Shown: in pieces, positions 1 to 64,000 of the stretch
Position numbering within the stretch: position 1 is the stretch's first letter
Layout: each line of letters begins with the position of its first letter
Source of the DNA: Vermamoeba vermiformis
Taxonomy: Eukaryota
DNA length: 64,000 bases
Direction: 5' to 3'
NCBI GenBank assembly: GCA_045837725.1
Contig: JBEWZL010000304.1
Coordinates: 1 to 64,000 of the forward strand
The notes under the pieces: model-generated
Told to the model about the DNA's origin: nothing
What the model saw: only the letters and a program-made list of their open reading frames with translations
The model's database searches: none
Translations under genes and position numbers: made by a program

Positions 1-2790
1 ATACCCCCGCGGGGATTGAATTAATCCCCAGCTTAACGTGCGCAGAGCGCAATTTATCGGTCGGATTCCATATTTGTGCAAAATGCATCAAACTGACCTC
101 GTTTTGGGTCAACCGAATCCCCAGCACTAAGTGCTGTCAATCGTTCGGATCCATCTCAGCTTGTACAATGACCCCTGCGGGGATTGGATTAATCCCCAGC
201 ATAACGTGCACGAAGTGCAAAATCAATTAACGACACTCAAAGTTTTTGAGCAAAGTATAATGTAAAGCACTTTTTAATTGGAATTACCCCCTGCGGGGAT
301 TGAACTAATCCCCAGCTTAATGTGCGCGGAGCACAATTTATCGGTCGGATTCCACGTTCGTGCAAAATGCATCAAACTGACCTTGTTTTGGATCGAATGA
401 ATCCCAGCACTAAGTGCTGTCAATTGTTCGGATCTATCTTGGCTTGTACAATGACCCCTGCGGGGATTGAATTAATCCCCAGCATAAAGTGCACGAAGTG
501 CAAAATCAATTAACGACACTCAAAGTTTTTGACTGAGCAACGTTGAATGTAAAGCACTTTTTAATTGGAATTACCCCCTGCGGGGATTGAACTAATCCCC
601 AGCTGAATGTGCGCGGAGCGCAACTATTCGGTCACGTTCTACATTAGAGTGAAACTTTTGATTAATCCCTTACAACGTGCAACAAATGATAGTCAAAATC
701 ATAATCTTGAGGATCAGACCCCTGCGGGGAATGCAGCCCCGGAACTACATGCACGTTCTTTTTGCTCGGCCTTTACTTAGCACTCAATAGCGTTCTTAAT
801 GCTCTTTTTCATTAGCTCCAACTACTTTCTTTATGCTCTTCTTATTTTAATTTTCATCATCAATTCACTTTTTTGTCATTAATTGATTCGCACCATATCA
901 TCATTGTCATGATAATCATCTTCATCATTACATTTTCATCATCATCATCATTAAAACTACCCAGTTTTTGTCATTTCTCCATGAACTACCCCCTGCGGGG
1001 AAAGCAGCCCCGTACTACAAGCGCGGTCTTTTCGTTCGGCTTTTACTTGCTCTCAGTACCGTTCTTTATGCTCTTCATTGTTAGCTCCAAGTACATTCTT
1101 TATGCTCTTTATCCGTTGATTTTCATCATCAATTCACTATTTTGTCATTCGCATACCATCATCATAAGGGTCCATTGTCATCATCACCATGATCCTCATC
1201 CTTATCATCATCATCATCCTCATCATCCTCATTGAATTAATTCAATTTTCATTCATTTTCATCTTAATTGACCCCCTGCGGGGAAAGCAGCCCCGGACTG
1301 CACGCGCGTTCTTTTTGTTCGGCATTTACTTGCTTTCAGTGCCATTCTTTATGCTCTTCGTTGTTAGCTCCAAGTACATTCTTTATGCTCTTGATTCGTT
1401 CAACCATATCATCATCATTGCCATGATCATCATCTTGTCTTCATCATCATCATCATCATCATCCTCAGGATGATCATCATCACTGCATCATCATTACATC
1501 ATCATCATCACCACTATCTACTAATTTCAATTTTCATTCATTTTCTTTAAAGTTACCCCCTGCGGGGATCGATCCCCAGAACTACATGAGCGTTCTTTTT
1601 CTTCGGCTTTTACTTGCTCTCAATGCCGTTCTTTATGCTCTTTTTTACGACACATCATCACATCATCATCATTATCATCATTCTCATATTCACGATCATC
1701 ATCATTGTCATCATCATCATATCATCTAATTTCAATTTTCATTCATTTTCTTTAAAGTTACCCCCTGCGGGGATCAATCCCCGGAACTGCACTAGCGTTC
1801 TTTTTGTTTGGCTTTTACTTTGCTCTCAATTCCGTTCTTAATGCTCTTTTTGCACGACATTGTCACATCATCTTATCATCCTTCTCATGATCATCATCAT
1901 CATCATCATAATCATCACCATCATTATCATCATTGTTATCATCATCAACTAATCTCAAATTTCACTGATTTTCTTCATAAGTTACCCCCTGCGGGGATTG
2001 ATCCCCGGAAAAGAGTGCGCGCGGAGTGCTATTAGATTCAAATATCGATCTTTATGCTCTTTTTTACACGCGAAACTGTAGGAATTACGCGCGTTAGCGC
2101 GATTATCCCAAGCTTAAAGCGTATGTGTACCAGTTAACTGTCATTGATGCCATCATAATGATGATCATCATCATCACCATCATCATTATTTAATTCATTC
2201 ATTTTTCATCACTTTTTCAAACCTACCCCCTGCGGGGATTGATCCCCAGCAAGAACGTGCGTGGAGCGCAATTAGATTCAAATAGCGTTCTTTATGCTCT
2301 TCTTTACGCGTGAAAATGATGGATTTATGCGTGTTAGCGCGATTATCCCAAGCTTAAAGCGTACGTGTACAAGAGAACCAGCATGGATACCATCGTAATG
2401 ATGATCATCATCATCATCGTCATCATCATCATCATCATCTACTAATTTCACTTTTCATTGACTTTCTTCATAAGTTACCCCCTGCGGGGATTGATCCCCA
2501 GAAAGAACGCGCGCGGAGCGCGACTAGATCCAAATCGCGTTCTTTATGCTCTTTTTCACGTGAAAACGATGGGATTTACGCGCGTTAGCGCGACTGTCCC
2601 GGAATTAAAGCACGTGTTGCTGTTACTTTACATTGATTAATATACCAATGATGAAGAATGACATCCTTCATTCTTCCATTCATTTAAAGCATTCGTGTAC
2701 CAATTAACATTCATTGTTAGAATTAACAATGAAATTTCATTCTGTTATCCTCATCATTTCATTCATTTTTATTTGGGCCCCGCGGGGATC
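1..2790. repeat. Complex satellite: 14 copies of a CCCC(T/C)GCGGGGA core at 115-300 bp spacing, with (CAT)n microsatellite tracts
   Basis: Core motif near 4, 172, 287, 455, 574, 719, 989, 1272, 1556, 1761, 1985, 2226, 2478 and 2778. Bases 1-570 form two near-identical ~283-bp units. Later units share TTCTTTATGCTCT and CAT-rich tracts. The array probably continues past the left edge. Confidence 0.9.
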
Positions 2791-2799
2791 TACGATGAA

Positions 2800-5420
2800 A
2801 TCAAACACGCTTCAACTCTAAAATATAAAGGAGTTAATAATTAATTAGATATAATAGAAAAGCGTAAATTAACTTACCTATTGAGAGCCGTACTTTTGTC
2901 AGCGATCCAAGATTAACGCGTAATCGGGTTAACTGAACAATAAAAGGTTATTAGAATTATCATTAAATAAGTTATATAATGTTTATTACTTACTTCAAGA
3001 GCCTTCAGAGCTCTTCAGCAAAACTTTAACGGATCGAGATGCGTCGGATCCCGATCCGAATTCTGTCACTCAAGGGTTGCTCTGACCCTTTTCGATCTAC
3101 AATAACGTTAGCAACGATCATTTAAACATATTTTTCCCTTACCTCGGTTCATCAGTTAGTACTGACAAAAATTTTAACGCGTTAGATCTCGCGCCACCAA
3201 ATCCACCAAAAATTCTATCCAACGGTTCTAATGAGAAATAAAGATGTTATCATCTTACAATAATAATACAAAATCAATTTTACTTACTTTTGACGCGATC
3301 GATGCGCGTCACTGAACTTTTGAGAGATCGAGTTGTTCTGTACGCGATCTCTGGCCCCAGCTTCGTGTCATCTCCTGAACGTAAAATTGTTATCAGTGAG
3401 TTATTATATCAATACTTAAGGGGGATCACTTACGTTTAAACCAATCGATGCCCCGCAAAGAAATTTTAACAGATCGAGACTCGTCGGATCTCGATCTCGT
3501 AATTGTTCCTCCGTTGTCGTCTTCGTTATTTCTAGTAATATAATGGGTTAGTATTAAGCAATATCTAACTGTAACCGCACTTACCGGGCTATTATGGGCG
3601 ATGTAACGAATCTGATAACGCGAGAAGATCGCGTTCAAGATCCGTTCTCGTTAACTATTAACACCTAAAATAATAGTGTTAGATTGTTAAACAATAATAA
3701 AATAAACGATTTGAACTACTTACGGTTGCTTCCTTATTGGGAATCGAGAGATCGGTTTCGCGCTCGATCTAAAACTCGCACCAAAGTTCTGACGTTCAAA
3801 TTACCTATTAAATAACGATTAATATATTATGTTAATTACAAAATAAACAGCAATTTAAATTTTACACGAGCACGAAGCTCGATCCGTATCTCGTAATTGT
3901 TTAAATTACAAGAGTAATTTCAAATTTTAAAATGACGCGTTCCATGCGTCTTATTGATTATTATTATTAATAAAAGATAACTTACCAATTATTCTGATGC
4001 GTCCAACGCATCCGATCTCGCCATCAAGTTGCCAAACCAACGAGCGAGCAGTGGTGATCGTCCCTGCAGCGGGACACGAACGGAAAAGGCCAGTATACCG
4101 CGAAACGACCATTGGTGGTCTGGATCTCGCGCATCGAAAGGGATTGGAACTTTCGATCGCGTTAGAAAATCGCGGCGAGTTTCTGTATTGAAAATTAATC
4201 ATTAATATAATGTACTATAATTAATAAAACGATATTCAACAAAAAATCGGGTTAAATTACGAGTACTAAGCTAGATCCGAATCCTGATGAATTTAGAACA
4301 AAAATTTAAAAATTGAATTTATGATATCTTGATATTACAATAGGTGGAACTATTGTACGAAAAATATTACCTTTAATAATCTCGGTCACTGCACCGAGAT
4401 TTGCACGACACTAGATCGCGTTCTGAGTGTCGCGCTGGAACGACGCTGAAAGTCGTTTGGCGCGTGTGTGCTGACAATAAATTAACAATCGAAATACCCA
4501 AACCGACCCTTGTGGTCGATCTGTCGCGAATCTTGGATTCGCACCTGTCAAATCTCTAAATAACTCGCGCTGAACGGCCGTCGTGGCCGTGGCGCGTAAC
4601 TATCTGCTGTTAATAAGCAATAATATAAATATAACGACCTTTGTGGTCGTTCTGTTGAATTACTGGTATTTAACAATTGTTTTTTTTCGACGTTATGGTC
4701 GAAAGTTAGAAAATAATAATGGAACCCGTGGGAGCACTGTTGTCGATTTTATAACGTACAAGAATGGTTTTTTTATTGCTTTAACCTATTCCTATTACAA
4801 TTTAAAGTTGCTCCTATGAGATTAGGTAAACTCGGACTTTGGCGGATCGAGACAGGCCACCATAAAAATTGCTGACGTGCTCTTATCTGAAGTAAAAACG
4901 ATATCAGTAAGTAATAGTACAAGTATTTAACGCGTTCTACTTACTTTTTGCGCAATCACTGCGCTCTGTCAACTTCTTATTGGATCGCTAGAGATCCGCA
5001 AGCCGATCCGGATTATTGTAAATTTTGGGTTGAAAATTTAAATTGAATGGAGGTTATCATAATATTGTAAATGATGCAAGGATATTTAAAATTAATTAAT
5101 AATAAGGTAATAATAATATTACCTTGATTTATCTCGGTCACTGCACCGAGATTCGCGCAAGTCTTGAACTCGCATTGTCTCGCGCTGGAACGATGCTGAT
5201 TATCGTTTGGCGCGTCTGTTGATTAAATGCATAATATCTAAATGGACAACCTTGTGGTCGATCTGTTGCATTGCTGATGCGAAAAACTCGTGCGAAGTTT
5301 TCGCATCAGCTCTTCATCCAAATAACTCGCGCTGGAACGGCTATGCTGCCGCGGCGCGGTACTTTCAGCTGTAATAACAATAAATAAATAAATCGACCCT
5401 TGTGGTCGATCTGTCTAAGT
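2800..5420 (-). ncRNA. Candidate multi-exon non-coding transcript (or decayed gene) with hairpin-rich exons
   Basis: Regular AT-rich minus-strand GT-AG introns at 2818-2877, 2933-2993, 3097-3142, 3228-3287, 3375-3433, 3532-3584, 3665-3723 and 3805-3865, several with CTAAC/CTAAT branch points. Exons 2994-3096, 3585-3664 and 3724-3804 have stops in all three frames. Boundaries are approximate. Confidence 0.45.
4300..5415. repeat. Diverged direct duplication (~4300-4655 vs ~5030-5415)
   Basis: Shared blocks in the same order: ATCTCGGTCACTGCACCGAGAT, TCGCGCTGGAACGA, CGTTTGGCGCGT, CCTTGTGGTCGATCTGT, AAATAACTCGCGCTG. Confidence 0.85.
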
Positions 5421-5639
5421 TCATCCAAACAAGTACCATAACAGCACAGTCGCGTGCGTAACGGTCACTTCCTTTTTAGTCATGCCACTGAAAACCGACA
5501 TGCATCGAGTGAAAACCGACACGCATGCGAGAGGCACGTGCTGCCAAAAATTGTTTTTGTGCTGGGATAAATCCTGGCACGGGAGACAAAAACGCACGAG
5601 CGACCGACTTCTCGCACAAATACTCACCAACACGATCAC

Positions 5640-6620
5640 CACAATGGTCGTGTAATTTATTTTAGTTATTTTTAATATTCTTGTAGATGCGCGGAGTTGA
5701 ACGCAGCGCAACTGCTTTCGTTACCTGGGTGGTGACGATCGGTCGGCTGTCTGCTGCCGGCTGTCTGTTGCTCAATGTGCTCGTACAGTGCGTATTGCAC
5801 GGAGGTGAGTTTCCCTAATTAAATATTAATTCTGCCGTTGGCTAAACTCACTGTTTCGTTTTACAGACGATCGGTCGTGGGTCATGCTTCATGCTTCGAG
5901 CTCACTGCTAGGTGCTTTGGCTAAACTCAAAGGGTGCATTTAGGGTGGTAGAGCAAAGTATGCAGCGTTCGGTAAGCAAAAAAAAATTTAAATCCGTATT
6001 TTCAGATGCGCGGCATCTAACATTCACCATTTGTGTAGGGCAGCTGACCCCAAGAACTGCATAGTACATATTAAAAAGAAACTTGGTGCGTGGTTAATGC
6101 CTTGCAACCGAGCCTCCAGCACTAGGTAAGCCAGTTCGAATTACATTTTTTTCGCACCGCTAACGATCTTCTAGTCCTACAAGCCATTACACCCTGCCAG
6201 GCACATTACGACCTGCGCGGTAAGTTTTTCGACATCGTCTCCTACTGGAGACGACCTCCTATGACTTTGATTTTTTTTTTACATCGTCTCCCGCTGGAGA
6301 CGACCTCTGTTGGACTTAGTTTTTTTTTGACATCGTCTCCCGCTGGAGACGACCTCCTACGACTTTGATTTTTTTACATCGTCTCCCACTGGAGACGACC
6401 TCTGTTGGACTTAGTTTTTTTTGACATCGTCTCCCGCTGGAGACGACCTTGCATGACTTCAATTTTTTCTCTAAGTTTACATCTTGATTTTTTTTTTTTA
6501 CTGTCTCTCAATGGAGACATCCTTTGTTCAAGTACTTTATTATTTTGAACTTGTTTTCTCCTAACTCTTTATATTCAGGCTTGTAAAATTGTAATGTATA
6601 GCTAATAAAGTTCTTTAACT
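5640..6620 (+). ncRNA. Candidate spliced transcript with only a 64-aa ORF (lncRNA or small peptide)
   Basis: Introns 5805-5866, 5972-6038, 6126-6174 and 6220-6578 have GTRAG donors, YAG acceptors and mostly CTAAC branch points. AATAAA at 6604-6609. The spliced ORF from ATG 5687 stops at 5943, upstream of three more introns. Confidence 0.45.
6231..6522. repeat. Tandem array of hairpin + oligo-T units (~48 bp period; 5 copies plus 1 degenerate)
   Basis: TCGTCTCC-N4-GGAGACGA stems near 6235, 6284, 6333, 6379 and 6427, each followed by a T-run. Degenerate copy near 6502. Confidence 0.9.
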
Positions 6621-6640
6621 ATTTATCCCTGTACATGTGT

Positions 6641-6910
6641 AGTGACTCTTGTTAGCACTCGGCGACTCTCGTTAGCGCTTGGCAACTCTGGTTAGAGCTC
6701 GGTGACTCTCGTTAGCGCTAGGCAACTCTTGTTAGCGCTTGGCGACTCTCGTTAGCGCTCGGCGACTCTCGTTAGCGCTCGGCGACTCTCGTTAGCGCTC
6801 GGCGACTCTCGTTAGCGCTTGGCGACTCTCGTTAGCGCTTGGCGACTCTTGTTATTGCTCAGCGACTCTTGCTAGGGCTAGGTGACTCTGCCAGAGCTGG
6901 CAACTCTAGC
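6641..6910. repeat. 20-bp minisatellite, consensus GGCGACTCTCGTTAGCGCTC, ~13 copies
   Basis: Exact 20-bp period from 6641. Central copies are perfect and terminal copies are decayed. Confidence 0.95.
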
Positions 6911-7638
6911 TAGCTCCTGGTGCCTGGTCCAAAAATTGGAGCAAAAGATACAAATTATCCTTGGTTTTATTGCTTTCAAAGTAGTTTTAAGGGCTAGCCC
7001 TGTTTGGCCAAGCCCTGTAGTATATATGAATTAATTAATAAAAATATTGCCAGTTTTAACTTACCCACAGCTGTAATTTTGCCTTTCTTGGCCCGCACCA
7101 AAGCATTCAGTGGTAGATCTCATGGGAGATGAAACTTGCTGTGTCTGCTCTACATAATTCAGCACAGTTGCATGGTGAAACCAGATGTCACAAAGTTCCA
7201 CATTGATTCATAATGTGCACTGCTTGCTCAGTGAGCTGATGGTGTGGCGGATGAGCCCTTCTTCTTCTTCTATTTCTTACTGCTGGAGCATGTTGAGGGA
7301 CATAAAAATGATGCATTGCTGCAGGACGGACAAATCCTGGCAAAAATTGTGGTGGGATGCTGTTAGGCATTGACTATGGTTGGTATGAATATAATAATAT
7401 GAATAGCCATTGTTTTGTTTATATATCTTTTGCTATTACTATTCACAGTACTGCTGGGAGATTGTGGCTGATTACGAAATTCGTTCCGTGAAAACCGGGT
7501 TCTAATGGATTGCTACAATATTCAAATAAACATTCAGAGTTTTCCACATTGATTTAACCTATTCATAAAACAAAAGTCTTTACTCTTAATACAATTATTG
7601 ATTGAGCTTAACATAACCCATTGGAACTCCCTAAAAGG

Positions 7639-10600
7639 CTAATCAGTATATTGCAAGTTCATTTTAAATGACCATACCACTGATTCAAAGCTGTTGTGTT
7701 GTTGCACTTTGCGCACAATCAGGAAAATTGCCATGGCAAGAACAAGAGCACCTGCTATGCAACCTAACACAATGCCCCAAATTTGACCTGAGCTCAGTAT
7801 TTCAGGCTCTGCAATCACTTCAACAAGTGGCTCTGCTACAGGCACAAATACAGGAGCAGCCACTGGAGTATCTGTTCAAAATTGTTTAGCAAGAAATCAT
7901 TTTGTGTAAATAAAACCACACCAGGACTACCAACAGTGGCGGTTATTTGCAGCGAGACTGTGATTTTGGCATCAGTAGGGTTTTGTACCAAGACGTGGAA
8001 CGTGTTGCTTCGCTCAATGGTATCGAAATTAAAAGAGCGGCTACAATAGCGAATTAATACTTGAACATACTAATGATCGAATTATTACCTTAATTGCGCA
8101 GCGCCGTTAGAAAACTCAGCTTGGCTAGGCTCGCCAAAGATTGAAGTGCCTTGAGTGATCGTAGCACCAAAGTTCGAAGGTGATTGCGAAGACAGACTAA
8201 GGTCAAAGCGAACGTTGTGATGTTCATCAGGGTAGTTAAAGGTAAAGAACATTTGTCCACGTCCTTCGAGTTCGATCGACGATGCAGTGCCCAAAACCAA
8301 ATTGCGCAGAGCTGAAAATAAGTCAGTCCGAGCACAACGAACGTAAGAGACATTGTACTACTCACGAGCAAATCCGGCAGTAATGGAGTACGACATTGTT
8401 TGAGTGGTGTGCCAGTTTCTGACGGCAATGTGCGCGAACCTGCCAACTGATTGCGCACGTGTCAATGAAGTAAATTGAGAGACCTGAGTGTTGTTGAGAA
8501 CAATTGAGTTGTCACCGTCGACCTTGGGTGGGATGAGCGGGAACTGGTCCATCTTGGAGACAACAGAAGACAGAACAACAGGACCAGTGTTGGAGAACCG
8601 AGTGTGCAGGATAAAGTCTTTGTCATTCGGGAACTGACTGGCGACTTCATCGAAAGCAATGTTGTAATAACGAAGAGTATCGGGGGCTAATTGATGGTCA
8701 AATTGTTGATTGTGTCGGATGTCGGTCTCCTCTGAATGGATGTATTAAAAACAAGTTGAAAAAAACAACTGACCTGCACGTACCAACGGAAGCAACGAAG
8801 AACTCAAAATTGTGGCTCGTAGAATCAGAACGCTCGCTTGCAAGAACACCTGTAGTGTAAGTTTGCAACCCATGAGGCAATTGTGAGAACGGAATGTAAA
8901 CGCCCATGTAGGTGGGCACAAACACTCCATTGATAGGATCGTCAGTGAAGTACACGCGTGACGAAGCAAAAGGAGAAATTAACGTAGGGTAAGTGTTTCC
9001 TGTCGAAACAACGAACGATAACTCTCGATTGCCAATGCCAATGTTGCCCGAGACGTAATTCACGAAGTATAGAGACACGAACAGACCACGTTGACTGTTG
9101 GTGGTTTCGAATTGAGTTCTGTAGTATTGCCAGTAGCCTGGAAGAATTCTACCGCTCACAAACTCGCCAACAGAAATATCAAAGCGATCTAATATGCGGT
9201 TAGCAACATATTTGGACCAAGCGCTAAACTTACTGAAAACAGCGGGACGAATCTGGAAGTCGTAATGATTGCCCGTATTCACAGAGGTAGCGTTAGCAAG
9301 CACGAACCACTTGCCGGATATTGGATCAACGGGAAGATCAAAGAACAGGTCGGCATTGGTTCCAGAGGTCATACCGTCGTTGATGAGTTCAGTCGGCAGT
9401 CCTTGACGCCTGATTGCGACAAAAACAGTTTCGTCGGTAATTTGTTCAGTTGTAGCCATTGTGACTTTCATTACTGTTGCGTTTCTGTCAATAAGGTCAA
9501 TAGCCATCCCTACGAATTCGAGACACCACACGTACCTTGCAGGGTCAAGAATCTCGATAAAATGAGGTTGAAGATCGAATTGGAAGATCATTGAAGTTGT
9601 GAAATCGTTGGCGGTGTACGGAGTGAATCGGAACAACGGCGCAGAGGCAATTTCTAAAGGTCCGATTAGGCGCAAATATTCTTTTTTTTATGCAGACTTG
9701 CTTACCATGCAATCTAGTTGTAACTGATATATCCAAAGTGACAGGTGAAGTGTAGTTGAAGTAAACTCCGAATAAAACGTCCCTCCAGAACGTGGCATTT
9801 CGAAGCTGTCTGCCGCCGATCACCAACTGAGGCGAAGTCTGTTTACAGCGTTATTTAATATCTTGTTCTATTTAGTTTGCTTACCCAATCGCTTTGAACA
9901 GGGAATGTTTGATCGAGCTGATTAGCGTCGCTGACATCAGGCATAACTTTGTTGTTGAAGAATGGCACCACAACGATGTTGGAAGGCGTGGTCAAAGTGG
10001 TAGGATTGAGCACTTGGAACTCGAAGTACAATAAGGCTTCCTTCCATACGCTAGGAACTTGGTCGATATCGAGGTATGGCGCTTCAAGAAGAGTCCATTG
10101 ATTCGCGCCAACTGTCACTTGATCCAGCACATCCAGTTGCAACGTACCACGATCTATAAATTTTCAGCTATCAGCGACACACATTAATTTTTCTACTGTG
10201 CTTACCAATATAGAAAAGGTTAAGCTTAACGCTGGTGGATACATTGGCCGCGTTGAAGAAGCTGAAAAAGAAGTAATCGCCAGGGAACGACTCGCGCATC
10301 AGAACGAGTGTTTGTGTGTTATCAACGTAGCTAAAATCATTTTGAATAACATCTCCGACCAAGGGCGAATTATCAGGGCTGGGATACCAAGATAAAGACG
10401 CAACAGCTGCAAAATAAAAAATAAATAATTATTTAAAAATTACTAATAAATCTAAAAATTCGGCTATTGTGGCTAAAATACTTACGAAAGCAAATGCCTT
10501 CTTGACGCAAAAATCCGGATGGGCAGTCGGTGCACTCGTAAGTTCCAGGCAAATTTGTGCAGTTCAAACCGTCGCGGCATCGAGCGGTCTCGCATTCATT

Positions 10601-11635
10601 AATATCTAATCCAATATTATTAATCAATTCTTAATCTGTGCGTTGGACGAACCTTCACAACCATTTCCCGTGTTTCGGTAGCCGGTGCCGCATTGAACTA
10701 TAAAAATCAAACGATTAATGCCAAAAAAAGTGCGAACAAACGATGGAACTAACCGTAAATTAAGCTCAATAAGTTAGATACATCGCTTTGTTGCAAAAGA
10801 TCGCCGCCCACGGTGACAAACTGAGCTTCGACGCGCAGCAACGAGCTTGATTGAACGACAAACTGCGAAGACGACTCAGTGTTTGCGAAGTGCAACTCTC
10901 CTGGTGCAAGAGAGAACTCGAGTTGCGAGCCGATGGCCACAGTGTGATCAGCTAAGAAGAGTTAGCGGGAAACGCTCCAACAACGCTTTCAGACTTACGA
11001 TTTAACAAATACGTTACTTCAAAGTTCACGGTTTGGTTTCCAAAGTTAAAGACGCCAATGTTCCAAGTACGAGCAACGACGGAAGAACTTGGAACGAGTA
11101 CGTGATTGACACCTGTCATTTAACTCGAAGGTAAGCAATATGGCATCGCAACTATGTGAAAGATATCATACCTCGATACGGCGCCAGAGTTGCGCTTTCG
11201 GTTGTTATTGATTCAGTATCGACTACTACGAACAGAGCTGGGGAAGCTTGAGATATCGTAAGCACGTTTAAGGCAACTCTTTCTTGAATCTTAGCGGAAG
11301 GTACTAGAGCGGTGAAAGAAGAAAAACCGTTCGGTGTGACGGATGCGGATGTCAGTTGTCCTTGCAATAAACCTGCACGTAGTAAATAAATAAATTTAAA
11401 ATAAGCACGAGTTGGGTTGATTATTATTGAGGAAAATCCTATATAACTGGTTCGCACACAAAGAAAACGATATTTTTTTGGTAGATCGTGTCAAAAAATA
11501 AACAAATTGAATTGTAACATTATTTAGGGTTATTCAAAGCGATTTAATTGCTATAATTTTGTTTTGCTTACTTTGAGTGTTCGCAAAGCAAATGAGACCA
11601 CAGAGCAGCAAGATCAGAGCTTTACGACACAACAT
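7639..11635 (-). CDS. Type I membrane protein with repeated beta-rich extracellular domains and a Ca-binding EGF module (multi-exon)
   Basis: Signal peptide MLCRKALILLLCGLICFANTQ. EGF-Ca consensus DINECETARCRDGLNCTNLPGTYECTDCPSGF. C-terminal TM GQIWGIVLGCIAGALVLAMAIFLIV followed by a short tail. ORF-track segments join across GT-AG introns. Confidence 0.8.
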
Positions 11636-11841
11636 TTTGGCGTGACTTGTGGTCGTCTTCAGCGAAGAAAATGGAATTTAAAATGAAAAAGAAACAAATT
11701 TTAATCACGAACGTCAGCGAACGTCAAATGTCACCCAAGTACGAAAAAAACTCAAATGTTGCGCTAACCGCAAAAATTACGTGCACCACGAGCACAAGGA
11801 CGAAAGGACATTTATAAAAAACAAACAAATTTCCTGTTAGT

Positions 11842-14800
11842 TTAAGTATTGCAGCCGTTGGCGTAGACATCAAAGATGCGAGAACCACCGTCGCTGGCTG
11901 CAGGACCAAAACTATATTCGATGTAACGGACAGGGATAGGGTAGACCATGGAACGGTCGTTCAAAGCGTCGTAGATGTCGGTTTGACCGTCTTGCGTACC
12001 CCAAGTGAACCATTCGCTGTAATTGGCACCATCAGTAGAGACACGAGCGCGAGCGAAGTCCCAAACACCACGAGGTTGCTCGCTGGTGGAGATGTGAACA
12101 CCAATCGAAGAAATGTAGCGAATTTGGCCGAGATCAATGATGACCTTTTGGTCCTGATCTCCGTCGCCAAAAATGAATCCTTGCTCACCGTCGCCCCAAA
12201 CGTACTGAAAAACCTGTTAGAAACTGTGCCAATCTAGAGCCGAATGTTGTACTTACGTTAGGGGTTCGGATCAAGTTGAGAACGGCATCATAAGGAGCGC
12301 CGGCGAGGATAGAAGAGTAAGAAACTACTCTAGCACCATAGCCGTCAACAGCGTAGTTGGTACGAGTGTAGCAGCTAGTTCCAACAACCCAATTCTTGGC
12401 CATGTAGTCAAGGATGGCGGTATGCATGTCGCTACGACGGATAGGATCGGTAATTAGCTCAGAGATTTCCTTGAGCTCGTAGTCAATCATGACGGGGTTG
12501 TCGGTGATAGTGTTGGCCCATTGATCAGCTTGCTCGATTTCAAAGAGTTCTATTCCCAGTATTAGCACAATCCAATGACACTAAGGTTAAAATCTTACCA
12601 GGAGTACCACCAATGAACTTGATCTCCTTGTTTGAGTTCGCCTTGAAAGTAATGTCAAGCTTGCTTTCGTAGTCCGCCTTGGCGAAGGTCAACGAGAGCG
12701 AGATCAAGAAACCGAAGGTGAAGCCAGTTTGCTTCTGCACGAATGTTTGGGTGTTGTCGAGTAACACGGAAGTATCAATATCGAGAGTCATGGATATTCT
12801 ACCGCCAAAAACACCACGAGAAATAAAGTGCGTGCCAAAGTAAGTGAACACTTGTTCGTAAGCGGGACGGGTGTTGGGGCTGTAAGGAGGCAAGCTGTTC
12901 AAGAAATCAGCGGCAAACGAAGAGAGTTGGAAAGTTCCAGGCATGACACGAGCTAAACGAGAAATTAGATAAAGCACTTAAGTGTAAAAGAACGTACTGT
13001 TGAAGAATCTGTAGAAGCGATCGTGATTGACGAAGCGGCTAGTGGTTTTGCTGAGACGTTGCTTGACAGTCATAGTGGTCTTGCTGCTGCCAAAGAAGCC
13101 GATGGACCATCCCTTCTTCTTCTTCGTCATTTCCAAGTATTGGAAGACGTTCTCGGCATAACGACTCTCTTCAGTAACGTCAATGGAAGGATTGGCAGAG
13201 ACGAAAAGCTCATCAGGAACATCCCATGAGTCACCATTGTACGGGTTTTGGAATTTGCGGCCTCTGGTGTAGCGGAACTCAAACAAGGGCAAGCGGAACT
13301 CCTCGCTCACTAAAGGGTGTTAGTAAACGTACGACTCGTAGCCACAGTGGCACTTACAGCCATCAAAACCGGATTCCAAGAAGGAAACCAAAGGATTGGC
13401 TCCTTGAACAGCACGGGTACGAGGCATGGTGAAAGGAACTTGGACAATCTTCTCACCAAGGGAGACCAAACGATCTTCCATAACTACGTAGACGGACTGA
13501 AAGATGTTAGAATAACTCTTTCGAAAGGAGATTGCAAATGACTTACGATATGGTGAACATAGCCAGTCAAATTGAAAGGAATATTGAAGCCGTGATTTCC
13601 AGACAAGCCCAACATTTGGTTAACTTCAGGACGAGAAATATCGGTAGCAACACGAATGTACTCGACACCGTCAACGTGCACGGAGACCATGGCGGCCTCG
13701 GTAGGTCTTTCGATGTTCAAGGCCCAACCGACAACACCAGAAGCGGAGATTTGTTCCAACTAGAAATGGATGTAAGGCACAGCCAATATTATGTAATCAC
13801 CCTTACCTGACCGCGAGGGTACTTGTTCGAGATTTCGAAAGAGCCCATCAAAGGTCTTCTGCGCCCGTTAATGGTAGAAACGGCGGTAACGGTGTGAGTA
13901 CCATAAGCAGTGACGTTCAACGGAATACGGAAAGCGTGAGCTCCGGTGATGTTGTGAACACGGTTGACTACAGGACTGGCTAGGTTAGCAAGGCCAGAGG
14001 CGTACAATTGACCATTGACGAGAACGTCGATGGGAACGTCGTAGTTTATGTTGTTGCGATCGTAAGCCCAACCCTCGGCGCTGAAGAGAGTTAGTAATTT
14101 GTGATTGCACCACCTTGAATACTTACAATTGAGTAGTGACACCAGTGAGGCGACCAGGAGGAGCGAAGACACAGACACGACGTCTATCGCTCTCAGTCCA
14201 AGCCTTGTTGAAACCAATGAAACGGGCACGCACCCAATAGCAACCTTCTTGGTCGTCTCTAAAATTCAATGGGACAACAAAGCCGTGACGACCAGTGCTT
14301 TGAATGCGCTCATTCAACTCAGGTCTAGCAGAACAAATGAATAACATTAACTCTAAATTAGATTATTTGTAGTCTAATTACCTTTCAATGGTTGTAGTTC
14401 CTTGGCCAACCATCAACTTGCCAGCGTAGATTTGAACGGTGACAGGGCGATCGAAATCCAAAAGGTTGATTGCCCAGCCTCTGACTTGAGTCTCCGAGGC
14501 ACGCTCCATGAAGCCAACTGATTGATCCAAATCGGCTTCAGGACCGTTGGCAAAGATGGAGAAGATCTTTGAACCAGCACCGGAGACCGAGTTAGATCCG
14601 GCAGCACCAAAGTTGGCGCGAACATAACGAGCTGCGCGAGGCTTGTCCATGTTAAGAGCGTTCAAACGTTGGGCTAAATGATGTTAATATCAATCGTGCA
14701 GGGTCTTTTAATACTTACTGATGTTAGTAACATTGTCACCTCGCACACCAACGCGGCCCCAAAGCTCCCAGTTGACGTTGTCCAATGACGTGTAGAACTC

Positions 14801-17074
14801 GATGGCATCCCAAACAGCGCCGTCTTCACCAGGTAAAGCAACTCTGGCGCCAACGGAAGTCAAGTAACGGCGTTCGGCCAAATCAATGACAACATGTTGG
14901 TCATCGTCCTGTTCGGTATTAGTAAGGAACGACTGACCTTAAGACTTACATTAGCAGCAAACATGAAGTAGGTGTCGGGGTGGGCGGGTTGAATCAACTC
15001 AGCCTCGTCACGTCGTTCTTCGCAAACAATCTTCTTGTAGTAGACATACGTAGTAACTTCGCGGCAGACTTTAGCAACAGAGCTCGATGAAATAACAGCA
15101 GCACCGCGGTTGACATCAGCGAAGTTGACGGCATAAGCTGACAAGTTGAAGGAAGCCAAGAGATCGGAATTTGGCAAAATAATGTGATCAGGTACATCAC
15201 GGACTAAATAATCGTCAGTACTCTACTCAGTAATAAGATGACAAACTTACATCTTTCTTCGATGGCTCTCTTCAAGCAAGGTTGTCTAGCACGAATCATA
15301 GCGGCTTCAACGTCGCGCTTTTCGAACTCTTCCAAACCTCTCTTCAGGTATTCACCGCAGTCATCACGAGGGCGTGGGTAGACTCTACGACGAATTTCTT
15401 CGGCGTACTCAAACATAGCCTTCTCGACGTCAGCCTTGAGCACCAAGTCTTCAATGAAATCAGTCATTGGTGTTACTCTAATATGAACTTTTAGCACATA
15501 ATGACATTTTACTAAGGCCACTTACCTCAACGTAACCATGACGGGGTTCGAAGTGATGGTTCCCTTCCATTGTTGCCAATCGGAAGGAGCAAGACCTTCA
15601 GTGCGACCTCCTTCGTATGTGAATCGCTCCATGGAGTTGCTAGGCACGAAGTTGGGGTCAAGGTAGCTTTCGTAGAGAGCTTTTTGACCAGGGTCAGTTG
15701 CGGTCATCCAGTTCCACCAGTATCTACACCGGAGTTAGTTTAAGATCCATCAACCCAACTGAACTGCTTACTGAAGTTGTTGAGTGATCCAGTCAGGATT
15801 ACGAGCACCCATAGTGCTCATAGACAACAAGGATTCGTGCTTCATGCTACCACCGAACAAGGCGCCGATAACTACGTGAGTACCGTAAGTTTGGAAGAAG
15901 TTCTTGTAGATGGGAAGGGTCTAAATGAATGCGTTAGAGACTTTTCCTTAGAGTGAAGATGTGAACTTACGCTGTCGTCAAAGCGAGGCAAAGCAGCAAG
16001 TTCTAAGGAGTTAGATTAGTATTTGGAGCGTTGAAACTTAAACAAACTTACCGTCCTTCACTTGTTGGCTGATGGTGAGGTACTTGGGAGGCAACATGTT
16101 CATGGTGTAGTAAGTGTAAGTACGCTCGACGGTAGTCCATTGAGAAGCGCTCGTGGACATGTAGCCGTTGATGCGCATTGTGTTGAAATTCTTTGAGAAG
16201 ACACCTAACAAGCAGATGAATACCAGTCGGTAGACACTATTGTGTTAATTACGCACCATTGCTCCAAATGCTGACAGAGATACCAATCTTGCTGGCTTTA
16301 GCCTTTTGGTATTCGTAGATAGAGGCGAATGATTGAACATCCTCACTCATTGTTGCGGATGGAGAGTTCAAGATGAAAACCTCATCAGCGACAGCGTAGG
16401 TCTGTCTGTCATAGGGGCTGGTGTATGTACGACCATTCTACGGGACAAGTTACGAGGTTAATATCTCCCGTGATGAGGTTTGAGTTGGGTACTCACCTTG
16501 TTGTTCAACACGACCACCGGAGCTCGGTTCTCACCGTAGACCCAATCATAGCCAGAGCCCATGAGTTGGATACCTAAGGAGTATCATTTGTGTTACTACG
16601 GGTAAAACAGGATCAAACCCGAGTCACGATTGCAATTCCATCTAGTTTCTATAAGGTCATAGTTACCTGGTACCCATGAGTACTGCTCAACAGCATCAGT
16701 AGATCGCTTTTCAGCATCAAAGTTAATCTGTGTGTTGCCGTGGTTGTATTCCCCTGTCGCAGCCCTACGGACGGATGTCAATTAACGTAAATAAAATTTA
16801 TGCTTTTGAGTATTTATTTACTTACTTGCGTTCGTTATCCTTAAGTATTCTGTCTATTTCGGCTTGCTTTTGAGTCGCAAACTCGGCATCCAAGCGCTCC
16901 CAAATATTGACTTGACCAAAAACTCCCTAAATAATTGAGCTGAATAAGTTGCGAAACACGGCGAGTAATAAATTAAAGAAGGACAATTAATAAAAATTAA
17001 CCAATGGAATTACATACGTTTGGCGTCAGAATAACGAGCAAAGCCCAGAGCACAAGGATCCGCTTGAACTGCAT
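11842..17074 (-). CDS. Secreted protein with two MACPF (perforin-like) domains, two discoidin/F5-8-like domains and three GWA beta-repeats (multi-exon)
   Basis: Continuous spliced frame from MQFKRILVLWALLVILTPNGVFGQ to ...DVYANGCNT*. MACPF signatures YKNFFQTYGTHVVIGALFGG and YEQVFTYFGTHFISRGVFGG. Discoidin-like motifs QHVVIDLAERRY...SLDNVNWE...AARYVR and QKVIIDLGQIRY...STDGANYS...PVRYIE. Confidence 0.88.
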
Positions 17075-17365
17075 TTTCGATGCAACCGATGTGATGTGCT
17101 GTTGCAATGTAAATTCAATTTGATTTAAATTTACTCGGCAGAAAATAGAAAAAACTGTGCGTGACAGACTCTTGTCCACCCATCACCGTCAATCTCGCAG
17201 GTTGACAGCGCAAAAATTAAAAATTAAATCACAAGGGACTGGCTCATCCTCCAATCAAATCACGAGAAAGTCTGGGTAACGTGTTTGACGTACGTCATTC
17301 GCTCGTCTGCAGTTTTGTTGTTTGAGAATTTTTGTTCTTTTAAGCTCTCTTATTTATCCACAACA
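17075..17365. promoter_or_regulatory. Putative bidirectional promoter between the two MACPF genes
   Basis: Only 291 bp separate the divergent ATGs. Contains a perfect 12-bp palindrome TGACGTACGTCA (17286-17297) and CCAAT near 17251. Confidence 0.5.
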
Positions 17366-19041
17366 ATGGCTCTTGGTAACTCGGTTATATTCGTAGCCGT
17401 TTTGCTCTGCGCGAGTTGTTTCGCGCAATTCGATGATAACCCTTCTGGTTCTCGTCGCTTGCCTGGTAAGCCATTAAAGTCAAGGATGCGACGGAAATGA
17501 GATTAATCGCTAACGAACTGTCAATTTCGGATTTGAATAGTTTTTTTAAACGTAATTAATAGTCGTTAGGAGTTAATAATGTAAGCACAAAATATGACAT
17601 TAACTATTCGCTTAATTAGGTTCTGATTTAATTGGTGTCGGATTTGACATCCAAACTGCCGATGTAATGCTTCCCGTAGTCGACTTGACTTGGAGAGGCA
17701 GAGAATTTGATAGTCCTTACGACGGAAAAACTTACGAGATTCCTTATGAGGTCGATACTATCTCTACACCAGATCTCTTCCGTTCCAACTCGTCTGAGGT
17801 CAGTTCCAGCAATTTATACCTTAATTAGATCGTGCAATTGATCAACACTCGCGTGCAGGTTTATACGACAGTGGAGCAGTTCACTACTAGCCGAGCTAGA
17901 GCCACTGGCGTCAGTCTCAGCTTGGGCAACATGTTCGCCTTTACTGCCACCAAGGAGACTCAACAAATTCGGTAAGCATCACTGCTGTTTAAGTAAATCG
18001 TTAATTCGAGCTTGAGAGTCCATTTAACGAGGAGATTCGATCTTCCAAAATCGAAATTATTGCGAAACAATGATCTTGCCGCGCCTTATTGCGCTAATAA
18101 TTGCTTTATATTTTTCACCTATTTTCTTAAATTCTTTTGATGCGACTTACTCGAATCTGACGCGATCTTTTTGTAGCCAAACCCTGGATCAGAAAACGCA
18201 CCGCTTTGGTGTCGTCGAGCAGTCTCACATTTTCTTCCGTCTTCTCTTGAGTCCTCCTTTTGCTTTGAGTTTGAGCTACGACGCGAATGAATTTTTGAAG
18301 AGTTTGCCTCCCTACAGCCAAGCCACCCGCGATCAATGGAACGACTTTTTCAGCTTCTTTGGTACTCACTACGTACGAGCTGTTGACCTCGGCGGTCGTG
18401 CTCGCATGGATATCTTGCACGATATCAAGCGCTGGATGAAGAACGACACGGACTACGTCAAGACTCAATTTGGCATCAAGTTCAGGTACGAGTAATGATA
18501 AATAAGTGTTTAAATGACTAATTGTTCACAGTCTCGGCACAACTCCCGCCATTGATTTCCCTTGGACTGAAGGTCCTGCTAACGACCCCACGGCCGGAAT
18601 TCCTATCGGTGTACCAATCCCAACGAGTACGTCCATTAACATGTGCACGCTGTCTTTAACCTGTTCTGTTCAGCTGTTCGAGGACAAGGTGGCAAGAAGC
18701 GAGACTTGCAACTTCAACCCAATCTCAAGGCCAGATCCCAGTTGGCTAAGGAGAAGCGCGGCTTGCCCATCTCTTTCACCTTCTATCAAGTTCGCGAAGA
18801 GTTGAAGAACCGCTTGGAAATTGATCTCTTGGAGAATGTCAAGAATACTATCAAATTGCAGGGAGGCAAGCCTACTCAGTACGCTCCTGAGATGTGGCGC
18901 GATTGGGTGCTCACCGTCCCTGCCAACCCAACCATGATTGAGTACCAATTGGCGCCTATCTCTGACCTCGTCAAGGACCCCAACCTCCAAGCGCAAATGG
19001 CTTCCGCGATTGCTGACAAGTTGAGCACTCCTCGCCAGTAA
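17366..19041 (+). CDS. Secreted single-domain MACPF protein (multi-exon)
   Basis: Signal peptide MALGNSVIFVAVLLCASCFA. N-terminal LPGSDLIGVGFD motif. Signature WNDFFSFFGTHYVRAVDLGG. C-terminal GG...WRDWVLTVPANPTMIEYQLAPISDLV. Confidence 0.9.
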
Positions 19042-19189
19042 TTTGTACTCTTAATAATAAAGGTATTCTACCTATTTTGTCATATCAGGGCAAAAGGAGG
19101 AGATAGCCCTGCTCAAGAAAAACACGTTTGAACTCTGCTAGCCCGCGCTGGAGTTTGCGAGCCAGAAGAGGCCAAAAGCAAAAAAAGAA

Positions 19190-19260
19190 TGCACTCACCG
19201 GGAATCGAACCCGGGTCGCCCGCGTGGCAGGCGGACATCATGCCCCTAGACCATGAGTGC
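19190..19260 (-). tRNA. trnG-GCC: tRNA-Gly(GCC)
   Basis: 71-nt cloverleaf with GCACTCA/TGAGTGC acceptor stem, anticodon loop CTGCCAC and T-arm GGTTCGATTCC, followed by a T-run (Pol III terminator). Confidence 0.95.
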
Positions 19261-19390
19261 CTTGTTGATTTTGTTCGGCGAGATTTTTCGAGTCACACCA
19301 CTTTGTATGACCAGCATTAGTTTTCGTCTCTTTTTTGTTGCCATACTGTTTTGCTCCTTTTGACATAAGCATCATGTTGGAAGTGTAAGA

Positions 19391-20570
19391 ATGAATAAGG
19401 AAATACCCGAGGATTCTTCTGAATGGAAGACTCTGCACGTTGGTCCGTAAGTGTTGCGTGATCTGCTTTCCTAATTAATCAACAAGCGTTATTTTAATTT
19501 TTAAAATTTACAGAAACGCTATAATAACGGGCAGTGAAGCCGGTGTGGCGATTGGTATCAGCAAGTTAGTAAAAATATTTTGACTGGAAAATAATTACTA
19601 ATTTAAAAATTTAGATACATTATCCCAAGGTCGCTTTGGGAGGTTAAGACAGGCCGTGTTGAGGTATTAATGATCGAGTAAATTTAATTCGAATCCTTCT
19701 AATTGGAAGTCTAGCGTGTCGATCTGACAGAACTCGAAAATGCGAGTGGCAAGAGTGTAAAATTTGGCAAGCAACTAGAACCTCAATTACGCAAAATATA
19801 CGAGGTAAGCTTTATGTATGAGCTTCCCTATCTGACAGATTAAGTAGCACATAACTGGTCATGTCGTTAAACCAAGCGGCTTTGTTTTCCACCCAGAGAA
19901 CGAGCAAGTGGGTGCTACACCGGATGGTATCGTGGAACACGATCAAGAACTGCAAGAGAGAATTGTCATTGAAATAAAGTGCCCGTACTTTCGTGACTAC
20001 GACTACGTTCCTCCCGAGTACATGGCACAGATTCAAATGCAAATGGAGGTGACAGATAGTAAGGCGTGCGACTTCATATGTTACTTCCACAAGACTAGGA
20101 CGGTGAAGATTTGGCGAGTCTTTCGGTCAAAAGTCTACTGGCGTTGGATGAGCGACCTTATTAATAAATTCGTGAATTCGGTCAAACAGGTAGGTTAGGT
20201 TATGTTTCAATCGTTGTGTGAACACGCTAATAATCATTACCGTTAGGATGTTCCACCCACTAAAGATGACATTCCGCTTATTGGGCACGAAGCAGAACAA
20301 CTAGCAGCCAACGATTACAATTTCAGCACTTTAAACACAAAATTACCGAGGAGGATATTTCCGCCAAAGTGTTTTTATCAGCTGTACTATAGAGAAGGAG
20401 ATTATTCTTTGGACAAGGTTTTGGCCTTTGAGAAAGATTTCACGGTCGACGAGTCAACAGAATCCAGCCAAGTAACCAGCAAATACTTCGAGTTAATTTT
20501 ATTTTCGTTGTTTTTGCTGTTACTCTTCATTGTGGTGCTGTCTTACCCATCGTCAGTATCGTACTATTGA
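19391..20570 (+). CDS. YqaJ-like (lambda-exonuclease family) nuclease with C-terminal hydrophobic tail (multi-exon)
   Basis: Motifs SSEW...IITGSEAGVAIG, FGKQLEP, GATPDG, IEIKCP, YMAQIQMQM, CDF. The last exon ends LILFSLFLLLLFIVVLSYPSSVSYY*. Confidence 0.85.
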
Positions 20571-20647
20571 CGCGATCTCCAAAAAAACGTGTAAACCTGT
20601 AAATAAAGCATGCGACACAAATACTAAATATGGGATATATATTACAT

Positions 20648-21867
20648 CTAATTGGTACACGGGTCACTCCTAAGAGGTCCTCCAAAAACAATATCTGGCT
20701 GGGTAACCTTGTCGAAAAGTAAGTAATCGTCAGGTAATGCATGTCACGCCAACTTACCATGTTGCCTGTACAGAAGTGCTTATTGCCACCGAGCACCTGT
20801 AATCGAGCGTTGAAGTGATCTGCTATTAGAGAGTCCACGAAAAATCGCATCGGATTGACGGCCTTGCCGGGGCTTACAGGATGCGCTGTATGATCCCAAT
20901 TATTCTTTAAGCTATCAGGGACTGGTCTGCAAACAATGGTGTCAACTCATACGCGTTAACCACATAAATATCGACGGCGGACGTACCTAATTTCAAGGTG
21001 CATGTGAGAAGTCCCTGACAGGCCAGACTCGCCTATTACGTGACTTTCCTGTATCTCTTGGCCTTTAAACACGGTCTCCCCGGAGAGATGGCCGTACATC
21101 ACGTACCAATCCCCACAACGAACAATCACACTTGTGCATGAAAGGTTAAACACGTGCTTACAGATCCATTGTTCGCTTACCTGCGCGGTCCTGCACCAAA
21201 AGGGGAGTTCATACCCGCGTGTACTACGAGGCCAGTGCATAGAGAATGGACTCGCGTGCCAGATGCTACGCTCCAATCAACTCCAGAATGCATGCCCTGT
21301 TGAGTTGACAGCTTAGCCAATCTAGACCAGGTCGGAAAATTCGTTTTGCATTTACGGTGGGCAGGAGAGTTTGACATTATAATCAGTTGTTACTTACTTG
21401 TGTAGCTCCATAAAAAACGCCTTGATTCAGTCGGGCGGACGCTGTATCGCCATAAAATTGAGCGATCGGGAAGCTGGTATTAAAAGGTAATCTGCCGAAT
21501 ATTTTAGCTCCGTTTGTGACTTCTATGGGTTGCGAGCCTCCACAGTGCTTTAAATAATCTGCTGCCGCCCAGCCTGATTGACCGTTGTATCTTATTTTAA
21601 AATTATTAAATGTCAGCCGATTAATAACTATAAAATATCAATTTCCATTGCATTCCTCAATATTTACCTAATATTTCTCCACATTAATCCGTCAAGCCAT
21701 CTGCTTGAGCCAAGATCCTCCACGTATTTTCCATCTGGAATGCACGCTATAATTTGGCCAAGTCCTGAGGCTGTTGCTCGAAGCCGCAAGCATCCATAAC
21801 CCAAGTCCACACAAAACTGCGCGGTACACGCAGTAAAGAGGCACACGAAAAGGGCTGTTGCCTTCAT
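20648..21867 (-). CDS. Secreted M23 family zinc endopeptidase with N-terminal SH3b-like domain (multi-exon)
   Basis: Signal peptide MKATALFVCLFTACTA. SH3b-like LRLRATAS...WRNIRYNGQSGWAAADYL. M23 motifs HSGVD, YGHLS, SHMHLEIR, AVNPMRF. Confidence 0.88.
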
Positions 21868-22313
21868 GGCTCGATCAGAAAATTTTACCGGTGCGCGATC
21901 AGAAAAATCTGTTTTTGGATTGACCACGCAAATTTACTCGCCCAACAACACCACAGCATATTCCGGACATATTGGTGTCTACCAGTTGATTGAGCCTCAA
22001 CAATTAGCCTGAAGAACCACAATTCAATTTTTTAATATAAGTAAGACTAACCTACAAACTGCATATTAAATACAGACAATGCTCTTAAAATTTTACTTGA
22101 TAAAAAGGGGTCCTGATTTAATTCAGGCATTTCAAATCAATTACTTTTATCGGATCCAATAGAAAATCATTTCGATTCTTACTGATTAATTCCTTTATAA
22201 TTCTTATTTTGATTTACTCATTTAATTAACGAAGGCATAATATTTATCGTCAAAATCTCGCATTTCTATTCCACAGATCGCACGCATCTATTAATACGTT
22301 TGTTTTCCGCAGC

Positions 22314-24040
22314 ATGTCCGTATTTAAAAAGATATTTGGAAAAGACAAAGAAAAAAAAGACGCCAATTTTAGTTTGGGAACGCCTACTGGCTTTAAGCAC
22401 GTAGGTCATGTGGGCTACGATCCCGATAAGGGTAGTTTAGAGGTACGTACCCGTGAATCACTAACTTTAATAAAAGGGGTCTCAATACTTTAATAGGGAA
22501 GCAATTTACCCGAGGAATTGTCGACGGCATTAAACGCCGCTGGAGGACACACTACGACAAACACAAGGTACCAATACTCGTGCTTTGAATTTGAAAGAAA
22601 GCATGACTCATCTTTATTCGCTTTTTAAGCTACAACGCACCGGCGCCAACCAACCCGGGCCCTCCACCACCCCCTCCAAATAATCCTTACCGCCCTGCAG
22701 TAAGTTCATTCATGTTAAACTCCGTGCCCGACGCACTTATTGATAAAACTAGCCACCACCTCCTCAACAAGATAATTATGGTGATTACAGCGGTCAACAG
22801 GATTACAGCGGTCAACAGCAAGGTTACGATCAAGGTTACGCTAATCAGCCTCCTCCTCAAGGTGCATTCAAATTACCGCCTCCCGGTGTGCGTTCAGCGC
22901 AACCATCGGCGTCATATGGTTCAGCTCCACCACCCCCACCTGTTACAAGAGCAAGTGCTCCTCCCCCTCCAATGGCGAAGACGGCTGGAGGCCCACCTCC
23001 ACCACCTCCCATGCCCAAAGCAGGAGGTCCTCCGCCCCCACCGCCACCTGCATTCAAAGCAGCCGAGACGCATGAGGATTATGACACACCTGCTCCCAGC
23101 GGTGAGCGCAATGCGCTCTTGTCGTCAATTTCAAATTTTAAGAAGGGCGGATTGAAAAAAGCACAAACAAACGATCGCTCGTCACCTATCTTAACAAAGG
23201 ACAAAGGAAGCAGCGGAGGCGGTGGCGCTCCTGGTGGCAGACGTAAGAATCATACTACACTTTTAGCACGTAATAACTGTTGTTAGCGATGATGATGGGA
23301 ATGCCAATGATGATGCCACCCAAGCAAAATACAACGCCGTTGAAGAGCAGTGCCGGCGCACCGTCTCCTCGAGCGACAGCACAGCCTACACCTCCGCCAC
23401 AAATGATGACGTCACCGCGAACCCCAAACCCGCCACCACCTAAAATGCCCAAAGTAGCCGCACCTCCTAAACGTACTACATATTTCTTCTTGAATAGCAC
23501 TAATAGCTAATTGGTTTCATAGAGCAAGGCACGCCACCAATGCCACCGCAACAACGCGCGAGTCAAGCACCGCAGCAATCTTACGGTGCTCCACCTCCAC
23601 TTCCTCAAAAGACAGCTGGGGGTCCTCCTCCACCTCCGCCAACTCCAAAAACCGCCGGAGGTCCACCCCCACCTCCACCTATGCCAAAGGCTGGAGGTCC
23701 GCCTCCACCTCCACCACCAGCTTTCAAAGCTGTTGAGCAACCCGAAGAGTACGATGCCCCGCCTCCAAGCGGTGAACGAAATGCCCTATTATCATCGATT
23801 GCAAATTTCAAAAAAGGTGCGTTCTAGCGTTGCACATAGCAGAAATTTTTAGCTAACACGCGCACAGGTGGCTTGAAGAAAGCACAAACGAATGATCGGT
23901 CAGCACCGATAGTTTCAAAAGAAAAAAGCGGAGGAGGCCCACCCTCTGGAGGAGCACGTCCTGGTCCACCTGGTGGCGGCGGTGGCTTGATGGGTGATTT
24001 AGCTGCCGCAATGTCTAAGCGAGGTTCGCCAAGGAAGTAA
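22314..24040 (+). CDS. CRIB + polyproline + 2x WH2 actin-regulatory protein (WASP/WIP-like, multi-exon)
   Basis: CRIB LGTPTGFKHVGHVGYD. Polyproline tracts. Two WIP/verprolin-type WH2 motifs ERNALLSSIxNFKKGGLKKAQTNDRS. Confidence 0.85.
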
Positions 24041-24211
24041 CTGTCTTAGCAGTAAAGTATTTATTAACTACGTGTATTGCTGTCGGCGGCCATTACTGCA
24101 TCAAAAGGAAAGGACAATATGCAACCAAGGGGCCAAAGAAGAAATGAATGCTGTTTGATGGCTTTACGAAGTGGTGTGACTCGAAAAATCTCGCCGAACA
24201 AAATCAACAAG

Positions 24212-24282
24212 GCACTCATGGTCTAGGGGCATGATGTCCGCCTGCCACGCGGGCGACCCGGGTTCGATTCCCGGTGAGTGCA
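24212..24282 (+). tRNA. trnG-GCC: tRNA-Gly(GCC), identical inverted copy of 19190-19260
   Basis: Same 71-nt sequence, followed by a T-run. Confidence 0.95.
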
Positions 24283-24460
24283 TTCTTTTTTTGCTTTTGG
24301 CCTCTTCTGGCTCTCGCTAGTTTGCGCTGTGTCTTGAGCAGTTCGTTATGGATTAGTCTGTTCGTCTCCAGAGTACTGGAAGCAAGGACCTTCGACATTA
24401 AGACCTCACCAAAAATAATCGTGTTTTTTTTAATTGTGACACCACACCACAAACCACAGC

Positions 24461-25831
24461 ATGGAAGCATCAAACGAAAAGACAATCGAGGAAACTTCGA
24501 ACGATCCCTTTAACGAGCCAGTAAATTCAAATTATGGCTACACGACATTGCAGATCCCAAAAGATGAGGAAGGTTACGTTATTAGTTTTGAAAAAGACGA
24601 TGTCGCCGCTTGGCGAGATTTTTTTGACACGTACGGTATTGTGGTAAGTCGAGTTTCGGCGATTTTATAATATTATTAAATTTTTATTTGAAATTTGAAA
24701 TTTAAAGGTCATAAGGAACATTATTAGTGACGAAGAAGCAGATAGAACTGCTAACGAAGTATGGGATTATTTAGGAAAAATGTTAAACGCGGAGAAGGAT
24801 GTAAGTTTAAAATTAGCTTTTTTCAGTTCGCTGAATTGTGGTTAGGATCCGAGTACCTGGGAACGTTGGCCATGGGGCGCGCATCTAGGCATATTGGGAA
24901 GCGACTTGACGTTAAGTCAGCAAGCCTGTAGCAATCGAGAACACCCGAATATGTACGACTTTTTCTGTAAACTTTATGGCGAGACAGAGTAAGTTAAGAT
25001 CTGTTTGTGAAAGTTACAGCCCGTAATTTATGACATTGGTAGATTATATACAAGCGTCGATCGCATCGGCATGATGAGACCAACAAAAGGAATCAAATTT
25101 CCCGGCAAAGAAGAGCCCGTGGACAAACCTGAATGGAAGACGAAGAGCCAGTGGCTGCATTGGGATATGAGTATGATACTATACACTGTGGTGCGTGAGT
25201 AGTACTAAAAGTGAGTTACAGATCCTTGGACTGGTAAGACGTCGATGTACGGATGGCAAGGAAACAATCCAGATCAACCGCACAACAAAGGATTCAACTA
25301 CTTGATGGTGCAAGGAATATTGGGCCTTTATGATTGCGGCCCTAATGACGGAGGTTTTCATGCAGTGCCCGGCTTCCACAAGCACATCGAGGCTTGGGGT
25401 AAAGCAAATGATCACCTGCGTGAACGAAACACTTATCCCAACATTTATGATGAGACTACCGGTACGTGCTCAGGCAAATTATAAATGACGCTGACACCTT
25501 TTTAGTTCAAGTGCCTCGCATGGATCCGATTCGAAATGACATTCAAAAGTTGCCACTGCGCAAGGGCAGTTTGTTGATCTGGCACTCGGCGATTCCTCAC
25601 GGCACATTCCCTAATGACAGTAATCGCTTCCGTTTGATCCAATACATGAAAATGGCACCTGCTTCTTATCCACATGTCGTGCCGTTCTATCAGTCCAACT
25701 CTCCGTTCAGACCGATGTACCCATTTCCCGAGGACGTACAGCTGACTGAACTCGGTCAAAAGATTTATGGATTTAAGCCTTGGAAGCCCACTCCTGAGGT
25801 GCAGAAGTCCCGTTGGTGCGTTTTGTTGTGA
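24461..25831 (+). CDS. Phytanoyl-CoA dioxygenase-like Fe(II)/2-oxoglutarate dioxygenase (multi-exon)
   Basis: FFDTYGIVVI, WLHWDMNPW (HxD), VQGILGLYD...GGFHAVPGFH, KGSLLIWHSAIPHGT..N.S..FRL. Ends in CVLL. Confidence 0.85.
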
Positions 25832-25971
25832 AGTGTTTTATTTGTATTTAGCCCGACCCTTCATTGTCGCACCAGTAAAAATTTCGGTCGTTCATTTATT
25901 TCATATTTGTTTATTCGACCACGTAAGGGAAGCTGGTCTGTTAACATTCAATACATAATGAATACACGATA

Positions 25972-28900
25972 ATGGACGCAAGGAACAAAGCAATTTATTC
26001 ACAAGTGTTTGATCCAGCCGTTGCTGCAGGTATTACCAAGGATTTAATTGTTCTACAAATTATACGAATAAATTCAATAACAAATTGTGCAGGATATTAA
26101 TTAACCGTAATAATGAGAGATAATTTTATTAAAAATTTAATGGTTGCTTTCATATCAACTTGGCTCGATCGACTATTGATATGATGTAACGTATCAAGAT
26201 ATTAATATTCATTTAAATTTAGAATTTCAAGCTACTCTTCTGGCACGTTCAGATTCCCAATCGATCCGTCAAGAATCTTTTCGCGGTATGTCATTTAGTT
26301 TAATTATATTATACACGAATATTTAACAACTATTATTAGGCGAGAAGAAACAAGAAAGTGAATACTTAATCGATGAGCACTCATACTCGTTAGAAAGCGA
26401 TCCCGAAATACCGCAATACGGTTATTTTAATGAAAGAGGCGAATTGACTTGGTACAAGCGTGCTTGGATAGACTTTCAAGTGTGGATCAGGCGCCCATTT
26501 TTTAGTACGTGGCTGAATTAATCTGGGTCTATACTTTATTAACGCGATCTTCGTTTAGGGTTGGGTCAAAAGACAGTAACGGGCCTTTGGCTACTAATAG
26601 CTGCCGTAATATTCTTTGTCACATCTTTGGTATTGGGATTAGCTTTGGGACTCACCTTATCGAGTACCCAATTTTTGACAGATCCGAACTTGACAGTTGC
26701 ACAAGTAGCCAGCGGAATAACATTTGAAGGAGGGACTGTTATATTATCACGTGACACAGTGCCTAATCCGACACTATGGAACTTCATTCAATATTCAATG
26801 GACGTGGACAAGATTCCAATCACCGATGCAAAGGTGCTTGTTACGAACAGAAGCTCCAACGCAGAGCTCGCAAAAATCGAAATTTCAGGACACGTGTCAA
26901 TAATAGATATCGGAAATGCCACGTGCAATGCCGTTCTGACGTTCAACGGTGACACGCAAGATTTCACAGCAGCCAATATGAACTTGTTCCTCGAGGTCAA
27001 CTTTGCAGTACATTGGAACCCCTTAATGAGCTTGCCTTTGCTCAAACGACACGCCACTAGCTTTGGGCACAATATTACAGCTAACAACGGCGCTTGGATG
27101 AGCGACATTTCTTTGATCAGCAGCGGCACACTGACCGTAACAACACTCGCGACATTCACTCGCAAAAATCGAGATTTCACCTTCGTTCCTGGCGTGCACT
27201 TACACGTGGATGAACTTAAAATAGAAGGCCAAGGATTGATCAATTCATTGGGCAGCTTCTTGGATAGGTATTCAATTGAGGTACTTGCAACTTTGATACG
27301 CAATACTGATGTTCTGCAGGGAATTGGGAGACACGAAGTTATTCCTCAAGTTATACTTGCCGTTCGCTATGATCAACGAGCAACAATCCTTTGCTGAGTT
27401 GAGCTTGTTAGACGACAATGGACTGCAATTAGGACCCGTGCAAATGCATTCTACGAGCGTTGTGTTCCGTATTGAAGGCATTGGTAAGTCAACCTTGAAT
27501 TTAAAAAATGGTAATTAATATATTCTATAGGTCCTAGACCTTTGATCACATTGCAAACTGACTTGAACATTCCTTTGGCCCCGCTAAATCCGAACTTGAA
27601 TTTGACGGTCAATGGAAACTTTAATTCTGAGTCACGTGCCATGATCTTGAAAGGTACTGTTCGGTCAATAGTACAATTAATAGAGACTAACGAATTCAGG
27701 TGAGATATCACCTTGGCCCAATCCTTTTGGCCTTCCTTACATGGCAATAGACAAAACACAGTTCAATCTCACCATTGCTCAACGATCGCACGTGCGCAAC
27801 AGAGCTACTTCGTTCGTCAATAGATTTAGTGTTGAAGCATATCTCCTCACTGGTGCACGTGTAAACATACCCAGAATTCCTGAAATGTCTGCCCAAGTGC
27901 TTGGCACCCTCAACAACGGCAATTTGGCGTTTTTCGTGAACGACCTTGACGTGCCGAGCATAGGTAAGAAACTCATGCAAAGTCTGGATCATGATCTAAT
28001 GCGTTGTAGATGAGGTTATCAAATCGCTGCTTGGCATAGACGTGCCGTCATTAAGCGACAAGTTTGACATTTCCAATCGACGCATGAGCATGGCACTCGC
28101 GAGCAGTTTTAGAACTAGAATCAACTTGCCCTTTGATCACATGATGAACGGCATGGTCATTGGAAGGTAACGTCTAACACTAACACGCGCGTTCATAAAC
28201 TGACACGTGACCGCAGAGGAATGACACTCGTGACACCTGCTGTCAAAGTGACAGATCTCATTGGACCAGTCAGAGATTTGTTCCCTGGCCGAGATTTCGG
28301 TAGGCCACTTAGTCAACTCAACCACACTCGACAGCGTGACTTACTTCTTCATAGGCGAGTTGACCTTGGGTGCAACAGTTCCCGTGTTCGATGCATTGGA
28401 CGTGACTGGATTCAAAGACCAGTTTGAGGTGTTTTTGAAATCAACACCTTTCGACATCGATTCCAAGCTCCGATTTTTGGGTTTTGGAATTATCGCAAGG
28501 CCATTCGCCGTACCAGTTAGTTTGTCAGTGGCAGCTGAGCTCGAACTACGAATGCCCGAACAAGACAGCTTGATTTTCCACGTAGAAGGACAAGTGCAAT
28601 CAGGTCAAGTCACGATTGGTGGCTCGATGATTGGCATGTGGTACAACGCGTTCAATGTCAACGGACTTAACATTGGCAATGTCACCGCTGAGATTGGTAT
28701 TGCGCCTGGCCCTGTCATTTCCACGATCGGTCTCGGTGCCGCTATTCAGATAGGTCGCGCTGAGATTTCGTTCTTGGGCAGAGCTAGTGTCGACTTGGCC
28801 GATTCATTTGTCAATGCCCGCGTACAGAATTTGTACCTCACTGACATTGTGCAATTCTTCAAAGGTACGAAACATGTTTAGAGCTGTTTATTGTAGACTG

Positions 28901-29870
28901 CCTATCATTTAATGTACTGACTTTATTTAGATTTGAATGTGGATTTCTTGGATCGTATTGACATCAATGATGTTCCCGACAATGTCAGACTCAATTTGTT
29001 GCTGGTGACATTCGCAACGAAAGACGGAGAGTTGCAAGGAATTCCGTACACGAAGGGATTTAGAATTGCAGCTGACGCGGAGCTATTAGGCGTTACCGCA
29101 ACAGCCTCAGTAAGTCATGCAAGAGGGTGTCAAACAGCCTAACATTACATTTTAGGTTGCTTCGAACAAGGCTCTTGTGGCCAATGTGCCAGTCACAGAT
29201 TTGTTACTCTCGTTTGGCATTCGATTCGATAATCTCGCGGACATCATCCTGGACTTCGTAGAACGAATATTGCCGTTTGACTTGCCTTCATTAGACGAGA
29301 TTTTATGTACGTATTCAAAGATTCTTGAGTGTACTGGACTAACGTTATGAACTTTCCACAGCTGGCATTGGTATTCGATTCAACCTCGGCAATGTGCTAG
29401 GCTTGAAGAGTGTTGAATTGAGCGACTTCTCGCTGTTGAATGTGATGCACGGTGATTTCCCCGAGCTGACCATTGTCATCATGCTGGCTGGACACGAGCG
29501 ACGCTTATCGCTCAACTTGGATCTGAAGTCATTAGGCAATGGCTTGAGCAACATTTTGGAGCTGAGTAACGTGCCTGCAGACTCGGACTTTTTGAGCTGT
29601 GTTGTGAATGCTCACTGCAAGGACTGCAGTGCCGGATCTGTTTGCGATCACACACAGACACCTTGGCGATGTGTTTCTGCATGCCCGCAAGGCTCCGTTA
29701 GTATCGATAAGGCAGGCTGTTGGCCGAGTAATTCAACCGAGGCAGGCAATGCTCGTCGCAGTCACAGTTACAGCGGCTACTCGTTCATGAACGCAGATCA
29801 CGTGCAACGATTTGAAATGAGACGTCAGAATCAAATCCCTGTAAAATATGTTTTTAGAACTGTCAATTAG
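25972..29870 (+). CDS. Large type II membrane protein with beta-strand-rich ectodomain and C-terminal Cys cluster, function unknown (multi-exon)
   Basis: Single TM LWLLIAAVIFFVTSLVLGLALGLTL after a short N-terminal region. Long alternating-hydrophobic strands such as GSMIGMWYNAFNVNGLNIGNVTAEIGI. The frames join across GT-AG introns. The start exon is less certain. Confidence 0.7.
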
Positions 29871-29952
29871 AATAAAGTTGTATTGCTAGTTTTTTTAAAT
29901 TTGAATGCATAACGAACCATTAAAAACGATTTTATTTTACAAGAGATCAATG

Positions 29953-31512
29953 TTAATCTTGATCATTTTCTTCGTCACTTGGCTCATAAAATTCAGGTCC
30001 ACTTTTTTCTTCCTCTGAACCGTTGAAATTGTAGTCAGGATCGAATTTGACTTCGCTATTCCTTTCGTATATTTTCGGCATATCATTTTCATCGTAAACA
30101 AACAATTCGGGACCGTTCGTGATCGAAGTAACAGGTCCTAATATATTGGTATTATTGTTATTATTATTGGTGGTATTTTCATCTTCGTCCGTAATTGGCA
30201 TGTACGACGGCACGCAATTGAATTGATATCTAATCTTGTGGCCGTCGACTCTGTTGAATATCAAGTTCATCGACATTGTCTCTTTGTCAGCAATTGAAAT
30301 TTCCACCACGCCAACACCGCCGGTTACAACTGACTTGTCATTTGTCACGTCAAAAACGAACGATAATTTCCTCGTGTGTTGCACTTAAATTATCGTTAAT
30401 AAGATAGATATTTAATGGTTCATTTACGTACTTGTTGAAGCTGAAGTAAAGCCCTTCGTAATTTTAAGTTGAAATTTTGAAATTAAAATGTCACCGTACA
30501 CTGCAATAGAGATCGATTTTGTTGCCGCATCGAATTCTTTTAGTAAGTGCAGGTTGATTACTGAGTTGGTAACTTCATCTAGAATAAAACGAACGGTTAT
30601 TAATTATTGTACGAATTAATGGAGAAAGATTAAGAGGGAAAATTAATTAAAAAATAAATATCTAACCAACCATATTTGGCTTATACAGATCGATTAAAAT
30701 TTTGTATGGTAAATGCTATGAGGTTTTTTTTTACCTTCATTTGGAAATATGTTCAAATCATCGATTGTGACGTTTTCTTTAGCACCAACAATGCTTGAGT
30801 CTAATATTTTCGATGCACGCCAAAATCCTAAGTCTAGTCTGTTCGGATCTAACGATTTTGCCTTGTTTTGTTGCTCCTCGTCAAATAATTCCACCAAAAA
30901 ATCGTATTCTTCTGTTCTCATCACAGCAAATTCAATATCACGCCGCTAATAAATATTAATATGGTAATTATTTCTTATATTAATAGTTTCTTACTGTTAA
31001 ATTTTGACGTTCTTCGTTGTCCCTCGCCTTCATAAACCAGCTTTTAATTGAAATCTCTTCCACGAACATCTCCGATAATTTTGATAATAGGGCACCGCAT
31101 TCTTTTAATACTTTAACGTCCTATAATAATTGTTAAAAACTTTAAAATTCTATTTAAAATAGATCTTACCTCGTCGCACTCCAGATCCATCATGTATTTA
31201 ATTTGTGACAACGGAAATGCGTGTTTAGAAATTTTCCTATTCGTAATTTGTTCTATTTGAGCTGCTTTGACCTCCCAATATTCATCGATAATTGATTTTA
31301 CGTCAAACTGCTCCAAATATTTTTCTAAAATAATGGAGTTACTATTTAGATCATATTAATATTATTAGAGCAATAGATCACTAAATTAAATAATTTTTAC
31401 ATAATATACGAACTTGATCAAGTTCGTTACCTGTTTCAATTTCGTCCTCCTCTTCATTTTCGCGGTCATCGAGGCTCAAAGACCAATCAAATACTTTAGA
31501 TAATGAGCTCAT
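29953..31512 (-). CDS. Divergent NF-YC/HAP5-like histone-fold protein with C-terminal extension (multi-exon)
   Basis: The spliced sequence FPLSQIKYMM...LLSKLSEMFVEEISIKSW...RQNLTRRDIEFAVMRTEEYDFLVEL follows the NF-YC histone-fold pattern. Confidence 0.7.
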
Positions 31513-31677
31513 TATTATATTGTGCTCATCACTGTTCGTTGAAAATTGAACTGGTCGATCTCGCTCAATGATTTTTTTGAGGTTTTATCAAAATTAAATC
31601 CATATTACAAAAGGAGCCAAATGTGCTTAGTATACATCAATGCTTAAATTAAAAACTACAAGAGACCAACTCTTACA

Positions 31678-34600
31678 TTAAATCTCTTTGCTTTCGGTGG
31701 CCTTGTTTCGTTCGTCGTACCATTGCGCATTCAAAAATCCCAATTGAGCTTGAATGGCTTTGATTGCCGGCGAAGCATCTTGTTTCAGTGAAATAGATCG
31801 TTGGGGCTTAACAATCTAAGCAAACAAATTTGTTAAAATTTAAGTTTTTTTTAAGCAGATCGAGTTCTGATCTTGTTGGACTTGGCTTACCTTGCAATAG
31901 TTCTCAGGGAAGTAACCTTCTTGGCCATTCAATTCACCGAGCCACCAACCACCAGGCTCACCTTGTTCAAGGACAACAATAACATCTCCTGGCTTAATCG
32001 ATAATCCTAAAATCTCAAGTTAGCACCGCTTCAATTTTTCCTAAATAGGCAAGTCCATAGTACTCACGTTGCGAGTCTTCGCTCTTATATTCATAAATAA
32101 CTTCGGCTTTGTATTTAAATGCACTTCGTCTTCGTTGTCGTGAACGTTCTTGTTCGACTTCACGGTGCGTTTTTTCTTCTTGCACGGCGGTAGGTTTACG
32201 AGGGCTATAATACATACATATGATTAATATAATTGCCCTACTATTATATATTATTTGACATTGCATACCTCTCTTTAACTTCGGCAGATTCGGTCGTAAT
32301 ACCTTCCTCCTATAATAGGAAAAGTTCATTAAACCTCACGCTTCGCAATGATTCGATCGGTAATTTTTTCGTACCTCGTTCAATTGCTCTTCTTCATACT
32401 CGAGCAATAACAACTCGTCTTCTTCTTGTTTGCTAAGTTTCTTCTTGCTCTTCAAGAACGCTCTTCGTGCATTCAATTTTTCACGCTTAGTCATGTTAGT
32501 GGTATCGGGCATGGCTGCAGGTTTGGCCTCTTCTTCTTGTTTCACTTCTTCGTCACTTGTCTGAACAGGTGTTAATACTAGTGGTCTATATTATGGTTGT
32601 TATTACTTTGGGGAGAGTGTTTACCTCGCCATCCGCAGGTTCGTCATTAATTTCACCGTCAATATCGTCGTCAATAATTTCGTGCGGGAAGACTGTCTCA
32701 GCGACTTTAAGTACGCCTCCGGACTCTTCCTCGTCCTTAATATGTGTCTCGTGTGTCTCGACAGTATCATTGTTTTCAGCAAATTCGACAACTGTTTCAG
32801 AGAATTTGACTGACTTTCTCTTCTTCAATTTTGGTTTCCTGGGCAAGTCACTGGCAGGAGCGTTGTTGCCACCAGATTCATTGGCAGCGGTGTGACGAGC
32901 AGTCTCTTCGTCGTGATAGACGTCATCGTCATGTTCTTCAGCCGGTTCTTCAGGCTTGTTCTCGCCGTCTTCGAGAGGTTGGTCACTTTCATCAGGAGTG
33001 TCACCTTCCGTGGCGTGACCATTCTCGTGAGGCTCTTCAGCCACGTGAGTCTCCTCGACAGCTTCTTCGACGTGCTCATCAGTCTTATCTTCGTGGTGAT
33101 CTTCGTGCTCACCATTTTCTTCGACGTGTTTATCCTCGTGAGTCTCTTCCACGTGTTCCTCGTGGTGTTCTTCAACGTGATTAGGCTCCTCAACATGTTC
33201 TTCGGGATGTTCCTCCGGTTCATCACTTTCGACCTCAGGTTTGACGTCATCCGTAGAATCATGCTCCACCGGAGTCTCTTCAACATGCTTCTCAGGCTCG
33301 ACATGTTCCTCAACGTGTTCTTCTGGTTGAGTTTCAATGTGCTCCTCAGGTCTGTGCTCTTCAACATGTTCCTCGGGCTTGTGCTCTTCCACGTGTTCTT
33401 CAGGCTTGTGCTCTACATGCTCTTCGACGTGTTCCTCGGGCTTTTGGTCAACGTGTGCTGCTGGTTGGGGTTCTTCAACATGTTCTTCGGGCTTGTGTTC
33501 TTCAACATGCTCTTCGGGCTTGTGCTCTTCAACATGTTCCTCGGGTTTGTGCTCCTCAACGTGTTCTTCGGGCTTGGTTTCTTCCACGTGTTCAGTGACA
33601 TGTTGCTCTGGTTTAGTTTCAACAACAGGCTCAGCTTCAACGGTGACAGTTTCAGTTTGCTTGGGCTCCAAAGCAGTGACAGCGACTTCAACGGCAACAG
33701 AAGTGATAATTTGCTTCGGTTGTTCGATGGGCTTGACGTCTGCGGGCTCTGCTTTAACTTGCTCGACTGGCTTTTCGTGATCGACACTAGACGATTCACA
33801 AATAAAATTAATTTATGTAATTAAGTCAATTACGAATTAATGGCAATTTGCTAATATTTTTAATTATCTTACCCCTTCTCAACCGGCTTGACGTCAGATT
33901 TCGTTTCAGATTTAGAACCATTAGTATCGACCTGGGGCTTCTCTGTTTTAGTCGTTGTTACTGGTTTTGAGGTGGCCTTATCGGTAGCAGCCTATTATAA
34001 CAAGATTGTTACGAAACTGTCTAATTATGTCCGAATCCAATTTAAAATCGTTTCGAAGATTCTGTGCCGTGAATACGAAATTACACATTCGAAAAAATAG
34101 AGTATACTATCCGATGCCATAATAAATTGAAAATACTTGCTTAGGATAATGTAACCATAAAAAATCGGATTAAATTTATCAGATCGATTAATTGAATCAA
34201 TAAAATGCTGTTTATAGCAAATTCCGTATTTTCTGACCTTCTCTAACAAGAACTTTTGGTATTTAACATGGTACCAAGTCACCAAAGCACCGATCCCTAA
34301 CCAGATCAAGAAAGGTACCATAGTGGTGTTGAAATAAATAAATATACTATAATACAAATAAATATGCAACCACTATATACAATAAAAATATCGAACGAGA
34401 TCTGGTATCCCTTTCAACGGTTCAAGTTACTTTTACGCAATTTTTGACCGAATTTCAACGGACGTTTTCACTGAACGGACCTCAAGCAAAAAACAATTTG
34501 TACGGCATCGTAAAGATTAAAAACTGCTTAAGGGATTGCACTAATTACCTTTTTAACGGCGGATGCGGGTGTAGTTGTAGTCTTGGGCTAAATATAGATA

Positions 34601-35967
34601 TTAGTACTTTGTAATTAGGAGGTATTTTCTGTATACCTTAGTAACAGATGTCTTCGCTGTCGCTGCAGTAGTTGGTTTTACCGCGGTAGTAGCAGGTTTT
34701 GTTGCGGTGGTCTTGGCTGAAGCTGGCTTTGCTGTTGTAGATGTGGTCGGTTTTGTCGCAGGGACTTTAGATGAAGTTGTGGTTGTTGTAGTTGGCTTCG
34801 TGGCCGTCGTAGTGGCGGGCTTTTTAACCGCAGAAGTGGTGGTCGGCTTAACAGTAGTTGTGGCGGGTTTGACTGTAGTGGATGTGGGTTTTGTCGAGAT
34901 AGTGGCAGGCTTAGTAACGGATGTAGCAGTGCTATCAGTCTTATTTGTATTGGAAGCCGTGGTTGACGTCGATGTGGCAGTGGTTGTGGCTGCAGGTTTC
35001 TTTACTGCAGCGGGTTTCGTGGTCGTTGTGACTGCTGGTTTAGGCGATGTTGTCACGGGCTTGGTGGCAGTCGTAGTGGGCTTAGAAGTCGGTGATGTTT
35101 TGACAGTTGTAGTAGTTGGCTTTAACGTTGTTGAGGTGGGTTTTGGCGATACTTTAGTGGCAGTAGTAGTGCTTGTGGGAGATGGTTTTGGTGTCGTTGT
35201 CGTCGATGTCTTGACCGGTGATTTTGTGGCTGTCGTGGTTGTGGTTGGTTTCTTTGGAGGAGAAGTTGAAGGCTTGTGCGTAGGGCTAGTTTTAGTTGTT
35301 GTAACATTAAGTCTTGGCGACTTTTTGTCTTCGCTGCTGTGATCGCTTTTGGAGTCATCATGTTTCACCACGTTCGTATTATTATCCTCCTTTGAATCGT
35401 GGCTTTTATCCGCAGTCGTGCTAGTGGTCGCAGGCTTCTTAGCGGTGGTTGCCGTGGTCGTTGGTTTCTTGACAGCGGGTGACACTTTTATCGCTGGTTT
35501 GACACTCGGTGACACGCGTGTTGGTGTCGTAGATTTTCCACTGGCCAGAGTTGGTGTCTTCGGCGTTGTAGCGGGCGACGCTCGTCTGAAATTTCCGTTT
35601 GTTAGTCATATTATTAATACCTAAGAAAGAAAACCTACTTCCCAGGGCTGGTCTTTGGCGGAGTTGGAGGCCACGCGGGCAAGTCAGGCTTAGGACTTGA
35701 AGTTGGTGTAGTTGTTTTAGAGGTCTTAGGTGTGCTCGTCTTTGGACCAGGCGAACTCAACGGAGATTTGTGGATCTTCAAGCTGCCCGCTGTTGTTGCA
35801 GCTGTTTTAGCGCTGGATCCGGTTGGCTTTGTCGTGGTAATTTTAGGAGGGGTGTTATTATTATCATTATTGCTATTTATCTTCTTATCCTTAGTCGCGT
35901 TGTCCGTATGATTATTGCTTGTTTCTTGCTTCTGCGTGTCTTCGTCGGCTTCCGAGTGATCGTCCAT
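31678..35967 (-). CDS. Low-complexity protein (T/K/P-rich, then E/H-rich repeats) with C-terminal SH3 domain (multi-exon)
   Basis: SH3 YKAEVIYEYKSEDSQRLSIKPGDVIVVLEQGEPGGWWLGELNGQEGYFPENYC. KPTTT repeats at 34600-35500. EEHKPEEHV 27-bp repeats at ~33340-33590. Confidence 0.8.
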
Positions 35968-36418
35968 TTTAATTAATTCAAAATTAATTGCTAAAGCACC
36001 TAAATAATTAAAATGACGATATTAGGCCGCTTTCTGATTTAACGTAACAAATTGAGATAATTATTAACTGATTAAATTAAATTATCGTTGGTATCGAGAA
36101 GTTTCATCTTAATTCGTCAGAAACCAAATTAATCAAATAAAAAATGTTAAAATTAATGCATTAACGCGAAACAGCATTAATTGCTGGATGCAGATTGAAT
36201 GGATCACTGACCTGCAATATGTAATCAATCGAATGGCTCGAAGTTTGTAACGTGAATATGCACTACCTTACAGTATTGTGCTTATATTCAGCTTGGTGGA
36301 CAAAAACACTGAGTTTTCTCTGTTCAACGTCTGCGCGCGTTTTTTAAAATATCTCAACGTATCTCCGATCTATTACTTTATTTACAAATTCAATACCACA
36401 ACAAAAGCAAACACTATT

Positions 36419-37021
36419 TTATCGCCACTTAGGACCGCCATTCGGATTATGCCTCTTCTTGCGACGCAGTTCCAAATCTGCCGCGTGCTGCTCTAGTGCT
36501 CGTGTGATTAACGCTGAATTTACTACAGGAGCCGAGGTAGTACGTCTAATATATAGAATTACTATATTGCAAATAATATGGGGTCAGATAGACGTACGCT
36601 GGTCTGGGCGTCAGTCGCGTGAGCCAAATCTGCGCAGCTTGTTCCCTCTGTTCACATTTACGGTACTCTAAAATATATCGTTGTTTATATGTTAATTTTG
36701 CTTGGTTTTGCAATTGTTTTCTTTTTCCTAAATCCATCCAAAATTAGTTCGCTATTTCTCACCAACATTTAATATCAATATCAATATGTTTACTTGCTAA
36801 TGATATTTACCCTTCTTCATTGCAATTTTTTTATTTCCGTAAGTCTTCAAAAAAGCAGATTTCCAAGCCTCATTGTCGCAGCTGATCGCGTACCACAAAA
36901 TACACGTCTCAGAGACACTTAACAAATCTTCGCCAGCCAAATATGAAAAGCAACGCACGAGGACTTCATCAGGTAAGTCGTTTACGTAGATGTCAAAAGA
37001 CGATGTTCTGTTGTCCTCCAT
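36419..37021 (-). CDS. Small F-box protein (3 exons)
   Basis: F-box NDLPDEVLVRCFSYLAGEDLLSVSETCILWYAISCDNEAWK. The spliced frame ends RRKKRHNPNGGPKWR*. Confidence 0.8.
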
Positions 37022-37279
37022 CTTTTTCTGTTCGCTCAAATAATGAAGCAAACTTGCATTGAGGTTAAGTAGTTAAGCTACATTTACTAAGATGGCACTT
37101 TCATACTAAACAAGGTTGTTGTATGGATCCGCGCCATTTCAATAAACCTGTACAGCAATGCTATCGTCAAAATTCTCTTTAATTTTAGCAATAGTATTAC
37201 GGGTACGAGAGTGCACGTGGTCACTAAGCAGAAAGAAAAGATTATGAGTATTTATTGTACAGCTGATCTGCGAGGTTAA

Positions 37280-40200
37280 TTACAAACAATAGAAGTACAG
37301 CGCGAGTGATAGAACAACGAGTTGTAGTGCGGAATGAGTAGCACGTGATCCACTCGCTGCAGAGTGAGGCGTAGCTGTTTCTGCTTGAGGTGTGTTGCCG
37401 GCCTGAACAGGGGCGTTGCTCACAGGAACAGGAACGGGCGAAGCAATAGGCTCAGGTACGTTGTTGATTGGTGGATTTACTGTTACTGGCGCGCTGACTG
37501 GTGCACTGACTGGCGCACTGACTGGCGGAGTGACCGGTGTTTCATGAACGGGCGTATTAACTGGAGCAGCAACAGGTACCGCGATTGGAGTAGGGATAGG
37601 TGCGGGTAGCGTGCCTGTAATTGTCATCGTTAGACTTGCCATATTAGGAAATCACGTGACCATGGAAGACTTACTGCAGATATGTTGCGAGCAATAGCCC
37701 GAAGAACAATCGTTCGAGAGGAGGCAAGATTTGTTGAGCGCACACTTCGCGCAACTGCCACCACAGTCAGTGTCGGTCTCGTCTTGATTCAGAATGCCGT
37801 CGTTGCAGGTCGCGGGGGTGAGCACTAATAATAACAGCATTAGGACTTGTTGAAGTCAAAGCAAGTTGTCGTTACTTACCGCAAATACCTTGCGTGCAAT
37901 TGTCTGAAGCGCAGTCAGAATTGATGAGGCACTTCAAATTTAAAGCGCAAGGACTGCATGAGCCACCACAATCTTGATCTGTTTCATCACCATTCTTAAT
38001 TTGGTCATCGCATGCTGGGGCGACTGGAATAAAATTTGAAGGTCAGATCCGAATCTGGTTTTCAATTTTGAGACAAGACTTACCACACAATCCGTTCAAA
38101 CAATGCAAGCTAGTACAATCTTCATTGATGTTGCATGTTTTGTCTACTGGGCAAGGTTGGCAGTCAGATCCACCGCAGTCCACGGCAGTTTCAAATCCGT
38201 TTTGAATGGCGTCGTCGCACGTTGAGTTAGCTGCATAATTGGCTTAATATACGAATAAATTGATGTAAAAGTACATACCACACTTATAATCAACGCAATT
38301 AAGACTAAGACAATCTGAGTTTTTGTCGCAAGTTAATCCAGCGTCACATCCGGTACATGAACCGCCGCAATCAGTGTCGGTTTCGTTGCCATTGTGAATT
38401 CCATCAGTACAAGTAGGAGCCACTGTAATAATTAATTAGTATCTTATAGATCATGAAAAATTAATGCACGTACGGCAAGTGAAGAACACGCAGTTAAGGC
38501 TCTGACAATCATTGCCGTTGAAGCATCGACTGCCCGATGGACAAGCATTGCACGTGGGACCTCCGCAATCAGTACTAGTCTCTTGGCCGTTCTTCACATT
38601 ATCGGTACAAGTCGGGGTTTCTAGGAAAAAAAATTAGATCCACTTCAAAGCTCAAAAGTGCTGGATCTACTTACGACAAGTATCGTTAATGCATATACCA
38701 CTAGTACAATCACTAGCTAACAAACAGTTCTTTCCGTTACCGCAAGGTGAACAGCCAAGAGCACCACCGCAGTCCACATCCGTCTCAGCACCGTTCATAA
38801 TTCGATCATTGCAAGTAGGCATTACTATAAGAGTCATTAATAATCATATCCATAGCAAAGTATGAATGTCGTTCTTACTGCATTTTCCTTCTGCGCAACT
38901 CAAGCTCGAACAATCTGAATTGCTCAAGCATTTTTGTCCTTGCGAGCACGTGGGACAATTAGGACCTCCACAGTCATAATCGGTCTCGCCTTGGTTAATG
39001 ATACTGTCATCACACGTAGGTGATTCTACATTGAAATTAATAAATGAATTAAAATTATTTTCGGTACTTACGACAGATGCCGTTGAGGCAATTATTGCTC
39101 GTGCAACCCGAACTATCGAGGCACTTTCCTCCAGGAGCACATCCACCGCAAACAAGACCGCCACAATCGACATCGACTTCGTCTTGATTTTGGATCTGGT
39201 CGTCGCATGTCGGTGCCACTAAGTGCAATCAATTACGCTACTGTATCATCGTATTGTAGTCTTGGTATACTCACGACAAGTGGTTCCATTGCAGTGAAGA
39301 CTCGTGCAATCATTATTGACCAAACACATTTGATCGTCAAGGCAGTTTGCAGTACAATTAGTGCCACCACAATCAACGTCAGTCTCGTCTTGATTGCGAA
39401 TGCCATCAGAGCACGTGGCCTCAACTAACATCCAAGCATTAGATTCGGAGAGATAGGCGTTGTTGTGAAGTTTTACGTACCGCAAACGAGGTTGTCGCAA
39501 TGCAAGCTGACACAATCGCTGTTGACTTTGCAGCTTGAGTTATCGCTACACTTGTCGCAGTTATTGCCTCCACAGTCCTTAGAGGTCTCATTGCCGTTCA
39601 AAATGTTGTCACTACATGTCGGTGCTTGACACACTTCATTGACGCAGTTTTTGCTCGTGCAGTCAGCATCAAGTTTGCACCCGAGACCTGGATCACAAGC
39701 AGAGCAAGGACCACCACAATCAATGTCAGTCTCGCCTTGGTTCTTAATGGAGTCCGAGCACGTGGCCTTAACTAAGATCCGAGCATTAGATCTGAGATGC
39801 AATGACTTGTAACTGAGTTTTACGTACCGCAAATGAGGTTGTCGCAATGCAAGCTGACACAATCACTGTTGATTTTGCAGGTTGAGTCATCATTGCATTG
39901 ACCGCAATCGTTGCCTCCACAGTCCTTAGAGGTCTCATTGCCGTTCAGAATGTTGTCCGAACATGTCGGTGCTTGGCAGACTTCATTGACGCAGTTTTTG
40001 CTCGTGCAGTCCGCATCAACTTTGCACCCGAAACCTGGATTACAAGCAGAGCAGGGACCACCACAGTCAACGTCAGTCTCGGCTTGGTTCTTAATCGAAT
40101 CTGAGCACGTGGCAGCGACTATAAGAAAAGGTTAATTGACCCGAAAGGCGTCACCTGTCAGTATTTTAGCGTACCGCAAATGTAGCTAGTACAGTTAAGA

Positions 40201-43200
40201 CTGGCACAGTCTGCGTTGACCAAACAAGCCTTCGTGTCGGGACATGATTGGCACGTGGAACCACCGCAATCAGTGTCGGTCTCATCTTGATTTTTAATGG
40301 AGTCGATGCAAGTGGGAGCGGCTTAAATTTGTATTAATACTTAAATTGAAGGGTAAATTGGAATGGCTTACCGCACAAATTGTTGACGCAATGAAGACTA
40401 GTGCAATCTGAATTGGCCAAACATTTTTTGGAGTCTTCACACTTAGCGCAATTTCCACCGCAATCAACGTCCGTTTCTTCGTTGTTTTGAATTGTGTCGT
40501 TACAGGTTGCAGCCACTTGCAGAAGCGTCAATAAGTAATTTCTTGTAAGTATTTTTACATACCACAAGTCAATGCCGAGCAGTGCAAACTAACACAGTCG
40601 CTATTGACAGAGCAACTCTTGGTGTCATCACATTTCTTATCGCAAATTCCACCGCAATCAGTGTCGGTTTCGTTCTGATTTTTGATACTGTCGAAGCAAG
40701 TAGCAGCGACTTAATTATGCTTTAGTATTATGCTTCACGATGGTCATTGGTACTTACCGCACACTTCGGCGGCACAATGAAGACTAATGCAGTCTGAGTC
40801 AACTTTGCAAGCATTATTGTCCTCACACTTGTTGCATGAACCACCGCAGTCAGTGGCTGTTTCATCGCCGTTCAGAATTTGGTCATCGCATGCAGGGGCG
40901 ACTATAATATGCTATGATTAGCATCAAGCTCAATGAGGCGTCAAGTAGTTGTATACTTACCACAGAAGGTACCATTGCAATGCAAACTGGTGCAGTCCGC
41001 GTTTGCTTTGCAAGTTTTGTTATCGGAACAAGGGGAGCAAGTACCTCCACAATCGGTATCGGTTTCATTGCCGTTCTTTATCGTATCGTTGCATGTTGGT
41101 AATGCTATTCACGAGGTTAGCATCACTACTCACAGATCCCCAATGCAGAAACTTCAAAACTTACCGCACTTTAATCCAAAACAGTGCAAGCTTGTGCAAT
41201 CGGTGTCTACTTGACAGGATTGATCAAAGCCACACGGATCACAAACTCCACCGCAATCAGTGTCAGTTTCATTTTGGTTGTGGATCCCGTCTGAGCACGT
41301 AGCAGTTACTAATAACAATCATTAGGCCATTGTTTAGAGATTAAATAAATACGTGTCACTTACTGCAAGTAGTGTCACAATGGAGACTAATGCAGTCTGA
41401 GTCAACTTTGCAAGTGTTGCCATCATCACACTTGCTGCACGAGCCACCGCAGTCAGTGGCCGTTTCATCGCCGTTCATAATTTGGTCGTCGCACGCAGGA
41501 GCGACTACATTAATAGTACATCAGTAATTTGGTTTAGAAGTCTCTGCTAATGAGTGTAGACTTACCGCAAGTACCGCTGTCACAATGCAAGCTGGTGCAA
41601 TCTTCGTTGACTTTGCACACTTTATTATCAGCGCAAGCTGAGCAAGTGCCTCCACAGTCAATGTCTGTCTCGTTGCCGTTCTTTATCGTGTCGTTGCAAG
41701 TCGGTAGAGCTTAAAAAAATAGTTAGATCTGGTCACCGAGGTCTGCTCGAATAAACTTACCACACTTTAATCCAAAACAGTGCAAGCTTGTGCAATCGGT
41801 GTCTACTTGGCAGGATTGATTGAATCCACATGGATCACAAACTCCACCGCAATCAGTATCGGTTTCATTTTGGTTGTGGATCCCGTCTGAGCACGTGGCA
41901 GGAACTGATATCAAGTCGTTAGTATTGTAGCCTTAGAATATTCACAACATTGTACTTACTGCAAGTAGAGTCACAATGAAGACTAATGCAATCTGAGTTC
42001 ACTTTACAGGCATTGTTGTCCTCACACTTGTTGCACGAGCCACCGCAGTCAGTGGCTGTTTCATCGCCGTTCAGAATTTGGTCATCGCATGCAGGGGCGA
42101 CTATAATATGATATGATTAGCATCAAGGTAGTGAGGCGTCAAGTAGTAGTTGTATACTTACCACAGAAGGTACCATTGCAATGCAAACTAGTGCAGTCTT
42201 CGTTGATCTTGCAAGCTTTTTCGTCGGCACAAGGGGAGCAAGTACCTCCGCAGTCAGTGTCGGTCTCGTTACCGTTCTTAATCGTATCGTCACAGGTTGG
42301 TAAAGCTACAAGAAGGCTTAGGACAGGTGTTGGAAGATCCACTCCAAAAATACTTACCGCACTTCAGGCTAACGCAATGCAAGCTCGTGCAATCAATATC
42401 AACATCGCAACTCTGATTATATCCGCATGGATCACAAACTCCACCGCAATCAATGTCGGTTTCGTTTTGGTTACGGATCGAATCCGAACATGTTGCGGGG
42501 ACTAAGTTTTTAAAGTTAGCCTCTTAAGAAAAAAAAACATCACACAAGCACGCTACTTACCACAGAAGGTACCATTACAATGCAAGCTCAGGCAGTCATC
42601 GTCGACAAGACAAGAAATTTCATCGCCACACTTGGGACACGAAGAGGTAACTCCACCGCAGTCCACGCCAGTTTCATCTTGGTTTTTGATGCCGTCAGTG
42701 CACGATTGAGCAACTAAATATACGTGAGTATGAAATAAGATTTAAAGAGTCTTCCTTACTGCAAATTCCACTGGTGCAAATGTTGGATTGACAGTCTTCG
42801 TTGACGTTGCATTGAAGGTCATTAGCGCACTTGTACAGCGCATTGCAGTTGTCTCCTCCGCAGTTCAAATCAGTCTCGCCCCAGTTCTTGATGCCGTCAA
42901 GACACGGAGATTCTAAAAAAGGAAATTGAGTCACATGGCTAGCAGATTGGACATGTCTAAGTTGACTTACCGCACGTGTTCGTGGTTGAGGAGCAGTAGT
43001 TTTGCAAGCAATCCAAGTTGTTTGAGCAAGTCTTGCCGCTAGGACATTGAGCGCAAAAGGGTCCACCACAGTCGATGTCAGTCTCTCCAATCTCTGTGGA
43101 TAACAATCCATCGCTGCAAAGGGTAGTCGGACTCATTGTAATGCCAAGGAAAAATGTCTGGAGCGGGGATTCGTCGACCAAAGTGGCATCTTCGGTAAGG

Positions 43201-44345
43201 TCTATGAACCTAATGATCTTTCCTGTCGAAGTGCCTACAAGCAAAATGGTATCGCCATTGGAGTCAGTGTAGCCAAAAATACTGATCGGGCTCAGAACAT
43301 CAGCAGATCCGGATGAGACCCACGAATCTCCAGACTTGACAAATTTCTGGAGCTTTCCCAAGCTTTTAGATACGACGTATAATGTATCAAATCCAACGAT
43401 ATTGTTCGTAGCATCGAGAATGGCAAAGTCAAAAAAGGAAGATCCAACCGCATTCAAAGACTGCGAGCTGGATACTTGAATGACGTGCGTGTTGTTGCCG
43501 ACGTATAGCTCGTTGTTGAATATTTTGACAGTAAGAATGTTGTTGGAGGTGGCTACAACGCTGGCGATACCCGAGTCCAACGATTTCTGAACCACTTTTT
43601 GTGTTCCAGATGTCCACGTTTCATTTCCACTTGAAACGGCAGCGCTGACAAAACTATTACTATCAAAGGTATTGACCCATAAAATGCTCTGGGTAATAGC
43701 TCCAGTATTGTCGATGAAGGCTGAGAGGCGAGCCTCGGATGTCGACGGCGCAACTGGATCAGAATAGCAAGCCAATCCTAACGTAGTTCTGTCGGGAGAT
43801 ATTGCGAGCTTTCCTTCTATCATGCTTCCTGTAAGCGTGCATTTAGGGCTATCGCTGGTTGACCTGGATGTACTAATTAATACCGTAAAGATTCCAAAAT
43901 TGGAACTATTGAATCATGAACAATATTTAAAGTACTAATAATGTATTAGAGAGCAAGTATTGCGTGGCAATCAAAGCAAATAGTCCCGTATTCAATCACC
44001 TGTCACCAACGCTTTTCATTAAATAGAAGGAAATAGCGCGAATTGAATTCCATTAATATCACTTACGTAGGAAGGTCTATTTGTTGCAACTTTGTGCCAT
44101 TTAGCGCATATTCTACCAAAGAAACTGATTTTTCGAGCGGGCCTGCATAGTTGTTATTAATCTTGAATACAAACATGCAAGATATTAACGTAATATTATA
44201 AACTAATAAAATTAAGCTACTCACTGGACGTTCCGTCTATTTTCGTTACAATAAAACTTCCAGGCTGAAACGCCGCGCAGTAAACAGATCTAACGCAACA
44301 GCTAATCAGAATAGCTGCCAGTAGTATTGTGATTATACTACGCAT
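37280..44345 (-). CDS. Large Cys-rich repeat surface protein (28 repeats), probable GPI anchor
   Basis: Signal peptide MRSIITILLAAILISCCVRSVYC. ~330-aa beta-rich head. 28 repeats of TCxDxIxNxxETDxDCGGxCxxCxxxxxCxxxxDCxSxxCxxxxC. P/V/A/T stalk. Hydrophobic C-terminus ALQLVVLSLALYFYCL. Confidence 0.9.
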
Positions 44346-45118
44346 GGCGTTGTATTGAGTGCAATAGTTAATAATGGCAGCTATTCCAGCGTAACCTGCC
44401 AAAACAGAATTGGGACGTGAAGCTGTCATAAAATGGCATGCTCGTCACATTAGATTCACGCTCGGTACCATCCAGGCACGATACTAACGCATGCTTAATT
44501 CTTTGATCAATGAATGATGGTGAGAAAAGAAGCGAGTTAGATCCGGACCTGAAATTTTGAACGACAGATCTGTCAGTTACAACGGAGGCATCGAATCGTT
44601 TGCATGAGTGCCAATATATTTTCTTGCAGCGTATATTTGTTGCAATTTTGATTATCATTTTCTTCTCGCGCGAATTTGGTGTAATCTCCGAACTGCGAGC
44701 TACATTTGGCGGCGGTTTTTGTGTTTTCTTTCATGTCAACCGTTTGTATTATATAGCACTGTATATTTGTAATTATATCAATGAAGAGACCTAGCGTGGT
44801 GTTCTACGCTTGTTTAGTAGGTTTGTTGTACCTCTCCAATCTGCTTCTCGCCAGCATCTGGGTCTTGGGACTTGCTACATTATTGGCTTATCTAGTACGA
44901 AGGTAATTAAAATTACGGAAATGCATTTGAAGTTGAAATTCAGACTTGATCCGCGTTGCATTTCCCGATTCATTGGATAATAAATAAAAAATTAGTAAGT
45001 CGATAATTTATTCGTAATAATCAAGGATAATCTTATTTTGAATATTGCTGCCCCTGTAACTAATTTTGTTGCTCCAGATTCGTTTTTGAAACTCACCTGC
45101 AGCTGCCTGTACCTCAAA

Positions 45119-46343
45119 ATGGGGCTGTTCTTATTACAGGCACTTCAACAGGCATTGGAAAAGAACTATCTTTTCATTTCGCGAAGCGAGGATTCCTTGT
45201 AAGTTTGCCTTATGTTCTTCATTTTGCGTTCGATCTAAAAAATTGGTACAGGTATTTGCTACAGTTCGAAAGACCGAGGACGCTGAGAGATTGCATCGTG
45301 AGTGTCCTGAAAACAAGCATCTCCTCAAAACTGTGATCATGGGTACGCATCCACGTCGATCACAAAAATACTTTCCTTTTTTAGAATTGACCCTTTCTAT
45401 GCAGATACTACAAATGACGATCACGTGCGCGATGCCGTAGAAATTGTACGAACTGAACTCAAGCAATCGAACAAACAGTTATTTTGCCTGATCTGCAACG
45501 CAGGTGTTGCTGAAACGTACCCGATCGAGACAACCACAAGATACGCTTTTGACAAAATGTTCGGAGGTACAACATATCATGTTAAGATACATTAATCTAA
45601 CGTATCCAGCGAATGTTTATGGCACGATTTCGACAGTTCGTGGATTCGCTCCGTTGTTACGCGAGTTCACTGGTGAAGGCTCTCCTCGCATACTGTACGC
45701 CCTAATTTATCATTACTCCCATAGACTAATGATACGTAGTATTACATCGAGCTTGGCAGGCTTCTTCGCAACACAAGGACTTGGAATGTATTGCGCTTCA
45801 AAGCACGTAAGTCTGATATTATTTTTGGTCAATGATACGTCGGTAGTAACTCTGCAATAGGCTCTAGAGGCGATAGGCGATGCCCTTAGAATCGAGTTAA
45901 GATTTTGGAACATTAAAGTATCTGTTATCGAGCCTGGAACGTTCGAAAGTCCGATGATCCACGACATCCAAAACGAGTCAAAATATGAATTGGAACAATA
46001 TACGCCGATGATTAAGAACTTCAACGCTGCATTCGGACGTGCGTATATTAACTATTAGTCCTAATAACTCATCGCTAAACATGAACAGTGCTTTTCAAGT
46101 ATTTTGGTATCAAAAAGTTGGATACGTTGGTCGAAGCGATAGAAAGAGTGGTGCTTGCGAAGTATCCTCCTGCACGCAGAGCTGTTGGTGCGTAGTTTTA
46201 GTGTAGATAGGGTTCAGTATTTATGTAACTTTTTGTTCTTTGTAGGTTACGACACGGGCCTACTGTTCTTCGCTAATTGTTTGCCTGATTCAGTGATAAA
46301 CTTGTGTGCAACCTTAGCTGAGAAATTTGGCCAAATGCTATAA
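45119..46343 (+). CDS. Short-chain dehydrogenase/reductase (retinol/17-beta-HSD-like, multi-exon)
   Basis: VLITGTSTGIG, ICNAG, YCASK, ALEAIGDALRIEL, VSVIEPG. Confidence 0.92.
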
Positions 46344-46693
46344 TTTGGTGCCCTATTTGCTCAGTTGGAAGAAGATTTTGATGGCCCAACAGTTTACATT
46401 ATGCGATTATACTAAATAATCAGTTACTTAGGTCCTGCTGCATTTGTTTTTTTGTATCTATAAGATAAGAAATGACTCGATTTTTGTCACGCAGTCAGAA
46501 TAGAATCAGAACGCCAAATATTACTACGATTACGCTAAATACCTTACCTGCATCCGAACGTACTCTGAAATTTCTTCGTGACGATTGGTCACTTCGGTCG
46601 TTTCGTTAAAATACACGAACGATTTTTATTAAAAAGGCACAACTTTGGTGTTTCATTCACCGTTTTGTACACAACCGTTCATAACATTAAATT

Positions 46694-49600
46694 ATGAGCA
46701 CGAAGAGAAAATCCAGGGATGGTGGTGCTGAAGATCGCCCGCAGAAGAGAAGAAAAGTGGATCCAGGTAAAAAATAAATTAATACCGCGAAAAAATCGCA
46801 AAAATCAAATTAACGCTATATTTAGATGAATTAAATTCAGGAGAAAATCATGCACTGCATGATTATTTTAGCAACTTGCCAAGAGAGATTTTTACTCACA
46901 TCCTGTCTTTCGCTGATGATCCTATAGCCACGCAAATATTATCAATGACTTGCAAAAAATTCAACGAGTATATAGATCAATCAGCGAACGAAAATCGTTT
47001 GTGGCACTCGATCTACCTAAAAACCAAATTCCACGTCACCTGCGCTACTGTTAAGAACAATTCGTTATTAACGTGTAAGTAACATACCAATACATGCAAC
47101 ATATTGATATAAGAGCGTCAGTGGAGGATGTTCAATTTTGGGAAAACATGAACAAACTGGATGGTGCCGACTTGACGCTGGATTCGATAAGGGCGCAACA
47201 AGAACTTTACAATTCGCCCACTACGTACATACAATCGGAGAGAGAATGCGAAGAGGTAATTTTGTGCTGGGACAAGTGTGCAAAGGCTACGAACAATTAT
47301 TTTTGGCTAGGCCACAAATTTCTTGGAAACAAAAATGCTTATCTGACTCGGAAGTACCTTGTTGAATTTATATTTTATAAATGTCCTGGTAATATTAACA
47401 ACTTGGTAGTTGGAGGGTTACAGCCCTGAATGGTACTGGCCGAAGCCTCTAGAACTTTCAAAAGAGAATTACGATCCGAGCGTGAATTACAGAGAGTTAG
47501 CGATCGATTGTTGGTGGAAGAAATTGCAATTTGAGTTGTTTTTGAAGTTGGACGGCACGCAACAATCCCGCTTAAAACGACACCAAAATCCAGAATCGGA
47601 GAAAGAAGAAGAAAATAGCGATGACGATGACGATGTATCTACAGAAGAAAATAATAATAATTCCTCCGTAGAATCGCAAGAGGAATCGAGCGAAAATTCC
47701 GAAAAAGAAAATCGTATCTCGTCGGTTTCGGAGGAAGCAAAAGACGAAGAGGATGATGAAAGTGTTGATATGGAGCCTCGATATTTGGAGCACGATGTTA
47801 CATTAGCCTTTCTCAGGTAATTAATTGAAGTAGGCGGATCAAGATCTTGAAATTTTAATGACGACTTTGTGGAGCGGAAAATAATGATTCGCTTGCTCTA
47901 ACGTGATATTTTTAGAGAAATATCCGGGTCGGACCAATTTGGCCTCTTTTTACAAATCTTGAGCGGAGCTGCGGCTGGTCACATGCCTGCTCTCGATTAC
48001 GAAGTCCCTAAACATAGCGTAAGCCCAATTATATTACATGGTATTATTCTGAGGTCTAACTTACGATTTGCTAAAGAAATTGAATTGCTCATGTTCATCA
48101 AGTCTATCAATGAGCGCATCCGAGGCTGAACAATTTTTTGAACTTATCAAACAAGCTTTGAAGCTCGATTCTATCATCTGCATGCAACACATTATATGTG
48201 CCTTATATATGATTGGCATTATTGATATATTATATCTGCATGAACTGGCATCGCAGAATTTTCCTTATTTGGCAACTATTTATTCAGGTAAGTAATTGCC
48301 ACAACTCTCAACTATTGCTAGCAAGATACTAATATTGATCTAGTATATAATATCGAGCAACATTTTCTGCAATTAACCGTTGCAGAAAGCTCTTTTTTCT
48401 TTCTGTTCAATGCTGATCTGGATGAAAATTGCCCAAAATTGCCAGATTGGCTTGCTCGTAAGTTAAATTAAACCTTTAATTAATCATAATAACCTATATA
48501 TCCAGTTAACCAATCCATGTTTCGATTAATGCGCCGAGCTGGAATGGCTTTTGCTTCGCCAAATGCTACAGGTACTAATTAACCATTTATGAAGCCCAAT
48601 ATTAATGTCGAATATAGGATATGCTATTGAGACGCTTCGTGATTATATTAAAACCGTCATTAGTACGATTATCGAAAATAAGAAGCAAGATCCGACAGCG
48701 AAAAATACTAACGGCATTGACGTTGATTCGAGTGACGTTCAAAAAGCATTGATATCCATGACTATAGACAATGCATATGATTCTCATAATATACTCTATC
48801 GCGAGCACGAGTGGCTGAACGAGAACGAATTGATGATGTATTCGGACAGCGAGTGCGAGACTTACGAAAGTAGTTATGAAGACAGTAGTGTTGAAGACGA
48901 AGATTTGAGCGAATATTCGCCACAAGAACCTGAAAAGAAGAAAAATATGTTCGCTGATGAAAGCCTTGACGATGAAGATATTTGTGCCTTGCTCAATAAT
49001 TTTATCGATGAAAGCGAGGATTATACGCCCTTGAATGAATTGTTGAAGGTAAAAATATTGGCTAAATAAGGTAATTTATAGTACTAATTTTTATCCTAAT
49101 TTAGCAACAAATTCCGAGCCTTTCGAAAATCGACGATAGTCAATTATTCATTAACACTGCGATTAGGCACGCACAAATTGACGAAATCAAAAAGGAAGAA
49201 ACTATTGTTAATTCACGTAGCAATGAGTGGCAAAGCGTAGCCGATGAAAAGGAACATGAATTGGATGCCAGGTAGCTATCACCGCCAATTTAGAGCGAAA
49301 ACTTTTTCCGCGAAATTTCATCTCATAATTATTTTGACGAGACCGAATGTATTTTAGAAATAGCCTTTACCCAGCTGATAAGGAGCGAAAATTCTATTCG
49401 GTAACTAATGGATTGCTTCAGGATTGAACATTTTGAGCCAACATATCAGACTAATTTGCAAGCACTTGAAGGAGATGAATTGGCCGCAACTTGGGTGAAC
49501 ATTTGTTTGACTGAAGAAGCGTATTACTATCACGGCACAACTAAGCTTGATTCGGAAACAATTGACAAATTCATTGCAAAGTATGGCGAAGATATTCCGA

Positions 49601-50562
49601 TCAATGAATTGTCCGAAGAGAAGCAAGCTCAAGTACTAGAAATTAGGCGTAGGTTTCCGAGAAAATTGATTATTATTATTATAATTATTAACGTATTTTT
49701 CGGAAGGCGAAACCAACAGGCTGTTGAAAGAACAGTTTTTAACGGAGAAGAATGAATTTGAAAAAAGACGAGTAAGAATTTACATTGTTTATTGCCCTTC
49801 TATTGCGTTAAATGCTAACAAATTTTGGTTTCAGTGGCAACGGGTGCATGAAAATTACGACAAATATTGCAAAGAAATTAGCCAAGAAGACTTGACGACT
49901 TGCAAATCATTGGAGATTGATTTAACGGTCGATAATGAATTGATCAAAAGTATCATCGAACGCGCCATTAAAATTATTCGTAAGTAATTTAGAAAATTAA
50001 ATCAGAATTAATTATTATTTTAAATATTTAATATTATTTATAATTAGCTCAATGCACCAGTTTGAAAACCGTCAAAATCAGGAGCCAGTGGATCGAAGAA
50101 GAATTCAATTATAAAAAAGAATTGACCAAATTATTCAATCAGTTATCAAAGTGTCGAACGCTAGAGGCGTTAATAGTGACCGACGATCAATTGCCTGAAG
50201 ATTTGCTCGTCAAATTCTTAACGAAGAAAAAATTGAAGAGATTTCATTACTCCGGCCGAGAACAAATCAACGAAGCTAAAGCGTTATTGAAAACAATACT
50301 GCAGCACCAATCGGACTCGCTGAAAGATTTTTATATCACCCATATCGATGCTGATAATTTGAAGGCATACGCAGCGTTGTTGAAAAACATTCGAGTCTTA
50401 AGAACTGCAAGTGTCAAAACGGACGAGGAAACAATCAATTTACTCAAAGAAAAGTGCCCGGCATTGCAACGAGTGCAAATTTGCAACATTGACGGATGGC
50501 GAACTGACGTGCAGCAACAAGTCAAAGAACTGAACGAGAAAGTATTTGGTGACGAGCACTAG
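46694..50562 (+). CDS. Large F-box protein with N-terminal NLS, acidic tracts and C-terminal LRR-like region (multi-exon; may be more than one gene)
   Basis: MSTKRK...PQKRRK, F-box FSNLPREIFTHILSF...LSMTCKKF, C-terminal LKEKCPALQRVQI. Same-strand ORFs are separated by short GT-AG introns, but not all junctions were verified. Confidence 0.65.
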
Positions 50563-52441
50563 GGGAAGAGTGACGTACAGTTGCTTTAAATGTGACAACT
50601 ATCTATAAGCATAGAATTAATAAATACCTGTATCCATCGTTTGTCATTTCTACTACAACTTCAGAAATAGAAAATTAGAAATATTTCCTAATTTGGTGGT
50701 AGGTACTAAGCTCATCGTATATTCCAATAAGCACACGCATTGCCAGTCAACAAATAAATATTCTAAAATATGTTCTATAATCTCGCTTGGAAAGACGATA
50801 AACGGATCCATTTAATTGTGATGTTAAACGGGACTTTGAAAGGATATGCGCGTCAGAAATGTCGCACTGTCTTCCCGCCTCTTTTGAAAATAAAACCGGT
50901 CATTATTTTAATTTACTATCAAAAATACTCTAAGTAATGATGTTTAGATATAAAGGATTCGAAAGCTCGTCGAAATTGTTGATCTAACTGCGCACAAAAA
51001 TCGTTTGTTGCGTTACATTTAATAATTCTATATTTCTTTAATAATACGTACGGCGCACATGATTTTGTTGGAATATTCGTTGATTAATTTTTATTTGATG
51101 AAATACCGCGAGTTGATCCAAATTCAGTTATGCCGTCCTCGCTATCGTCCGCTGTTATCTTGCTCTCTTTACTGTCACCAGGCATCACGCCGACTGCAGC
51201 AGCGATAGGACTGAAAGAAGAGCTGGTTCGGCAAAGGCAGGAAAGGTCAATAAAATCTTGATAATCAGTGCTTTGTTCGTTGCCCTTCAAGTTGGTCATT
51301 CCTTCAATATTCTTTTGTTCTTCATCCAACTCAACAATCTTTCGGAGTTGTTCGTTGATTTGTACGGCGACAAATTGGGAAGTTGTTCATACCTTCTCCG
51401 TGAGACCCTGTGACGCGCACAGACAGAAAGCTCTTGTTGAAGGTAGCTTTGGCGCACTCGACGTCTTTCCATTTCATTCTCTGCAGCTTTGATGCGTTCA
51501 GCCCTTCCCGGGATGAAATAACATTCAACACAAACCAACCGATGAAATTGGCGTTACCCGCGACGAAGTTAAGCAACCAAATCTCACCGAGACTACTACT
51601 ACCAGAGGAAAATGGCTCACGTGTTCAACCCAGATCCGGACGAAAAGAATAAATCGGAAGAGTCAGCGAAGGCAGCGAAGCATGAGCAGTGAGGGCGAAG
51701 AGAATCCCAAAAAATTGAGCACAAGCAACAACTCTAGTTCCGTTGCAAGCTCAACTGGTCGCATCGAAGTTTCTTCGTCAGTTCCAAGCTTATCTTTTGC
51801 CTTTCCACTTCAGTGGTGGGACGTCAAGAGCCCTCCAAAACAAGAATCCTCGTGTCAAGTACTCTAAAGCGCTGTTCTTCACGGTGAGAACTCCTGCATT
51901 CGTCGAGTCAATCCAGACAATTGGAGACGTATTATCTTCATCTGATATTAAGCATGGAACTTGGCCTGTTCTGTCTCCTAAAAATTCAGCAATAATTTTA
52001 AAAATAATACACCGATATTTATAATTGGTTGAACCTGGTGTGAAGAGGAGCAGATGGCGTCGACTCTTTTTTCATTAATTTAATTCCGCCGCAATTTGTT
52101 GAGCGAGGTGTCTTGTCGGTGAGAGAATGAATGCAGATTTTATGCCACTTGCTTTTATGCGAAAACAGTTCCGGTAATCGTAGACTGGTAACCAGATTCG
52201 CTCGTTCAGCCTTTCATCTGTTTGTCACTACACGCAAACACGGTGTTGTGCCGTGTATGTAAAAAATTGCACTGTCACGGTTTGTAAGATTCCTGCACCA
52301 CCGAAAAGGCACAGAAGTTTCGTGGTCTCTCGTTCTAGAAAAATTAGAAAATCACAAAAACTTGATTCTCTTTTGTAATCTTCGCAAAAATCCACAATAC
52401 TGGACGATACAATTCAATCTTGCACGATTCAAATCAGGCCT

Positions 52442-55399
52442 ATGCTGCGTATCACTATCCAAAAGGCGAAAGATCTTCGTTCTGCCGCTGTTGACTTGTT
52501 GACCCGACGTAAACCAGGTAATATTTATTTTATTCCGTTACTCACAAATATTATTCAAGTTTTTATCTAATCTATCGGTCAATAATTTTCAGATTAAGTG
52601 AATCTTCGGATGACATAAAGTGCAACACAATTTTAATTTGTTATCCTCTAATTAAAATAATAAATTCCTTAAAATTCCTGGCCATATCAGGCATCAAAAT
52701 TACCTATTTTCGGATTTATGAAACTCATTTGTAACTCACTGACTTCTTGCAACAGGACAAAGCGGTTTGACTCGAGAAATTAAATTCAATCTAACGAGGT
52801 ATTATATTATACTGACAAACATAATTGTGATGACAAGCCTAACATTTCTGTAGAAGATCGCATCATCCGAATCAGAAACCAAGCGTGCTGTTCCGCGCCA
52901 CAACATCAGTTTCTGGTAAAAATATATTTTTCTTCTTACAATTTAAACTAATAAGCCCCTTATAACAGCTTTACGGCACAATGGTCGTGGATTAGTGAGC
53001 TCACTCAATCTGCTTTGCCAACGTAGTGGTTATCGATGCTACGCGACCGATACTAAAGACCACGAGGCTTCAATCAAAGAAGAGAAGCTGAGTTACAAAA
53101 CAAAGACACGTAATTATCCCAGTTGCCAATTTTTGATCTGTTTCCGCGTGCCCGGAACTGGTCGATTGTTTTGGCTATCACTTACTAATTTCCTTTTCAT
53201 GCATTTAGCCCGCAGATGGTCGACAGAAGATGTACTTGAGTGGGCAAAGACTGAACTTAAACTTCACGCTGAAGATCTTGCCGCCCTTGAACGTTATAGA
53301 TCAAACGGCAGCCAATTGTTAAAAGCTACAGAACAAAACCTCATTGATGCGGGAGTTGCCGGGGGTTCTGCTGGAATACTGCTTGACAAACTCAGGATTG
53401 CTAGTGCACCCGCGATCTGTGAACTGTTGCCACGTGATGCAGCAGAGTTTCAGTACTTAACTAATGAAGAGACAATGAGGGCAAGCATCAATACCTTCAA
53501 GCCTCTGCCTCAACTTGGAGGCATTGTGAAAGTGAAAGGTTATCTTAGCTCAACACACATCTTCATTACTGAAGAACGATTTAAGCTTTGGAAAATGTAT
53601 TTTGATCATCATAGCAATACACAATCCACTGAGATACTTGTCCCTTTGGGCCCTCATGGAATTGGCAAATCTGGCATTGGTTATCTGATTGCTCTAACTG
53701 CTTACTTTCTCAAGAAGCCACTGTTCTATTATGTAAGTTGCACCAAATTCAGTTCACTCAATCTTTAACAATTGATTTAGCCAAACTGTCGTAGTGTGAT
53801 AACTAAGAAAAATATGGAAAATGTGCTACTTCTCTGGAACAAAGATCTTATGGAGACAAATCAACGTCTAGCAGAAACACTTGAAATTTTACAAACTGAT
53901 ACAACACCTGGTGCCTCTGAATTTTGGTTAGCTTTTGCAGCAATACCTGGTGCTGTAATCCTGTTTGATGAACACAACGAACTGTACAGAATTCCAGATT
54001 ACTCTAACTCATGGTACAGCATTTACACCTCCTTTCAGACATTTCAAGTAAGGCTATTCAAGATTCTAAAAGCAATTACTAATATATTCAAAATAGGGAG
54101 CAAATTTTGTGGCATTCATTGGTTCAGCACACTCAAAGTTTGAAAACAGCATTCCTGATGGATTCAAAAAAAGTGTTAAATACTTGCAACCACTGACATT
54201 TACTGAAGTCAAACACTTTATCACAGCACCAAACTCGGTATGTAAAATAAGTCAAATTAAATTTGTACTCAACTCAAGTATTTAGCCATTGAATGATTTC
54301 CCATGGGAAAAGCTGCCAGGAGAAACTCAAGATGCCAAATTGAAGAAGTTATACTCAGCAGTTGGAGGAGTCTATCGTCTGCTTTTGGAGCTACATGCAC
54401 ATTTGAAAAGTGGGCTCCTGTTTGACAGTTTTGTTAATCCCTTGAAAGCTAATTACTCCAATCGCCTGGCACAGTCAGAGAAAGAATTTATTGGACCAGA
54501 TCAGGAAAAATTCCTGGCCTTGTTGAAATCCATTGCTAACCACAGTGCACATGGAGTTGCAATGGAAGCAAAAGAAACCTCAGCAATATATGATCGTGGG
54601 ATGTTGTATGTCAAAGGTGATTCACTCTTTCCTGTTAATGATACAGCATTTGCTGTAATCAAGTCAAAGGCCTTAGGCAATCACCCTCATGTCAACAGTG
54701 CACCTGTAAGACTGTCATTTACCATTTTAAATGAAACTGACCTTCTCTTAGAATGAATCAGCTCGTGGCCACAGCCTTGAAGAGCAGATAATTGATGCAT
54801 TAAAGAAGAGGAGAGAACGAATTATTAAAAGCTACACCCTTGGCTATAACGTCACTGCAAATAACAAAAGAACAAAAAATACCACAAAAATTCCTTGCAC
54901 ACAGATTGCAGTCAACCCAGACACTATTGAATATGTTCCTGATGATGACAACTGGGATTTGTCCCAAAGATCCTCAACGTTAATTGTACCAAAATCTGCA
55001 GCACACCGAACTTGGGATTTTATGATCAAACACCCCAAACAGCTATGCTTTTTCCAGGTTACAGTTGCAGTATCATCCACTGCATTGCGTGAAAAATTTA
55101 AACAATTTAAAGAATTCATCCGTGGTTCCCGTGGCACAAAGCAAAAACCAGTTACCAGATTTTCAGTTTATGCAAAGATGATCTATGGCAGCGATGCAAG
55201 GGTTGAAGAAACAAATGAAGGCTGGTTTATACTCGTGGCTGGCGAAAAAATTCCTGTCAATTTCTTCATTTGTCATGGAATCGAAGAGGAACGTTCTTGG
55301 ACAGCTTGGAGCAGTATTTATGCCTCCGACCCAAACTGGGCTACTTTGAAAATTATCACAAAGGAATGCTTGGAGGAACAATTCGATGTAACGTTTTAG
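52442..55399 (+). CDS. CRN/RHS-type effector-like protein: SAM-like header + P-loop NTPase + restriction-endonuclease-fold domain (multi-exon)
   Basis: SAM-like WSTEDVLEWAK...NGSQLLKATEQNLIDAGVAGG. Walker A GPHGIGKS. Walker B VILFDEHN. Nuclease-like GHSLEEQI...IVPKSAAHRTWDF...FFQVTV. Confidence 0.75.
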
Positions 55400-55626
55400 A
55401 GTTCTACTCGTAGATGAGTGCAATCGCTGCATAATTTCGTTTGCTTGCATTTAATAAATAACTTTGCTTGAACGTAAGACTTTTGTTGGTTTTTTGCTCC
55501 CGTCCATGTCCGACAAACCTCTAAAACGATAAATCACGCGTAAGCTGTATCGATTAACCAGCATCGCAAGACAGTTTAAGCGAAGGAGAATACGTTTATT
55601 AACTATTACAAAAAAACTTGCAAGAA

Positions 55627-58346
55627 TTAGAAGGGCTTATCGTTCAAAAATCTCTCAACATAACTGTGTAACATATCAATTAGCATTGTGAATCATAATA
55701 CCATAGGAATAGTACTTACCAAAACCTTGCTCGGGCTGTAAGAATTAATTTAAAAAAAGCGTTAGTAGATGTCCGTTACACGAGACCTCAGATCGCGTTA
55801 TTACCTTGAATTGCGGCACCATATGACCAGCGCCCTTAATAGTCACAAAGTAGAGAGGACCAGCGTACTCAGTAACCATTCCACCGACTTGTTCGCCGCC
55901 GTGTTTGTCTGCTTTGTAAGTCCACTGTCTCCAGGCCTGCTTCTCGGGCAAACCCAACATATTTGAGGTCCAGTATTCTGTTAAAAGTGTAAGAACGGCA
56001 GGTACTCGATCGAAGCAGATTTGCAACGAATCCACAAAAACTTACCAGTACCAGTGTAAGGGCATACGGAATCAGCATCGCCTGTTAAATAACGTTTAGT
56101 AAGATTGATCATATTTCGATATAAATCGTAATTATTTATCCATAATTTGCAATTCTTTGTCAGTCGGTCGATCTGATCTGATCTGACTTACCGCTGTAGG
56201 CAAGAACCCTAATGTTCTTGCTAACCAAATATTGGTAGTAAGGAACCATAGAAGGAATGTCGCTCGAGTAGTTAATAGCATCTAAATCGAAAATTAGATC
56301 GAGGCAAGTTTGCCGTTACACGAGTTCAGAACTCACCAGAGCAAATAGACCAAGTGTTAGGCTTGACGTGAATCCGTTCAAAAGGCTATTCACGTCAAGC
56401 CCTTACTATTAATAAGGGTTCTTACAGGACATTAAGCTGAATCCACGTTCAATAGTTCTTGACTTTTCTTACATTCAAGTAATTAGTTCCCTAAACAACA
56501 CCAATATATTAGTACTATACTACCAAGAATATCATATCGAACATACATACCTTGGAAGCATCGACGCAAGGAGGAACATCTTGAGCGGATCTAAAGAATA
56601 AAAAGTTTCGCTTAGTACGCGGTCTTTCTCGACGAATATCGTCCTTATAGGACTTATATATATATACCTCTTAGTCTTAGGAGGGTCGATCATGTATTTA
56701 AGGAGAGGATTGGAGGTTTGGCGTTGGTGGTAGCAGAGCGAGTAGATGTCGTAAGCCTGTAATTAGAAGCACGTTAACATACCGTTATATCATCTCAATA
56801 TCGTTAATTATATATATAATACTATATACTAATATATTTAAAGGGTTTGTAAGGCAGATCTGGTTTCGAACTTACGTCGATATCGTTCATGAGGTTGAAC
56901 ACGTCGTTAAGCAAGTCTTGGCATTGGTTGCCGTTAGGATCGGACGTGCAGTATTGATTAATCTGGTTGTTCAATTTAGCGCTGTAAATACCGTGGCCGT
57001 ACAAGAAAGGCAAGATCGAGTTGGTCAAAGAGTCGGATGTAGGATCAGTAACTCCGTTTCCGACGAGAATACTAGCGATATAACACTATTAGTAGCCGTA
57101 ATCGTCCCAATCAATACCAAATGAATGAGATTTAAGCGACATCCGGTGCGCCAAACAAATTTTCCTCGGTATTGTAGGACTTAATAAATATATTGTTGGA
57201 TTATGTACGTACCCCTTCAAGTTAATGTGCTTTTTACCAGCGAGATTTCCTTCAACAACGTTCTTAGCAAGAGAGGGAACGTAAACTCCGGCCTAAAAGC
57301 AAATCCGATTAGATCATCCATTCAGGCGTCAGCAAAATCCTTATCTTTGTCCAGTAATATTATACTATATTCTGTTCTCAATATTGCCACTTTGAGCGAG
57401 CTACATGCGTCTAAATACTTACGTAGGATTCTCCGCCAATGTAGAAATCGTTGCCACGGAAGCGAGGGAAACGATCCAAAAAGGCTTGAATGGCGTTGTA
57501 GTTATCAATGGCTATAAATAGAGGATTATTAGTACCACAAAATCGGTGAAGTAAAGAAGATCTTGTAACGCGAAGTTCGAATCTGCCTTACCAGTTTGAT
57601 AATCGTCAACATTATAGTCAGAAGAGGTGTTAGAGTAACTGAAATCAACACCAGCAGGCTATTCCAAATGGATAACGTTGGCAATACGGTTCCAGCTAAG
57701 AAAAAGTATAATTAGTTTAGCGGAGCACGAGAGGATCTTTACCTGTAGGGTCTTTCAATGAGCTTAAGATCGCTAGTTGAGTCATCGAAGATAAATGGAC
57801 CATGTTCCTAATCATAATCAAGTTAAACTAAGGCCTGAATAGCTCGTTGGCACGAGCGCGATCAGAACTTTTCCGTCGCTCAATTTACGAAATAAATATT
57901 ATGACTGCTTACGTAAAAATAACCGTCCAATGATGAGCAGCCTGGACCTCCGTTCAACCAGAGAACAAGAGGATCAGTTGAGGCTTGCTTCTTAGATTCG
58001 ACAAACCAGTAGTGCAAAGCCTTGCCAGTAGTCTCGTTAACAGTAAGATATCCTGAGAATTGACGGCCCAAAGGTGCGTTCTGGATTAAATCAAATTATT
58101 AATAAAATTGACACGGATTAGAAAATATCTGCGACATTTCTATTATTAAAAATAAAGATTTATTGATACCCTCGGTACGTTTATTAATATAAAATTTAGT
58201 TATATTTTTTACTAGGATCGTGCGAATTAACTGCTTACAAGGTAGGGCAACGCCTTGATGCGATCAGCTTCAGCGTCGGCGGCAAGAACGCCAGCGAAGA
58301 CGCAGGCAGCAACGATAATAGTGATATATAGTGAGAGGGTTTTCAT
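55627..58346 (-). CDS. Serine carboxypeptidase, family S10 (many exons, including 16- and 18-nt microexons)
   Basis: Signal peptide. [39 protein letters not shown]. Microexons at 55720-55735 and 56473-56490. Confidence 0.92.
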
Positions 58347-58558
58347 ATTTGAATATAATTGAACTCTCGTGCTCTAAGGAACAAATAACACAAAATAACC
58401 AAAAACAATTTTGTTGAACTTCAAACTCCAAACCTTTAAATATTGCCGAAATAGATCAATACAATGAGTTGAATTATATCTAACCTAAGTTTATTGAGCA
58501 AAAGAATTTCTATGCGAAAAAGATCCAGATTGAGAACCGGATTCTGAAAGACATAAAC

Positions 58559-60087
58559 TTATGCGGAGTGAATGATATCCTTAGGAATCATATTATACTG
58601 CTTCATCTTATCGAACGTTTGGATGAATCCAATACTCGCTTTCTGTTCAGTTTTCCAGCCAATACTCTTCGCTTTAGGCATTGCGTAATGTTGAGGCCAG
58701 CTAAAAGAAAATTGTGCATCTATAATTATATTAATACGCTACGTAGTACTATAAGTCATATTAATTAAGACTTACCACAAAAATCAAAGGTTTGGTAATC
58801 GAATGTTTTCTCATCCACGCCGTACTTTTTAGCGATTTCCTTCCAAACTGGCTTTTTGTCCTTCATATACTCAGCCAATGAGTACTCTAAAAGATAATGA
58901 CCAGATCCCTATAAACCATCTTATTCACCTGAGTTTTCGACTTCTGGTTGTCGGATTTAGCCTACCTTTGGTTTGTTATGCGTCTTAGGGAACTTAGGCT
59001 CTTCAACCTCGACTCCGAAATAATTTGCCATAGCTTTCCACTGTTCTTCGATAGTTTCATGTTGCGTATCGCTATCCATAATAATAAAATCATTATTTTC
59101 GGCAGCAGGCAAAGTCGACGTCCAAATAGCGAATTTAGCGATTAAATCAGCATGAGAGCAATCGCAAATACTCTTATATTGCGCTTCGTTGCCAGGGAAT
59201 AGCGCTTTCTTGCCCAAATGTTTTTGAACCAAAAAGTAGATCGCTAAACTGACCGCCATGGACATACCATTGCCTGAAAAAAGGATTAATATATGCTCTT
59301 TAGTATTGATGTATGAAATATTGCTATTCGAAAGAACTGGACCACATCCGAAATTTCTTCTGCATCAGATCTGGTTTAACTTGGTTGAATCTTACCGCGA
59401 GTCACACCAGATATCACGAGTGGTCTATATATGGTATATTTCCATTTTTTGCCTTGCTGGAAGCTGGTTAAAAAGTCCTCTTGTCCCATGTAGAAATCTG
59501 GCTTGTCTTTCTCAGGCTTGTAGGGAGGCGAATTATCGTCAATAACGTGATCCCAACCTAAGTGAATCTACCATAATATTACTATCTATCCAAGCACGTT
59601 TTGAAACATAATGAAGATCCGATCGAAAAAGATCGGCTAGATAGAACCGTAACAATGCCTTACCCCGTAATATTTGCCACCTGTTTGAAGTTCAATGCGT
59701 TGCAAATTTTTGGCGACGCTATCGATAGCCTTTATAAAGGTCTTGAACATCGGAACATTGGATTCGTACAAAGTTTTCGCATCCCACTTCTTTTCGTGCA
59801 CGTAAGCGCTATAAAATACGTGGGTAGCATCCGCAGCGCCTCCTTCTTTGAGCTAATAATACTATTTTTCAGTACATTGCAATAGTATTTAATTAATGAA
59901 ATTGCATTCGAAAGAATTTTGTAGACAAAATCCAATCAAATCCAAACTTACTTTCTTTGCGATTTCTTCTTCAGAACTAGTCAAGTCGATAGGCAGATGA
60001 CAATTGGAGCACCCCAGCGAGGACAAGCGACGCAAGAAGAGCGAGCCTACGATTTGTAGCACCCGCAATTACTGCCACTTTTGCCAT
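58559..60087 (-). pseudogene. PRISE-family (progesterone 5-beta-reductase/iridoid synthase-like) SDR, disrupted
   Basis: Motifs THVFYSAY, NVPMF, LQTGGKYYGIHLG, FYMGQED, IYRP. Frameshift in the GATG-IVG motif near 60053. In-frame TAA at 58957-58959. Confidence 0.75.
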
Positions 60088-60291
60088 CTTCTTGTTGCTT
60101 ATTAATCGGTCAATGATAATGAAAACTAACTCGGCTTCTATTTCAAGCTAGTATGGTTTGACCGAGTGAAATTTCGTTATTCTTCACGTGCAATATTTGA
60201 ATGGAATTCGTATTCCGAAGTAGATCTCCATAACTGAAGGAAAGATCGATCAGATCTGCAGTGCCAGCCCAATCGGTGTTTATTGGCCAAA

Positions 60292-62019
60292 TTAAGAACA
60301 ATAGCGTAGATGAGGCATCTTGCTCGTTAAAATCTCGCATTCTGATCGCGTATAACCAAGACCACGAATGTCTTGCAAGGTTGTCAAAGTCGTCAAATGT
60401 CGACCGAAGAAAACAGCGTCTTCAGCTTTAGAAACGCGCAAAAACGTCAAATGATGCAATGCTGTTAATAATAGCACGTTTTCTTCGCTTCTCCAATTGT
60501 CAAACGACAGACTCCGCAACGTTGTTATCTTCACTAAGCAGTCCATCAATTTTTCACTATTGTTCGTGCCGCGATTGGAAAATGAGGTTAATTTTAAATT
60601 GTCAAACTTATATTCAAAATCTTCGTTATTAACTTGAAAATTGATTGCTAAAGTGAGCGCTGACAACTTTGTTAATTTTGATAAATTACTGACGATGTTG
60701 GCCAGCGGTGCTAATGACGGAATTGACAAACGTTCTAAATTTGTTAATTGGTCTAAATTTAGCTGCTTGTAATCTCGAGGAATTTTTCTTCCGTGGAAAT
60801 CGAGGATCTTCAACTTGGTCAAAATATTGATAGTGCTGATATTATGTGCTAAATATGCGTCTAATGATGTCAAATTGGTAAGGTGCCGCAAATAATTCAA
60901 ATCATCGGTGACTCCACGTAATTCTAACGATTCTAATTGTTCGAATCGGATCAAGCATTGAACGTCAAAGTTTCCAACTAATGACTTTAAATTTGTCGAT
61001 AATAGATTGACTAGTAATCTATCTTCACTTTTATCGCGGATATTATGCGGTGTTGAATCATTGATTTCAAACTTTTGGAGATCTGTCAATGCTGTCAAAA
61101 ATTCAAATCGTTTGTACGTTGCATTTGGCGGCCAATACATGCACAATTCTCGTAACTTCTTTAACCTCGAAAATTGCATTAAATGATCCACAGGAATTTT
61201 GTCGCAGAGGATTTGCAAGTAAGTTAGATTTGTGTTCGTGTGAAATGGTTGCGTTTCATCTGCCAAGAATTTTATTGACTCTAGCGATGTTAATTTGTCC
61301 AAATGGATGTCTGTAATTTCTGTATCAAAACACTTGTATCTGAGGACTTTCAAATTGCAAAGCTGTTTGAATTTTTCGACAGATTCGTCTGTTGAAAATA
61401 ATTGAATCGGCCTTTCTACTCTTAGATATAGCTTGGTTAACTTGCTAGGGTTCTGTAATTGAGTGAGTGGATCGATGCTCAATTCGCCAGAGTGAGTAAT
61501 CCTCAAGCACTCTAGATGTAGTGTCCCTTTCAGAGTTTGAGCGAGATCTTTGGTTCTAGCGCTTAAAGCTAATTTTCGAATTTTAGAGTACTTAGCAATA
61601 AGCTCTGGAGGAGGATGCTGCCATCTAAGAAACTCCCACTCCTCGATATTGGTCAGAGTCGTTAACTTCATCCATTCTTCAAATCTGAGGTCTTCGTCCG
61701 AGAGTCTTTCTTTGAATATAAATGACCTTAGATTTGTTAGCATTGATATTGCTGAAACTACGTCTGTGGCTGGCATACCAAGTTTGGACTTGGCGAACGA
61801 AAGTGAAATTAGATGTGGGACCTTTGATAAATGCTCTGTAATGCTGAAAAAATTGTTGTCATTCGCTAAAAATATTCTAAAATTATCATAGTGAATTATG
61901 TTGAACCATTCTTTGTTTGCTAAACGAAGAATTCGTTTCGATCTTGCATCCAAAAACGTCGTAATCAACTGCCATAGCTCTAAGGGAATACAACCAAATA
62001 TTCCTCTTTCTTTATCCAT
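60292..62019 (-). CDS. F-box/leucine-rich repeat protein, intronless (575 aa)
   Basis: F-box-like IPLELWQLITTFLD...LRLANKEW, then many LxxLxxLxxLxL repeats. Confidence 0.88.
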   Translation of the reverse strand: MDKERGIFGCIPLELWQLITTFLDARSKRILRLANKEWFNIIHYDNFRIFLANDNNFFSITEHLSKVPHLISLSFAKSKLGMPATDVVSAISMLTNLRSFIFKERLSDEDLRFEEWMKLTTLTNIEEWEFLRWQHPPPELIAKYSKIRKLALSARTKDLAQTLKGTLHLECLRITHSGELSIDPLTQLQNPSKLTKLYLRVERPIQLFSTDESVEKFKQLCNLKVLRYKCFDTEITDIHLDKLTSLESIKFLADETQPFHTNTNLTYLQILCDKIPVDHLMQFSRLKKLRELCMYWPPNATYKRFEFLTALTDLQKFEINDSTPHNIRDKSEDRLLVNLLSTNLKSLVGNFDVQCLIRFEQLESLELRGVTDDLNYLRHLTNLTSLDAYLAHNISTINILTKLKILDFHGRKIPRDYKQLNLDQLTNLERLSIPSLAPLANIVSNLSKLTKLSALTLAINFQVNNEDFEYKFDNLKLTSFSNRGTNNSEKLMDCLVKITTLRSLSFDNWRSEENVLLLTALHHLTFLRVSKAEDAVFFGRHLTTLTTLQDIRGLGYTRSECEILTSKMPHLRYCS

Positions 62020-62243
62020 AATTAATTAATTATGATGGATTTTTTCTCGCACGTGCTGTTCTAAACAATCAAAAATAGAAAATGCTCCTAAAATCTATCG
62101 GAAGTGGTTGGTCATAGCTAATTAATTATCTGCCAGTACAATGACTAACGTATACTGTAAGTATAGCAATGATAGGTTCAATCAAGAAGCGATGCGAACG
62201 TTCCGTGTGGATGCGTTTATTTCTGATAGCGCCGCAAGAAAGC

Positions 62244-63296
62244 TTAGAAGAACAAGAAAGCAGCGAACAAGAGCATCGACGCGGATGTGATGACGGCATT
62301 GCTGGCCTTAGGAGTGGCAGCAGTAGGGGTAGTGCTAGCTTGTGGCGCAGCGACTGGGGTCGGAGCGGTCAAAGAGCACACCAGAGGCGAGCTAGAAACG
62401 CCCGTACCGTCCTTAACGGCAGCATTAGGGGAGAGGGTCTTGGGTCTGTTGACCTCTTGGCATTGGTTGGAGGTACTGCGCTTGCCGTTGTAAAATCTGA
62501 GCGGGGTAAATCCGGATTTAGGCACGGGTTCGATTGCACTTAAAATAGAGCTAAAACTTACCTGGTAGGGCTGTCCAAAACGGTAATGATATCATACTCA
62601 CCCTCAGGGCAAGGAGAGTAGATTTGGAAAGTAGCGCAGTCCTAAGCAGCAGATTAAGTATGACCTCATAAGTTAACGGCTTAAGAAACGTACCAAGGTG
62701 CTAATATCAGAAGTAACGTTGACGGTAAAATTACTCTTGCAAAAAGAGGAAGCAGTTCCGGCAAAGGCAGTAGTTCTCTGTTCAAACGTTAGTTACACGA
62801 TAGCGCGCGATCGGATTTACTTACGGGAGTGAGGGTCTTAGTGGTGTTGGACCAGAACTGAATATCGTAAACCTTCGCACCAGAGCCGTAGCAAGCAGTA
62901 GCGTTGCTTTCCGCGGTAAATTGGTCTACCGATCGGATTTAGTAATTGAAACAGGGTAAATTCAATTATAAAATATTCAGGCTTACAAGTTCCCTCAGAG
63001 AAAAATTCGGCATTCAATTTATCCTCGGTACAGTTGGCGCCGCCGTAGAGCTTGGCAGTAACCATCCAGTGACCGTTAGCCTCGATCTCGTAGGTTCTGA
63101 AGTAGTAGAAAGGGACTAAAATAATAAAAATTAGTATAAATAAAGGTGCGCTAAAAAATACAGAAATAATAATTTACGTACTTCCAGGAGTAACTTGCTC
63201 GCAGTTATCGCTAACCCATTTACCACTAATGTCAGGGAAGGTTTGGCTCATAACAACGGCCGTCAAGGCAAGCACTAACAACAATACTTTCATCAT
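62244..63296 (-). CDS. Secreted, probably GPI-anchored APCDD1-like domain protein (multi-exon)
   Basis: Signal peptide MMKVLLLVLALTAVVMS. Pattern GKWVSDNCE...YYFRTY...W...LYGGANC...GTY...TLTP...C...SDI...C...EYDII...YNGKR...NRP. P/T/A stalk and hydrophobic tail. Confidence 0.65.
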
Positions 63297-63694
63297 TTCG
63301 TATATTTTAGTTGATTTGTGTTGTTTCCTAACAGATCAAAAAAATGGAAGTAGGCAAATAAGCGACAAAACCAAAAATGCCTCCAATCTTGGTGGAGATA
63401 TTAATGTGATTCATATCATACCTTAAAAAATGATTGGAATATATAGAATTGTAGAATTGCGTCAACTAATCAGATCGAATTAAGTATACCACGGTTTCGA
63501 TGAACTCAATCGGCGTTTTGTAAGGCAATAAAGCAACTTATTATTTTAGTCCGATGACCCGCCTTTACAAGTATCCCTCAATAGCGCGAGTTCAGATTTA
63601 GTTGTAACGATCTGCAGCATCTCGCCGTTTTTCCGCCAATCCATTTAAAATGCTTCCTTGCACCTATCTGGCATAATTACGCTATAATTCATGC

Positions 63695-63946
63695 ATGGGT
63701 CGCTTCGTACCTCTGCGACGGACTCCACACAGTGAAACAAGAACACAAAGCGCAATTGATACCGCGCCTACTCCGAAATCTCGTCTATTGCACGCTATTA
63801 ATTTTAAATATTACATGCGCGATGCTATCCATGATATTGAAGACCAACTTAAAATTAGGTCAATTTTCAAACGGTTATTAAATTTTGAACGGTTCGGCAA
63901 CTTAGCCGATGACTATAATGAGCGTCCATATAAACCTATAAAGTAA
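63695..63946 (+). CDS. Possible start of an unknown gene at the window edge
   Basis: 83-aa ORF ending at a GTAAT donor-like site. No recognisable motif. Confidence 0.25.
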   Translation: MGRFVPLRRTPHSETRTQSAIDTAPTPKSRLLHAINFKYYMRDAIHDIEDQLKIRSIFKRLLNFERFGNLADDYNERPYKPIK

Positions 63947-64000
63947 TATAATATTTGAACAATATTAGTACCTTTTGATTTAAAAGCAAGCAAGTCTAGA

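Follow-up and report, generated by a model that had tools for sequence, protein, structure and literature searches.

The locus at 2800-5420 raises the question of what is preserved in a stretch of DNA that has the introns of a gene and no continuous reading frame. It lies in the window analysed here, the first 64 kb of contig C304 in a eukaryotic assembly of 43.3 Mb and 309 contigs. An earlier note described it as a spliced, non-coding unit with hairpins in its exons, and proposed that selection acts on structure and splicing rather than on protein.

In the window's ordinary genes, introns measure some 45-60 nt (median 52 nt over 36 training introns), begin with a GTAAG donor and carry a CTAAC branch site. 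The unit at 2800-5420, every feature of which lies on the minus strand, contains the eight well-formed introns that had been claimed for it, all short and of the form GTAAG...YAG. Alignments of paralogues added two long introns (4370-4183 and 3985-3805), bringing the intron-like stretches on that strand to ten, and a donor without a partner at 5122. The absence of a continuous open reading frame was also borne out, with 9-19 stops per frame in the spliced unit of 1114 nt. The region consists of one whole unit, B (4655-2775), and a second unit, A, that is truncated and rearranged (5416-about 4670). The features of the window copy are these:

1-2774, minus strand: distal tandem array, downstream of the unit, with units of about 205-290 bp, a palindromic CCCCTGCGGGG core and ATC runs
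2775-2817, minus strand: last exon fragment, B10, joined to the array at a CCCCGCGGGG palindrome
2818-2877, minus strand: intron of 60 nt, short GTAAG...YAG
2878-2932, minus strand: exon B9, shorter than B9 of the nearest paralogues
2933-2993, minus strand: intron of 61 nt, short GTAAG...YAG
2994-3096, minus strand: exon B8, with an 11-bp stem at 3030-3058; homologue of exon B5
3097-3142, minus strand: intron of 46 nt, short GTAAG...YAG
3143-3227, minus strand: exon B7
3228-3287, minus strand: intron of 60 nt, short GTAAG...YAG
3288-3374, minus strand: exon B6, with two stems, one of them at 3291-3311
3375-3433, minus strand: intron of 59 nt, short GTAAG...YAG
3434-3531, minus strand: exon B5, with a stem at 3471-3497
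3532-3584, minus strand: intron of 53 nt, GT and AG conserved in 24 of 24 other copies
3585-3664, minus strand: exon B4, with a two-part stem and an in-frame TGA at 3637-3635
3665-3723, minus strand: intron of 59 nt, short GTAAG...YAG
3724-3804, minus strand: exon B3
3805-3985, minus strand: long intron of 181 nt, with a 5-bp hairpin that is nearly invariant (paired in 120 of 124 cells)
3986-4182, minus strand: exon B2, 197 nt, with several stems, including 3996-4012 and 4133-4157
4183-4370, minus strand: long intron of 188 nt, with a related internal hairpin that is degenerate in the window copy
4371-4655, minus strand: 5' block of unit B, made of two subunits in tandem, about 130-155 nt each, then a stem at 4378-4401
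4656-5122, minus strand: body of unit A, truncated and rearranged, with the donor at 5122, an intron at 4944-4887 and one more exon
5123-5416, minus strand: 5' block of unit A, made of two hairpin subunits in tandem and including a variable 13-bp stem at 5273-5310
5440-5630, no strand assigned: conserved block between head-to-head units, a candidate bidirectional promoter, with motifs at 5472-5460 and 5578-5559
5633-6224, plus strand: divergent partner unit, with an inverted copy of the head hairpin at its start and donors at 5805, 5972 and 6126
6225-6470, no strand assigned: 49-bp tandem array with a palindromic core, the inner boundary of the composite element in several copies

At the position of B10, other copies run on into more exons. 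Each 5' subunit of unit B is headed by a hairpin of the GACC-ACAAG-GGTC type, and in the body of unit A half of the first long intron is joined to an exon end. Across 2800-4655, exon plus intron recurs with a period of about 140-150 nt, which resembles the unspliced 5' subunits and is near nucleosome spacing. A 20-bp tandem array of 12 copies lies just inward of the 49-bp array, at 6644-6889. Further into the window are several intron-rich genes with MACPF domains (Pfam), on both strands of 11840-19050, one of which (about 11840-14900) extends into repeated domains without a Pfam match. A proline-rich, WASP-like gene with WH2 motifs and an internal duplication lies at 22600-23900, less than 25 kb from the end, and 60292-62025 holds an ORF of 577 codons without introns, F-box/leucine-rich-repeat-like, in a genome that is otherwise intron-rich.

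The proposal that selection acts on splicing is supported by conservation of the donors well above that of control GT dinucleotides. In splice-site alignments collected by overall similarity, from single-sequence nhmmer searches, 216 of 221 rows retain the donor GT, and control GTs are retained in 610 of 1167 cases in exon flanks (52%) and 324 of 920 in introns (35%). Identity over the donor 5-mer is 0.86-1.0 in nine of the ten introns and 0.67 in the remaining one, against a mean of 0.37 in intron interiors. The acceptor AG is kept exactly in 182 of 222 rows and within 2 nt in 209 of 222; the control figure, 47-60%, was counted without tolerance. The splice donors are under selection.

The wider context lay beyond the view of the earlier note: the unit belongs to a family that is subtelomeric, present in many copies and telomere-directed, in which an upstream block is shared and a divergent partner unit occurs, and this family is a real, selected feature. 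It is present on at least 46 contigs. Searches with the unit region, in which 40 of 85 candidates were scored, gave 124 matches spread over 34 contigs, most of the long ones at 70-88% identity, and the head hairpin, with 107 exact matches against none for its control, gained 12 further contigs. The family sample comprised 55 stretches, each of up to 10 kb. Among the 28 contigs longer than 80 kb, the unit lies no more than 45 kb from a contig end on 27, and its splice-site strand faces the nearer end on 26, orientation being read from splice signals and not from stranded RNA. On contig C8 the unit is followed by the same tandem array as in window 1-2774, and this array joins a TTAGGG telomere directly; C50 and C231 likewise end in TTAGGG, downstream of a copy. 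These three contigs alone reach a true telomere; most of the others break inside the repeat, so their copies are taken to be telomeric in position. A purely centromeric role is unlikely, since C260 has units at both ends.

Units form head-to-tail chains of up to about 30 exons (C162), and exon modules are reused in differing orders among copies. In class 1 copies, the window's included, the block of about 200 bp at 5440-5630 separates the unit from its inverted plus-strand partner. One motif of this block has 18 matches in the genome against one control match. The partner unit, in which donors are conserved and indels are free, ends in the 49-bp array and, in about a dozen copies, forms part of one composite element with the unit. 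Outside the genome, the head-hairpin motif was found on no viral contig and on two metagenome contigs with just the 20-mer, which were judged to be chance matches.

Several further observations concern the contig ends. A tandem array of the window 1-2774 type sits between units on C101 and C3. The same short sequence precedes internal telomeric-like repeats at L023:7430-7470 and L050:2680-2740, suggesting another element that ends at telomeric seeds, and L050:2740-4309 is a distinct palindrome-rich segment of 1.4 kb, with the true telomere on one side and an internal telomeric tract on the other. Near-identical copies occur on different contigs (L007/L008, L018/L019 and L052/L053), and are either very recent end-to-end duplications or assembly duplicates. 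Retrotransposon reverse-transcriptase ORFs stand directly downstream of units in L021 (C260:38546-39028) and L022 (C190:26364-26669).

The explanation that we favour, with a little better than an even chance of being right, is a subtelomeric family of spliced, telomere-directed lncRNA units that act in cis on the chromatin of chromosome ends and spread by recombination. The window copy would most likely make a telomere-associated lncRNA, a candidate whose orientation is read from its splice signals. RNA polymerase II would start in the conserved block at 5440-5630, the candidate promoter, firing both ways, and transcription would read outward, crossing 10-30 short exons on its way to the distal array. 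Either the spliced RNA or the act of co-transcriptional splicing may be the useful product. Its putative action in cis would be that of a scaffold: proteins bound to the short palindromic cores would set the chromatin of chromosome ends, a role modelled on proposals for lncRNA-TARE and subTERRA. Ectopic recombination between ends would spread copies and swap exon modules, and many copies are therefore probably dead. Observation establishes where the units lie and which way they point, the selection on donors and the loss of constraint on coding; promoter activity, RNA location and function we infer.

RNA bearing on this explanation came from three runs chosen by species label, from one study and at most two samples, of each of which about 46-48% was read. 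Reads were placed on 2445-6220 at 88% likeness, giving 42, 33 and 55 in the three runs (130 in total), nearly all partial. This is a very low level, about 40 in 13 million, from few haplotypes. In these runs there was no read with at least 99% identity to the window copy, no read from the partner unit or 2445-2948, and no junction-spanning read of the kind that the earlier note had looked to for confirmation. The reads run in both directions, so they do not show the strand of transcription. RNA depth is zero in two bins within the long introns (4209-4334 and 3831-3956), into which simulated genomic reads from paralogues fall in 9-27% of cases; the empty bins are indirect support for splicing in relatives, weakened by the few haplotypes and uncertain strain divergence. 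None of the six loose-end motifs taken from the reads is matched over its full length in the sampled family loci, and two of them are absent genome-wide at up to 3 mismatches, which points to reads from another strain or from unassembled copies. One loose end has, by eye, a different perfect 6-bp stem at the position of B6. The low-level RNA comes from diverged relatives of the window copy.

Every stem listed by the earlier note is in the sequence, as are the AACGACC/GGTCGTT and ATCGACC/GGTCGAT pair and the differing hairpins at 4526-4542 and 5273-5310. The hairpins do occur in exons, but because they also occur in the two long introns and the unspliced 5' repeats they are not exon-specific. 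Folding against dinucleotide shuffles places hairpin density above chance (29 tiles, mean z -1.46, 34% below -2), with control tiles at mean z 0.03 (n=49) and 0.22 (n=48) and the eight short introns at z -0.48 to 1.38. Among 252 exon calls in the family, 150 drawn at random from those with GATC or CGCG have a mean z of -0.97, compared with -0.18 for third-order Markov sequences. These two words exceed expectation from base composition 3.5-fold and 8-fold, respectively. The variable 5' segment retains a hairpin across its different lengths (61 segments; z -1.74 sense, -1.99 antisense), and sense and antisense folding differ only at p 0.067. Stems were called with a strand-symmetric finder, as a consensus fold without G-U pairs gave almost no structure.

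The covariation that had been reported between paralogous stems is weak. Of 150 stem pairs, 2 pass a tree-based test that follows R-scape in design and the remaining pairs do not; the clearer of the two swaps A-U for G-C (56 and 23 sequences). Double changes on the same branch occur at 2.5 times expectation for true pairs and 1.5-2.3 times for slid pairs. Pairing is restored by 29 of 55 such double changes, 23 of the 29 being double transitions, mostly GC to AT. Broken pairs become G-U and A-C about equally often (166 vs 149 events; 162 vs 148 in a second count). In most families, change is about 2-3 times rarer at stem sites than elsewhere, a difference that is partly circular because the stems were selected for conservation. 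Given the weak covariation, the similar slid controls and the lack of a sense-strand G-U bias, selection on RNA structure is not established; of the reading originally proposed, selection on splicing and the lack of present selection on protein are the supported parts. The palindromes may act as RNA stems in those copies that are live, may be DNA or protein sites, or may in part have arisen through arm-to-arm copying.

Rfam gave no match at the gathering score in window 1-9000 (best E 0.48, not credible) and none in five 10-kb loci. For hairpins other than those of the two long introns, a snoRNA or miRNA host was rejected, there being no C/D or H/ACA match and stems of just 5-13 bp. Each of the two long introns (3805-3985 and 4183-4370) has a small hairpin; the two hairpins are related and strongly conserved, and are candidates for an intronic small RNA or an element of splicing.

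The alternative that survives best, though we consider it unlikely, is a decayed or hypervariable family of serine/arginine-rich proteins with intact copies hidden in unassembled chromosome ends, in which Arg-Ser and Gly-Ser codons would produce the GATC words and self-complementary stretches. The earlier note had seen the exons at 3143-3531 join in frame and had kept a decayed gene as a caveat. The run is longer than that, 116 codons over five exons (3634 to 3069), without an ATG, and the caveat proves stronger than its author thought. The B4-B6 tree was built from 17 copies out of 23 hits, with duplicate, mis-split and other-exon-type rows left out, and its parsimony root has about 0.4 stops in phase over 88 codons, compared with 5.4 and 5.6 in the other frames. 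B4-B6 is still open and in frame in 2 of the 17 copies, and one frame of B2 is open in 9 of 31 copies. Over nine exon families the in-phase path meets 5 stops against 16 and 25, for which P is 0.008 under random phases, too small a value because the families are partly homologous. The longest spliced paths average 144 codons compared with 121 in shuffles, but fall below the 246-511 codons of real window genes in the same test.

Changes since the B4-B6 root, however, are neutral. Synonymous changes number 29.9 on internal branches against 38.3 expected and 55.2 on tips against 54.7, and nonsense changes 6.8 against 5.8 and 11.6 against 8.6. Across 13 exon families the synonymous share is that expected under neutrality, whichever of the six frames is read, and 66 of 331 distinct exon indels are multiples of three. 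Indels, synonymous share and stop gain all agree with the original view that there is no present selection on protein. The donors are near-invariant in the family, unlike the expectation for dead pseudogenes; the open paths read homologous exons (B5 and B8) and homologous 5' subunits in different frames; and an RNA loose end is, by eye, 2 nt shorter than the window between two B6 anchors. All 39 genome hits of the B2 translation are on family-carrying contigs, and a profile search of 1.84 billion proteins gave four short matches, all to unrelated repeat proteins. Four exon translations had no Pfam match, and no separate intact coding paralogue was found. Decay by CpG methylation was rejected (CpG transitions 0.032 vs 0.030; CpG o/e 1.82). 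A coding origin is nonetheless plausible because the reconstructed B4-B6 ancestor is nearly stop-free in phase, and the chances are about even that the exon chain descends from a lost protein-coding gene.

Also improbable is a mobile, non-autonomous module of chromosome ends that would attach at a telomeric seed where an end has broken or shortened, by Y'-like DNA recombination or by terminon-like reverse transcription of the opposite strand; the palindromes would then be DNA or protein-binding sites, and splicing would benefit the element and not the host. Class 2 copies, which have extra hairpin exons and introns upstream of the head repeats, start abruptly at 1-3 TTAGGG repeats after eight mutually unrelated flanks, hinting at such a module. 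The head-to-tail chains point the same way, double-stranded DNA sites would accord with the stems' lack of strand bias, and an antisense template would explain why introns are kept in every copy. The window copy, however, is of the promoter class, without a telomeric seed, and the strong conservation of donors requires transcription that heads for the telomere. There is no reverse transcriptase or helicase within the element, its family regions containing no unspliced ORF of at least 300 codons (RVT_1 has 55 matches elsewhere in the genome), and no Rfam match, and a search of both strands of 42 family regions gave no hammerhead core, the one candidate being unrelated and in a flank.

Slightly more doubtful is a mobile non-coding end module that arose from a fossil gene, its exon-plus-intron units of about 145 nt having been duplicated and shuffled and the module added to new ends at short telomeric seeds, with its dense, perfect splice sites and its palindromic cores as the functional parts. 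If true, the module would mark the end as transcribed self or recruit telomere factors, and would be a telomere-maintenance or end-healing element without protein or ribozyme. Least probable is a selectively neutral subtelomeric satellite, its hairpins made by arm-to-arm templated copying and palindromic word bias and its conservation by gene conversion: the weak, strand-symmetric covariation, the double transitions behind most pair-restoring changes and the closeness of slid controls to true pairs would fit it, but gene conversion would not pick out the first bases of each intron, real exons fold below third-order Markov sequences, and the variable 5' segment keeps its hairpin despite changes in length.

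Subtelomeric lncRNAs have been described in a few model lineages, and the majority show poor conservation even from one end to the next. Searches of open-access papers turned up no account of an intron-dense, exon-shuffled subtelomeric family, although an organism-specific paper could escape such a search. In the present family, a single genome holds dozens of paralogues with 70-88% identity, whose donors are fixed while the reading frame decays, and this makes two questions testable: splicing as the selected function of an lncRNA, and the change from coding to non-coding. The seed-bounded copies suggest a route for recapping chromosome ends. Yeast Y' elements are likewise tandem units with short internal telomeric tracts at their boundaries; they encode a helicase, whereas the unit family has no long ORF.

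Xist is derived from Lnx3. In other lncRNAs from lost coding genes, such as JPX, exon structure outlasts coding constraint, as outlined in PMC5577775; the loci in that account are single-copy, mammalian and have identifiable ancestors, whereas the unit family is multi-copy and no ancestral protein was found. Terminons, or telomeric Penelope-like elements, form head-to-tail chains at ends and meet the host flank at a short stretch of telomeric sequence, in the description given by PMC6431247. The unit chains are similar, and a telomeric stretch at the host junction is found in class 2 copies only, not in the window copy. Unlike terminons as that source portrays them (PMC6431247), the family lacks a hammerhead motif, its element carries no reverse transcriptase, and its spliced strand runs outward.

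The Sultan/Spacer arrangement of Chlamydomonas, as presented in PMC8287924, combines a telomere-adjacent tandem array with a promoter block common to ends and spliced, putatively non-coding transcripts with a conserved donor. The unit family resembles this layout in its array, shared block and conserved donor. By the same account (PMC8287924), Spacer transcripts head toward the centromere and their similarity is confined to the first exon; the unit family, in contrast, uses both directions, with the main unit outward, and has at least ten homologous, shuffled exons. Its telomere-directed subtelomeric orientation is like that of TERRA and subTERRA in the summary of PMC7374410; for the unit, any read-through into telomeric repeats would be putative.

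The lncRNA-TARE loci of Plasmodium falciparum are reported in PMC7374410 as homologous non-coding loci of a few kb at 22 of 28 chromosome ends, directed toward the telomere. The unit family likewise has homologous, telomere-directed loci at many ends, in a subtelomere of ordered repeat blocks like that depicted there (PMC7374410), and differs from lncRNA-TARE as described in that paper in its dense spliceosomal introns and per-exon hairpins. A sequence relation is not expected, and expression of the unit family is barely shown. The known system that the unit family would appear to work most like is Plasmodium lncRNA-TARE.

Follow-up and report, generated by a model that had tools for sequence, protein, structure and literature searches.

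MACPF proteins form the largest family of pore formers, and well-studied members that act autonomously, e.g. perforin, have a membrane-binding domain. To our knowledge, the animal complement MAC is the one case in which the order of unlike subunits around a ring is understood; there, each MACPF is a separate polypeptide and a covalent link exists only between C8 alpha and gamma. The bacterial CDC-like proteins CDCL-L and CDCL-S of Bacteroidota are long and short relatives of one superfamily, and proteolytic activation and an immunity lipoprotein are known for those toxins. In pleurotolysin/ostreolysin, the anchor-poor PlyB is reported to form pores only after a separate membrane-binding partner (PlyA/OlyA) has bound (PMC4318580, PMC6433908). 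Snail perivitellin-2 is reported to have a pore-forming MACPF unit joined to a carbohydrate-binding targeting unit (PMC12031178).

Herein, we describe a divergent head-to-head gene pair of a Vermamoeba-like amoeba, gene A (minus strand) and gene B (plus strand), both encoding secreted perforin-like (MACPF) products, within a 64 kb window (the whole stretch of DNA that was analysed). The fold and signature of MAC/perforin-1 are common to both products, as judged by sequence (B against perforin 3nsj, E 2.8e-10; A against C6, E 9e-7), and, as in the MAC (C6, C7, C8 alpha/beta and C9), several diverged MACPF paralogues are present that could form one ring. However, gene A fuses two MACPF domains in one chain, TSP, LDLRA and EGF modules are missing from both products, and the hairpin regions are shorter in A, 38-46 aa in MACPF1 and MACPF2. 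The C-terminal C2 domain of perforin is presumably comparable in function to the discoidin domain found after each MACPF of A. Genes A and B recall CDCL-L and CDCL-S as a long and a short relative, but neither of the latter carries two pore domains per chain. The partner in pleurotolysin is a small non-MACPF aegerolysin, whereas the candidate platform here is a double MACPF with discoidin domains; perivitellin-2, an animal egg-defence toxin, is a heterodimer of one MACPF and a tachylectin-type chain and has no tandem MACPF. Two MACPFs per chain, as in A, are found in other protist proteins, for example Vermamoeba vermiformis P0009 and P0173, Carpediemonas membranifera KAG9394743.1, Cantina marsupialis P0042, Mayorella sp. 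P0025 and Echinamoeba exundans P0213. Except for P0173, P0008, P0010 and P0012, the tandem proteins fall in other clades and are shorter (~650-900 aa) than A. No match to the GWA repeats of A was observed in the compared set of these other proteins, Pfam found no discoidin in P0009 and P0024, the two on which it was run, and in several of the other families the N-terminal domains group apart from the C-terminal ones, each set in a clade of its own. The literature searched gave no functional characterisation of any of these tandem proteins.

The start codons lie at 17074 (gene A, minus) and 17366 (gene B, plus), and positions 11842 and 19041 are the final bases of the respective stop codons; the locus boundaries (11842-19041) and the 291 bp between the start codons, as given in an earlier note on this DNA, were exact. 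The features are as follows.

17074 to 11842, minus strand: gene A, 21 exons, 1384 aa
17074-17018, 16926-16826, 16764-16667, 16573-16497, 16437-16257, 16204-16052, 16002-15971, minus strand: gene A exons 1-7
15920-15772, 15723-15526, 15477-15251, 15203-14950, 14908-14719, 14673-14382, 14324-14127, minus strand: gene A exons 8-14
14080-13807, 13759-13547, 13496-13358, 13309-12998, 12952-12599, 12549-12257, 12204-11842, minus strand: gene A exons 15-21
16915 to 17074, minus strand: predicted signal peptide of gene A (aa 1-23, across intron 1; hydrophobic N-terminus in the translation)
16668 to 16914, minus strand: conserved N-terminal region (aa 24-85, ~60 residues)
15468 to 16667, minus strand: MACPF1 (aa ~86-352; Pfam match on exon 15768-15920)
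15070 to 15467, minus strand: Cys-containing, helical-looking linker (aa ~353-469)
14537 to 15069, minus strand: discoidin (F5/8 type C) 1 (aa ~470-618, start approximate; exon Pfam E 5.7e-3)
13416 to 14518, minus strand: three GWA-motif beta-sandwich repeats (repeat 1, 14518-14080; repeat 2, 14079-13807; repeat 3, 13759-13416)
12359 to 13415, minus strand: MACPF2 (aa ~926-1230; Pfam on 12540-12977, 45.0 bits, and 12185-12580, 26.8 bits)
11845 to 12262, minus strand: discoidin 2 (aa ~1263-1384; exon Pfam E 3e-4)
17075 to 17365, no strand: divergent intergenic region, 291 bp, sequence read directly
17366 to 19041, plus strand: gene B, 6 exons, 387 aa, signal peptide and MACPF only
17366-17465, 17620-17798, 17859-17971, 18177-18485, 18532-18626, 18674-19041, plus strand: gene B exons
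17366-17428, plus strand: predicted signal peptide of gene B (aa 1-21; MACPF occupies the remainder)
18542 to 18762, plus strand: TMH2 insert of gene B (~58 aa, Pro/Gly/Lys-rich, at the tip of the hairpin region, across intron 5)
12185-12580 (26.8 bits), 12540-12977 (45.0), 15768-15920 (26.7), 18028-18495 (42.8), 18640-19041 (36.3): PF01823 pieces

The model of gene A, with 20 short introns of 41-93 nt, was obtained from a splice-site script and then corrected from RNA junctions and the orthologues P0001 and P0002, to which it is 88.0% and 85.7% identical and with which it is colinear (3 small indels, none at exon junctions). The product is ordered as signal peptide, MACPF1, helical linker, discoidin, three Ig/Fn3-like repeats, MACPF2 and discoidin, and the MACPF domains, discoidin domains and three GWA repeats proposed for the two-MACPF gene were recovered by Pfam or repeat alignment. 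MACPF1 is the best-conserved part (92-94% identity to the orthologues), and the counterpart of MACPF2 in P0001 has its best Pfam stretch at 1024-1215. The region at aa 24-85 is 39% identical to its counterpart in P0173 and missing from P0010/P0012/P0008; the proposed "propeptide" is only a conserved N-terminal region shared with P0173. The linker has no Pfam match, and ~50 of its residues are absent in P0010/P0012/P0008. The counterpart of discoidin 1 in P0001 (residues 490-594) matches PF00754; discoidin 1 is 36% identical to discoidin 2 (tblastn), and the latter is 36-43% identical to the C-terminal domains of P0008/P0012/P0173. The ligand of these putative binding domains may be a glycan or membrane surface, such as the galactose-type glycans or anionic phospholipid associated with the F5/8 type C family. 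The GWA repeats (~91-112 aa) match three repeats each in P0008/P0010/P0012 and P0173 by repeat alignment, and no Pfam family matched them; the model of repeat 2 is all-beta (pLDDT 85), and the best fold matches are Fn3/Ig-like modules (Z 6.9). In other words, they resemble generic Ig/Fn3-like spacers with no sign of glycan binding, and the glycan targeting once assigned to them is not upheld.

The profile search likewise placed both families above their gathering scores (MACPF PF01823, 21.5 bits; F5/8 type C PF00754, 28.2 bits), discoidin via full-length orthologues. The five exon-level PF01823 pieces (26.7-45.0 bits) represent three separate domains, and the orthologues score 146.7 bits over 2 stretches (P0001) and 81.5 bits (P0003). 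Single window exons reach 21.4 and 17.2 bits for PF00754, under the cut-off because each holds just part of the domain, and the full-length P0001 (43.2 bits, 2 stretches) and P0002 (37.6 bits) pass, as do residues 1088-1198 of P0008 (31.4 bits). The MACPF signature, Y/W-G-T/S-H-F/Y-x6-G-G, was found in the translations of MACPF1 (with V at the F/Y position), MACPF2 and B, and the motifs SPYD/NPYN, LPR/LPP, GTH-x7-GG and W..T...NP.M reported earlier are all readable there. The H of the MACPF2 signature is lost in the distant A-type proteins P0008/P0010/P0012; therefore, not every domain need be pore-competent.

Gene B, with 5 introns of 46-205 nt, is 91% identical to P0003 over 387 aa. Its AlphaFold2 model (pLDDT 82, pTM 0.75) contains long strands at 145-161, 201-219, 327-334 and 358-366 and helices within 104-140 and 228-325, and matched perforin 3nsj by Foldseek at E 5.6e-17; in all, 75 PDB structures matched at E <= 1e-3, with perforin, C6, Mpf2Ba1, GNIP1Aa and Plu-MACPF at the top. 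For B, the predicted structure is thus a canonical MACPF fold, with a bent central beta-sheet and two flanking helical clusters (TMH1 and TMH2). Pfam and the model reveal no domain other than MACPF, in agreement with the absence of a targeting domain claimed for this gene. The TMH2 region spans 107 aa in B and 104-109 aa in P0004/P0005, against 45-46 aa in MACPF1, MACPF2 and both P0010 domains; every B-type compared (B, P0003, P0004 and P0005) has the insert (~58-60 aa), its sequence varying among them, and low-confidence segments occur at residues 263-289 and 298-304 of the P0003 model.

Both genes are supported as real, secreted-type, spliced and transcribed. In spliced RNA-derived contigs of runs X5 and X7, 13 of 20 gene A introns and all five gene B introns were confirmed, whether by a joint, a letters-between entry or a loose end; all five of gene B are GT..AG joints. 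All exon pairs from discoidin 1 through the repeats to MACPF2 are joined in these contigs, and the contigs of P0001 (1383 aa) and P0002 (1396 aa), 4258 and 4234 nt long, are each as large as one mRNA. Gene A is a single mRNA, and a split of the large model into two transcripts, one of the outcomes named in the earlier note as refuting its reading, was not borne out. The JGI/IMG records of P0001-P0003 also sit on mRNA-sized contigs. Depth in X7 was ~48-93 over B coding bins (112 for the main contig) and ~10-72 over A, and in X5 ~7-11 over B and ~2-18 over A; the RNA contigs over gene A stop at 11801. The raw RNA-seq runs X21 and X23, labelled as the same species as the best-matching DNA data, which carry no positive control for transcripts of this genome, contained near zero reads on both genes. 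Both transcripts occur together in X5 and X7; four runs in all are too few for a correlation. The 291-bp spacer contains a perfect palindrome of 12 nt, ACGT at its core (17286-17297), and a AATCAAATCAC-like word that occurs twice (17222-17235 and 17253-17266), with RNA-contig depth non-zero throughout (bins 17007-17540). P0192 and P0196, members of the A-orthologue cluster, have N-terminally extended ORFs whose translation takes in 159 nt or more of the corresponding region, so the 5' end of gene A extends deep into the spacer.

The relationship among the three domains was as the earlier note had it, related and strongly diverged. Pairwise blastp gave 27% identity for MACPF1-MACPF2 (E 5e-33), 21% for MACPF1-B (E 3e-24) and 30% for MACPF2-B (E 5e-26), and the tree joins all three in one clade (99/98) with separate MACPF1 (98/97), MACPF2 (95/90) and B (98/98) groups; by these comparisons they are three conserved subtypes of one lineage-specific clade. 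P0008/P0010/P0012 and P0173 of Vermamoeba vermiformis, at 27-36% identity, retain the full A architecture (in P0173 exactly that of gene A, at 36%), the MACPF1 and MACPF2 trees agree on the branching order of A, P0173 and the P0008/10/12 group, and the B-types (B, P0004, P0005 and P0014) diversify in parallel. Transcriptome records of Vermamoeba vermiformis contain A-type P0173 and two B-types, P0158 and P0005. The pairing itself could be followed in part. Four of the six members of the 90% cluster of B share the exact longest-contig size with an A-cluster member (5708, 9618, 5816 and 5668 nt), and ~5.7 kb corresponds to both spliced coding regions plus the spacer; from these matching sizes, the contigs themselves being unseen, four orthologue contigs appear to carry both genes. 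Two of five metagenomic B-type loci (L003 and L004) had usable flanks, the other three being too short, and tblastn with P0001, P0009 and P0173 found no second MACPF gene 2.4 and 3.5 kb upstream, respectively, or within 1 kb downstream of L003; the upstream ORFs of L004 resemble, by eye, a small membrane protein and a HEAT-repeat protein. A 470,054-nt contig is listed for fragments of both an A-type and a B-type paralogue, and the window holds no additional MACPF copy (tblastn). Pairing in relatives is thus suggested for near-identical orthologues and absent beside B-type paralogues in both informative loci.

Pore formation by A and B is predicted from their MACPF family membership. For the mechanism, we tentatively favor a platform-plus-recruit pore system, the likeliest reading in our judgment, to which we nevertheless grant somewhat less than an even chance. 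First, A would be anchored to a target membrane or glycan surface by its two discoidin domains. Second, the two unlike MACPF domains of A, covalently joined as a heterodimer, would seed the ring. Third, anchor-less B would be recruited beside MACPF2 and extend or complete the beta-barrel, as C9 joins C5b-8 or CDCL-S joins CDCL-L. The most speculative step is the use, which might be the killing of microbial prey or competitors. An ESMFold2 complex of MACPF1, MACPF2 and B scored a median of 0.38 (runs 0.32, 0.40 and 0.38), graded as weak support and lying in the range (<=0.60) in which scores are more often wrong than right; made without our own alignments, it may also reflect memory of solved complement MAC structures. 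The two controls in which B was replaced both scored 0.00, and replacing MACPF2 gave 0.04; the partner had a pLDDT of 55-56 across the three runs (stated minimum 54), which shared at least 57% of their contacts. When the tool was calibrated, 51 of 78 solved complexes attained the mark, as did 2 of 108 mismatched pairs. The hetero-oligomer suggested earlier is partly supported: in its favor are the presence of both transcripts in X5 and X7, the four contigs that appear to carry both genes, the lack of an anchoring domain in B and the weak complex score (0.38 against 0.04), and against it stand the unpaired B-type paralogues. Further observations count against a platform-plus-recruit system: adjacent same-clade paralogues may be remains of local duplication, the ~58-aa Pro/charged-rich insert at the TMH2 tip of B fits poorly with simple membrane insertion, the MACPF2 histidine is lost in P0008/P0010/P0012, and reads on both genes are near zero in X21 and X23.

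It is also quite possible, if on balance doubtful, that A and B are independent pore formers or effectors, adjacent through local duplication or a compact genome, with A self-sufficient as a homo-oligomeric ring in which its two MACPFs are adjacent protomers, and B acting alone or with an unlinked partner. The single clade is what local duplication predicts, the B-type paralogues of L003 and L004 stand without a MACPF neighbour, the complex score is weak, and single-domain proteins are common, since, by our own count, a single MACPF N-half is present in 89 of the 150 listed relatives, some of which may be fragments. However, B lacks a recognizable membrane- or glycan-binding domain, both transcripts occur in the same two runs and probably on the four shared contigs, the predicted contact of B vanished with MACPF2 replaced, and the divergence among B, MACPF1 and MACPF2 is deep, and therefore adjacency would have lasted long. 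An improbable alternative makes B a regulator of A: as a cap, terminator or decoy, it would attach to the open edge of an A oligomer and restrict ring growth or shield the producer, with the TMH2 insert blocking its own insertion or serving as a protease-sensitive switch. The insert kept in B-types beside the short MACPF1 and MACPF2 regions, the weak predicted contact with MACPF2, and the proteolytic activation and dedicated inhibitor reported for two-component relatives, which require the former (PMC11169675), would fit this role, but B retains the MACPF signature, and its TMH1 and both insert flanks carry amphipathic Ser/Gly/hydrophobic stretches, as a pore-competent domain would. A non-lytic role in adhesion, the cyst wall or developmental signalling, like astrotactin or Torso-like, is the least probable: although Astrotactin-2 is among the fold matches of B (E 3.9e-7), discoidin domains are classical adhesion or lectin modules, and expression looks conditional (present in X5, X7 and the P0001-P0003 records, near-absent in X21 and X23), the alternating pattern of membrane-spanning beta-hairpins occurs in both MACPF2 hairpin regions and in TMH1 of MACPF1 and B, and the top fold matches of B are bona fide pore formers (perforin, C6, Mpf2Ba1, GNIP1Aa, Plu-MACPF, TgPLP1 and MPEG1).

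Returning to the platform-plus-recruit system, a broader and unlikely extension would be that a complement-like attack pore of several subunits arose independently of animals in amoebae and perhaps in many protists, with A as two fused subunits each carrying a discoidin anchor, B as a C9-like anchor-less subunit under the same bidirectional promoter, and A- and B-types duplicated in step (A/P0173/P0008-group alongside B/P0004/P0005). If true, such duplication would give matched sets with different targets. A chain that fuses two diverged MACPF domains fixes stoichiometry and neighbour order, and here a third, anchor-less paralogue adjoins it. Free-living amoebae graze on bacteria and shelter pathogens, and bacteria or prey as the target is pure conjecture. 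If hetero-oligomeric, the pair would allow the assembly of hetero-oligomeric pores to be studied in a simple and genetically tractable setting, and would point to an unstudied killing or defence tool in free-living amoebae. Independent of the hetero-oligomer idea, the locus is real, and two unlike pore-forming domains per chain are common in protists, an arrangement for which phrase and keyword literature searches found no description; tandem MACPF proteins with position-specific N- and C-terminal identities are frequent among the protist relatives of B (38 of the 150 listed).

The present analysis establishes that two secreted MACPF genes at 11842-19041, lying on opposite strands with their starts 291 bp apart, are a real and expressed pair. 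The DNA of the locus is eukaryotic, with a G+C content of about 42-47% around the locus and short GT..AG introns. The models of the double-MACPF gene (A) and of the MACPF-only gene (B) were built using a splice-site script and then refined by reading frames, RNA joints and orthologous proteins, after which exon ends of A stand at 16667, 13807 and 12204. No further MACPF copy was found in the window besides the two domains of A (M1 and M2) and that of B.

Features of genes A and B
ATG 17074, stop 11842-11844, minus strand: gene A, 21 exons, 1384 aa, introns of 41-93 nt
A, aa 1-23: signal peptide
A, 60 aa after the signal peptide: conserved N-terminal region
A, about aa 86-352: MACPF1 (M1)
A, between MACPF1 and discoidin 1: Cys-containing linker
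A, ending at about aa 618: discoidin 1
A, after discoidin 1: three GWA-motif repeats of about 91-112 aa each
A, about aa 926-1230: MACPF2 (M2)
A, about aa 1263-1384: discoidin 2
ATG 17366, stop 19039-19041, plus strand: gene B, 6 exons, 387 aa, introns of 46-205 nt; signal peptide and MACPF, no further domain

Four public runs were mapped onto 11400-19400, including two RNA-like sets of Logan contigs (X5 and X7) and two raw RNA-seq runs (X21 and X23). The introns are absent from the X5 and X7 contigs, which support at least 13 of the 20 introns of A and all 5 of B, the latter as GT..AG joints. Ten introns of A appear as CT..AC joints, those between 14673 and 14719 and between 15477 and 15526 as joints with a few polymorphic letters between the two sides, and that at 15971/15920 as a loose end. 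The other junctions of A are backed by the colinearity of the model with two full-length orthologues, P0001 (88.0% identity) and P0002 (85.7%), with three small indels, none of which falls at an exon boundary. The source contigs of these orthologues are mRNA-sized (4258 and 4234 nt, for coding sequences of 4.15-4.19 kb), and the RNA contigs join all exon pairs from discoidin 1 via the repeats to MACPF2; therefore, A is one mRNA, and the large gene model of the earlier note stands as a single transcript rather than two. Essentially no reads from X21 and X23, which are filed under the species label of the best DNA match but may not contain transcripts of this genome, fell on A or B; this result is not counted as evidence of silence. 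The 15 and 17 reads that did map in these runs lie almost all on the tRNA-Gly gene nearest to B, and they are ascribed to other copies or other organisms because their flanks are unlike the window. Genes for tRNA-Gly(GCC) are located at 19190-19260 (minus strand), about 150 bp past the stop codon of B, and at 24212-24282 (plus strand).

At the protein level, five exon pieces spread over the three domains score above the gathering threshold of Pfam MACPF, as do the full-length orthologues (146.7 bits for P0001 and 81.5 bits for P0003, the orthologue of B). The F5/8 type C profile passes its own threshold in P0001 (two stretches, 43.2 bits) and P0002 (37.6 bits), not on single exons of the window. 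Both families named in the earlier note were thus confirmed, the discoidin domains through the orthologues; NCBIfam gave no match for P0001 or P0003. A combines two MACPF and two discoidin domains in one protein, which belongs to a conserved family, and the pairwise identity of M1, M2 and B is 21-30%.

The glycan targeting that had been assigned to the GWA repeats was not borne out. The repeat and linker exons returned chance-level Pfam rows alone (E 0.12-0.13) in a search at E up to 10, and the ESM Atlas held no usable match for the repeat region. An AlphaFold2 model of repeat 2, built from 8 alignment rows of which 5 span the repeat, is an all-beta sandwich (pLDDT 85) for which Foldseek found nothing in the PDB at E <= 1e-3, and the best VIA-align match (Z 6.9, to Fn3-like/Ig-like modules of glycoside hydrolases) lies inside the background stated for the tool. 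The repeats look like spacer modules. Glycan targeting by the repeats is therefore unsupported though not disproved, and the discoidin domains are the sole recognisable targeting modules.

The model of P0003 (40-sequence alignment; pLDDT 82, pTM 0.75) has a canonical MACPF fold, with 75 PDB matches at E <= 1e-3, of which perforin is the first (E 5.6e-17), followed by C6, Mpf2Ba1, GNIP1Aa, Plu-MACPF, TgPLP1 and MPEG1; in the ESM Atlas, B matched generic MACPF clusters alone. When the two helical clusters of the model were transferred to the alignment, TMH1 spans 38-43 aa in M1, M2 and B, with a core of alternating Ser/Gly/hydrophobic residues. TMH2 spans 46 aa in M1, where it is aromatic-rich, and in M2, where it is strongly alternating, and it reaches 107 aa in B because of approximately 58 Pro/Gly/Lys-rich residues at the hairpin tip. 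This insert, variable in sequence, is also observed in the B-type relatives P0004 and P0005 and is therefore a hallmark of the B type. The insert could serve as an activation loop or as a block to insertion.

M1, M2 and B are conserved subtypes of one clade. They were placed together by FastTree among 156 domain segments (segments shorter than 200 aa dropped, P0001-P0003 left out) and, with support given as ultrafast bootstrap/SH-aLRT, at 99/98 by IQ-TREE under LG+C20, from 42 rows: those of this clade, those of the orthologue domains, and an outgroup of 25 hand-picked among 141 other database-domain rows. Within the IQ-TREE result, M1 (98/97), M2 (95/90) and B (98/98) each form a clade, and the order among them is poorly supported (79/18 for B with M1). 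After the addition of P0173 (A-type) and P0158 (B-type) in a quick search of 28 rows, M1 and M2 each gave ((A, P0173), P0008-group), and the B side gave ((B, P0004/P0158), P0005, P0014). The three subtypes have therefore persisted next to each other during a long diversification, in which the A-types and the B-types multiplied in parallel.

Herein, we favour, tentatively, a platform-plus-recruit pore formed by A and B. The discoidin domains would anchor A, M1 and M2 would act as a heterodimer built into A, and B would join at M2. Such a system would be analogous to C5b-8 with C9 or to CDCL-L with CDCL-S (PMC11169675), with PlyA and PlyB as a looser parallel (PMC4318580, PMC6433908). Several observations speak for co-function. 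First, transcripts of A and B occur in both X5 and X7 at comparable depth. Second, for 4 of the 6 members of the 90% cluster of B, the longest contig is exactly as long as that of a member of the A cluster (5708, 9618, 5816 and 5668 nt); both spliced coding regions together with the 291-bp spacer amount to approximately 5.7 kb, and translation covers 159 nt or more of the spacer in P0192 and P0196, which are N-terminally extended A members. These observations suggest that the A and B mRNAs abut or overlap and were co-assembled. Third, B has no anchor domain. Fourth, A-type and B-type proteins are both present in Vermamoeba vermiformis. Fifth, ESMFold2, run without the alignments of this analysis, returned "weak support" for a complex of M1, M2 and B (median 0.38; runs 0.32, 0.40 and 0.38), with controls at 0.00 and 0.00 when B was replaced and 0.04 when M2 was replaced, a partner pLDDT of 55-56 (given by the tool as at least 54) and a contact agreement of at least 57%. 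Of 78 solved complexes used to calibrate this tool, 51 reach the mark, as against 2 of 108 mismatches, and passes at or below 0.60 are mostly wrong; the score may also stem from solved MAC structures.

Against co-function, A and B might be independent paralogues, a reading nearly as likely as the favoured one. The adjacency of paralogues can be a relic of duplication. In a metagenome scan for relatives of B, 3 of 5 loci were too short to show neighbours; in the others, no second MACPF gene was observed upstream of the B-type paralogue within 2.4 kb (L003) or 3.5 kb (L004), or in the 1 kb downstream in L003. The upstream stretches (L003 1-2385 and L004 1-3531) hold unrelated ORFs, and therefore B-type genes are not always paired with an A-type gene. 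By eye, L004 shows a small hydrophobic membrane protein at 2677-2904 and HEAT-repeat-like pieces at 159-916, both on the minus strand. Moreover, the B insert is awkward for membrane insertion, and the signature histidine of M2 has been lost in distant A-types. That B instead acts as a regulator or cap is unlikely, and a non-lytic role slightly more so.

Further features of the window were observed. In the spacer, 12 nt at 17286-17297, approximately 70 bp upstream of the B ATG, form a perfect palindrome around an ACGT core and are a candidate shared regulatory site, and two AATCAAATCAC-like words are located at 17222-17235 and 17253-17266. Just downstream of the MACPF pair, an ORF piece at 19908-20198 (plus strand) matches PF09588, the domain of YqaJ-like viral recombinases (E 2.3e-7; 31.6 bits, cut-off 22), and may be part of a mobile element or of a gene of viral origin. 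The stretch at 32000-36000, probably a repetitive low-complexity coding region, is strongly skewed, its AT skew falling as low as -0.31 and its GC skew rising to +0.23, with long open frames on both strands (e.g. 32586-33812 minus, 32814-33824 plus), 10.4 tandem copies of a 27-nt (9-codon) unit at 33310-33593 and no Pfam match for its frames. When ten other long ORFs of the window were compared with Pfam, the one row obtained was a sub-threshold leucine-rich-repeat match (PF25019, 20.8 bits, cut-off 27) in a 577-aa open frame at 60292-62025 (minus strand).

A HMMER search with P0003 against 1.84 billion representatives returned 315 proteins at E <= 1e-3, of which 76 pass E <= 1e-10 and 6 pass E <= 1e-30. 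When MACPF N-halves were counted by phmmer domain mapping in the 150 matches listed of the 315, 89 had one, 36 two, 2 three and 23 none (fragments, or N-half unmatched), so that tandem MACPF architecture occurs in 38 of the 150 matches listed (P0004-P0153); P0106 and P0140 apparently have three MACPF domains each. The Vermamoeba vermiformis transcriptome contains P0009 (tandem, of another clade), P0158 and P0005 (B-type) and P0173 (A-type), and other named relatives come from Carpediemonas membranifera (KAG9394743.1), Cantina marsupialis, Mayorella sp. and Echinamoeba exundans; given the named A- and B-type members, the nearest named relatives are echinamoebid amoebae. P0173 (1348 aa) has the full A architecture, with 36% identity across 98% of its length, and this architecture is kept at 27-28% identity in the distant P0008, P0010 and P0012. 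The tandem proteins fall into several families, with N- and C-terminal domains in separate clades; in the P0009 family, for instance, FastTree groups nine N-terminal domains in one clade and seven C-terminal domains in a second. A fusion or duplication followed by position-specific specialisation, either repeated or ancient, is suggested. The papers searched on MACPF proteins, amoebae included, describe neither a single polypeptide bearing two diverged MACPF domains nor the frequency of such chains in protists; the nearest of them deal with complement C8 and CD59, those touching on amoebae are incidental or unrelated, and none links MACPF to Vermamoeba. MACPF proteins and multi-component pores are already known; a chain of this kind, and its frequency among the protist relatives listed, appears to be new.
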